From Callorhinchus milii (taxonomy: Eukaryota), in contig NW_024704742.1 in the NCBI RefSeq assembly GCF_018977255.1, positions 65,226,001 through 65,286,000 of the forward strand: a stretch of 60,000 nt of DNA. The letters are read 5' to 3'. A program made the position numbers and the translations under genes. Under the pieces are notes generated by a model. It was not told the origin of the DNA and searched no databases. It worked only from the letters and a program-made list of their open reading frames with translations. Below, in pieces: positions 1 to 60,000 of the stretch; position 1 is the stretch's first letter, and every line of letters begins with the position of its first letter.

Positions 1-339
1 TGTGGACAGGGGAGATTGACAGCCTTTTCCAGGCTTACAGTTTTGTAACTGTAGGTAAAGTGAATTGTGAATTACTAACAGATGATTCTAATTGCTCTTA
101 ACTAATACACTCCATCTGACGGAGTTTAACAGATATTCTCGTTATATTAATAAAGTGATAATTTGTATACTTGATATGCACTTCTATTCGTGATTGTATA
201 TAATTTTCTTATCTCATTTCTGGGAATCTCAATGAGTATGGACATTGATCACTTTGCACTGATCTTTTGAATTGTAAATATTTCTGCTCAGGGTGTCAGA
301 TATTACTCTAAAACCAAATGGTGACTTTAGTCCTTCCAC

Positions 340-1311
340 ATGTAGGTGGATGACATCCAACTCTATCTCTGTGCCTCCACCCTCAACTCCAGGACCATTG
401 CTGTCCTGACAGAATGTTTGTCATGCCAAGTCCTGGATAAGAACTAACTTTCTTCAACAAGACCGAGGCCCTCCTGATTGGCGCCTGTCAGCACCTCCAC
501 ACCTCAGGCACTGATAGAATCACCATTCAAGGATGCACACTCCATCCTTTTCACTGAGACAGTCCGAACCTTGGCAACTTGTTTGACCCTCAACTATCCT
601 TTCTACCCCACGTCTGTGCCATGACCCGCTCTGCCTTCCCCCACCTCTGCAACATCGCCCGGTTTTGCCACTGGCTCACACCGCAGGCCGTTGAAACCCT
701 CATACATGCATTCATAACATCCAAGCATGACTATGCAAACTCCTTGCTTGTCAGCCTATCCAACTCTTCCCCTCAATAGGTTGCAGATCATCCAGAACTC
801 TGCAGCCCATGTCCTCTCCGGCACCAGGCTCCATTACCCTATCACCCCATCTTTGCCCAATTCCACTGGCTTCCCATCACACAGAGAATACAGTTCAAGA
901 TCCTGGTCCTCACCTTCAAAGCCTCCATGGCCTTGCTCCCCCCTACCTTGCTCCTCTCCTAACCCTCTACCAGCCTCCCCCCTCCCTCCTCTCAGCAGGC
1001 TCTGGCCTGCTTCACGTCCCCCTCCTCGCCAACCCCACCATTGGCGGGCGGACCTTCAGCCACTCTGCCCCCACCGTCTGGAACTCCATCCCGCCAGTCT
1101 CTCTGCCTCGCCCCCTCCCTTGCCTCCTTCAAGACGCATCTCAAGACCCTTCTCTTCGACCATGCCTTCAATCACCTTCCTTGCTTCTCTGCCCTCCACC
1201 TTCCCCGATCCTGACCCCCAGCTCGGGTCCAAAACACTGATTGTCCAGCACCTTGGGATGTCCTCCAGAAGTGAAAGGCACTATACAAATGTAATTTTGT
1301 TGTTGTTGTTG
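340..1311 (+). mobile_element. L2 LINE 3' fragment
   Basis: Degenerate RLQIIQNSAA..LHGLAPPYL..GGRTFSHSAP ORF2 end, C-rich 3' UTR, (TTG)n tail. Confidence 0.88.
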
Positions 1312-2729
1312 ATGTTATTTAATTGCAGTTTTAAAATTTCTATTGTAGTAAACCACCATCCAAATACATTATAAATGACTGTTCAAACATGCTGCTATTA
1401 TAATAATGTATTATGTTTGTAGAATGTAAAATGTGATTGAGTGAAACAAGCCATCATCCACCTGATCAGAGAGATTTACCATCTATATCTCAGACTATTT
1501 TTTGCTTCATGTTGGATTGACACGTGAAGGTGCAAATTGCAGCCTGCGTTGCACAGAATTAATTAACGTTACTGTTAAATAATGCATCGCTGAAAATTCT
1601 GTTGATAACTAGACATCGACTGGTTTGCGGTGTGATAACTCCTGTGCCCTAAATCAATGGTTGAACCAAGCTTACGGAGAGTACTATTTGGTTATAAATT
1701 AGTGGGATACCAACTTAATTCTGTTCTATTTTTACTTGAATTAAACCAGTAAATTAATGTACTCCACCTATAAGTTAGGAAATTCTAGGCGAAGCAATTT
1801 CTGAATGTATCCTCCTGGATTCAAGGAGAAATATTATGGTAAAAAACATGCAGTTTACAGTTCTAGAATGGCTCCATTCTGATTAATTAGGATGGGCGCT
1901 ATGTCCTAATACGGGACTCAATTTGCCCCTACCTAACCATGGAAAAATACAGCACTGATCAGATATTACTGGTGCTATGATTCTCTATTAATATATTAGC
2001 TTGTTCAATGATCTTAAAGTAAGGTCCAGAGGTTCCCTTATCCTACTTGGCCCATCACTGGCGAATGGGGCTGTAATCTTGCAGCTGATGATCAAAAACA
2101 AAAACTTAGCAAGGGAGCAACTGTAAACTCATGTTCATTATCGTGGATTCCCCCAGGATAAGTTAATGGTTGAATCTGCAGAGCTGAATGTCACTCTAAT
2201 GTACTTGCCATGGTTCCATGTATTGTAGTTACTTTATAGTCAGTCTGCAGGGCATGAAAATTGACAATCGCCAACTTAGCTCACAGAATGAGAAGCGAAT
2301 AAATAATTTAAAAACGACTTAGTTAATTTACAACACTGCTCATCTCGAATCCAATTGAGGTTGATTTTATAAAATATGCATGCTTCCCGTTTTACCCTTT
2401 AAGCTTTCTCATTGATATCCCACATCAGCACATTTCTGGCCTCTGGTTGGAAATTGAGATTTTCTGAACAGCTGCGGCTAATGTTGCACCACGATATCCC
2501 AACTGTACCAGATGTGGGAATTTTCTCGCTTGTGCCTCCAGTTTCTACAATGAAGTGTCTTTCGGAGACACTGATTTGATTCCTTCAGCCAAGCCAGCTT
2601 GTGCCATTGTATGGCTCAGTTCGGTTCAGAACACTTTTTCTTACTCATGCCCAGATGCCAATTTCTATCTTTCAGCTCTACTCCTTCTCTCAGTGAGCAA
2701 TCCTCTTCAAGGATGAGATAGCTCGGGGA

Positions 2730-4805
2730 CAGAACAAATACATTCTGACAAAAGGGAAAAGTAGGGCATCCAAACCTCCCTGGTTGACAAAGGTAACTGT
2801 GTCTAGAATGAAGCAGAAAAAGGAGGTGTATGACAAATGTCAAACCTAAGATTCAGAAGACAACCAAATAGAGTATAGGAAATACAGTAGAGAAGAGAGC
2901 TGAAAAAGGAAATAAGAGGGGCAAAAAGATTATACGAAAAAAGGTTAGCGGGTAATATTAAAGGGAATCCTAATTTTTTTTACAAACATATCAAGAAAAA
3001 AAGGTTACTCAAAGGTAGGGTGGGGTCAATTAAGGATCAAGGCGGAAATCTTATTGTGGAGGTAGAGGGCATGGCTGATGTACTGAATGAGTACTTTGCA
3101 TCTGTCTTCACAAAAGAAGTGGATGCACCAAATGCCGCAGTATCAGAGGAGAGGGTAGAGGAAATGGATAGGATAAGTATAAACAAAGAGGAAGTACTGA
3201 AAAGGTTGACTGGGCTCAAGGTAGATAAGTCATCCGGTCCAGACGGGATGCAGCCAAGGGTACTATGGGAGGCAAGGGTACAGATAACGGAGGCTTTGGC
3301 TACAATTTTTCAATCTTCGTTGGACCCAGGGGTGGAGCCAGAGGACTGGAGAGTGGCCAATGTTACTCCCCTGTACAAAAAGGGGCAGAAGGACAAACCT
3401 GGGAACGACAGGCCAGTCAGCCTAACATCACTAGTGGGGAAACTCCTGGAGACTATAATCCGGGACAGAATAAATCTTCACTTAGAAGAATGTGGGTTAA
3501 TTAGGGACAGCCAGGTCAGATTGGTTAAAGGCTAATCTTGTCTAACAATTCTAATAGAAATTTTCGATGAGGTAAAGGAGAGGGCGGATAAAGGTAGAGC
3601 AGTAGATGTAGTTTATATGGACTTTCAAAAGGCATTTGACAAAGTGCCACATGAAAGACTTGTAAGAAAAATAGAAGCCCATGGTATAAAAGGGACAGTG
3701 GCAGCATGGACCCAGAACTGACTGGGAGACAGAAAGCAGAGAGTTGTGGTGAACGGCTGCTTTTCTGACTGGAGGGAAGTGTACAGTGGTATCCCCCAGG
3801 GATCGGTATTAGGACCACTGCTCTTCTTAATATATATAAATGATCTGGACTTGGGTATAGCAAGTACCATTTCCAAGGTTGCGGACGACACAAAGTTAGG
3901 TAGGGTGGTAAACAGTGAGAAGGATAGCAGCCAACTGCAGGAAGACATAGACAGAATGGTAAAATGGGCAGACACATGGCAGATGAATTTCAATGTGGAG
4001 AAATGCGCGATAATGCATTTTGGTAGAAAGAATGAGGGGAGGCAATACAGGCTGGTAATACAATCTTAAGGGGGGGTGAAGGAACAGAGAGACCTGGGGG
4101 TTCAGGTAAAGGAATCCTTGAAGGTGGAGGACAGGTAGATAAAGCTGTAAAAAGGGCAGATGGGATACTAGGCTTTATAAATAGGGCCATAGAGTACAAG
4201 AGTCAGGAGGTTATGATTAACCTATATAAAACACTGGTTAGGCCTCAGTTAGAATACTGCGCCCAGTTCTGGGCACTACACGATAGGAAGGATGTTAAGG
4301 AATTGGAGAGAGATTTACAAGGATGGTACCAGGAATGAGGGACCTTGATTCTGAGGAAAGGCTAGTGAGGCTGGGATTATTCTCATTGGAGCAGAGAAGG
4401 TTACGAGGAGATCTAATAGAGGTTTTCAAAATCATGAGGGGATTTGATAGGTTAGAAAAGGAAGAAATGTTTCCACTGGTGGGTGTGTCGGTGACTCGAG
4501 GTCACAGATTCAAAATAGTCTCTAAAAGAAGCAGAGGGGAGGTGAGAAGAATTTTTTTCACGCAGCGACTTGTTCGAATCTGGAGTGCATTGCCTGAAAG
4601 GGTGCTCAAGGCCGATTCGATAACAACTTTTAAAAACGCGGTGGATGAGTATTTGAGGAGAATGGGTTTGCAGAGTTATGGGGAAAGGGCTGGGGAGTAA
4701 GATTGACATTGCATTGCTCTTTTCAAAGAGCCGGCACAGACTTGATGGGCAGAATGGCCTCTTTTTGTGCTGTACGATTCTATAATTCTGTGATTCTATG
4801 AATCT
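2730..4805 (+). mobile_element. CR1 LINE, 5'-truncated, degenerate RT
   Basis: KSSGPDG, RPVSLTS, GIPQGSVLGPLLF, ADDTKL, RRLRGDLIEVFKI; (ATTCTRTG)n-type tail. Confidence 0.93.
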
Positions 4806-6476
4806 GTTTTTTTTGGAGGGATGCCTAAGCTGTGCACTGTACACATTTACTGCACTAAGGGTGCAATCTTCTCCCCTTTTCCAGTTCTTTCACATCTTTT
4901 TGTAAGTACAATGACCAAAGCAATTTTCAACAGTGCTTTATAATTAACATTTAACCATTTGGACTTGTGAATCTTGGCATTCAGCCAAACTAAATATTTG
5001 TCTGGCCTTCTGGGATATACTGTAATGATTCACTAGATTCATACCTAGGAATGAAGGAATTTACGCTGGGTAGATTTGAATTACATTCCTTTGAGCTAAC
5101 ACAAATTATAACAACTTGCATTTATATAGTGCCCTTACATGGGATAGTGTCTTGGAGCATTTAAGGGATGATCTGATTGAAGTGTTTAAAATAATACACA
5201 ACAATTTACAGTTATATTACGCCTTTCATGTCAGGAGGACGTCTCAAAGTGTTTCACAATGCTGGCTGGGCAACCAAACTGGGGGTGGGAACAGGGAGTG
5301 TGGGGGAAAGGTAGCCAAAAGTGCAGTCAAAGAGGTATGTTTTCAGATGTGTCTTGAACACGGGAGGGAGGGAATGCCTTGGAGGAACTGTGGTTTGGAA
5401 CTCCAGAGGAGCGGGGCAGAATGGCTGAAACCCTCCTGGCTAATGGTGGAGTGGATAAGAGGGGACATGAAGCAGACTGGTGTTCGCTGAGTGAAGGGAA
5501 CTGGCGGGACATTGTGGTTGAGGAGATCACAGAGATAGGGTCGGATGAGACTATTGAGGGATTTGAACATGTAAATTTGAATGTGTAACATGAGCTGACA
5601 AGTGTAAGACTCTTTCCTCTGGTAGTGTCTTGGCAAGGGAAGCCATCTTCACATTAGAGCTAAGGCAATTAGGAGAGAAATCAGAAAACATTTCTTCCCA
5701 CAAAGGTTGTGAGAATGTGGAAAGAACTATTCCAAAATGTTGTAAAAGCAACAGTATCAATTGGGAGGTTCAGAAGGGAGCTAGATATTTGAAAAGTAAG
5801 AGTATTAAGAGGTTTGGAGAAAAAAGCAGAGAAATGGCAATAAAAGATCTTCCGTGATTTAATAAACTGTCATAAAAACAACAACTTACTCAAACATTCA
5901 ACTAGGTCATAACAGGCCTGAATATCCTCCCCCTGTTCCGAGGTTCCTAATGTACAATTTGTCTTGACAACTGCTCAATGATCACACAGAAATCTTTTTC
6001 AGTTCCATTTTACAAACTTTACGCTGTGTAATCATTGCCCATTTTTAGCATCATTATTGGTGGTGGTATAAGTAAGCAAATGCCCACATGTGGTGAAAAT
6101 CTTTGATTTGAATTAAATTGCAAATAAAACCCAAACCAGTGAGCAGAAAGTTGCTCAAGCATTCATATGGGTGTCTGCCCCTGAAATAATATTGAGGCTG
6201 GGATCTGAGCCTAACTAATTAAAATAAGTATTGGAAAATAGGCCACTTTAGAACCAATTCACTGCAACTACAGTATAACGTTGCATTTCTTAATATTAAA
6301 TGCCATGTGTGGCTCCCTGGCCAGTAGCTGAGCTTACATTTAAAAAAATCTCTCTTCTTACACCTCAGATCCCCACTTGGTTTGGTGTAATCAGCAACTT
6401 TAGAATTCCAATCTGCATAAAATCTGCTTCATTCAGATCAAAAAAAGTTTTTTTTAAGGTAAAAGTAGAATGATTC

Positions 6477-6765
6477 TAATAATAATAATAATAATAATAA
6501 TCCTTGCATTTGATATAGCGCTTTTCACGTCAGGAGGACGTCCCAAAGGGCTTCACAGAACACACTGTAAAGTGAATTGACTGTATATTTGTGGGCGAAT
6601 GCGGCAGCCAATTGCGCACAGCAATGTCCCACAAACAGTCGTAGATTGAAAATGACCAATTTATTTTTGGTTTAGGTTTTGGAGGGATTATTATTAGGCT
6701 CTGTGTGGAGTAAGGAAACTTGCCCAAGGTTTCGCCCTGCCTGGAATTGAACTCAGGTCTCTCGC
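6477..6765 (-). mobile_element. Young SINE, 5'-truncated
   Basis: Same family, lacks the A box. Confidence 0.88.
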
Positions 6766-8320
6766 TGCTCTTCAGTCAGCCTAAGATTACAAGAAAAAAA
6801 ATGGCTCACTCCTTGTGATTTTTAGCTGGTTTGCAAGATGACAAGGTGATTTGCAAATCTTCAGGAAACCATCTTCAAGAAATGCTACACTTGAACCAGC
6901 TGCAACTTTAAATTAAGACTCTTTTGCTTTCCTTGTTAATTGTACTTTATGGTCTGTGTATTATTTCTGACTGAGTTCATTTAATGTCTTTTCCATGTAA
7001 ATACATTTATTTGGATTAATCAAAACAAGACTACACCAGGGTGCAATACTTCTATGAAACTGGAAGTGTAGCTGGAGCCAATGCTGAATCTAGTAAATAT
7101 AAAGGAATGATTGTGGTTCTGAAAAACAATATTACTACAACCAATTGTTAGTAAGGCACATTTCTAAATCACAAGATAAGAGGGACAAGAATCCCTCGTA
7201 AGAAGGGAAGTTCATAATAAATAATGGGGCACTTGCTATCCCAACCACTACGACAGGGCTCGTAGAATATATTAATACTAGTTATGATGCTTTGCCACAT
7301 TGGCCAACGTACCACAGCTTGAGGAATCAATCATATAGGTAAGACAACCGCCATCTGTGTGCTGCAAAGCAATAATCCGATTGAGGGGTTCAATTCAGAT
7401 GGTGCCATAACTGTGAGCTATTCATCAGGTGAACCCATAGATTAGATTAAATAATAATAATCCTTGAATTTAATATAGGGCTTTTCAAGTCTTCTAGACG
7501 TCTCAAAACGCTTCACAGAATATACTGTAAAGTGAATTGACGGCATTTTTGTGGGCGAAACGCAGCAACCAATTATGCACAGCAGTGTCCCACAAACAGT
7601 TGTTAATTGAAGTGACCAAATTATTATTGTTTTTTTTCTTGAGGGATTATTATCAGGCGTATTAAAACCTTTAATTCTCTGACAGATATCTCATGCATTT
7701 ATATTCTTCATTTTCCTTAACAGTAATTACTTCTTTCAATACTGGAGACAAATTCTGAATGACACAGGATCCCACAGGATAGTGGACTATGTAGAACTTT
7801 ACAGATTTAATTTAATGATTTTTTTCCCTTTCCACATGGTTCATCAGCATTCATTCTCTCCAATGTGGTTTTCTGCTTATTTTCCTTATTAAAGGCAGCA
7901 GCTGCCTGTACAACCGATTCTGTCTAATGAGAATACCACTGCATTGAAGTCAAACCACAAGATAATGATTAGTTCAATATCCTATTCATAATAATTGTTG
8001 CATCTGATATAGCACCTTAGCAAGTGAAAAAGTGCTTCATTGAATTTTTCTGTAAAGTGTAATGACTCTAATTGTAGGCAAAAGCAGCAGTCAAATTGCG
8101 CACCATAAGGTCTCATATTAGCCAAGAAATGAATGACCAATTTTGATTTTAGCCTGGAAGATTGTTGGCTTGAACACCAGGAGAAAATCCCTTCTCTTTT
8201 CAAATAGTTCCACAGATACGTCAACCAAACAGGTACTTGGGATCTCAACACCAAATCCAAAGGACAGCATCTCTGACAATGCAGTGCTCCTCAACACTGC
8301 ACTGAAGCATCAGCCTAACC

Positions 8321-8452
8321 CAATGGTGGCCAATCTTGGTTGACCAACAACACATGCTTCTTGATTGAATGATTGATTTATACATAAATCCATACTATTT
8401 TGTTGTTACTATGATTATTTTGTTGGCCAAACAAAAAGGTTGGCCACCACTG
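8321..8452. mobile_element. hAT-type MITE
   Basis: 16-bp TIR CAATGGTGGCCAATCT / CAGTGGTGGCCAACCT; 8-bp TSD GCCTAACC/GCCTAGAC. Confidence 0.75.
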
Positions 8453-8482
8453 GCCTAGACTATTAGCTCAAAGTCCTGACAC

Positions 8483-8845
8483 AATAATAATAATCCTTGC
8501 ATTTGATATAGCGCCTTATCATGTCTTCGAGACGTCTCAAGGCGCTTCACAAAATATACTGTGAAGTGAATTGACTGTATATTTTGTGGGCGAATCATGG
8601 CAGCCAATTGCACACAGCAGTGTCTCATAAACAGTCGTGGATTAAGTAACCAATTTTTTTTTGCAGGAATTATTATCCCCAGAAAGCGATCCGCCAATCG
8701 ACTAACAACCAGGTTTCTACTTACTGCTAGATAAACAGAGGCGTGCGAGTAAGAAAACTTTTCAACGTTTCGCCCTTCTGGGAATCGAACCCAGGTCTCT
8801 CACTTGCGAGGCAAGTACTCTAACCACTGAGCTACAGGACTCCAC
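8483..8845 (-). mobile_element. tRNA-derived SINE (long subfamily)
   Basis: Same head and tail plus an extra CTGTTTACCTAGCAGTAAGTAGGAAC...GATTGGCGGATCGC-type segment; other copies at ~12970-13280(-), 14660-14990(+), 24914-25277(+), 26852-27166(+), 35095-35413(+). Confidence 0.88.
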
Positions 8846-10558
8846 AAGAATGGTACCAGCTGGGCTAGGTTGGCACCTGAAATGCAGATGCCATCCAGAG
8901 TGTTAATGAGTTAATAAATATATTAACTTTACAATATAGAGCACAATTCCATTCAATGATAATAAAGGGGATTGATTTAAGTGAAAATGATCAGAATTGT
9001 AAAATTGAATGAACAGTGGATGCACACTGAAAATATCTGCAATGCTTGATATTTCCTGTGAAAATGCCTCCCGTTATTCTGACATTCTGTATCCGCAGGC
9101 TATCACAGCAGCTAGCATATGGTAACAGCATGGAATTTTTCCAACAGCTTTGGGTTTTGATCAGGAAGAGGAGCGTTGAGACTGGCGGATTGTGCATTTA
9201 CTTTGTTCAGTAGGAGTTGGCCTCCATTCGCACAGGAACAAAGTGATTTCAAATTGCACATTCTGTCATAGCAAAGAATTTATGTTGCACTGATAACACT
9301 GTGCCAGAACAGTGAGATTTGTGAGCAGTAGTCTTCAGTGCATCTGTTTCAGGGCTTTCAAGGTCATAGAAAATACAACTAGTTACCCTCCTAAATTGTA
9401 TTAAGTTGCTACTGTGTGTATGTGTGTGCGTATGTGTGTGTGTATCTGTGTGTGTGGGGGGCGGGTGGGAGGGAGGGGAGGGGCGGGAGCAGTGGTCTCA
9501 GAATCCTTGTTTTTAATTTTGCTAATAATTAATTCAAAGCAAATCTTTCAAGAACAAATTAGATAGATTTCTGTTAAGAAATAATATCTCAGGATACAGT
9601 ATATAGTTTGGGACATGACATGTGCATGCGACTGCCAGGATGGTGGAACTGGGTGGACCTTGGTCTTCTTTTGTCTAGGAATTCTTATGTTCTCAATTCT
9701 TGGAGCCACATAAAAATTATAATAATAATCTTTGCATTTGATATAGCACCTTATCACGTGTTCGAGTCATCTCAAAGCCCTTCAAAGAACATACTGTAAA
9801 TTGAATTGACTATATTTTGTGGGCAAAACACGGGAGCAAATTGCACACAGCAGTGTCCCACAAACAGTCGTGGATTGAGTGACCAAATTATTATTATTTT
9901 ATTATTTGATAACATAACCAGAATACATCCAACCCATGGATCAGTCAGTTTTTAAAGACTGACTTTATTGACTTTAAAGACTTTAACTTTATTCCTTCCA
10001 ATTTTTTCTCTTTCTCCATTTCTCAAAACAATGATGGACACTGCAGTACAGTTGGAAAGTACCAGCCACTCTCAAGTAGCTTGCCTAAGTGTTCAACGTC
10101 TCTAACAAACTCCTCACTCATCTCCCTAACTCCACTAATTACAAGCTCTGGCTCAAATGACCACAGCAAGCTCCAAATGATTGGATTCAAGGTATTCATC
10201 CAATCAATTCACTTTACAGTATATTCACAGTATATTTTATGAAGCGATTCGAGACGTCTCAACTTGATGAGGCACTATAACAATTGCAAGGATTATTATT
10301 CTTATTCTTCACCCTCACACCCTAGCACCTCTCTATCTCCACTCTTCTGCTTATCCTCTCCACTCGGCAAACTTGGGCCTGCTTCATGAAATTTGCTGTA
10401 AACATTAATTGCTTAATTATTGTCTTATTATGTTATTATATGCTCATGCAGGGAAAGGAAAAGAGGAGAAAAAAAATTAGTGTATTAAAAAGGTAGTAAC
10501 GTATTTCTCTTTACCTTCCTCTCCTCACTGTAGACTTATGAGAAGCAGTCAGACTCAC

Positions 10559-10733
10559 CTTTGTTTGAAGCTCCAGCATTGGAATCTTCTCAGGCATTGG
10601 AATTGCTCGGGGCTTCGGTTTTGTCAGGTTGAACTCCACTGGTATTGTCCGTTTGGGCTCCTTTATTTGAATAGCCACATTGTTAACTATGTTGGCTAAA
10701 GAATCAATGAGACTCTGGATCACTGGCTGCCAC
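10559..10733 (-). CDS. CFAP99: CFAP99 coding exon 5 (RWQPVIQSLIDSLANIVNNVAIQIKEPKRTIPVEFNLTKPKPRAIPMPEKIPMLELQTK); gene continues off the left edge
   Basis: 175 nt, AAG acceptor / AG|GTGAGT donor, phase 2->0; EFNLTKPKPRAIPMPE motif resembles human EFNLTIPRPRAIPMPE. Confidence 0.93.
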
Positions 10734-10794
10734 CTTTAAGAAAGAGAAATATGAATGGCTGTGCAAGCAGTATCACATGATGAACACAAAATCA

Positions 10795-11330
10795 ACAACA
10801 ACAATTTGTATGTATACAGTGCTTTCACACAATTGACTGGTAGTCTAAGCTGGGGGGAGGGGGAGGTGCTGAGGAGGGGATGGGCTGGTGGCCAAAAGTG
10901 CAATCAAAAAGATAGGTCTTATAGGTTTTGAAAACAGCGAGAGAAGGCATGAGTTAAAGACTGATGAAGGTCCAGAGATTGGGAGAAGATTAGCTGTTGG
11001 CTGGGGTGAGGGACATGAAGCAGCCGGATGTTTGCTGAGAGTGTGGCTGTGGTAGTCAAGTGACAAAGGTACGGAGGGCTGAGCCATGGAGGAATTTAAA
11101 AGTGAGCACAAAGATCTTGAATTTGATCTGCTGGGGTATGGGGAGCCAATGTAGACGAGTAAAGATGGAGGTGATGGGCTTGTGAAGCATGATGCAGGAG
11201 AGGGCAATGGCTGCAGAGTTTTGAATGGTCTACAGCTCGGGTAAGGAGAAGTTGGGGAAGGCCGGAGGAAGGGGTAGTGGCGGAGGTAGGCAATATTGTA
11301 GGGGTGAGGGAAAGCCGTGCTCATGAGAGC
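10795..11330 (-). mobile_element. L2 LINE 3' fragment
   Basis: CAACAA tail, G-rich reverse 3' UTR, FKILVL-type remnant. Confidence 0.7.
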
Positions 11331-12094
11331 CCAGAAGTAGAGACTGGAGCTGTGATATACACACAAAAGGACTGGTGGCATAAAAAGTCAAAGTCACCTT
11401 GTAAACACATCTTTTATGTTGCTCTTGGAATCCAACGTTAAATTGAAATTTGACAACTTTCTATCCTACAATTTCAGGTTATTCTGAAATTGTAGGATAG
11501 ATATAACCCTTTATTAAAGTTTATACCCTGCTTAAAATGACTAATCAAGCAGCTTTCAAACAGCCTTTATAAGGTGAAATGACAACTGCAAAATAATTTG
11601 AGTAATTAGCTGAGAAAGGCATTCCATGTCTCATGTTTTATATTTAAAAAGTTATATTTGCCATTGTCACCAAACAATTTTTTTAAAAAATAACTTTTTG
11701 TTTGGTCAGCCGGGTGTCTGATATATGCAGAAACCCATCCCCAGTTTAAGAGTCTCCAAACCATGCTGAGATTCCATGCAACCCGCCTACACATGGAAAT
11801 CCCAGAGATAAATTGTTGGAATGGAATGTGTACTTTCTCATTGGAGAGACGTATCCGTTTACCTAAATCTGGAAAGTATTAGGTGTTGCATATTGCTTTA
11901 ATGACTTAATTGGCAATTGGATATTGACAATGAAAAGCAAGTAAGCATAAAAGGATTCTGGAAAATTAACTGGGCAGATTGTGGAAGAGAGTGGAAGTGT
12001 AAGGTTTAAATAAAGGAACTAGTGAATCTAAACTACGTTTTGGATTTACAAACATTACATCACAGGATGGCAAGAGCTAAGGCTTGGGGATCCC

Positions 12095-13666
12095 AAATTA
12101 ATCCAAATTGGGAAAAATTAGCAATATTTAGAACCCATTTCTAAAACAATACTCGAAGCAACATTGTTTAAAAATGTGATTTCAAGCACAAAATGTACAT
12201 TCTTCTTTGTTGGGGTACTGATGGAGACTAACCAGCTAAAACCACATAGCTTGCCATTGAGAGCACTTCCCTCACCCCTACATTATTGCCTACCTCCGCC
12301 ACTACCCCTTCCCGTGGGCTTATTAACAACTTCTTCACATTCCGGCTTAATATTTCAGTTCTCTCCTTGCCGCACTCCCCAATTTCTCCCTACACGAGCT
12401 GCGGACCATTCAAAACTTTGCAGTCCTTGCCTTCTCCTGCATCAGGTTTCACTGTTGCCGCTTAAGATGTTGTCCAGCTATTTCAATGTTGGGACCATTA
12501 AAGCTAATGTCAATCAACAACAACAAATTACATCTGTATTGCGCGTTTTACGTCAGGAGGACGTCCCAATCCTATCCTCACCAAACGCCCATACATAGAA
12601 TCACATCTCCAGCAACAGTTACCGGATTGCAATCAGGAGCAGGAACCCTGGCTGGTTTTCTCATCCCTAACCTGGGTGTAGGGGCTAATTCCCATCAGCT
12701 AACTCAGAATAGATGGAGGATGAAACGTGGAAGTTTCCTGACTTACATGGATCAACTATTGTACTCACCAGGTGATCCATCACTTAGCTACTGAAAGGAC
12801 CAACAAATCATAGTTAATGTAGCTTTTTATAAAGGTGACAAGTGGAATGCAATTGGAAGCTGGGAGAGTGTTTTACACTTGTATGTTATTACACGAAAAG
12901 ATTAGGAGCACAGATCAGTAGTGAAAGAAGCAGGAACAACAACAACAACTTGCATTTATATTGTGACCTTAATAATAATAATAATCCTTGTAATTGATAT
13001 AGCGCCTTATCACGTCTTCGGAGACGTGTCAAAGTGCTTCACAGAATATACTGTAAAGGGAATTGACTGTATTTTGTGGGCAAAACGCAGCAGCCAATTG
13101 CGCACAGCAGTGTCTCACAAGCAATCCTGGATTGAGTGATCAAATTATTATTTTTTTTTTAAGGGATTATTTCCCCCAGAAAAGCGATCCTCCAATCGAC
13201 GAACAACCGGATTCCTACTTACTGCTTGGTAAACAAAGGAGTGTGGAGTAAAGAAACTTGCCCAACATTTTGCCCTGCCTTCATCATACTGGGAAACAAT
13301 GCCATTTTATTGGGTTTTAATTGTATTTTTCATGTGTGCTAACTGCATGTTAATGCATTTCTTAAGAATCCCAGCCCAAGCATTACATGGAAAAGAACAT
13401 CTCAGGCAACTCAAACTTCAAGGACAAACACATCCCTTGTCATACTCAAGTGACTCAGCACTCCAAAAATCAGGACAAAGGGACATAGATAAGCGTACTG
13501 ACACAGCTGCCAGAAAAATACAAAAGCAGTAACTTACATGACAAGGTTGTGGAAATTTATAGAAGAATTTACATTTTGTGGTTGAAATCACATTTTTAAA
13601 CAATGTTGCTTAGAGTATTGTTTTCGAAATTAAATATTGCTAATGTTTTCCAATTTGGATTAATTT
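12095..13666. repeat. ~110-bp inverted repeat pair (12095-12206 and 13561-13666)
   Basis: AAATTAATCCAAATTGG...AAGCAACATTGTTTAAAAATGTGATTTCAA...ATTCTTCT present in both orientations. Confidence 0.9.
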
Positions 13667-15079
13667 TAAATGAGCATATTACATAACTAAGCCATCAAAT
13701 GGTGTGTCATTTCCTCTTGGAACAGTCTTTAATTGATACTCATTTCCCAAAGCGGCTTGGGAGGCGTATTCAATGTTGCGTGCTATGTGGTCACCTCACT
13801 GAAAGCTCAGCTTTAACTTTCCTTGTAATTAATGCACAATGGGATTAAATTCACAGCAGAAAATGTGGTTCTGTATATCTGTTCACAGCTGACCTAGCAA
13901 CTTCCTACAAAGCCTATTTCAACAGTTCCATTCAACCAACAATGGACCTTGTCAGACTTGCTTGAGTTAGGTTAACACGATCAACCATAATAAACACTGG
14001 ACCATTGTGTCTTGGTCCAACACAGAAGCACAGACATTGCACGCATTTATTAGAATATTTCAGCTACGCAGTGTGTGCATAATTCATGATTCAGTTGATA
14101 ATCAAATACAAAAAGAAGAAAGTGATGGAAATACAGAGCAGGTCGACAAGTATCTGAGAATGTCAGTCTGGGCACCAGGTTTCATCAGGATTTGTGGATG
14201 ACAGTGAAGCGGCTACTGCATTTTTGCCAAAAAAAAAGTCAATTCATTTTACAGTATATTCTGTGAAGCGCTTACAGATGTCTCAACAAAGTGATAAGAC
14301 GCTATATGAAATGCAAGGATTATCATTATTATTGACATTTTTGGTTTGATTGTATGGTACATTTTAGTGTGTGTGTTGCTGTGTGTCATCTATTCAGTGC
14401 TGAGTTTCAACCAAAATATTAATCTTCCAGATATGATCAACTTGTTGCGTTTCCATCATTTTGAGTTTTCTAGCAGTGCTTTCAATCTGTACATGTTTGC
14501 ACTTCTACCTACATACACAATTAAAGCACAAAAGTACACTCAATTCATTGAAACTATCCTCGTGCCAGCACTTCTAATCTAATGGTTCATTGCTTTATAT
14601 GTTAGATAATGTCTCAAAATGCTTCACAGGATTTTACTGCAAAATGTAGTGACTGTGTATCGGACCTGGCTTCAATTCCCTGGCAGGGTGAAACATGGCA
14701 AGTTTCTTTACTCCACACACCTCTGTTTACCTAGCAGGAGCCCAGTTGTTAGTTGATTGGCAGATTGCTTTTCCAGGGGTAACAATCTCTTAAAAAAACA
14801 ATAATAATAATAATATGGTCACTCAATCCACAACTGTTTGTGGGACACTGCTATGCACAATTGGCTGCTGTGTTTCACCCACAAAATATACAGTCAATTC
14901 ACTTTACAGTATATTCTGTGAAGTGCTTTGAGACGTCTCACAGATGTGATAAGGTGCTATATATATCAAATGTAAGGATTATTATTATTATCTTGTCGAC
15001 GAATGCGGCAGCCAATTTGCACAACAGCAATATATCATGAACAGCCATGAAGTGAATCCAATTTTATCCAGCTCCAGCA

Positions 15080-17300
15080 TGGGGCAAGACAAGGAGAGAT
15101 TTAAAGTTAGGACGAGGATCTTGAACTCGATCAACTGAGGGATGCGGAGCTTGCGGAGCCGGGCAAGGTTTGATGTGCGGGAAAGCACACAAGCTGCAGA
15201 GTTCTGGTTAGTCTCCATCTTGTGAAGGAAAGAGGCGGGTAGTCTGGAGAACAGATAGTTGGCATAACCTGACCTGGATGTAATGACTGATTGGATTAAG
15301 TTCTCAGTGACCTGAGGGTAAAGGTGATATTGGTGAAGGTTGACGGAGGTGGGGAAGGGTGAGGGGGTTAGAGCACAGATGTGAGGTTTAAAGGACAGAT
15401 TCGAACTAAACATCAAAGTTCCACACAGGCTCCATGAGGTGAAGTGTGATTCCAAATAGTTTGATGCTGAGGTGAGGAGGGGTTGACAGGTGCCAAAAAG
15501 GAAAGCTTCTGTCTTGTTGATGTTTGACTGAAGAAAGGTGGAGCTTATCTAGGACTTGAGGTTGGTCAAAACATCAGTGGTCCAAGAATCAAGTGTGAGG
15601 CAGAGAGATAGAGTTGGATGTCATTGCATACATGTGAAAGTTAACTCCATGATGTTGTTGACATCACCGGGCTGGAGCATGTAGATACAGTGGAAACCGG
15701 TTCAGCCAGACACATCAGGACGGCCATTTTATCCGGCTTAAGAGGCGTCCAAGGTTAACTGAAATACCATTCTCGCCCAGCAGAGTAGCCCCGTCGACAT
15801 GTTATAATAATATGTAATAATGTTGTTTCATTTGAAGCAATATTACCTGACCAAACAGGACACTGAGTATTTTAACCTGGGAGTTACAAAGTTAAAATAA
15901 CCTCACAGGATTCAGTAAAACATATTAAGCTTGGTGTTGCTGGAAAATACCTTCCCACCCAGCAGCAGCACAGCCTCACTCCCATTGCCATTCCCATTAG
16001 ATGGGAAGGGGACCAATTAGTGGTTGTGCTGAGGTGATTGAGAGCCTTGGATCCACTTGTGAAGGTTGGGCTCCAGCCATTCACAAGCGACTCAGCTGTC
16101 GATCCCTCCCTTGTTTATTCTCTGTTGCTCCCCCCCACCCCTCACTGATTGACAGCCCAACTCCAGCCGCTTGTGAATGGCTGGAATCTGCTGTCAATCA
16201 ATCTTAGACTCTGCCCATCTCCATCCTTGAGCCGCTCGTGGCTGAATGGAATCGCTCGAGACACAGAAGGCCCAAGTGAGTACTTTCAGTGGTGACCAGT
16301 GCGGCAATCTGTCTGGATTAACCAGATTTTTGTCCTAATCAACCGGCAAATTTAAAACAGGTAAGAATACCATGAATTGAGGCCGGGCGATTTGTTCAAA
16401 TGATTGACAGGTGTAGAGCTGTTTGTTAACCAGGGTCCAGCTAAAGCGGATTCCACTGTTTTAAAAAGGAGCCCTGAGGAATACCACACGTGATAATGCA
16501 GGAAAGGAGAAGCCAATCAATGAAAGAGCCCTGCTCACAGGTAGAGAGAATATCGTAAGCGACTTTCACCAGGGCAATCTCTGTGGGTAGGGTTGGAGGA
16601 GTTTCTGCAATGAGTGCCGAGAAAGAGCGAAGCTGGGAAGCAATGACTCATTCCACTAGTTTCAAAAGGAAAGGCAGGTTGGAGATGGTTAGTTACTCAG
16701 GGAACAAGGATGGGTCGAGGGAAGGTTTTTTAAGAAGGGGGTTGATGACAGCTGTTTTGAAAGGGGTGTGATTCTGCCGGTGGACAAAGAGAGGTTTATG
16801 ATGTTTACTAACAGGTGGGAAAGGAGGTGGAACAGGCAGGGTAGGGTGGGGAGAGGCGTGGAGGGATGTGAAAGCAAGGATGCAGATATTGAATTTGAAC
16901 TGCTGGTGGATGGAGTACCAGTAGAGCTGAGCAAGATGGGGTGATGGGATCATGGATTTGGTGTGGGAGAGGACATAAACTGCAGAATTCTGATGTTGTG
17001 GAGAAAGAAGGGTGAGGTGGATGGCCAGGAGTGGTGTGGGGATGGGATCAAGGAAGTGGGTGGTGGGTTTCATGTGAGAGATGAAGGAGGAAAGAGATAG
17101 GGGAAACGGGTTTGACGGTGTGAAAAGAGGGGTGACCACAAGCTGGGAGGAAGGATGATGGGAAGGAGTGTGGTGGAGACAGAGGCAGCTGAGTGGATCT
17201 GCTCAATTTTAGGTCTGAGGAGCTCCATCACCATTTGCAGCTGGAGGTGAGGATGGAGGGAAAATAGGAGCAAGGGTGGAGGTGGTGATTGGTGGTGCAG
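15080..17300 (-). mobile_element. Degenerate L2 LINE interrupted by a MITE
   Basis: QNSAACVL, FKTAVINPLLKKPSLDP, DPIPT remnants. Confidence 0.8.
15688..16458. mobile_element. Non-autonomous Tc1/mariner (pogo/Tigger-like) DNA transposon
   Basis: TIRs CAGTGGAAACCGGTTCAGCCAGAC / CAGTGGAATCCGCTTTAGCTGGAC; TA on the left flank; splits an L2 RT region. Confidence 0.75.
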
Positions 17301-17605
17301 AACAGGAGCCTTGGGTTACTACCTAATCTGGTAATATTAATTAACAAACTTTCAAATGGTTCCCCTATGACTATTTCCAAATGATAATAAACATAGAAAA
17401 CAACAGAGGCCACAACATAGATCACTGCTAGAGCATGTTTTCAGCAGTCCATTGATGGGAGAGAAGGGAAAAGTATTGAGAACGTGGCATTTCTGTTCCT
17501 TTCGCAATACTGGTTATGACACTCTCACTAATTCCATTTCAGTAAAGAGAACGTACACTTAACAAATAATGAAAGAAAAATCCTGTTATTGTTTTTCTAA
17601 TTTAC

Positions 17606-17718
17606 CTTATCAGTGGTTCAATCAACTGTATTTTTACATATTCTGGTTCATATACTTTACACCACTCAGCCGTTATCCATGTTTTGAGGTTCAGGGGATC
17701 AAAGAAGAACCTGAGGAA
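17606..17718 (-). CDS. CFAP99: CFAP99 coding exon 4 (FLRFFFDPLNLKTWITAEWCKVYEPEYVKIQLIEPLI)
   Basis: 113 nt after a 98-nt intron, TAG/GTAAA, phase 0->2; resembles human FLRFFFNPLNLCSWIKDEW. Confidence 0.95.
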
Positions 17719-17816
17719 CTATGGAAACATCATTCTTATAAAAATGAGTTATCAATAACGTTTTTAAGAAAATACTTCCAATTGTGCACGTAGACATGAA
17801 TAAATGTCAGGCTTAC

Positions 17817-17911
17817 TTTGTACATTTTGTTTGGCTCTTGAGAGTTAACAAACTTGCTGAAGTGATTTAGGCCAAGTTCTTCAATTCGAAAGGTGGCAAG
17901 ATAGCAGAGCA
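17817..17911 (-). CDS. CFAP99: CFAP99 coding exon 3 (VLCYLATFRIEELGLNHFSKFVNSQEPNKMYK)
   Basis: 95 nt, TAG/GTAAG, phase 1->0; resembles human ICYLATFQLEELGFQLF. Confidence 0.95.
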
Positions 17912-19468
17912 CTAAATCAAACAGATCAGAGCATGCACAATGTTATAAGAAACTGCACCTCCACCACACACAGACGGACACACACACAAAACAGTCACAT
18001 AATTATCATAAGGAATGCATTGTGAAACTCTGGCAATTTCACTCCACTATGTTTGAACATTAAGGTAAAGGTGGGAGGATATTTCATTGTTAGAGATGAT
18101 TATTCCTGAACGTAAGAATATGTATAATTTATTTTTGCAAAAGGAGCAAATTGGACCCAAATTTCTTTATGGTGGTATCATGCTCACTCGAAGGAACTCC
18201 CTCTAATACTACCTAATTTTTGAATGGAGAATCCACGAGTCAGTAGTTGGGGGGAAAGAGTCTTCACTTAGATTTTTTAACTAAAGAATCCTGTTTAGAC
18301 TCTTCTGCATTCTTACTTGAAGAAAGGTGTTGGAACTGTGATTATAGCAATAAACTAAGGGTCTATATAATAATCCTTATAATACTTGCATTTGACATAG
18401 AACCTTATCATGCCATTAACACATCTCAAAGGGCTTCACAGAAAAAATTCAAGTCAGATTCATATCAGATCACCAAAGTTTCTTCTCCATTCTCTGAAAG
18501 CCAAATTCCGGAGACTGTTTATCTACACTAACAAATTGGGGGACATTTTACCTTGATTGCTAAAAATAGCAGCTTATTCATTGCTAGGAAAGGTAGTAAA
18601 GGGCAATGATCATTCACTAATTTCAATAGGTAGACAGACACCAAAATGCGCTAACTTTCCAATAGTTAAAGCATGTTGTGTGTATTTTTAATTGAGATTT
18701 GACTTCACTCTTTTGTGAACAATAGTTGATTATAAGATATAAAGAGAAAACACTTTTTTGAAGTATTTAATTTTGAGCTTTTCGGTTTAACTTATCTATT
18801 GCGGAAGATATGGGAGCGGCGATCGAGTAGATTGTGTAGTGTGCTGTTAGCATTGTAAGATTTGTTTACAGAAGGATAACAGTGTAAGAGTAACATTGCA
18901 AGAGTTGTGCAAGATTGCGCTGTAGAAGTACAAGGAGATATTGTATGCAGAACTTGGATGTATCCAAACTGGTAGTCAGAAGTTAGCAAACTTACCAACA
19001 AACAGGATAAATAAAGACTAGATAGTGGAGCAAAGGAGGATTCCAGGAACTTGAAATTCTACCTTGTCTTAGCTTACAAAACCATCCCGTCTTAAAATTA
19101 AACATTGAAAAAGTCTTCAATTCAGACTTAATTTGAAAGCTATTTTTTTTTCATTTGAAAAATTTTTTGAAATATTTTTACTTAATTAGAAATGTTTTGA
19201 CATTTTGGTTGTCTGATCAGCACTTAATGCATACAAATACACGGTCACAATTCTTTACAGTATATCCAGTGAAGCACTTTGAGACGTCCTCCTGACATGA
19301 AAGGTGCTATATCAAATATAGGTTATTATTTATCTTTAGATATGGAAGGCTGCTGTAACATGTTAAGTTGGGTTTAACAAAGACTGTATGATTTCAATTC
19401 TGAAACTGAATTTATTTTTTGTGATTATCATATTAACAAATATGTTACCTTATATAAATATCCCTTAC

Positions 19469-19613
19469 CTGCAAAAAGGTTACGTTCAGAAAACATGTAT
19501 ATCCTTCCATCTAGCTTGAAAAATGTACCAACTACTATATCCAGTAGTGGTCTGTAATTAATACAACCTGTCAGAACTTCCACTAAGAATACCTTTTCAG
19601 CTTCATCTCGAGT
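19469..19613 (-). CDS. CFAP99: CFAP99 coding exon 2 (TRDEAEKVFLVEVLTGCINYRPLLDIVVGTFFKLDGRIYMFSERNLFA)
   Basis: 145 nt, CAG acceptor / GTAAG donor, phase 0->1; resembles recalled human [24 protein letters not shown]. Confidence 0.93.
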
Positions 19614-21834
19614 CTGCAGGAAGAGTAGAATTGATTTGTAAACAATCGGAGAAGAAAATATTGCAACCGAAAATTATAAATATTTCAGTCTGGCTCAGTT
19701 GGTAGCACTCTCGCCTCTGAGGCAAAAGGTTGTTGGTTCAAGCCCCATGTCATGACATAGAACTCATATAGTCTAAGCTGACACTTCAATAGAGTCCTGG
19801 GGATGTGCTGCATGGTTGGAGACGCTGTTGTTTAAATTGGACGTTAAACTGAGGCCCTATCTGCCTCTTCAGGATTGCATTCCACTATTTGAAAAGAGAA
19901 GGAAGTTTCTCCCAGTGTCTGGGCAAGACACTAAATGGCACGTGTGCACAATAACAAATTAAAAACTTCACACAGAGGCCAGTGAGATTGTGAACTCACT
20001 CCTGAAGTGGTGGTTTAATCAGATAAAGCAGATGCATTCAAGAGGAAGCTAGACCTTTACACAAGGGAGAGGGGAATAGAAGGGTATGGGAGGGAGTAAG
20101 GAATGGGTGGGGGGGGGGGGGGGTGAGGAAGGACAAGAGCTCAGGCCCAAGAGGCAGTGCAGATGAGAACAATGAGGATGATCCACAATGTTAGATGAAT
20201 GAGCTATGAGAAACAATTGAACAAGCTAGGGTTCTTCTGTCATGAAAGAAGACATCTCAAAGGAGACCTTATAATGGAATATTAAATTATAAATTAACTT
20301 CACGTAAACACCGAACAATACTTTCAGATGCATCAAGACAGTGGAACAAGAGAACACAGTATTAGAATTCCAAGGACAGATTTCAGGACAGGCCCCAGGA
20401 AATATAACATACAACAAAACTTAATGTTGATTGGAAACTTTCAGTGAATAATCAATAATCACATTTCAATTCTGTTCCTTCTCTAGTTCTGGCAACAGCT
20501 GCCAGAATACATTTGTTGTTCAAATATGCATTATCTTACATCTATCCAAATAATGCAGATCAACATTTGATTCATGCGTAAATTATGGTACAGCCATAAT
20601 TTCACTGCTTCAATTATGGTACAGCTTTTAACTCTAACCTATCCTCAACGACAATACCAAATTAGAGGCATTACGGAGGAGAGCAATTAAGTTTATCCCT
20701 ATTGTTACAAACAACGTGTTAATAATAATCCTTGCATTTGATATAGCGCTTTTCATGGCTTCTAGACGTCTCAAAGCGCTTCACAGAATGTACTGTAAAG
20801 TGAATTGACTGTAAATTTGTGGATGAAATGCGTCAGCCAAATTGTGCACAGTAGTGTCCCACAAACAGTGTCCCATAAACTATTGCTGTTTAGCCTTAAA
20901 AATGGGCATCTCTGAGGGGTTCTTACACAGTTATATAAAATGCAAATTGATGGATGCTGGATTTTGCTGACTGTATTTTCTTGTGGATAATTGGTTAATG
21001 TCTGAAATTACTGTAGTTGCAGTTATTTTTACGAAGGTTAACCTGCTTCTCTCTTTTGAGTACTCATCACCTGAGTCTTAAAAATCTCTGGTTTCGTGTT
21101 TTCTACATACATACTTCATTCCTTTTTGTGGCTGCTCTGACCCAACCCATATCCTTTACCTACAGCTATCTCGGCTTATGGGGTAAGGAAACTTGCTTAA
21201 GGTATCAAACCCAGTTACTCTCGGTTGCGAGGTGAATGCTCTAACCAATATGCTACAGGACTCCAATGATCCAGATCCAATGTGATTTAGGACAATGCAG
21301 ACAAAAACATGAAGGTAGAGGATTCTTTTTACCTGAAACCCCTCCTCATTTCCGTGATCTAACACACTGTCACAGTTGTGCTGTCATTGTTGCCTCTCTT
21401 TTGATTGTGCCCTTAATTTCCCAGATTAATTAATGAAAAAGCAGTACATGAGTATCATATTAAATAGCAAAATAAATTCAGAACCAGCTTAAACAACCTC
21501 TAAGATCAATGGCGTAAACTGTTTATATTGTTATCTGAATCTGTTGATTCTGTTCCTGTCCAGTAACTCCCTCCTAGTTATTGCTTATACCATATGTTGC
21601 ACATTTTAATGCAGCATTTGTGGCTATTGACATTATCTGATTGAAGTGACAAATGATCTTTTATTGAGTTACTGATGCATCAAAAAAGGTTCAAAGGGAA
21701 ATAAACATTGAAATTACTCAGTACACCATGATTCTCCAATTAGAATTCCTCACAATCATTTGCATGCATAGAGGAAAAACGATTGAATTGAAATCTAGAC
21801 AAGTTCAACTTATAAATATTTTATTCCCAAAGTC

Positions 21835-22280
21835 TCCACTTCGCAACCACATGACTCCCACCCTCGCTCGCCTCCACTGGCTCCTCATCCCCCAGAGGAT
21901 TGAATTCAAGATCCTCATCTACAAGGCCATTCACGGCCTCGCTCCCTCCTACCTCTCCGACCTACTATCCCCCTACCTACCTGCCCGTACCCTCCGTTCC
22001 TCCGGCTCCGGTCTGCTCCACATCCCCCGCCCCAACCGCCCTACCATCGGTGGCCGGGCCTTCAGCCTCTCAGCCCCGAGGCTCTGGAACTCCATCCCCC
22101 AGTGCCTTCGCCGCCTCCTCCCTTTCCTCCTTCAAGGCCGGTCTCAAGACCTTTCTCTTCAATCGTGCCTTCAGCTCCCCTCTCGACTCTCTAACCCCTC
22201 CTCGCTCCCTCCCTTCCCTCCCCTCACCCTGACCATTTCCCCCCTGCTCGGGTCCTGACCCAACTGTTCAGCGCCTTTAA
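21835..22280 (+). mobile_element. L2 LINE 3' fragment (young)
   Basis: LARLHWL..RIEFKIL..HGLAPSYL..GGRAFSLSAPRLWNS. Confidence 0.9.
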
Positions 22281-23102
22281 GATGTTAAACCAAGATCCCA
22301 TATGCCTGTTCAGGTGGACTTTAAAGATCACCCGGTGTTCTGACAAACAATCCCCAGGATAAAATTGGTTAATCACTTTATGGCTGTTTGTTGCTGTATA
22401 CAAATTAGCTACCACATTTGTCTGCATGTAGTCACTACATTTTACAGTGAAGCGCCTTGAGATGTGATAGAGCATTGTATAAAATGCAAGGATTATTATT
22501 ACTTAATGCAGATGGCAATTTTGTGTGTGACAGTGGGTGTTTTAAGAGAATAAAGTAAACTGTATGACTTTGGACAAAATCTGCGTCTGGAAATGAGATT
22601 TTAAAAATCCTTGCATGTTTTTGATACAGCTCCTTTCTTGTTGGTAGGACATCCCAAAGAGCTTGACAGGATTTATTGTAAAATGTAGTGACTATGCATT
22701 TTGTGTAGGCAACCGTATACGTAAAAGATTCAGTGCTTCACCCTTACCCACTGGGTCAATGGCTTACACACTCTTTATTTTTTGAAAATACCCATGTGAA
22801 AAAACAACTTACAATTCTGTAATTCCTTATCATATTGACTCATCTCAAAGCATTTCACAACTCATGAAGATCAAGTGACTGTTTTTGCAAGGAAAAAAAC
22901 AACCATTTGTGCCAGCAAGCTCCCATAAACAGCTGTGAGGTGAATGACCAATTAATGTTGTCCATGACACTGGGAGAAACTTCCTTCTCTTTTGAAACTG
23001 ATTCATGGGATCTTTAACATCCACCTGTGAAGGCACACGGGACCTTTGTTTATGTAAAAATGCACCTATATCAGAATACTGTACTAGAATGTTAATCTAG
23101 AC

Positions 23103-23278
23103 CAGTGGTGGCCAACCATACACATTTTACTTTATTCAATTTATCCTCATTTATGGCCGTGCCATGGGTATCGTGGCTCGGTAGCTATTGAAAACGAGGT
23201 AATGATTTGTTGTGGACTAGTGCGGGTGTTCAGCAGGCCAGTTCTTGAGCACTGCATGCCAATTTTAGGCCACTTTTG
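23103..23278. mobile_element. Related hAT-type MITE, right end degenerate
   Basis: Starts CAGTGGTGGCCAACC after ATCTAGAC. Confidence 0.5.
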
Positions 23279-23349
23279 GGACTGGACTATAAAATTAGGT
23301 ATTATGTGCTTCAACCCACAGACTTTAAATTAGAGGCAATTGTGGTACC

Positions 23350-23597
23350 TCCGCTCCACTCTCGGCGGCTGTGCCTTCAGGCACTATGCCCCGAGGCTCT
23401 GGAACTGCCTTCTTCATTCGTCTCGCTCCCTCCCTTCCCATTTTCAGGTCTCTGCTGAAGACCTTTCTTTCCGACCGCAGCTTTGGTCACCTTCCTCCCC
23501 CTCCACCTGGCTCGGCCCCGGGATCTGTTACTGTAAAGCGCTCTGAGACGCCGTCCGGCATGGAGGGCGCTATATAAATCAAAGTTGTTGTTGTTGT
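23350..23597 (+). mobile_element. L2 3' end (second tail subfamily; same tail at ~35030-35092)
   Basis: APRLWN remnant; AAGCGCTCTGAGACGCCGTCC...GGGCGCTATATAAAT(GTT)n. Confidence 0.8.
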
Positions 23598-23682
23598 ACC
23601 AACTGAGCCAAACTGAAATGTAGCAACCTGGTAAACATTAGTTCAAAGTGAATATTTTAATTTCTAACCATTATCCTCTTAC

Positions 23683-23796
23683 CTTTTGCTTCTCCAAAAT
23701 CGTATCCATTAAGAAGTGATCAGTACTGTAATTGTCAGGATTAAAATTGTCCAGGATATGAATAACCTCTGACAGAAGCTTCGAGTACATTGACAT
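23683..23796 (-). CDS. CFAP99: CFAP99 first coding exon (MSMYSKLLSEVIHILDNFNPDNYSTDHFLMDTILEKQK); exon begins at 23807 after TAG acceptor
   Basis: Manual translation; AG acceptor and AG|GTAAG donor; phase 0 joins next exon; resembles CFAP99 N-terminus; head-to-head with ZFYVE28 as in human. Confidence 0.9.
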
Positions 23797-24399
23797 TTTG
23801 AAAGGACCTATGGGCATAAAGGGAAAATGTGTGTGAAAGGTTATTCAGCTAATTCGACTTGCTTTATAGCACTTTATCATTGTCACTCTGTCACCTTTGC
23901 TCCCTCCCGCTCACCTCACCTCATTCAAGGTCTGTATGAAGAGGTACCTCTGTGACCACACTCTTCCCCCTCAGTTCAGGTTCCCCCAGCTCAGATTCCC
24001 AGTCAGCAGTGATATGCGCTTTGAAATGTCCTACTGATGTGAAAAGTGCTATATAAATTGTATTGATCATGCAGAAAAGCATTTGAAACTACATTAATTA
24101 TTGTCAACTGTTGACTGTTTTTGTGGGCAAAAGCAGCACTGATAGCATTATTGCTATGTTTGCTGAACACACTAAAATTGTTGCCAAGGTGGGTTCCAGA
24201 GAGAAGTATTACCAGTCATCACATTCTTCATAGTCCCTTCTCTTGAGCGTACTCCAACTGAATGAGAGGGTCTGCAATAGCAAAGGGAGCAACATCACAG
24301 CTGCTGTTGCTGCCTATTCATCCCTCACCATGGACACCACGGTTGCAAGGAATACCACACAGTCACACTGCACAGTATTATGCAATGAAGCTGGCACAG

Positions 24400-24810
24400 G
24401 TTAACTCAACCATCGGTGTAGGCGATATTGCGGAGGTGAGTGAAGGCTGAACTAGTGAGAGCCCATATGTTAGGATACAATAGTTAGAAATTAAACAATA
24501 CACCACGTTTCTGCACCTGCTCTGTGAAGTGGAGTGAGCACCTGAGTGTGCAGGTTGATGCACCTGAGGTGAGAAGGCTTATTGACAATGAGCTGCAGAA
24601 TGTTTGAACTAATCCAATACTTGATGCCTGACAGAGAATTAGTTACGTCTGCAGGGGTCCTGGAATTGAGGGTAGAGGGCATGGAGATAGAGTTGGATGT
24701 CATTTGTGTATGTGCAGAAGTGGATGCCTGCGGATGATGTCACCAAGGATCGCATTTAGAAGGTGAAGAGGAGAGGAACCAGGTCAGAGCCCTGAGGAAT
24801 GCTGCATGTG
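24400..24810 (-). mobile_element. Old L2 RT fragment
   Basis: Same degenerate sequence class as 340-700, in reverse. Confidence 0.6.
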
Positions 24811-27800
24811 AGCAGGAGAAGGCATTGGAGGGAGACAAAGTGAAGAAGCTGAGATAGGCAAAGTGAAACGCATCTAATACATGAAAAAACATTGATGGTA
24901 TCCATAAACCTGGAGTGGAGTCTCGTAGCGTAATAGTTAGCGTGTTCACTTCAAATGCAAGATGAGCTGTGTTTAATTCCGATAGCGCAAAATCTTAGGC
25001 AAGTTTCCTTACTCCACACACTGCTGTTTATTCAACAGTAAGTAGGAACCTGGTTGTCAGTCAACTAGCAGATCACTTTCCGGGGGTAATAATCCCTTGG
25101 AAAAAAAATTGGTTGCTCAATTCATGACTGTAGGACACTGCTATATGCAATTGGCTGGTGTGTTTCGCTCACAAAATATAGTAGTCAAAACTACTTTACA
25201 ATAAATTCTGTGAAGCGCTTTGAGATGTCTCAATGATGTGATACAGCGCTATATCAAATCCAAGGATTATTATTATATAACATCCTGTGCTTTATTCTTC
25301 TGTTTTGTGACTTCATAATGCCATCTAAATCCTTGATTTAAAAAAAGTGACAGCCTTATTGCTCTTTCCCAACTGTTCATAATTCAATGTCTTTATCAAA
25401 TATTCCTTCTTGAGTTTGGAACCAACACAAAATTTCTATCCTGGTCACATGCTCAATTAAAGGATTATCTCTTTGAATTTGACTTTTGGCTGTGTTGGAA
25501 GTGGGATCTTAATTATGAGTTACTAATAGAGACATAAGGAGGTTCAGGGAGGGAAAACTGAGAGGAAATCTCAACAACCAATGTATTTTATAGCTGTCAG
25601 TCATTTTTATTAACTTGTCACTTACTTACTGCAATAGAAAAATCAATATGAAAAATAATAATTTTGCATTTGTGCCCAGACATTTCTTTTGACTATGTTC
25701 TGTTTGCTTCACTTCTACTATCTGTGCACTCGACAAGACAGCACTGCATAATATTGTACGTAAAAATGAACAGATGCTTTGAGTTTTAAGATTAACGTCA
25801 TTCCAGCTTTCTTGATATTTTCTGTGAACGAACAAGCAAGCTGAAAATCAGCTGTTCACTCCAGTCTGCCAAGGCTGGCACTAGACTCTGAAAGCAATCA
25901 ACCTGGAGAGATCAAGGTCTTGTTCCACTATATATTGGAACATTAATGACTTAACCGGGGTTGGAGTCATGAGTCTATTAGAATAATCAATATTTATCTC
26001 CACTAAATAAAAAGGGTGGGACTGAATTGATCCAATGATACTGCAGTGAGCTGAAATGTATCAAAATGGAGTGAAGTTGCAGTTAGTCAGGCAATTACTG
26101 TAATGTGACAGATCATTCATATCAGCTTCCACAAGACTCAGAATTCTCAGTACAACTACAATTCTTAAAATAATATTTTAACCATGTATTATGCAAGTAA
26201 TGATTACATGAACATTAGTAACCAGAGGTCCTAAATTTCATCTAGTCTCAGCCTGTAAGACATTTTGGACTAAAAATTTAAGACTGTAAAAATTCAGGTT
26301 CCTACTTACTGCTGAGTAAACAGAGACACGTGGAATAAGGAAACATGTCTGAGGTTTCACCCCGCCCAGGAATCAAAACTGGGTCCTCTCGCTTGCGAGG
26401 CGAATGCACTAACTACGGAGCTTTAAGACAAAATGGTCTTACAGGCTAAGACTTGGTGAAGCTTTGGACCTCAGTGATATATGAGTTCACACCTGTCACC
26501 ACAGTTTTCCAAAAACTAAATGTGAAGTGTAAAATGAATGCATCTTTAAACAAAATGGAGTGTGCAGTGCTGCACTGAATGTTGGATCTGAAGGACAGTG
26601 TAAGGCACACAAAAGGAAATGATGTTACTTAAAATAAGAAATCCCATTGAAGTGCACTAAGTGCTCTGCAGAGCAATACCCGAGTATTGAGATGTGGTTT
26701 GTATTTGTGATTTCTCACATAAGTGACTGATCCCATCTGTTCCAGATGGGAACACTGAGCAGAGATACTAAAGTTCCCTACAGGGAAATTCATTCATGGG
26801 CCACTTGAACGAAGTACTTCTCACCGCCCTGCCCGCATTATTTACACTTTTGTGGAGTCCTGTAGCTTAGTGGTTAGAGCATGTTGGGAAAGTTTTCTTA
26901 CTCCACACGCCTTTGTTCACCTATCAGTAAGTCGGAACCCAGTTGTTAGTCGATTGGCTGATCGCTTTTTGTGACAATAATCCCTTAAAAAAATAATGTT
27001 GTCACTCACTTCACGACTGTTTGTGGGATGCTGCTGTGTGCAATTGGCTGCCGAGTTTCGCCAACAAAATATATAGTCAATTCACTTTACAGTATATTCT
27101 GTGAAATGCTTTGAGATGTCTCAAAGATTTGATAAGCGCTATATCAAATACAAGGATTATTATTATTTTCATGATTTTACTGGAGTGGACTGTCACAACA
27201 GGATCCGTGCTACACAAAATGTTTGCCCCTATGTTCCTTCTAACCACTTAAAGCATAAAATGGACAACTGACAATAATAATCCTTGCATTTGATATAGCG
27301 CCTTATTTCATCTTCAAGATGTCTCAAAATACTTCACAGAATACAATACTGTGAAGTGTGCACAGGTAAACATTTGCAATCTGTGGAGCAACTCAGTTGC
27401 GTAATACTTACCCTTTAAAGGAGTTTGGCAGTCTCCATTCAATTACTTTTCGGCTTGAATCCAAATACAATTATTTGCTGCTGATTGAGAGCATCACTGA
27501 GCCACAAGGAAGACCAGTATAGCATATTAAATTGTCACACTGGTGCAGTTGAAGATTCTCTTGTAAGCCTAGAGTTGAGGCATGTCATTGTGATAGTATG
27601 GAGGGAACTTCATCTTGACACTTGAACTGCTTTACCTGACCTTGAAGCGCTTGATGTTGTCAATTGGTACAAAATTTATGGAAAAATGCTTTATTCTTAA
27701 ACAAAGAAATGGCCAAAGCGAATGGGAGAGGCAACTTCAGAAACAGGCCTTATGATAGACTGCAGCTTGTCTTGTTACATTAAAGACGAAAATATAAAGT

Positions 27801-29120
27801 CCATAAAACTAAATGGCACAGCTGGGAAATCTTTACTTAGCAAATCAAAGCATATTCATTTTTAATTCACATCAGTAAGCAATGCAGCATGGTTGCATCT
27901 CGACAAAATGTAGTAACATCGATTGCAATACTTCAATCTGCAATCTAATGGTTTGTTTTTTAAAACTCTTGTTTATGAGCTTCTGAAGCAGTTGAAGAAG
28001 GAATTCTAAAATGTCTTTGGTTCCGTCCCTGTAAAAGTGCCCACTTTGCTAATGTACAAGTTGCACTGTCATCCATGACTTTATGACATAGAAACCTGAG
28101 CTGACTAATGCAGCAATACAGTGCCAAGCTTTTACAGTAAAAAGTACAGTCATGAAATTACATAACGCTGACCATCATTGTATAATCTATATCATCATTT
28201 TTAATGCTCTTTAATTTCATACTGTACAAACAGTCTCCACAAGTTACACAGCACTGAGCCATAAAACCTATATGTTGTTCCTCCCTTTCCTCTGTGTGCC
28301 TTGTTTACACAGTATGAAAGTCCGTGGCCTGGGAACATGGTAGAATGGCCTATCGAATTTTTTAAATTACTTTTGGCCCTCATGTTGCTTCACAACTTAT
28401 CCAAGATTCACTCATTGCAGAGGAGATAAAAGTTACATTTATTCCTCATAGCAAAATATTCTAATTTATTCTGCAATGGCATTGGGTGTGAGCATTTTAA
28501 TTAGTATACACTTCAGGGATAACATTTGCCAAGACTGCAGATTACATGTAAATTGAGTATCCTGCAATATTTGTACGTCAGCCTATTTAACCATTCAATC
28601 TGAAATATCTAAATAAATCACCAAATGCATGGTCTTGGGATGATAAGGATAAATTTTGAGGAAAAACATACAAGGCCAGAAATTCCTTACGAACTTAATT
28701 TGGAAGCCAGCTTTCCACAGTTCTTTGATAGAACCAACTTCCAAATTAAGATCTTTCACAGTACTATGCATCAACACAAAGTAAATATTGACTGGCGTAC
28801 ACTCGCTGTCACAATAAGCAAAATCTAGAACCGGGCTATCATTGGATTACCACTATCTCCATGTTTCCCCCTAAGTCATGTGCTAGCTTGACTTGGACAA
28901 ATACTACTTTTCCTTTGACGTCAACAGATCTAAATCCTGAAACTTCCTCCCCAACATTACTGCAGGCGTATCAATGCCACAACAACAACGTGCATTTACA
29001 TAGCACCGTTCATGTAAGATATTGTCCTGGAATGCTTCACAAAGACGGAGTCAGATTGCAGCAGTTTAAAGAAAAGACCCGTCACCACATTGTCAGAGAA
29101 ATCAGGCATGAGCAATAAAT

Positions 29121-29449
29121 GGAGTCCTGTAGCTCAGTGGTTAGAGCACTCGCTTTGCAAGTGAGAGACCTGAGTTCAATTCCAGGCAGAGGGCGAAACC
29201 TTGGGCAAGTTTCCTTACTCCACACAGAGCCTAATAATAATCCCTCCAAAAAAACAAAAACAATAATTAAATTGGTCATTTTCAATCTACGACTGTTTGT
29301 GGGACATTGCTGTGCGCAATTGGCTGCCACGTTCGCCCACAAGTATACAGTCAATTCACTTTACAGTGTGTTCTGTGAAGCGCTTTGGGACGTCCTCCCG
29401 ACGTGAAAAGCGCTATATCAAATGCAAGGATTATTATTATTATTATATT
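29121..29449 (+). mobile_element. Young tRNA-derived SINE (short subfamily)
   Basis: A box TAGCTCAGTGG, B box GAGTTCAATTCC, L2-like tail with (ATT)n; flanked by ATAAAT duplication. Confidence 0.92.
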
Positions 29450-29555
29450 ATAAATGCTGGCCCTGCCAGCATTGCCCACATCCTGAGACAGAGGTAAAAA
29501 ATCTCTCCGCAGTAATCGGAGTAGAACACTCCCTTCACAAAACGTTATGATGTGT

Positions 29556-29981
29556 GTCAGCCGGGTGCAGTGGAAGCACTCTCATCTCTGAGTCAAAAGA
29601 TCATGGGTTCAAACCCCGCATTAGGAGTTTTAATCACATAGCCTAAGATGATACTCCAATGCAGTACTGCGGATGTGTTGCATTGTCGGATGAGACATTA
29701 AACCGAGGTTACATCTGCTTGTTCAGGTGGATGTTAAATATCCCATGGCACTATTCAAAAAGAGAAGGGAGTTTCTCTCAGTGTCGTGGCCAACAAATCC
29801 CCCAAATAAAAAAATGGTCACTCATTCCATGGCTGTTTGTGGGTCAATGCTGTTTGTAAACTGATTGCCGCATTTTACCCACAAAATTCACAATCCACGT
29901 TACAATATATCCTGTGAAGCGCTTTGAGATGTCTCAATGATTTGATAAGGTGCTGTATCAAATGCAAAGATTATTATTATG
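29556..29981 (+). mobile_element. Older Deu-domain SINE (SacSINE1/AmnSINE-like)
   Basis: GGATGAGACATTAAACCGAGG...CAGGTGGATGTTAAATATCCCATGGCACTATT Deu core; other copies at ~7990-8480(-), 19687-19930(+), 22810-23100(-), 30020-30333(-), 42945-43170(+), 56670-57170(+). Confidence 0.8.
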
Positions 29982-30333
29982 ATAATTTTTATTAAAATAA
30001 TGGATACCCTGCAACAATAATAATTCTTACATTTGACCTATAACATCAAAATGTCTAAAACCTGTTAAATGTATTTACTGTCAAATGTAGAGACTGTGTA
30101 TATATATATACACACTGTATATGTGGCAGCCAATTTGCACACATCCTAGGAAACAATCATGACTAATTTATCCGGAGAATTGTTGGCAAGCACAAGAAGA
30201 AATGTCCTTCTCTTTTCAAGTAGTCCCACAAGGTTACTGTTTAGGCAGACAAGACTCAGTTTAATGTTGCATCTGAAGGATGGCATCTCCAACAATGCAG
30301 CACATCACCAGCCCTGCATTGCAGTGTCAGTCT

Positions 30334-32460
30334 TAAGAACATAAGAAATGCTGGACAAAAAAGACCAATGTCCATCTCGTTCGCCTTCCACCTTCCTGGT
30401 AGTCGCATGCATATATGTCCCAAACTATCTATGTACTATATCCCATAATGTTATTTCCTAAAAGAAAACTATCTAATCTGTGTTTGAAAGAATTAACACT
30501 TCCTGCTTCAACCATCTCCCGAGGGAGCCTGTTCCACAGGTTCACTATTCACTCACTGAAATAGTGTTTGCATAAATTTGTTCTGAATTTACCCCCTTCA
30601 TTCACAAGCCGTGTCCTCTGATTCTACTATTCTGGACAAGCTGAAACAGCCTGTCATGACCTATATCGTCTTGCCCCTTTAGAATCTTAAAGACAGCAAT
30701 CATGTTGCCTCTAAATTTTCTCTTTTCCAGCGTGAACATGCCCAATTTACTTAGTTGCTCCTCATAGTCCATTCATTCCATTCCCTCAATCATTTCAGTT
30801 GCCCTCCTGTGTATCTTCTCGATTTCTCCAATATCCTTTTTGTACTGCGGTGACCAGAACTGTACACAGTACTCTAAATATGGTCTCATCAATGATTTAT
30901 ACAGTGGCAGGATTACCCCACTATTTCGGCTTGTTATTGATCTTTTGATACATCCCAAATCTAGTTTGCTTTACTCACTGACTTGGAGCATTGTTGGCAG
31001 ACCTTCAATTTCATGTCAATCAGGACCACAGGTCCTTTTCATTTTCCATACATATTATTTTCCTTCGTTCAAATAATACTCCTTTCCAGGATTTTTTGTC
31101 CCTATGTGAGGTACTTTATATTTCTTCACATTGAATTTCATCTGCCAAGTATGTTCAAATCCTCCTGTAACCTATCTTGTTCAGATTCGCAATCTACCAC
31201 CTTCATTAGCTTGGTGTCATCTGCAAATTTAGCCACTGTGCTTGCGACTCCTAGTTTTAGATCATTTATAAAAATATTAAACAAAAGAGGTCCCAAAACA
31301 GACCCTTGCGGAACTCCACTGGTAACATTTTCCCAGTCTGATGACATTCCCTGTACCACCACCCTTTGGGTTCTTCCGGTCAACCAATTGCGTATCCATT
31401 GTAATATACCTTGACTGATTCCTACTTTTTTTTTTACTTTCAGTACCAACCTCTCAAAGGAACTGCATCAAAGGCCTCACTGAAATCCAGATACACAACA
31501 TACACAGCCTTACCCTTATAAAGCTCCCTTGTCACACCATCAAAGAAAACCAGTAAATTAGATTGGCAAAACCTTCCCTTCATGAACCCATATGGGCTAT
31601 CATTTATGATTTTATTTCCGTCCAGATGCTCCATGATTTTATCCTCATTAAGAGTCTCCATAACTTTACCCACAATGGACGTCAAACTTACTGGTCTGTA
31701 GTTTCCTGGGTCACTTTTGTTACCTTTCTTAAAAATAGGTGTAACATCTGCCTTTCTCCAGTCCCCCGGCACTTCTTCAGTATTCAGTGATTTTTTAAAG
31801 ATTTGTGCCAGCGTTTCTGCGACTTCCTCCCTTAGTTCCTTAAGGATCCGCGGATGTAATTTATCCAGCCCTTGAGATTTATTTACCTTAAGTTTACACA
31901 GCTGTTTGGCAACCATGCTGATAGTGTTATGAATAGTGTCGCAACTTTTCTCTGCAACATCCTTGAGTTCTCTTTCCAGATCAGAGAGGTTACCCGTCTC
32001 CTCTTTGATAAAGACTGATGCAAAAACCGTATTTAGCACTATTGCAGCCTGTGCAGCATTATTTGTCATGTTGTCTCCCGAACCCACATTCAATGGCTCT
32101 ATTCCATTACTTGGTTTTCGTCTACTCATAATGTAACTAAAAAACATTTTATTATCCTTCGCATCTCTTGCCATGTTCAATTCAAAGCTTTCTTTGACAT
32201 TCTGATGTCTTTTTTGCAATCCTGGCATGCCTTCCGGTATTGAGTCCGAATTATTTCCGTGCCATTTTCCTTCATGGCCTTAAATGTTTTTTTTCCTCTT
32301 TATGATTTGTTTTGTACACCATCCAACCTGGCAGGAGTGCCTTTAAGCTTGGTACCTTTGCTTCGCATGGGTACACATTGTTTCATTGCCTTCATAATCA
32401 CCTCTTTTAAGAAACTCCATGGGTCCTTCACTCCCTTTGCCATATTTAAGCCTGCCAGGC
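30334..32460 (-). mobile_element. CR1 LINE (second subfamily), 5'-truncated, nested in a Deu-domain SINE
   Basis: NYRPVSLTS, GVPQGSVLGPLLF, FADDTKL, YCVQFWSP; TTCTTATG tail; the same 3' UTR recurs at ~9540-9695 (+). Confidence 0.92.
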
Positions 32461-32639
32461 CCGCAGCCTTGACTGTGAGTCACAGTCACAGTCTTGACTG
32501 TGAGTTCCAGGTCCTGATGTGGGATTTGAATTCACAACCTTCTGAGCCCACGACCCCAATCCTTGCCAGGTTCCACGGGCTCCCTGTCTCCGAAAAATTG
32601 ATTTCAAGATCCTTACCTCACAATAATAATCCCTTTAAG

Positions 32640-33010
32640 CCCGAGCTTCTCCCTGCCTCCACACCTCAAGCGCCGACAGCATCACTATCCAAAGGTGCAC
32701 ACTCCACCTCACTAAGCCAGTCCAGAACCTTGGCGTCTTGTTTGACCCTCAACTATCCTTCCTACCCCACATGTGCCATGACCCAGTCTGCCTTCCCCCA
32801 CCTCCGCAAGATTGCCCGGCTCTGCCACTGGCTCACAAGACCCTCCTCTTCGACCATGCTTTCGATTACTCTCCACACCCCCCCCCCGGTCCCCCACCCT
32901 CCCCAATCCCGACCCCCAACTCGGGTCCCAAACATGGACTGTCCAGCGTCCAGCCTTGGGATGTCCTCCTGACGTGAAAGGCGCTATTCAAATGTGATTT
33001 TGTTGTTGTT
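32640..33010 (+). mobile_element. Internally deleted L2 3' fragment
   Basis: FDPQLSFLPH as at 579; (TTG)n tail. Confidence 0.8.
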
Positions 33011-33103
33011 GCCTCACAGACCTGCTCATGCTCCACTCCTATGCCTGCCCCCTTCGCTCATCTAACACAAGCTTCCACTCCCCATCCTCTCTGTACCACT
33101 ATT

Positions 33104-33431
33104 GTGAAGTCCTGTAGCTCAATGGTTAGAGCACTCGCTTTGCAAGCGAGAGACCTGAGTTCAATTCCAGGCAGAGGGCGAAACCTTGGGCAAGTTTCCT
33201 TACTCCACACAGAGCCTAATAATAATCCCTCCAAAAAAAAAACAATAATAAATTGGTCATTTTCAATCTACGACTGTTTGTGGGACATTGCTGTGCGCAA
33301 TTGGCTGCCGCGTTCGCCCACAAATATACAGTCAATTCACTTTACAGTATATTCTGTGAAGCGCTTTGGGACATCTAGAAGACGTGAAAAGCGCTATATC
33401 AAATGCAAGGATTATTATTATTATTATTATT
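33104..33431 (+). mobile_element. Young tRNA-derived SINE (short subfamily)
   Basis: Near-identical to 29121-29449. Confidence 0.92.
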
Positions 33432-35564
33432 CGTGACCATGCCTTCAGCCACTATGCTCCTAATCTGTGGAGCTCCCTGCCTCAATTACCCTCGTCCTCC
33501 CGCTTTATCTAACTTTAAATCCCACTATACCACTTCTATGGTCACCACCCTTCTCCCTTACTCAGAGTCCAACCCTGTGCAATGCTTTGAAACACTGTCC
33601 TGCATGAAGGGTGCTATATAAATGCATGTTGCTGTTCTGATTTAGAGGCAAAAGTGCTACCAACTAAGCATGGCTGACACACAAGCAGAAACTTTTAATT
33701 TATTTTGTGGTTTCATGTCATATTATCTGCAAATGAGAATCTATGAGAATACATAATAAACAATTCAAAATATTACATGCTTAAATAAATTACGGTATAT
33801 TCTCAGGATCGATCCTTATTTTCATCCAAGAAAATAACACAATCAATATACTAAATGATTTCCTATTCTGTAGATATCCCATCAAAGCATAACACTTAAA
33901 CTTGAAATCCTAACTAAAACATAAGCACTGACATTCATTTATGCAGTTATCGACAATTATTGCTATAGCAAGAAATATAGAATTTTGCTGGTGTTTAGAT
34001 TGTAGAATGGATAAAATAATAATCCTTACGACAACAACTTGCATTTATATATGGTGCCATTCACGTGGGGTAGCATTCCAGAGCGCTTGACAGCGGCGGA
34101 GTCTTGCTCCAAGCCAAGGGGAGAGGGAGGGGAGAGGTGACTGTAAGCACGATCAAAAACAAAACTCTTGAGGCAGGATTTGAAAGTCAGGAGGGGCAAG
34201 GCAGAGGGATTGAGGATGAGAGTTCCAGAGCGTAATGGCTGAGGCACAGCCAATTGGAATTTCATGTAGTCCACAAAATACACAATACACATTTATACAC
34301 AATACACTTACATTATATTCTGTGAAGTGCTTTGAGACATCTCATCAACAATGATAAGGCGCTATATCAAATGCAAGGATTATTATTATTTTTAGCACCT
34401 TATTAAAAGTCCCCGACGTATATCAAATGTGTTGTGATGAAAGGATTCGCCAATTTCCTATTTTATCTGATGTTCACAGAAATCATGACCTAAATCATAC
34501 TGTGGTTGCAATTATCCATTGGCTGCCCAATGATTCAAGCAAAGAATACAGTCCCTTATCGTCCTACTTTGGTAGACGCTCCAAGCAAAAGGTTAGTTGT
34601 AACATGCTCTACAAATCTAGAAGGCTAACTCATGGATTTAATTTCAGAAAAGAAAAGTTGGACATTTATTACTTATTTTACACAAGACTGTAGTAAATAC
34701 AGGTATGTTAAATTACTCAGGAAGTTGGTGAACCCAGGTGGTGTTAGAAGAAAAAATTTACGATTGTATCACAAAACTCACCTGTCCTGGGCATTTATTT
34801 TTTTGCTCAACACAGATAAATGCTGCAAGTACGCACTTGCATTCATAAAGAGAAAAAGTAAAGCCTTCCATTTTTTGATAAAACAGTTCCACAAATATAC
34901 ATTTACATTCGATCGTAAATCACATCTAGCTTCGCCCACAAATACATGGTCAATTCACTTTACAGCATATTCCGTGAAGCGCTTTGAGACGTGAAAAGCG
35001 CTGTATCAAATGCGAGGATTATTATTATTTAAGCGCTCTGAGACGCCGTCCAGCGTGGAGGGCGCTATATAAATCCAAGTTGTTGTTGTCGTTGCAAGCG
35101 AGGTTCGATTCCTGGACGGGGGTAAAACCTTAGGCAGGTTTCCTTACTCCAAACACTTATGTTTACCTGGCAGCAAGTAGGAACTCAGTTGTTAGTCGAC
35201 TGGCGGATCACTTTCCAGGCGTAATGATCCCTTTTTAAAAAAATTGGTCACTCAGTCCACGACTGTTTGTGGGACACCGCCCGAGAGCGCAATTGGCTGC
35301 CGCGTTCCACCCGCAAAATACATACGGTCCATCCACTTTGCAGTTTATCCTGCGAAGCGCTTTGAGACGTCTCAATAACGTGCTAAGGCGCGATATCAAA
35401 TGCCAGGATTATTCTGATCCCAGTCAACCTGACACCTGTGGATGGCACTCAATCTCGAAGTCCTGAAGAAAAAAGATCAGATGGATTCGATCCACGAGGA
35501 ACGGCACAACTTATCGATTCCCATTTCAAACACTGATTACAAAATAATTGGCGAAAACACTTAC

Positions 35565-35760
35565 TTCACTTTCAAAGTGTTTTTTTTCCGCCAGGAGTTT
35601 GATGGGAGACGAGGCATGAGATGCGGGGCGGGGAGGGAGGGGGGGGGGGGGGGGGAGAGGAGGTCTGCCCGCAGAGTCTGCTGGGAGGTGTAGTTTAAGA
35701 AGTTGACAAAATCGCGCTCAAACGGGAGCGCGAGCCGCAGCCGGACTACACTTCCCATTG
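35565..35760 (-). other. CFAP99: Probable non-coding first exon (5' UTR) of CFAP99; TSS uncertain
   Basis: GAA|GTAAGT donor at 35565/35564 at the edge of the CpG island, just downstream (minus sense) of an RFX X-box. Confidence 0.5.
35670..35760. promoter_or_regulatory. Two divergent ZNF143/THAP11 (SBS) motifs: ACTACACCTCCCAGCAGACTCTGCG (minus, 35670-35694) and ACTACACTTCCCA (plus, 35745-35757)
   Basis: Match to ACTACAnnTCCCA consensus; a third SBS-like CCCACACTGCACCGCG is on minus at 36117-36132. Confidence 0.75.
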
Positions 35761-35776
35761 TCCTCTGCTCACCGCA

Positions 35777-35787
35777 GCGCATGCGCA
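35777..35787. promoter_or_regulatory. NRF1 site GCGCATGCGCA
   Basis: Perfect palindromic NRF1 consensus in the CpG island. Confidence 0.7.
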
Positions 35788-35806
35788 CCCAATCGATGTT
35801 TGGCAC

Positions 35807-35819
35807 GTCTCTTAGCAAC
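35807..35819 (+). promoter_or_regulatory. RFX X-box GTCTCTTAGCAAC
   Basis: Fits X-box consensus with a perfect TAGCAAC half-site; upstream of a ciliary gene. Confidence 0.7.
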
Positions 35820-36414
35820 GGCGCGGTCCTGGCGCTTTGCACGACGAAATTGGAGCCTGCGTCGGTACAGGACCATTTTTCAACACACAAGCAAAACACA
35901 TACGTGACTTGGAGCTCGGTGAGAGCGTCATGAAGTGTCTATTTGTTAGGGGGGATTTTATTTGGCAGCCGTTCGCCAGAGCGAGGGAGAGAAAATGACT
36001 GAATGTAATGTAATGCGAGCGAAGTCTCCCTCTCGCGATTCCGATTGGCCGAAAGAAGCCACATCAATCAACGCTCGAGCGTGCGTCATATCCGGGGGTC
36101 GCCCACCCAAGTCGCCCGCGGTGCAGTGTGGGATGGTGTTGTCATGTCAGCCGAGGTGAGCGCGCAGCAGCGCCTCCAGCAACTGCGGCAGCGTCGGTGG
36201 AGCCGTTAATGTCAGCGTGAGCGCCGCCACACAGCAGCGACCCTTCTGCCCTACCGCCCGGATTGTGGGCCAGGCCTGGGGGGGGCGGGAGAGAGGAGAG
36301 CCGCGGGGAGGGTGACAGAGAGGCACCGCCCGCCCGCCCGCCGCGCTGTAAAGCCGCTTCAGCCAGGCAGCTGCCCGGGGAGGCGACGCCAAACCAACCG
36401 CAGCGGCTGCCATC

Positions 36415-36450
36415 ATGAACAGGTTCCGCAAGTGGCTGTACAAACCCAAG
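36415..36450 (+). CDS. ZFYVE28: ZFYVE28 (LST2) coding exon 1, MNRFRKWLYKPK; exon 2 not found in window
   Basis: Peptide matches the recalled LST2 N-terminus; GCCATCATG context; AAG|GTAAGT donor. Confidence 0.95.
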
Positions 36451-36624
36451 GTAAGTCACCTATACACTCACACACCGGGTACACTGTGTGCACCCCCCCG
36501 GCCCGGCCCGGCCCGCCAGCGGGGGGCGGGGGGTTGGGGGTAACGAGGGACATTGCGTTGATTTGGTGTTTACGGCACATGGTTTGAAGTTTCTGTGCTT
36601 TTTGTAAAAAGCCCGGCCCGGCGC

Positions 36625-37160
36625 CACCCACCCACCAGCCAGCCACCCACCAGCCACCCACCCACCCAGCGCCACCCACCAGCCACCCACCAGCCACCCA
36701 CCCACCAGCCACCCACCCACCAGGCACCAGCCACCCACCCACCAGGCACCAGCCACCCACCCACCCACCAGCCACCCACCCACCAGGCACCAGCCACCCA
36801 CCAGCCACCCACCCACCAGGCACCAGCCACCCACCCAGCACCAGCCACCCACCCACCAGCCACCCACCAGCCAGTCACCCACCCAGCACCCACCAGCCAG
36901 TCACCCACCCAGCACCAGCCACCCAGCACCCACCAGCCAGCACTCAGCCACCCTGCCAACACCAGCCACCAGCACCAGCACCCAGCACCAGCACCCAGCC
37001 AACACCAGCCACCACCCACCCAGCACCCAGCCAACACCAGCCACCACCCACCCAGCACCCAGCCAACACCAGCCACCACCCACCCAGCACCAGCACCCAG
37101 CCAACACCAGCCACCACCCAGCACCAGCACCAGCACCCAGCCAACACCAGCCAGCGCCAC
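36625..37160 (+). repeat. C-rich low-complexity tandem repeat (CCAC/CCAG/CAC units)
   Basis: Directly visible; explains the Gly/Trp- and Pro/His-rich spurious ORFs. Confidence 0.95.
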
Positions 37161-38350
37161 CCAGGCCCGCGGCCACTCAACCCCTCCCGCACATATGAAG
37201 CGGCGCTTCATTTCGACGGTATTTTGGCTTCAGCTGATGAGCGTCAGAGAGGGAGAGAGTGGAGGGGAGTGGAGGCTAAAGCTCTGGGTGCAGCGGCCGG
37301 TTGACTGGCTCATGGTTGCTGTGGTCCGGGCTGGCGCCAGGGTCTGGGACTGGGGGTTACGAGTCGCACTGCTCCTTTGCCGGGGCACTGCGAGCAGCGA
37401 ATGGCCGGAGATTACAAGGGCTCCGCGTGTGAGGTGCAAACCCAAAAGAGAGAGAGAAAAAAAACCTCTCAACTCCTGTGCCGCCCCGCACCGCCCCGCC
37501 CCGCCCCGAGCCGTGGGGTTAGAGTCCATTTGCGAGGTGGCACCGCTCAGTCACCGCGATCACACTCAGATTTATATTGCTGTGTTTTGCAACACGATCT
37601 AAAGGGGGAAATCGTTCAACGCTATGATTTTGCTTGAGATGTTCACGCCGTAAAGTTGCTGTTCCTTTTCTGGTGGGACATCGTTACAATTTCGCATTGA
37701 AGTGCCAATAAAGAGGGCCGTTGTTGTGTTGACTTCGTGTTCAGCATTTATGGCGCAAGGATTGAAGTTTCTTGAGTTTTACAAGAAACTCGCAGGCAAT
37801 AGCTAACGCTGTTTTCGTTTTTAAAAATGTTGATGTAACGGGGGCTGATGTTAGAACCGTCTCCCAGCAATGCCGAAAATGGATAAGTACATCTGAGGCT
37901 TTTCAATTGAATAATGCTGAGCAAGGTTTCTGATGGCACTTTTAATACCTGTCTGGATGACTATTATCTCATCTCCAGCCCATTCATGTTGCTTTCCTAC
38001 CCGATACTCTGCGGTATGTGGGGATTGTGCAGTGAAACATGGTTTGTCGAAATCAATATTAGCCACATTTAACATGTCAGTAGCATTAGTCAATGAAAGA
38101 ATTGAAAAAAAGATTAAAATGCAGCACTCAACATCAAATTGCATTTGCTACACTTTACAGAAAAACATGTCAAGCGTTTCAGCTATTTTGACAATATCAT
38201 AAGGTGCTGTATCAAATGGAAGGAATGGTATTAAATATGCTTATGATCCAAAGTCTGTGAATTCTGAAATTACAATTGGACTCAGTTTGGCTATCATTAC
38301 TAAAAAGGTACATTGTCCACTTGAACGGGTGGACTTCTTTGGTGGATTAG

Positions 38351-38674
38351 TGGAGTCCTGTAGCTCAGTGGTTAGAGCACTCGCTTTGCAAGTGAGAGAC
38401 CTGAGTTCAATTCCAGGCAGAGGGCGAAACCTTGGGCAAGTTTCCTTACTCCACACAGAGCCTAATAATAATCCCTCCAAAACCCAAAACAATAATAAAT
38501 TGGTCATTTTCAATCCATGACTGTTTGTGGGACATTGCTGTGCGCAATTGGCTGCCGCGTTCGCCCACAAATATACAGTCAATTCACTTTACAGTGTGTT
38601 CTGTGAAGCACTTTGGGACGTCCTCCCGACGTGAAAAGCACTATATCAAATGCAAGGATTATTATTATTATTAT
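38351..38674 (+). mobile_element. Young tRNA-derived SINE (short subfamily)
   Basis: Near-identical to 29121-29449. Confidence 0.92.
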
Positions 38675-40675
38675 CAAGATCTGATTTACTTGTTTTTCCA
38701 TTAGGTTAGTTGCCAGACAAATCATCAGTCTTTGTTCTGGTTAACTTCATTTTGTAGATTTGTGGGAATGCTTTCTCTCAAAAACACAATGTTCTTTTTC
38801 ACAGTAATTCTCAGTCAGGATGCGAAGCTAGTGTTGTCTAAATTTTGCCAGTTCATTTTAAGCTGGTTTGTTGGGAGAATTGTGTACTGCAGAATTGACT
38901 GCATAACCCAGTAATTTCATATTGTAGAAGTATTTCTCCAGAAGGTTGTTTTGAATATTATGTTTACCTGGTATAAAGAAAAATTCTGCTAAATGTTCTT
39001 CAGTGTTCCCTAATATAGTAAATTTTAGTATTAAATGTTGTTATTTTTCTTCCTCTACTTGCTGAAAATAGTAAGATCGAAGATTGAAATTAAAGTGGGT
39101 TTGTTAGACTAACCTTTTGGAGTTTGCCGCAGTTCCTATTCTGCCCTCTGGTTTGTCAGTTGAATCCCCAATAATAGTTTATAAATAATATGAAGGTTAT
39201 GTACATCATAGATAGCATGTAGCTATGCTATGCAGTTAGATCTGAAATGTGATTTGCTATCTTTGCTGCATATTTTCTATAATCAAACTTAAATTATTAA
39301 ATGAACTGTTATCATTGAAATGTATGATTTTCTTTAATACAGGTGTGTGAAACATGTATTACATGTGTCATATATTATACATATATGCATATTTGTAAAG
39401 CAGTCAAGGATCCTGAAGTGGTTCTTTGCATTCTAGAGGAAGTTATTCCCTTGAATTGCAGAAATAATAATCCTTGAATTTAATATAGTGCCTATAAGCA
39501 TTTAACATCTCAGAGTTTCTGTGAAGTATGGTAACTGTATTTGTAGGTGAACATAGCAGCTAATTCATACAAGCAATGTCCCATAAACATCCATGACGAG
39601 TTTACATTAGGATTAAAATTTGTTCTGGATTTAGTTTTGGGAATCCATGATGAACTTTTGGTTATCTTCGATTTATTTGTTTTTGTAGTTTGAGCAAATG
39701 CTGAAGTTCTAGTCAGGGTTTCCCTTCCGATTATCAAAACCCTGTTGGAGATTGCATGTGAATGACCTGTGATAACCTGCCATTGGTAAATTGTCTGCTG
39801 GCACATTCTATCCCATCTTAGAAAAATATATAAAACTGTTTTGTTTTTTTAAAAAAGTGACAGGCTACAGGCACATGGAAAACAATATCCTTGCAGATTT
39901 TGATGTTTCCAGGAGATGTCTTGGAGGAAATTCTTGGGGAAATTCAACTTTCTTGGGGGAAATTAGGAAAGATAAATTAGAAATCTTCAGTTTATATAGT
40001 GGATTGAGGACAACCAACCAATGACATTTTATTTCAAATGAGTTGTAGCATCATATTTTTACTGTCTCTTATTTTTTAAATTTTAAAGTTTAGCTTTATC
40101 CATCTGCATTTTGTCGAGACAATTTAGGTTTCATATATTCAAAAAATAAGGACAATAGCAAATGTAGTGTGTACGATAAGCACAGCCTCTGAATTTCTCA
40201 GCTGAGAAGGATTTTTCATCATCTGAGACCTCACACATTTTCAGGACATTTGCATCTCCATCATTTGCATCTCTTGAAAGAGGGGGCGGGGGGGCGCGGG
40301 GAGAGTGCAAGGGACAAGCCAGTGCCAGTCGAACAGAGGCATCGGATGGTGCATTTGGGAGTGAGGAGGTGGGAGAGGTAGGGAGGTGCCAGGGAGTGAA
40401 TGGATTTGAACACAAATGTGAGGATCTTGAAGTTGATCCGATCAGTGATGGGGCAGCCAGTGGAGCCTGGTCAGGACTGGTGAGTTTAAAGCTCCTTTCA
40501 CTTCCGGAGGACGTCCCAATGATTATAAGTTATACATTTATAGTTATCATTATAAAGGTGCCTCAGCGAAAATCAAATCTTTCAAGGATAAGTGTGTCTA
40601 TCTGTGTGTCAATCTGCATTCCATATTTGATCCTTTGGTTGCAGGTGTAGCTGGAATGGGTACAGTTAGGTACAA

Positions 40676-41210
40676 TAACAGCAAATCACATTTTGTATAG
40701 TGACTTTCACGTCGGGAGGAAGTCCCAAGACAAGGGAGGGGGCGAGGCGGAGGGACTGCGGGATGGAGTTCCAGAGGGTAGGGGCAGAGTGGCTGAAGGT
40801 CCGTCTGCCAATGGTGGGCCGAGTGAGCTGGGGGACGTGAAGCAGGTAGGAGCCTGTTAAGTGGAGGGAGCGAGACGGAATGTTAGCGGGTTAGGAGGTC
40901 GCAGAGGTAAGGGGGAACAAGACCATGTGGGGCTTTGAAGGTGAGGACCAGGATCTTGAACTGTATCCTCTGTGTGATGGGAAGCCAGTGCAGTCAGACG
41001 AGGATTGAGGTGATAGGGTCATGGAGCCTGACGCAGGAGAGGACATGGGCTGCAGATTTCTGGCACCATCTGCAGTCTATGGAGGAAGGAGATGGGGAGG
41101 CCGGCAAGCAAGGACTTTGCTTAGTGAAGCTTCAATATAATGAACGTGTGTATGAGGGTTTCAGCGAGTTGCGGTGTGAGACAGAGGCGCGGCGGGCAAT
41201 GTTGTGGTAA
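40676..41210 (-). mobile_element. L2 3' fragment
   Basis: Reverse complement resembles 700-1300. Confidence 0.8.
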
Positions 41211-42217
41211 ATTCTAAAGGCACCGTACTTCAAACTGCATGCAGAGCAGCTCTGTTAAATGGCTGTCTGGATTCATTATAAGCAAAGAGTAAAGAATGGC
41301 TGTCTTAGAATCATTGAAATTTACAGAACAGGACGTTGTCGTTGTCCCATAGAGTTTGAACCAACTTTCAGACCCAGGGGTTCATTCAATCCCATTGCCC
41401 TGCCTTATCCCTCATACCAATATCTTCTGAGTTGTTGGATCAATGGAGTCCTGTAGCTCAGTGGTTAGAGCGCTCACTTCGCAAGTGACAGACCTGGGTT
41501 CGATTCCCAGTAGAGTGAAACCTTGGGCAAGTTTCCCTACTCCACATGCCTAATAATAATACCCCAAAAAATAAGTTGGTCGCTTCAATTGAAGCGCTTT
41601 GGGACGTCCTCCTGACGTGAAAAGTGCTATATCAAATGCAAGTATTATTAATCCAATCTGAAGTGTGGGATCTGTTTGTAGGACACTGCTGTGCGCAAAT
41701 GGCTGCCTCATTTCGTCCACAAATATACAGTCAATTCACTTTACAGTATATTCTGTGAAGGCTTTGAGATATCTAGATGTGATTCAGTGCTATATCAAAT
41801 GCAAGGAGTATTTTTATTTTCTTTGTGAAGTGAAATCATCAGTACCTCTGACTCGTCAGCTCTGGAAACCATATATATCACAAGACTTTTAGCTACAAGT
41901 GACACATGCTCAACCAGTATGATTTCAAATGGGTACCACAGTTTTTGAAGGTTGTTGGTCTTTTCTACAGTCATTTTTGAATTTCCTGATGATTGCTATG
42001 TTCTCAAATCAATTATTATTGTCTAATGTAGTTACGGCATGTTTGATGGCTAATTCATCTTGCTTTATGAAGTGCATTGTAATTTGCTATTTTTTCTTCC
42101 AATTTTCATGGCAAATGATGTAGAAATTTGTATTTGAACCAAAGGTTTAGAAGATCAGATCCCTGGATTGTCTGTCACTCATTCATGGCTTGCAATGAAT
42201 TGCAATGAATGTGCAAT

Positions 42218-42574
42218 TGCCTCCTCCCTTTCCTCCTTCAAGGCCGGTCTCAAGACCTTTCTCTTTGACCGTACCTTCAGCTCCTCTCTCAACTCTCTAC
42301 CCCCTCCTCGCCCCTCCCTTCCCTCCCCTCACCCTGACCATTTCCCCCCTCCTCGCTCCCTCCCTTCCCTCCCCCTGACCATTTCCCCCCTCCTCACTCC
42401 CTCCCTCCCTTCCCTCCCCCTGACCATTTCCCCCCTCCTCGCTCCCTCCCTCCCTTCCCTCACTCTGACCATTTCCCCCCAATGCTCGGGTCCTGACCCA
42501 ACTGTACAGCGCCTTGGGACGTCCTCCCGACGTGAAAGGCGCTCAATAAGTGGAATCTTGTTGTTGTTGTTGTT
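42218..42574 (+). mobile_element. L2 3' end with ~41-bp tandem expansion (x4) in the 3' UTR
   Basis: SSFKAGLKTFLF; repeated CCCTGACCATTTCCCCCCTCCTCGCTCCCTCCCTTCC; (TTG)n tail. Confidence 0.88.
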
Positions 42575-43614
42575 CCAAGGCATTTCACTCCAGTTGAGAT
42601 GAGCAGAAGATCTCCAGCTTGTTTGTTCCAGTTTTTTTTAAAAAATCATCTCTAACTGCCAAACCATCTTCTCTGATCTCTGATCTGGCTTACAGATGGT
42701 TGACAGCAGGAGCAGTTTCTCTGCTATCCAGCTGGAATTGAACCTCATTAAATACTGAATCACACCTACAGTGTGAATTACATAATTGGAATGACAGGGA
42801 CCGAATAGCAGCAATTCCATTTCATGCTTCAGTTAATGATCGTGAACCTTTCCAGTTTAACTGAACAGCTGATTGGACTTGCTAGTTTGTGGCTCTCCTC
42901 TTATGTTTTTTGTTGGACAGAAACTTTGAATATTGCATTATGCCGGTGTCAGAGGCTCAGTTGTCAACACTCTTGCCTCTGGGCCTGAGTATCATAGGCT
43001 CAAGCCCCGTGTCGGGGTTTGAGCTCACACTTTAGGCTGACACACAGCGTATTGCTGGAAAGGAATACTTCATTGTTAGAGGTGTTTCCCTTCAGGTAAG
43101 ATATTAATCCCATCTGCCTGTTTAGGTGGGTGTTGACGATCCAATGACACTATTGGGAAAGAGGAGTGTGTTTTGTATTTTGCGGGTGGGGGGGGAGCAC
43201 GGAAGGGTGATGTTGGATTGAGGGCAGGACCAGGCTCAGCATTTTTAGGACTTCCTGTATGTGTGTGTGTGTATAATATATATAATATTGTAAGACCCAT
43301 AATATCTTACTGATAATGATACCATGACTAGCACCATGCAAAATGTGAATAATGGAAACTTTACATGTTACAAGCGAATGGTGAAATAAAGTTGCATGCT
43401 GTGCATCCCAAGCAAAAAATATTGGATATATTTGAAACGAACTTACCTGCACTGCTCAGCCAGCCGCGGGTCAGTCAACAAACATTCGTGACGAGCAGCC
43501 TGGTACCAAGGGAAAAGCTCGCCCTCAGCCAACTGTGTGATAGGCTATTGTGACTGTAGTGCAAGATCTCTGAGTAGAAATTTCAGACCTTGCCTTCTGT
43601 GAGTTTCTGCCTGA

Positions 43615-43984
43615 GTGGAGTCCTGTAGCTCAGTGGTTAGAGCACTTGCCTTGCAAGCGAGTTAACTGAGTTTGATTCCCAGGAGAGTGAAATGTTAGGC
43701 AAGCTTCCTTACTCCACACGCTGCTGTTTACCTAGCAGTAAATAGGAAGTCGGTTGTCCATCGATTGGCGAATTGCTTTTCTAAGGGTAATGATTTCTTT
43801 GGAAAAAAACAATAAATTGGTCACTTCAATCCACGACTGTTTGTGGGACACTAGTGTGCGCAATTGGCTGCCGCTTTTTCGCCCAAAAAATACACAGTCA
43901 TTCACTTTACAGTATATTCTGTGAAGCGCTTTGAGATGTCTTGAAGACATATTAAGGTGCTATATCAAATGCAAGGATTATTAT
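43615..43984 (+). mobile_element. tRNA-derived SINE (long subfamily)
   Basis: Full head, extra segment, (ATT)n tail. Confidence 0.88.
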
Positions 43985-45449
43985 ATCAGGAGTTCACTGT
44001 AATTCATATTGTAAATACCAAAACTTTTTTGCATTTATACAATTGGTGGAAGCCGCTGCATTTCTTGTTGTCTTTGAGTGGTCCTGAAAGCTGTGAGGAT
44101 CAAATCTGTGTTTTTTTTAACCTTAAACCTGATTTAAAGTGCAGCCAAGGTTATTTCTGAAGTTGGTGATTTTTCTTATGCAGTTTAGTCACACACATGC
44201 CAGCAATGTATAAAAATTTGCAGTGTCAGCCAGACTGTGATTTGCCTTCTTAACACCGTTTTATGCAGCTGCTAATTGATAGTCATACATTGAGAGCCTG
44301 ATCAAAGAAAGCTGCATAATCACTGCGCCTGACTGTAACACGGGCTGAGTTAATCTCAAGATTTTCTAATTTCAGAAGTTTCGATTGTAATGGGTTTGAA
44401 GTGCTTCATTTGACGACTTGATGCATTTTGTTGGTCTGGCTATGAAATAAGAATGGGTGAACAGGCAGTAAAATCTTAATCAGTGAGTAAATGGGCGATT
44501 TTTCAGACCATGTGTTAGTTTTTTTTTTGAACAATTAAATTACTTTGTTCAGAAAGTAGAGCCAGTGTATTCTGTGTATGGCCAGTGGAACCAAGCAAAG
44601 CTGGGGATGACCGCGGAGTCTGATACGGGAAAGGACATGGGCTGCAGAATTCTGGATAGTTACATGAGAAATTAAAGCATTTGGGGATGTTTTGTTTGAT
44701 TGCTGTGTGTTTTTAACCTTCAGCTTTCTTAATTTGCGAATGCAGTATGTTAACACCTAGAGTTCAACAAGATCTGACGTTTTTTAAATTGCCTAAAGGT
44801 AGATCCTGCTGGGTTAACTAATTGCCAAAAAAGTCATACAGAAGTTGTGAATCAAAACTTGAGTTGCATTTCAAGGATATTAGACAATAGTTCAATTCCA
44901 GATTTATGTAATGAACCATCAGAAACATGTAATGTTCACCATTTTTAAATCTGAAAGTGTAATAGTGCATTGAAGTAGGAGGTGAACCTCTTGAGCAGAT
45001 ACAACTGTGCTGTTTATTCCTAATCTCCAAAAGGTGTGCTTAGAATGATGTACTAAAAGTCCTAAAATACCCTAACGATCATTGAAATATTTCATTTTGT
45101 GGATAAGCCTTTGGGTTTATTCTGCATTTTTATATCCCAAAATTGGAGCAAATCAATGGTAATATCTTTTTGGCAAACATTACACTTTACAGTAATTCCT
45201 GTGAAGCGCCTTAGATGTACTTTCACCATGAAAGATATCATATCAAATAGAGTGCGTCTCTCTAAAACAAAGATTTTCACTGATGTTGTAAATATATAAC
45301 TACTTTTTTCTTCTCTTGAGTCCATAAAATAAATGATAAAATCACGTATTGTATTTTTGTAATCAAGCTGAGTACTGCACTAAATGATCTAATCACCAGA
45401 TTGTTTAGCACCTGGGAGAACCTATTACGACTTTCCTGCGGTGTAACTT

Positions 45450-46230
45450 TGTTGAGTTGTAACTCTTTCGTTCGTCCCAACCGTCGTCTTACAACCAGAC
45501 CATACTCCGTGGAAATATCCAAAGTAAGATTTATTGCAATTGCAAGAGCTGATTCAAGAGCAGTCAACAGTCTCTAAGAAGAGCACCGGACAGTCAAAAG
45601 AATGAGCTGCTTTTGGTCAGTTAAAGCAGCCTTTTTATCCCCAAAAGTGCTCAAGGTCGTAAAGCATACAAAGGCAATTAAAAAAACTTTATCAATCATG
45701 TAGTTCCAACGACTATTCGAATGGTGACGTCAATCGATCTATATCTGTAGACAAGGTTAAATGTCATCTACTTAATTAGTATCCATTCATGTTGATTATT
45801 ATTCTTTAAAATATCAATCAAATATAATTGGCATAGAATATGTACCTGATTAATACCGTTGTCTAAAGTATACAAGATCCAATCTAAAGCTATCTAACAA
45901 GAATACAACCTTTAAAATTTATAATACAGAGTAAGAAATAACGAGGGAAGGGATCTCAGGTTAGGGGAGGATTCAGGGACGTTAGAGGCATAAGTTTATC
46001 TCCCGATGGTGTTTGTGTCAGACAATGACCTATTCATTTCAAAGTTGCAGAAGTTACTGCTTCTCTGCTTCCATGGAATGTCCACCCAGATAAGGATGCA
46101 GTTGGCATTGCCAAGTCTGAGTTTTCCCAGGACTTGTTTTTTTAATGTTTCAGCTAATGTTTGACTTAAAAAGGCATAACATTATTTCTAGGTATAAAAG
46201 ATTTTTCTACAATTTCACTACAATTTCACA
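45450..46230 (-). repeat. ERV 3' LTR (781 bp)
   Basis: Preceded by PPT; differs from the 5' LTR by 4 substitutions and 3 indels (1, 5 and 22 bp) on manual comparison; CRE at 45725-45732; AATAAA (minus) at 45529-45534. Confidence 0.97.
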
Positions 46231-46242
46231 TTCCCTCCTTTT
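46231..46242 (-). other. Polypurine tract AAAAGGAGGGAA
   Basis: Immediately 5' of the TG of the 3' LTR. Confidence 0.92.
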
Positions 46243-46275
46243 ATCATATCCCATATGATAACACCAAATTGTTGC

Positions 46276-48075
46276 TTATACCTCCTGCGTACCATTTTCA
46301 TCCTTCCAATATTTCCTGTCCCTGTTTACTTGTCGTTCCACTAACTCTCTATTTATTTCCTCCTTAGTACAAGTCGTTGCACAACCATATACTAATTTAA
46401 CTACTAATAGCAATGCCAAAATCCAAAATATCCACTCTAGTATTGCAGTTCCCCATCCATTCCGTATAGTGCCAATCCAACAGAATGGTGACCAGCCGCA
46501 ACTACCCTTATGTTTATCAATGTCCCCTGCCTCATCACCTGCTTCCTTGACTTTTTCACTTTCTTCAGTTATATTTGATGAATAATCATTTATCCAGGAG
46601 CAACATTCTGGACCAATTATAGCGCATGCTCCTCCTTGAGTGGCCAAAGTCATGTCTAACGCCATCCTGTTCTGCATTGTCATTTTTCTGATGGCTTGTT
46701 GTTCTTTATTTAAACGATCAATACTCAATGATGTAGCTCTTGACATTTCTTGAAGGTTGCCTGCAAGGGCTCTTATTTCTGCTAGTGACACCTCTGTTCC
46801 ATATAGTGGAACGAAGGTGGATAACAGTTCTGTATACCATTGGTTGTCGTACCATCGCATACTCCTCTTATGCCGATGTAGTCCTTTTTGTTTTAACCTT
46901 TTCATCTGTGTTACTCGAGCATCCTCTTCTGGGGTATCGCTGGTGTACCTGAAAGAAGGCACTACATAAGCTAGACCACATCTTCCGAGCCACCCATTAG
47001 GCAACCATTTGTAGGCTGTATCTCCACATATCCAATGAAGTTCATCTGGAGTTTGAATAGAACAGGAATGTGACATTAATATCACCTTGGCCAGTGCTGG
47101 TGTAATACTCTGAAGGCACTGTGATACTGGTTTAACTATTCCCTTGGCATTAGACACTAAAGGGTTCGCATCAGGGATTATTGAGTCCCCCTGGACTATC
47201 ACGCTACATTTAGAGGAAGGCAGTTGTCCTAATTCCTTTCCAGTCATTAGCATATAATTGTTGTTATTGGGAGCAAAACCCTTTCTGTCCCAGTTTTCCA
47301 GACACCATTCAAAAACTGGTACTATCTTAACCTCCATGCTTGGTGGCATATCATCACATCTAATGCAGTCTTCGGAGGGGTTTGTTTTATCTTCTTCCCC
47401 TTGAAAACAGGTGATGGGTGTATAACGACTAGCTTTCATATTAATACTACAATTATTTCTTTCGTTGGCTGTCAGGTAACATAAATCACAGTCAGTAGAG
47501 GCAATAGCCATCATTGTTATACCGGAACCTACAGAGCGAGGCTGTGGCATGCATATCACCCTTCTCGTACTGTTGTTGGCATATTGCCTTACTAAGCCCA
47601 AATACTGAAGGAACAAATTCTCCTTCTCTGAGTGTTTTTGATAATTAACCCTTAAGTGTTTAGTCATGACCAGGTTATTATTAGTTTTGGCATTCCCATC
47701 TAAAAGGTCCATTTTAGCTCTAATTCCTGTATCCTTTTTGCATGTCAAGTCTCCCAATCTGGTATATTGCATGTTACAGCATCCCGTTTGTAATGTAATA
47801 CCAGTTCCTGTAGTAAACCTGCAGGAAGTTTCATTTCTGCGGCTACAGTTAGTGTTACCATTCTGACTTTCCAAATAAACCAATTCTTCTTCATTTCCCT
47901 TACGTATCGACACTATCGCTAACAGTTGTTGGAAAGCGTCCCCTGGTTCTAATGCTAAAGTTTGGTTAGTCAGGTTAGTAAACGTCATGTACACGTCCTT
48001 TCCATGTGTTATGTTTACACAACATAATATCATTATGTATACGTAAGTCTTTTGCAGTGGTTCAATTGAACCCAT
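46276..48075 (-). CDS. env: ERV env, intact 599 aa, gamma-type TM
   Basis: First ATG at 48075 (the track start is GTG); hydrophobic signal segment, furin site RHKR 46875-46864, fusion peptide, ISD MQNRMALDMTLATQGG, CX6CC CAIIGPECC 46626-46600, TM helix, stop 33 nt before PPT. Confidence 0.92.
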   Translation of the reverse strand: MGSIEPLQKTYVYIMILCCVNITHGKDVYMTFTNLTNQTLALEPGDAFQQLLAIVSIRKGNEEELVYLESQNGNTNCSRRNETSCRFTTGTGITLQTGCCNMQYTRLGDLTCKKDTGIRAKMDLLDGNAKTNNNLVMTKHLRVNYQKHSEKENLFLQYLGLVRQYANNSTRRVICMPQPRSVGSGITMMAIASTDCDLCYLTANERNNCSINMKASRYTPITCFQGEEDKTNPSEDCIRCDDMPPSMEVKIVPVFEWCLENWDRKGFAPNNNNYMLMTGKELGQLPSSKCSVIVQGDSIIPDANPLVSNAKGIVKPVSQCLQSITPALAKVILMSHSCSIQTPDELHWICGDTAYKWLPNGWLGRCGLAYVVPSFRYTSDTPEEDARVTQMKRLKQKGLHRHKRSMRWYDNQWYTELLSTFVPLYGTEVSLAEIRALAGNLQEMSRATSLSIDRLNKEQQAIRKMTMQNRMALDMTLATQGGACAIIGPECCSWINDYSSNITEESEKVKEAGDEAGDIDKHKGSCGWSPFCWIGTIRNGWGTAILEWIFWILALLLVVKLVYGCATTCTKEEINRELVERQVNRDRKYWKDENGTQEV

Positions 48076-51000
48076 TTCTCTCGTCCTTGTAGCTTGGCAG
48101 CAGTCGGTGTTGTTAGCAGCACTTGAAATGGCCCATTCCACCGGGGTTCCAATTTTTTGTGGGTCCAGTTGCGAATCAAGACGTAGTCTCCCGCTTGTAT
48201 CCGAGGACCAACGTCCTTCGAATCTTCCGTCTGTCCGCCTCCCTCCTTGTGTAGGTTCTGGACCTGTGAATGATACTGCTGCAAGCTTTTTGTTAGAGCA
48301 ATCACATAATCATGTACTTCGCTTGTCATCTCATAAATGTTAGAAGGATTATGTTTCTGGGAAAAAGCCCAGGGAGTTTGCAATGTTTTTCCGTATAATA
48401 TTTCAGCCGGAGACAGCTTGGTTTGCCGTTGTGGTGTGACTCTCATTTGGAATAAGAGCCATAGGTAGAATTTTAAACCAGCTCAGTCCCGTTTCTTCAG
48501 ACAATTTTGAAAGTTTGAGTTTCAATGTTTGATTAGCCCTCTCCACCAATCCTGCAGATTGAGGATGGTATGGACAGTGAAACTGCTGTTTGATGTTTAA
48601 TTGGTCACAAAGTTCTTTGTTTATCCGGGCTGTGAAGTGTGGTCCGTTGTCTGAACTTATACAACTGGGAATTCCAAATCGTGGTATTATTTCTCTTAAT
48701 AAAATTTTTACAACTGTTTCTGCAGTGTTGCAGGTAGTTGGATAAGCTTCTATCCACTTACTGAATACATCTACAATTACTAGACAATATTTGTAACACT
48801 GAGTTTTTGGCAATTCAATGAAATCTAGTTGAATTGTATCAAATGGCCCTGCTGGAAGAGGAGTACGGCCTAGGGGGCATGGTGTTCCTTTTCCAATGTT
48901 AAATTTTTGGCAAATTAAACATCTTTGTATTACCTTTTGGGCGCTTTGGTCAAATAAAGGGCTCCACCATGATTGCAGTAATAACCCCACCATTCCCTCC
49001 TTGCCAGCATGCATTTGTTGATGAACAACATCAACTAACCATGGTAGTAAGCTAAGTGGAACACAACACTGTCCGGCCGGAGTTAACCATACTTTTAAAT
49101 TGTCATCATATGTACATCCATTGTTTTCCCATTCTGTTATTTCATCTGTAGAGGCCTCTTTTTGTAATGAGATAACGTCATCTAAAGTTGGCATCTTTTT
49201 TACTTCAGAATCTGACTTTATCCCTGCGGATCTTTGAGCCATATTCGTCAATTTAGGAACAATTAATTTTTGCTCTCGAGATGCCAATTTAGCTGCTGCA
49301 TCAGCTCGTCTATTCCCATTGTCAACTGCTGAAGTCCTGGTTGTATGTGCTGCGCATTTAATGATAGCTAGCCTATTAGGTAGAAGTATGGCTTTCAGTA
49401 AATTAACTATTAAAGTCTTATTCTGTATGTCTTGGCCTGAACTGGTTAGGAAACCTCACTGTTTCCATATGTTCCGAAATCATGGGCTACCCCAAAAGCA
49501 TATCGGGAATCTGTATACATGTTAACGTCTTTTCCCTCTGCCAGTATGCTTGCTCTGGTAAGAGCAAACACCTCTGCTTGTTGTGCAGATGTTGGCTCTT
49601 CAAATGCTGCTGCTTCTATCTCCATTTCCCCTGTCACAATAGCATAGCCAGATTTTCGTTTCCCAAACTCATCAATAGAGGAACTCCCATCAACATATAA
49701 TGTTAAATCGACTTTGTCCAGGGGTATATCTGTTAAATCATCCCGTGGAGACGTAGTGTGCTGTATCACTTGAATGCAATCGTGATTTGCGTCATCTAAA
49801 TCAGCTGGCCGATGAGAGAGGAACGTTGCGGGGTTAATGTTTGTGCAGCAAACAAAGGATAGCTGAGGATTGCTGAGTAGGGCTGCCTCATATCTACTCT
49901 GTCGTGCCATAGTTAAATATTGTGTCTGCATTTGGCATAGTAATGCTGAAACAGAATGTGTCGTATGTACCACTGTGCTTGAGTTTAGTGTAATGTTCGA
50001 TGCAGCCTGTAAGCAAGTGTATATAGCTGCCAATATCTGAGTGCAGTGTGGCAGTCCTTTAGCAACAGCATCCAGTTGCGTGCTATAGTAGGCTACTGGT
50101 CGCTGTCGATCACCATGTAGTTGTGTCAATACCGCAGTAGCGCAAACCTCCAATACTGTCACATAAATGTGAAAAGGTTGATCGTATAATGGTCTCCCGA
50201 GTGCTGGTGCTGTTGCCAATACCGCTTTTAATGTGTTAAATGCCTCTAATTCTTTCTCAGGTAATTTGTATTGACTGTCTGTCAGAGTTGTAGAATAGGG
50301 TGTTAATAATTTAGTGTACAGTGTAACATTAGGTATCCATTGACGGCAATAATTGAGCAACCCCAAAAACTGTCGCATTTTAGTGGGTGTATTAGGAGGT
50401 GGCAAAGCTAATATTGGCGCTATTCTTCCTTGTTCTAATTGCCTGGTATGTGCCGATATTATTACTCCCAAAAATTTTACCGATGTTTGTCCTATCAATA
50501 TTTTCTGAGGTGGGACAACGTACCTGAGATTCTTTAACTCGTTAAGCAATTGAACGCTGCCTTTCTCGTTTGCATCCCTGCTGGAACTAGCCAACAACAA
50601 ATCGTCAATGTACTGTATTACCGTAGATCCCTCTTTTAACTTAATTTTTCGTAACTGTGATTGTAGTGTTGTGGAGAATATGGTAGGGGAATTCACGAAT
50701 CCTTGCAGGAGTCGTGTCCAAGTATATTGTCTTCCCTGGAAAGTAAATGCGAACAAATACTGACTAGATTTATCCAACGGTATAGAAAAAAATGCATTCT
50801 GTAAGTCTATCAGTGTAAAAACTTCAGTTTCTGCTGGTATCAGCGAACAAATAGTGGCGGGATTTGGTACTAGGGCATACGCTTCTTTAACAATTTTGTT
50901 AATAGCCCGTAAATCTTGCACCAGTCTATAATCCTCATTCTTTTTGAGTACTCGCAGTATTGGCGTATTGCATGGTGATGAACAAGCGACAAGTACGCCT

Positions 51001-52007
51001 TGCTCAAGAAATGAAGTAATTAAAGGCTTAATGCCTTCTTCAACTTCCCGTTTTAAAGGATACTGCCTTATTGATGGAAGTCTTTCTCCGTCTTTTATCG
51101 GTATTTTAATAGGCAGAACATTAGTATACCCTAACTGCATTTTGTCCACTGCCCATACTCTACTGTCTATCCCCTGGGGAGATGACCGTGTATGTGAAGC
51201 ATGTTTGTTTAAAATACCAACAACTGGTATTGGTGACCAAAATTCTACTGAGACTGTGTTTTTAACTTGTATTCCACTATTGCATGTGTCTGCCCATAAC
51301 AGAGCATCATGGACCATTATCCCCAAATCTTTAGCGTGGTAACCATCTGCCACAGATAATGTTATGTGTGGTGCAGTTTCATCATCCTGTTTCCATACAT
51401 AATGAGGCACCGTAACTATCAATGCTGATCCTTGACTACCAGTCACTACCCCGTTAATTTCTACCGTCTGTGGAGTCCCTAACATTTGTGAAAAGTACCT
51501 ATCCAACTCTGTATCTGTACCCGATGCATCATAAGCGAGGGTAATGTGTGGTGTGGGCGGCATATTCTGCAACAGAATGTCATGCTCTGTGAAATCTATC
51601 GCCCACCATGAAGCGTGTATGAACTGTGAATACACTGTTGCCGTGTTATTTGCATTAATGCTAATCCTTTCATGATTGCATTCAATACTTAAGTTCAGAC
51701 CGCATAGTAAATCTCTGGCCAAAATGTTTACATCCAAATTAGTGGTGACCACAAAGCAGTGTTCAACAGTAACGTCTCCGTACGTGGTTACCAACGGTAT
51801 TGTGTTAGCATAATTTTGTAGTATTCCAGCAAAACCTGAAAGATTGGTGGTTTTGCCGTTTGTTTTAAAACCGAGTTGTGATTGAATTGACGAACATGTT
51901 GCTCCGGAGTCCACTAAAAATGGAACTTCCCGCCCTTCTACTATGACTGTTAGAATGGGTTCTTTCACAGCAGCATTTGTTAGTAGCAACATGTTTCTAT
52001 CCGCCCG
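48033..52007 (-). pseudogene. pol: ERV pro-pol: protease (DSG at 51911), 2H-like insert, RT (YIDD 50612-50601), RNase H, integrase (HHCC, DDE, GPF); disrupted
   Basis: Motifs FLVDSGA, ILARDLL, YRLVQDLRAIN, LYVDGSS, YTDSRYAFG, SDNGPHF, GLVERAN, WNGPFQV; 1-bp frameshift near 49469, TGA at 49458-49456, second frameshift near 48445, LPQG->LLQG. Confidence 0.95.
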
Positions 52008-52948
52008 TCAATCCTCATGTGGAAAAGGATTGCCGGTGGTGAACTGAGGTCTCTCTCTATTTTGCGGTGGCTGGGGCATTTGCGGCTGTCCGCCGTGGTA
52101 CCAATTATCTTGTCCCCTTTGTCTTTGTGGAAAAGAATTTACTTCGCCAAATGTATACGGCATGGGGGGTCCTCTAGGTTCGTAATTTAGTTGAGGTGGT
52201 TTCGGTACGTATGGTATTTGCCCACGGGGGAAAGGACAATTTTTTTTTAGGTGGCCTGGGTACCCACAATTATAGCAAACATATCCCAGGGGTATTGTAT
52301 ACTCCGTTCCTGCGTTATACCTTTCATAATCTTGTCTATTTTCTGACTCAAACCCACCATTCCCTGATGATGTTTTTTAGCATGGTGCCTGTGTCTGTAG
52401 TGGTGTTGTTTTTCCTCCCTGTTTGTGTATTCCGCCTTTACTTTAATTTCTTTATTTTCTTTTAATTTTTGTTCTAAATTATCTGAAGCTGTCTGATCCC
52501 AATAGTACCGAATTGACCTACCCATTTGAGCCTGCGGGTTTTCCTGCCAATTCATGTTGTTGGTTTTAACCATTTCAGCTACTTTTGCTGGAACTGATTG
52601 TAAAACCAAAGCATTATATTGTGGCGATGGTTGCCCTGCCAAATAAGTTATGTCGTCGGAGAAACTGGCTACCACTGAATTGTTCTTTCTTTTTTCACCT
52701 TCTTCTATCCATTTTTTAATGGCTAACTTAGTTTTTAACCCTTTTCCGCAGCCTCGTTTTTTCCATATTGCATTTTGTATTTTTATTAGTTTTTCCAAAT
52801 CCCAAGTACCTCCTTGAGGCCAACCTTCCAATTGCTTGCTAGCCTGCCCAGACAGTAGTCTGAATTTAGTCTCGTATTCAGGATATAATGTACACATAAT
52901 TTGGACCGGATCCTTTGGGCTATTTGCTTTGTCAAGTACGGTACCCAT
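52008..52948 (-). pseudogene. gag: ERV gag, short (~313 codons) and frameshifted; MA N-terminus (MG..., WPQGGTWD) and CCHC knuckle CYNCGYPGHLKKNC at 52277-52236
   Basis: The knuckle is in a different frame from the ATG ORF; that frame ends at TGA 52010-52008, in frame with pol. Confidence 0.88.
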
Positions 52949-53019
52949 TTTTTAAAAAAGATTTTTACACACCGGTGTATTCCTGTAATTTTGGCTCAAT
53001 AGTTGTCAAAATTGTCTTT

Positions 53020-53525
53020 CTTCATGAATTTCACTAAAACACAACTTATAACACACGATACAACAAATAACAAAACACAAATGAATTACACTAAAACACA
53101 ACTTATAACACTCGATACCACAAGTAACAAAACACAAAATCAATACTATAAAACGTCACTCATTACCCAATCAAATTTTTGAATCGTTCAAAACTACAAA
53201 TACGAATGCGTAATGGATTAGTTTGTCTAGCGATTATCAAATTCTCCCCGGTTTTCGAGCTACAAGTCGTTCAATACTACCATACCATCACGAACACGTA
53301 ATGGATTAGTTTGTCTACGACGAACTCGTATTCTCCCCGTGTTTTCGAGCTACAAATCGTTCAAAACTACCATAACGCTACAACTGTGTAACGGATTAGT
53401 TTGTCTACCGTTGAACTCGTATTACACGTCGTGTGCTTCAAGCTACAAATCGTTCAAAACTACCATACCGCTACAAATGTGTAACGGATTAGTTTGTCTA
53501 CCGATGAACTTGTATTGCACGTCGG
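53020..53525 (-). repeat. Tandem repeats in the ERV leader: 2 x ~58 bp (53024-53140) and ~4 x ~90 bp (53176-53523)
   Basis: Recurrent CACTAAAACACAACTTATAACAC and TCGTTCAAAACTAC...GGATTAGTTTGTCTA blocks (plus strand). Confidence 0.9.
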
Positions 53526-53873
53526 GGAATTCTGTGCCCAAAACAATAATCAGCTAAGACAAATGCGTCAATTGTTTAGTGATTGGTTTGAGTTACACAG
53601 CTTTTAGAAAAACAAATTTATATTTTTTTAGTAACGTTTCCCCAAATATATTTTTCACTTCCAACGGATGTATATTAACGGTTCTGTTACTGGGTCTCAT
53701 CAACAGTTACTTAGGTTCGATAGTCGTGGGTTACATTTGTTAAAAACAACATGTGAGAAACCAAGGTTTTACAGATAATATATCTCACCTTGTTGGCCTG
53801 TTTCTCGGATGCTGTTCTCGACAACTGCTTGACCTCTTATTCGACTCCTCGTTCCTTGATGTAACGTCTTGAG

Positions 53874-53891
53874 ACCCTGCTCGCAGCGCCA
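53874..53891 (-). other. Primer binding site TGGCGCTGCGAGCAGGGT, tRNA-Ser (UGA/CGA type)
   Basis: 18 nt starting TGG, 2 nt after the LTR; nearly complementary to the recalled 3' end of vertebrate tRNA-Ser(UGA) ...ACCCTGCTCGCTGCGCCA. Confidence 0.8.
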
Positions 53892-53893
53892 AA

Positions 53894-54692
53894 TGTTGAG
53901 TTGTAACTCTTTCGTTCGTCCCAACCGTCGTCTTACAACCAGACCATACTTCGTGGAAATATCCAAAGTAAGATTTATTGCAATTGCAAGAGCTGATTCA
54001 AGAGCAGTCAACAGTCTCTAAGAAGAGCACCGGACAGTCAAAAGAATGAGCTGCTTTTGGTCAGTTAAAGCAGCCTTTTTATCCCCAAAAGTGCTCAAGG
54101 TCGTAAAGCATACAAAGGCAATTAAAAAAACTTTTATCAATCATGTAGTTCCAACGACTATTCGAATGGTGACGTCAATCAATCTATATCTGTAGACAAG
54201 GTTAAATGTCATCTACTTAATTAGTATCCATTCATGTTGATTATTATTCTTTAAAATATCAATATAATTGGCATAGAATATGTACCTGATTAATACCGTT
54301 GTCTAAAGTATACAAGATACAATCTAAAGCTATCTAACAAGAATACAACCTTTAAAATTTATAACACAGAGTAAGAAATAACGAGGGAAGGGATCTCAGG
54401 TTAGGGGAGGATTCAGGGACGTTAGAGGCATAAGTTTATCTCCCGATGGTGTTTGTGTCAGACAATGACCTATTCATTTCAAAGTTGCAGAAGTTACTGC
54501 TTCTCTGCTTCCATGGAATGTCCACCCAGATAAGGATGCAGTTGGCATTGCCAAGTCTGAGTTTTCCCAGGACTTGTTTTTTTAATGTTTCAGCTAATGT
54601 TTGACTTAAAAAGGCATAACATTATTTCTAGGTATAAAAGATTTTTCTACAATTTCACTACAATTTCATTACAATTTCACTACAATTTCACA
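53894..54692 (-). repeat. ERV 5' LTR (799 bp)
   Basis: Direct repeat of 45450-46230; followed (minus sense) by PBS; CRE TGACGTCA at 54170-54177; GATAAAAAG TATA-like element and AATAAA on minus strand. Confidence 0.97.
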
Positions 54693-55059
54693 ACTTGATG
54701 GCACATATTGTAGGCACAAATTCACTGCTGTGTTGTCAGGAAAAGACATCTTTATTTTTGACTGGTGAGATAGTGCTGTGGAAAATTTCTGTTGATTGCT
54801 AAAATGTTCTTGTATTCAGTATGATGGATCAACACCATATAGTTCAAACATAAAATAAACTATTTTGTTGTGTTATCATCCCCACAAAAGTATCTGCTGT
54901 CTAGCTTTTCTCAAACTTGTGTAATGACCTTAACTGTGTGCGTCTTCATGGATCACATTTACTGTAATTTTCTTGATCTAATGAAGTATGATGGTACAAA
55001 AAAGAACCTAAAATATTGCCAATTGTTTTTTTTCCCCTAGAAAGTAGTCTGATTATCCG

Positions 55060-55400
55060 TTGTACAAATTTGGGACATCCTCCCGGACAGTCAGCAATTT
55101 GGACATGAGCTGAGGGTTGGGATCGGGAGGGGTGTAGGACAGGGAGGGTAGGAGGGCGGTCGAAGAGGAGAGTCTTGAGATGTACCTTTAAGGAGGGAAG
55201 TGCGGAAGCAAGGCAAAGGACTGTGGAATGGAGTTCCAAATGGTGAGGGCAGAGAAACTGAAGGCCCGCCTGCTCATGGTGGAGAAGGCCGAACTGGTGA
55301 CGTGAAGAGAGCTGAGCGGAGGGAGCGTACAGGTTGATATGGCATTATCAGGTGACAGAGGTAGGAAGGAGCAAGGCTGTGGAGGGCTCTGAAGGCGAGG
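55060..55400 (-). mobile_element. L2 3' fragment
   Basis: LKVHLKTLLFD remnant and tail. Confidence 0.7.
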
Positions 55401-56177
55401 TTTTGCTTCCTTTCATTTTCGATTGTGCAGTTTCAGCTCTAATATCAGTAGCTGGGGCATTATAATAAACCTGTCACCACCAGCTGTTCGGAAAGCACTA
55501 GTAGTGCAGAATACATTGATAAATTTCCTTTGGAGATTAAATAGCTGATTGCTGAGCTCGTCACCCCTTGCAGCCTTTCCATTAGAAATGGCAGCGTTGT
55601 TAATGGATTATTACTAGCATATTAAAGTATGAAATTGACCTAATTTTTTGAGTCGATGAGAATCTTTTTGCATGATTAATATGGTTCTTTTACAGCTTGG
55701 GGATGGGTGGAAGTGACTTATCTGGTTGTGAAGCACAATTTCCTGTCAAACGTTCAAATGTATTGTTATCCATTTTTTTAAAGAATGTGGCTTGGTAAAA
55801 CAGCCTAACCTCATGTGGTGACAAGGCAGATGTACTGTGACCTCGTAAATGTGGAAATATAACCCTCTTGCTTTCATTGTTGAGTGCTTATGCACTAGTT
55901 CAGTCATCAATGCAGTATCCTATATTTGGAATGCTGTATTACTGGATTTATTTCACATCTGCAAATGACTCATAATTAATTTACAGGATTTCTTCCAAAT
56001 CATCCTTAATTCATAGGCTTACTCTCATAGTCTGCCATGACGATTTTGTAATGAATGTTCCGCTGTTTTCTTTTCACTTGAATAATCCCTCGTAAATTCT
56101 GGATCCAGATCTAGAAGTTCTCAGGTTTGACCTCTGATTGAGTTGGCTAATCTCAGCCAGGGACATAATATCATTGT

Positions 56178-56512
56178 TATAATAATAATAATAATAATAA
56201 TCCTTGCATTTGATAAAGCGCTTTTCACGTCGGGAGGACGTCCCAAAGCGCTTCACAGAACACACTGTAAAGTGAATTGACTGTATATTTGTGGGCGAAC
56301 GCGGCAGCCAATTGCGCACAGCAATGTCCCACAAACAGTCATGGATTGAAAATGACCAATTTATTATTGTTTTTGGTTTTGGAGGGATTATTATTAGGCT
56401 CTGTGTGGAGTAAGGAAACTTGCCCAAGGTTTCGCCCTGACCTGCCTGGAATTGAACTCAGGTCTCTCACTTGCAAAGCGAGTGCTCTAACCACTGAGCT
56501 ACAGGACTCCAC
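56178..56512 (-). mobile_element. Young tRNA-derived SINE (short subfamily)
   Basis: Reverse complement of the same family. Confidence 0.92.
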
Positions 56513-57594
56513 AATAGCCTTTTATTATGATAGCCTTTGGGCAAAGGAAGAGAGGATGAAATCAGCTAAGTTTCCCCACACATGATTGTGTGACATAAGA
56601 GTAAGGCACCAAAAGTTATTTGATGTTTGTTTGTTTCACCACTGTTCATATTTCATAGTTTGTGTGTACCAGCTCCTCTGTGGGTAATACTCTCACCTCT
56701 GAGAACCACATTGGGATTTGAACTTCCATAGTCTAGTCTGACACCCCAATGCACTGCTGGGGATGCTCCGCATTGGTGAAGAAGTAATTTTCGGATGAAA
56801 TATTAAACTGAGGTATCGGCTGCCTGTTCAGGTGGATGTTAAAGATCCCATGGCACGATTCGAAAACAGCAGGTAGTTTCTCCCAGTGTCCTGGCCAACA
56901 ACAACAAATCACATTTGTCCTTAAAAACTTTCAACTTGTCCTTAAAAATCTCTCCCATCCAACATGCCCCGGTTCTGATGAAGGGTGGTGGACCCGAAAC
57001 AGTCTCCCAAATAAGTTGGTCATGGCTGTTTTGTGGGGGCAAAGCTGAATGCAATTTAGCTGTTGCATTTGCCTACAAATTATAATTAATACACTTTGCA
57101 GTGTATGCTGTGAAACATTTTGTAACATCCTCCTGACATGAAAGGCCCAATACCAAATGCAAGGATTATTAAACCAAATACAATGTTGATTAGTTTTAAG
57201 AGTATCATTGTTCTTTCATTGAAGGTTTTATGAATTTTATCAATGTTAAAAGTAGAATTTTACTGTACTCTTAAGTAACCATTCAAAAATCTTACCATGA
57301 CTAATAGTTATTAGAAATGCACAGTACACTGCACATATTGTGCCACTTTTACTGTTTTCTGCCTCATTAATTTTAGTGGGACAATTCACAACTAATTCTA
57401 AAGAACCTTGAAACAAAAACCAAATTAAATGTGGTTTAGAACTGAGCTTTTTTTTTACTCTCCCTCTCCACCTCCCTCAGAAAACAGTTTAAAACCTATT
57501 TTAGTAAAATTAAAATCTAATCCCTTAGAAGTTCTGTGGTGACCACCTACGAATATGTAGAGGGCTGTTACTCAGTGGAGCCCAAATTATAAGA

Positions 57595-58522
57595 AGCTCT
57601 ATCTCTGCCTTCACCCTTGCCTCCAGGACCACTGCTGTCCTGACAGAATGTTTGTCAGACATCAAATCCTATGAGACCTAACTTTCTACAGTTGGACGTC
57701 AACAAGACCGAGGCTCTCCTGATTGGTTCCCATCAGGGCCTCCACTCCTCAGTCACTGACAGGATCACCATCCAAAGGTGCATATTCTTACAAATCAGTC
57801 CAGAACCTTGGCGTCTTGTTTGGCTCAAGTATCCTTCTTACCCCATATCCATGCCATGTCCCACTCTACCTTCCCCCACCTCCTCAACATCGCTCAGCTC
57901 TGCCACTGTCTCACGACACAAGCTGAAACCCTTATACTCACATTCATAATATCCAAGCTCAACTACACAAACTCACTGCTTGTCGGCCTCTGCAACCCCT
58001 CCCTCCTTAGGCTGCAGATCATCCAGAACTCTGCATTCTGTGTCCTCTCCTGCACCAGACTCTGTGACCCTATCACCCCCATCCTCTCCAGACTCCACTG
58101 GCTCCCCATCACACAGAGGAAACAGTTCAAGATCCTGGTCCTCACCTTCAAAGCCCTCCATGACCTGTCTCCTCCCTACTTCTGTGAACTCCTAACACCC
58201 TATCAACCTGCCCGCTCCCTCCACTCAGCGTGTTCCGGCCTGCTTCACATCCCCACCTTGCCAGCCCCACCATTGGCGGGTGAGCCTTCAGCCTCTCTAC
58301 CCCCACCCTCTGGAATTCCATCCCACAGTACCTCCACCTCGCCCCCACCGGTCTCAAGACCCTCCTCTTCGACCGTGCCTCGGTCACCCCCCTACCCTCC
58401 CCACCCTCCGCCTTTCCTGATCCCAACCACCAGCTTGAGTGAGGTTCCTTGACTGTCCAGCACCTTTGGACATCCTCCCGATGTGAAAGGTGCTATACAA
58501 ATGTAATTTCTTCTTGTTGTTG
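57595..58522 (+). mobile_element. L2 LINE 3' fragment
   Basis: NFLQLDVNKTE, RLQIIQNSA, LHWLP, FKILVLTFKALH; (TTG)n tail. Confidence 0.9.
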
Positions 58523-60000
58523 ACCACAGAGTGAAATATGCAGAAGAATTAGTATGACTAATTTTGCCTCGGGCACACATTCAGTGAAGACTAGAAAACT
58601 GAGGAACTAGTTTCAAAATTCCCAGGAGAGAATTATTCAGCTTGTGCTTACTGCTGCTCATCTATGGGTGATGGTACAGAAAAAATGAAGCTATGTAGTG
58701 TGATAAACTACTTCAGTGTGACCTATTGTACTGAATGCCGCATAGCCATCATTTGCAACTATTCCTTGTGGTCTTTGAAGATAAGGAATTGAAAGAATCA
58801 AAAGGAAATCAACAAAGTATGTCCATGTCAAATTCTAAATATCTAGAATTGAGAATTAAAACAATAGCAACCAATTTTTTAATGACATTCATTCAAAGAA
58901 CGTTTAATAGTCATCTGCAAAAGCTGCACTGAACTTTTAAATGGTGTATCCTGTGCTTTGATCTTGCATGATTAAGCTAAGTTTATTTTGTTTGATGTCT
59001 TCTGGTTGAATTTCCTGAATATTGTGCTTTCTACCCAATCTTAATTAGGGCACTGCAGATATTTTGGTCTAGTGTATCAAATTAGAGTTGCATTTGGCTG
59101 ACTTTTTGGGGGGGACCGTGAAGAGGTTAATGCTCCTCTATATTTGTGCTATATATAGTTTTTGTTCCATTCCAGCTATATCTAGGACAGCTCCTTATAT
59201 AAAGACGGGAGACCGAAGCTGCATTATCAAAAGCTGCGTTTATCATTGGAGTACTTGTGCAGTATGATACCAGGGGATCTAATGATCGTTTTTCTCCTCG
59301 ATTGACCTAAAAGCTGAACCCAGCATTTGTACAACAATTTGCATTTATAGTGCCCTTCACATGGGTGAAGTCTCGGATTGGTGCACAGATTCCAGAATTC
59401 TATGCAGACTCCATTTCTGTACACTGTTGGATAGCTGTTGTTTTCAAATTGGAAAGTTATTCAGATAAAGCTGTTAATTTTATGTTTTAAAATGTTTTAA
59501 GTTCATACTTAGTTCATACTTGTTTCTGAATATAAGACTTCAAGATTGTTAGGTTCATGCACCTAAATTGGATGGTGTGATATTGAAAATTTATAAGGGA
59601 TTAAAGGTGATTTGGAATGTTATATTTCTTTTATTGACATTATTTTATAGAAAATCACTTTCATTCATTTTTAGAACATTATGTAAGAAATCTACAAAAC
59701 AAGCAATATTCAGATTGAAAAGATATTCTGATGAAAATGCTTTCTGCCCATTTGAACTAGTTCTACTAAAATACCAGCCATACCTTATTTGCTTTATAGC
59801 ATTGGTAGATCGCTTTCGGGGGTCATAATTGGGGTACATAGTCAATTCACTTTGCAATATATTCTGTGAAGTGCTTTGAGCCATTCTCAACAAAGTGATA
59901 AGACGGTATATCAAATGCAAGTATTATTCTTATCAAGTAATTGCTTTAAATGAATTCAGCCTCCTTCTTGTACACACACTTCTGGGACTTATTCCAGTTG

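Follow-up and report, generated by a model that had tools for sequence, protein, structure and literature searches.

The pro-pol frame of an endogenous retrovirus (ERV) of Callorhinchus milii was found to encode a domain of approximately 146 residues between its protease (PR) and reverse transcriptase (RT) which, with a probability of roughly three in four, is a true 2H phosphoesterase domain belonging to the CNPase/CPDase type, an integral and inherited part of Pol (in the order PR-2H-RT) shared by a clade of class I (gamma/epsilon-like) fish retroviruses and, as we infer, an active phosphodiesterase (PDE). A 2H domain at this place in Pol had been proposed in the initial annotation of the sequence and was supported here by the predicted fold, by the conservation of the motifs and by the purifying selection seen in a sister family of ERVs; the attribution to a cartilaginous-fish host was also right. 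Coordinates refer to the window, the whole stretch of 60,000 nucleotides that was analysed, and all proviral features lie on its minus strand.

Motifs and predicted fold of the domain

The residues separating the protease from RT (51632..51195) lie in an open minus-strand frame, and the CNPase-like 2H phosphoesterase domain was placed at 51195..51632 (ORF residues 126-271, P0001 residues 23-168) using AF2, VIA and Foldseek. The two H-x-T/S-x motifs of the 2H superfamily, each with small or hydrophobic residues ahead of it, are present, with PHITL occurring twice. The first, His154-Ile-Thr156 (51540..51548), lies in TPHITLAYD with a Tyr at +5 and has its His codon, CAC, at 51548-51546; the second, His214-Ile-Thr216 (51360..51368), lies within APHITLSVADGYHAKDLG, where Pro precedes the His, and its His codon, again CAC, is at 51368-51366. 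The motif pair, the His codons and the distance of 60 residues from His154 to His214 were verified in the ORF as they had been annotated, and the spacing, which had been described as shorter than in most 2H proteins, is 60 residues compared with 79 in mouse CNPase (H230/H309, from PDB titles). The two PHITL stretches differ in synonymous codons, so a recent duplication at the DNA level does not account for them. A pair of Hx(T/S) motifs by itself is weak evidence, and the 2H assignment is raised above chance by the conservation of the motif pair in relatives together with the fold match.

An AF2 model of the domain, calculated with a 25-row alignment as input (pLDDT 87.3, pTM 0.79), was compared with 48,161 chains using VIA-align. 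The best match was mouse CNPase (2xmi_A), with a Z score of 14.1 and an rmsd of 3.3 Å over 146 residues (model range 23..168) at a sequence identity of 14%; it was the sole chain at Z>=8, the next best reaching Z 7.7, and in terms of the predicted model CNPase is thus the closest fold among the 2H branches. Fifteen of the 16 chains at ranks 2-17 are 2H members, among them CPDases, LigT, Acb1, VP3, ns2, Usb1, AKAP18, ASCC1 and the cGAMP PDE of a poxvirus. A Foldseek search against the PDB returned 49 matches at E<=0.001 (best E 3.6e-5, TM 0.53), and among the matches listed every row from rank 1 to rank 48 was the CNPase catalytic domain, with a fungal tRNA-ligase kinase/CPD entry at rank 49. 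The nearest Atlas clusters by language-model features bear tRNA_lig_CPD (score 0.96). The model, as a prediction, fits the two-lobed alpha+beta 2H fold, which AlphaFold and Foldseek had been expected to return if the initial annotation was right. Judged from this model, the resemblance is to CNPase/CPDase in particular and not to ns2/VP3.

No other structure matches nearly as well as the catalytic domain of vertebrate CNPase (2xmi; PF05881): both HxT motifs align, and the aromatic residue at His1+5 (F235) and a hairpin between the motifs are shared. The ERV domain differs from it in being only 10-15% identical (Foldseek rows), in not reaching PF05881 and in its shorter motif spacing. In addition, R307 of CNPase (His2-2; SRSH in the host exon) is replaced by Ala, Val or Ser-Pro in the viral family, so substrate handling may differ; F235 and R307, with residue numbers taken from PDB titles, are active-site neighbours in CNPase. 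CNPase carries an N-terminal kinase-like domain and a membrane anchor, whereas the ERV domain has neither and forms part of a viral polyprotein. The CPD of fungal and plant tRNA ligases (PF08302; 6u05) and the plant and bacterial CPDases (1fsi, 5h7f) belong to the same 2H branch, whose members open 2',3'-cyclic phosphate to 2'-phosphate, but their VIA scores (Z 7.7 and 7.0) are far under that of CNPase and a sequence-level match is absent.

Weak Pfam matches were all to 2H families, namely LigT_PEase (E 0.0021), 2_5_RNA_ligase2 (E 0.0085) and Acb1 (E 0.066), and no curated 2H profile passed its threshold (18.6 bits with a cut-off of 23.3, 16.6 with 27 and 13.4 with 27, respectively). The initial annotation had held that a 2H domain should find a profile or structure match; the predicted structure found a match, whereas the curated profiles stayed below threshold. 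The Pfam CNPase profile (PF05881) gave no match to P0001 and matched one of 25 relatives (E 0.011). When a profile of the domain was compared with the exon of the host CNP gene, which is located elsewhere (C23) and scores 140 bits to PF05881, the first motif aligned to LHCTT (E 0.021) and the second to SHITL (E 2.1e-4), the host CNPase having a 13-residue insertion ahead of the second motif. Against PDB sequences, a profile built from the untrimmed alignment (A1) gave 0 matches; with the trimmed alignment (A2), 16 of the 17 matches at E<=10 were CNPase with both His residues aligned, the best having a sub-significant E of 0.14.

Relatives, conservation and selection

A HMMER scan of 1.84 billion representatives identified 26 relatives of the domain at E<=0.001. 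A word-index homologue search with region 120-275 of the Pol ORF, restricted to near lengths, had given 287 candidates and none at E<=0.001, the index being too coarse for this family. The first HxT motif was present in all 25 aligned relatives, as was Tyr or Phe at first-His+5, the position of CNPase F235. The second motif, Hx[TS], was present in 20 of the 25; of the other five, two are truncated at this point and one is degenerate, and in the last two His is replaced by Gln and Thr by Ile, respectively. Conservation of the HxT motifs, on which the initial annotation had made its proposal depend, was found in these relatives. In the 17-row alignment A2, H51, T53, G90, A92, P110, H111 and G126 are invariant, which includes the Pro-His of the second motif.

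The position between PR and RT is the same in the ERV Pol of chimaera, sharks, skates, rays and teleosts; a skate protein (P0007, 1225 aa), for example, has the order PR-domain-RT-RNaseH-IN. Six teleost Gag-Pol proteins, from Oreochromis, Epinephelus, Sparus, Myripristis, Hemibagrus and Paramormyrops, carry the domain (E 1e-38 to 1e-47), and no 2H family appears in the precomputed Pfam lists of the teleost Gag-Pol relatives. In another ERV family of C. milii (L002-L007) the domain has a dN/dS of 0.11-0.20 at a dS of 0.5-1.9, and the flanks have values of 0.04-0.11 on the PR side (leaving out the pair L003 and L004, in which synonymous sites are saturated) and 0.10-0.12 on the RT side. In this sister family the domain is under purifying selection comparable to that on PR and RT.

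These data bear on two alternatives. One might suspect that the two motifs occur together by chance in a linker that does not fold into a domain, since two Hx(T/S) triplets in 140 residues are not rare and the curated profiles are all under threshold, but this is contradicted by the confident model, the specific fold match, the 26 relatives and the low dN/dS, and it can be set aside with near certainty. It is also quite improbable, if less so, that the domain is a catalytically dead 2H-fold module which serves Pol as a structural spacer or for protein binding, possibly as a mimic of host CNPase, which reportedly binds HIV-1 Gag. 2H pseudo-enzymes exist, and the Arg matching CNPase R307 is missing here; against this, both His and both Thr/Ser residues have been kept across long-diverged hosts in a domain of which the remainder is only 21-37% identical, and retention of the exact catalytic tetrad would be surprising in a mere spacer.

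Structure and integrity of the provirus

The provirus is bounded by a 5' LTR (53894..54692, with TG...CA ends) and a 3' LTR (45450..46230), which were located by blastn of both provirus ends and had their edges read from the sequence. The LTRs are 98.7% identical over 780 blastn columns, with 4 mismatches and 2 gaps, and the upstream edge of the 5' LTR, which holds an 11-bp repeat array (54647-54691), extends for two 11-bp units more than that of the 3' LTR. The flanking sequence contains an AAGT target-site duplication (54693..54696 and 45446-45449). A primer-binding-site-like stretch beginning TGG (53875..53891) lies 2 nt past the 5' LTR and a polypurine tract, AAAAGGAGGGAA (46231..46242), adjoins the 3' LTR. 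The first part of gag (52250..52948) starts with Met-Gly and gave no Pfam capsid match; the second part, in another frame (52011..52376), encodes a nucleocapsid zf-CCHC (Pfam E 1.3e-5) and is closed by an in-frame TGA (52010-52008) immediately ahead of pro-pol. The pro-pol frame is open and uninterrupted for 853 codons (52007..49449) and encodes, on either side of the 2H domain, a retroviral aspartyl protease (51684..51965, ORF residues 15-108; Pfam RVP E 5.9e-8, above cut-off) and the RT core (50457..50948, ORF residues 354-517; Pfam RVT_1 E 7.5e-30). It continues into RNase H (49479..49709), where Pfam aligns profile positions 3-77 of 141, the match breaking off at the end of the frame (49446-49448). 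The zinc-binding and core domains of integrase (48406..49455; rve E 7.8e-20, Integrase_H2C2 E 1.3e-6) are off-frame relative to RT-RNase H, and the C-terminal domain (48036..48482; Pfam MLVIN_C E 6.3e-16) is in yet another frame. The env gene (46279..48075) is of gamma type, open for 599 codons from its ATG (TLV_coat E 2.2e-9), with C-x6-CC in TM.

LTRs with a target-site duplication, the primer-binding site and polypurine tract, the gag-pro-pol-env order, the in-frame stop between gag and pro-pol, the MLV-type integrase C terminus and the gamma-type Env identify a class I (gamma/epsilon-like) ERV. The provirus is young, as judged by the identity of its LTRs, yet defective, with gag and pol frames broken. 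The suggestion in the initial annotation that the domain could be expressed directly therefore applies to no more than the open frame of the domain itself, and at this locus the 2H domain is a fossil in this particular provirus. There are three copies of this ERV family in C. milii, of which only the present one has kept the 2H region, and the public gene model of the locus removes the domain by splicing.

Possible substrates, host pathways and significance

CNPase and tRNA-ligase CPD domains open 2',3'-cyclic phosphates to 2'-phosphate and 3'-OH. By analogy with these enzymes, the ERV domain is most likely a 2',3'-cyclic phosphodiesterase, which would carry out the same metal-independent reaction. 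It would be made within Gag-Pro-Pol and so would be carried into particles beside RT, where its likeliest substrates may be 2',3'-cyclic-phosphate RNA ends, or 2',3'-cyclic nucleotides, such as would be left by host metal-independent RNases.

The initial annotation had also raised cleavage of 2-5A, by which a 2',5'-phosphodiesterase like ns2, VP3 or AKAP7 would block a pathway of the OAS-RNase L type. These proteins, viral enzymes included, have the 2H fold in common with the ERV domain and are among the VIA matches (VP3 Z 6.7 and 6.4, ns2 Z 6.2, AKAP18 Z 5.3), and OAS genes exist in the host genome, with 14 exon matches to OAS1_C above cut-off in a four-gene cluster on C8 and a locus on C1. 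However, they represent a different 2H branch, the score of CNPase is twice that of any 2',5'-PDE, and the same domain is widespread in ERVs of teleosts, which are not known to have OAS. The KEN domain (Pfam Ribonuc_2-5A) was detected at two host loci only, both with IRE1-type luminal and kinase exons upstream, and RNase L, the target pathway of these enzymes, was accordingly not found in the host genome by an exon-by-exon search, which a divergent gene could escape. Of the two host genes that were to be looked for, OAS was thus found and RNase L was not, and the 2-5A reading, weakened on both counts, is improbable.

Degradation of cyclic di- or oligonucleotide messengers such as 2'3'-cGAMP, in the manner of Acb1 or the poxvirus 2H cGAMP PDE, is a similarly unlikely function, if marginally less so. 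cGAS senses retroviral DNA and makes 2'3'-cGAMP on reverse-transcribed DNA, and a place beside RT would suit such an activity. The host genome encodes STING (3 exon matches above cut-off) and contains at least 11 Mab-21_C loci. The fold is shared by Acb1 (Z 7.0) and by the cGAMP PDE of penguinpox (Z 5.1), and the weak Pfam match to Acb1 has been given above; yet the likeness to them is no better than to other 2H branches and far below that to CNPase, and a cyclic-dinucleotide pocket is not indicated by the sequence. The predicted fold, close to CNPase/CPDase and not to ns2/VP3, steers experiments to 2',3'-cyclic-phosphate chemistry and not to 2-5A.

Accessory enzymes inside retroviral Pol are rare. 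The textbook case is dUTPase, a domain in the Pro/Pol of betaretroviruses and non-primate lentiviruses and the one accessory enzyme of nucleotide metabolism in retroviral Pro/Pol, the 2H domain aside, that is widely known; the likeness is an analogy of architecture and not homology, fold and chemistry being unrelated to those of the 2H domain. Mazumder et al. are said to have noted, in 2002, a 2H module in the walleye epsilonretroviruses WDSV and WEHV-1. Proteins of these two viruses are the best viral structural matches to the ERV domain in BFVD (WEHV-1 Q9WHI8, E 2e-8, TMq 0.60; WDSV A4GTG3, E 4.7e-6), which names both of them 'Envelope polyprotein'; going by these labels, the module of the walleye viruses appears to be situated in Env instead of between PR and RT as here. 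A 2H domain is ascribed to WDSV (PMC9503650), and a review (PMC4977317) credits Basta et al. (2009) with finding a CNPase gene in teleost epsilon-like ERVs. The latter share with the C. milii domain an overlapping group of hosts and the same enzyme family, but the review speaks of 'additional open reading frames' (PMC4977317), whereas the C. milii domain is in frame within Pol and its host is a chimaera. The statement in the initial annotation that 2H modules had been noted in fish retroviruses was correct (PMC9503650, PMC4977317), and the novelty is lower than it had assumed. These two sources were the only relevant ones retrieved by a literature search for 2H/CNPase in retroviruses; no mention of a phosphodiesterase was found for shark ERVs in the text searched of Han 2015 (PMC4422223), PMC6001957 and PMC10699275, and a function, structure or selective test of the 2H/CNPase module of fish retroviruses was not found in the literature searched.

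The C. milii domain joins a known kind, that of the walleye retroviruses and teleost ERVs, and is no new class; its locus extends the 2H/CNPase module to cartilaginous fishes, and the present analysis adds the fixed PR-2H-RT position, a constraint on par with that on PR and RT, and a predicted fold that points to CNPase/CPDase. It also reveals an annotation gap, the 2H family being missing from the teleost Gag-Pol Pfam lists and the domain being spliced away in the gene model of the locus. More speculatively, a whole clade of ancient fish retroviruses may have placed a CNPase-type enzyme ahead of RT as a virion-delivered counter-defence, a proposal that we regard as tentative and rather doubtful. 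Such an enzyme would repair or neutralise the 2',3'-cyclic-phosphate products of host RNases that work without metal, as might arise on the tRNA primer or the genomic RNA, with 3'-OH restored for reverse transcription, or might alternatively break down cyclic-nucleotide immune signals to which reverse transcription gives rise; the walleye viruses would have put the same module in Env. Since members of the clade occur in chimaeras, sharks and rays as well as in teleosts, a role in counter-defence or RNA repair, if true, would predate tetrapod OAS-RNase L.

The pro-pol frame and its provirus

An ORF search of the window delineated a pro-pol frame on the minus strand running from 52007 to 49449 (853 codons, stop to stop), in which a retroviral protease (PR, ORF residues 15-108), a reverse transcriptase (RT, residues 354-517) and an RNase H (residues 767-843) were assigned using Pfam. 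The PR-RT interval contains TPHITLAYD and, 60 residues downstream, APHITLSVADGYHAKDLG; the His codons of both motifs are CAC (51548-51546 for the first, 51368-51366 for the second), in exact agreement with the spacing and positions in the initial annotation. The two motifs are not a recent duplication, as their synonymous codons differ.

The LTRs, priming sites and gag, integrase and env features identify the surrounding provirus as a class I, gamma/epsilon-like ERV, young judging by its LTRs and defective in gag and pol. Aligned with each other, the minus-strand LTRs (53894-54692, 5'; 45450-46230, 3') show 4 mismatches and 2 gaps in 780 columns (98.7% identity); they have TG..CA ends and are accompanied by a 4 bp target duplication (AAGT). 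Using the neutral rate of 2.2e-10 per site per year assumed for C. milii in PMC4422223, the 4 mismatches in 780 columns would give a rough insertion age of about 12 million years. A TGG-type primer-binding stretch starts 2 nt past the 5' LTR and a polypurine tract precedes the 3' LTR. The short gag region (52008-52951, minus strand) encompasses about 310 codons from Met-Gly to TGA over two frames, with a zinc knuckle in the second part and no Pfam match to a capsid domain; the in-frame TGA divides it from pro-pol, the arrangement of readthrough-type retroviruses. The integrase is spread over two additional frames (Pfam rve, Integrase_H2C2 and MLVIN_C), and env, with a C-x6-CC motif and a match to TLV_coat, has 599 open codons. 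The leader that separates gag from the 5' LTR has tandem repeats (53024-53154, 53210-53524; 57 bp x2, 93 bp x3.5), and an 11-bp array at the upstream edge of the LTR (54647-54691) is unequal in copy number in the two LTRs.

In the public gene model for the locus (P0002, 385 aa, 'ribonuclease H', Callorhinchus milii), the protease end is joined straight to residues past the second HxT motif, so that most of the 2H domain is spliced out (window 51330-51710, minus strand). This joint was not seen in the contigs of four public runs, which show presence, not absence. One contig of run X1 (2632 letters) spans 49919-52550 with 0 differences from the window, and contigs over PR-2H-RT with few differences were found in three other runs of the same organism label, the kind of run being guessed in each case. 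An X1 contig also carries a joint from 53789 to 48278 that skips 5510 bases, bounded by GT..AG in the proviral orientation, and connects a point just past the primer-binding region with one some 200 nt upstream of the env ATG; a spliced env mRNA would show this pattern. The shorter side of the joint is just 29 letters long, and the RNA kind of the run is guessed.

Profile and fold evidence for a 2H domain

Searching the insert against Pfam returned three matches, all to 2H families and each under its own cut-off: LigT_PEase (E 0.0021), 2_5_RNA_ligase2 (E 0.0085) and Acb1 (E 0.066). The translated stretch carrying the domain (P0001, 183 residues, window 51698..51150) was compared by HMMER with all 1.84 billion representatives, yielding 26 proteins at E<=0.001, including 7 at E<=1e-10. 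An alignment (A1) was built from P0001 and 24 of these 26 relatives, leaving out P0002, which misses most of the domain, and P0010, a copy that is cut at its N-terminus and joined to zinc fingers. A trimmed alignment (A2) of 17 rows comprised P0001, 13 short matches and three locus translations. Compared with PDB sequences, the A2 profile gave 17 matches at E<=10, 16 of them to CNPase with both His aligned, at a best E of just 0.14. By themselves, the sequence profiles are suggestive, a weak pointer to 2H identity.

An AlphaFold2 model was calculated from A1 with a mean pLDDT of 87.3 and a pTM of 0.79. Foldseek comparison with the PDB yielded 49 matches at E<=0.001 (best match CNPase, E 3.6e-5, TM 0.53); every listed row of ranks 1-48 was the CNPase catalytic domain, and rank 49 was a fungal tRNA-ligase kinase/CPD entry. 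When the model was compared with 48,161 representative chains using VIA-align, the sole chain with Z>=8 was mouse CNPase (2xmi_A), which aligned over 146 residues (model 23..168) with a Z of 14.1 and an rmsd of 3.3 Å. All but one of the chains at ranks 2-17 (Z 7.7-5.1) we take to be 2H members, namely bacterial and plant CPDases, LigT, YjcG, Acb1, rotavirus VP3, MHV ns2, Usb1, AKAP18, ASCC1 and poxvirus cGAMP phosphodiesterase. An independent ESM Atlas feature search pointed to tRNA-ligase CPD clusters (score 0.96). The candidate domain of the initial annotation is thus borne out at the level of the predicted model, which has a 2H fold of the CNPase/CPDase branch.

The host CNP gene lies on a separate contig, C23 (PF05881, 140 bits). 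Aligned to the host CNP exon, the viral-domain profile placed its first motif on LHCTT (E 0.021) and its second on SHITL (E 2.1e-4), and the shorter viral motif spacing is accounted for by a 13-residue insertion ahead of the second motif in the host exon. The position of CNPase F235 (first His +5) is aromatic in 25/25 relatives, whereas that of R307 (second His -2), an Arg in the host exon, is taken in the viral family by a small residue with an invariant Pro.

Conservation, position and selection

All 25 rows of A1 have HxT motif 1, and 20/25 have Hx[TS] motif 2; at the latter, P0015 and P0020 are truncated, P0009 is degenerate, P0014 has His->Gln and P0017 has Thr->Ile. Residues H51, T53, G90, A92, P110, H111 and G126 are invariant in the 17 rows of A2. 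By their source names, the relatives nearest to P0001 (34-44% identity in the matched part) come from Scyliorhinus torazame, Leucoraja erinacea, Amblyraja radiata and Mobula hypostoma, with remoter ones from the teleosts Hemibagrus and Paramormyrops. The A2 profile, run against 6969 candidates, recovered six long Gag-Pol proteins (Oreochromis, Epinephelus, Sparus, Myripristis; E 1e-38 to 1e-47), and a skate Pol of 1225 aa (P0007) has the order PR, 2H domain, RT, RNase H, IN, as in the window.

The 2H DNA of the window occurs once in the C. milii assembly (G000), and the env of its family three times (100%, 95% and 91% identity). The copy with 95% env identity (G000:C3:88851500-88861499) is without the block corresponding to window 50035-52543 and the 91% copy (G000:C3:18133500-18143499) without 49686-52662, blocks that each include PR, the 2H domain and a portion of RT. 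A joint from 50026 to 52544 in an X1 contig fits the former deletion. Because both copies lack the block, the conservation of the HxT motifs in related ERVs, on which the initial annotation had made its reading depend, could be assessed only across families and hosts, where it was found.

Searching the genome with the domain protein recovered the domain itself and, at 30-35% identity, six loci (L002-L007; G000 C1, C2, C4, C5) that belong to a second, multi-copy ERV family and fall into three sublineages with the PR-2H-RT order. Both HxT motifs are present in 6/6 loci and the domain is open over 163-167 codons. Between the three sublineages, dN/dS of the domain is 0.11-0.20 at dS 0.48-1.9, and the flanking stretches give 0.04-0.11 (PR side) and 0.10-0.12 (RT side); selection therefore preserved the 2H domain during the divergence of these viruses.

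Proposed activity and precedents

CNPase and tRNA-ligase CPD domains convert 2',3'-cyclic phosphates to a 2'-phosphate and a free 3'-OH. Given that its frame is open, its catalytic tetrad intact, its predicted fold CNPase-like and its sequence conserved by purifying selection, the 2H domain would be an active 2',3'-cyclic phosphodiesterase. Made within Gag-Pro-Pol, it would be present beside RT in particles, and its most economical role would be to process the cyclic-phosphate RNA ends or nucleotides that host metal-independent RNases leave behind. A 2-5A target in an OAS-RNase L type pathway, as raised by the initial annotation, is the weaker reading: the host has four OAS-like genes in tandem (G000:C8:9857539-9882207) and a further locus (C1:108396392-108398357), but an exon-by-exon search found only two KEN-domain (Ribonuc_2-5A) loci there (C20:2382059-2382698, C16:6961439-6962380), both of which have luminal and kinase exons of IRE1 type and look like IRE1 paralogues, and the ns2/VP3/AKAP7 branch reached half the Z of CNPase in VIA-align. 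A cGAMP-type role has a low probability: the host has STING (C13:5534491-5536754) and many Mab-21 loci, but nothing specific supports such a role.

The 2002 abstract of Mazumder reportedly describes 2H modules in polyproteins of certain retroviruses, possibly for capping or processing of viral RNA. The best viral matches of a BFVD fold search were WEHV-1 Q9WHI8 (E 2e-8, TMq 0.60) and WDSV A4GTG3 (E 4.7e-6), with the unnamed entry Q2VF30_1 also among the top matches; as the first two are labelled Envelope polyprotein, the walleye retroviruses may carry their 2H module in Env instead of Pol, if these labels are right. A 2H domain is noted for WDSV in PMC9503650. Epsilon-like ERVs of ray-finned fish occasionally have extra ORFs for a CNPase or macro domain, according to a passage of PMC4977317 (citing Basta et al., 2009). 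The searched parts of PMC4422223, PMC6001957 and PMC10699275 hold no mention of a phosphodiesterase in shark ERVs, and literature searches for 2H/CNPase in retroviruses gave nothing beyond passages on walleye retroviruses and teleost ERVs. The 2H domain in fish retroviruses is of an already known, though unstudied, kind. A CNPase-type 2H domain in retroviral Pol is well supported as real, and the present analysis adds its occurrence in chondrichthyan ERVs, its fixed PR-2H-RT position and the evidence for selection.
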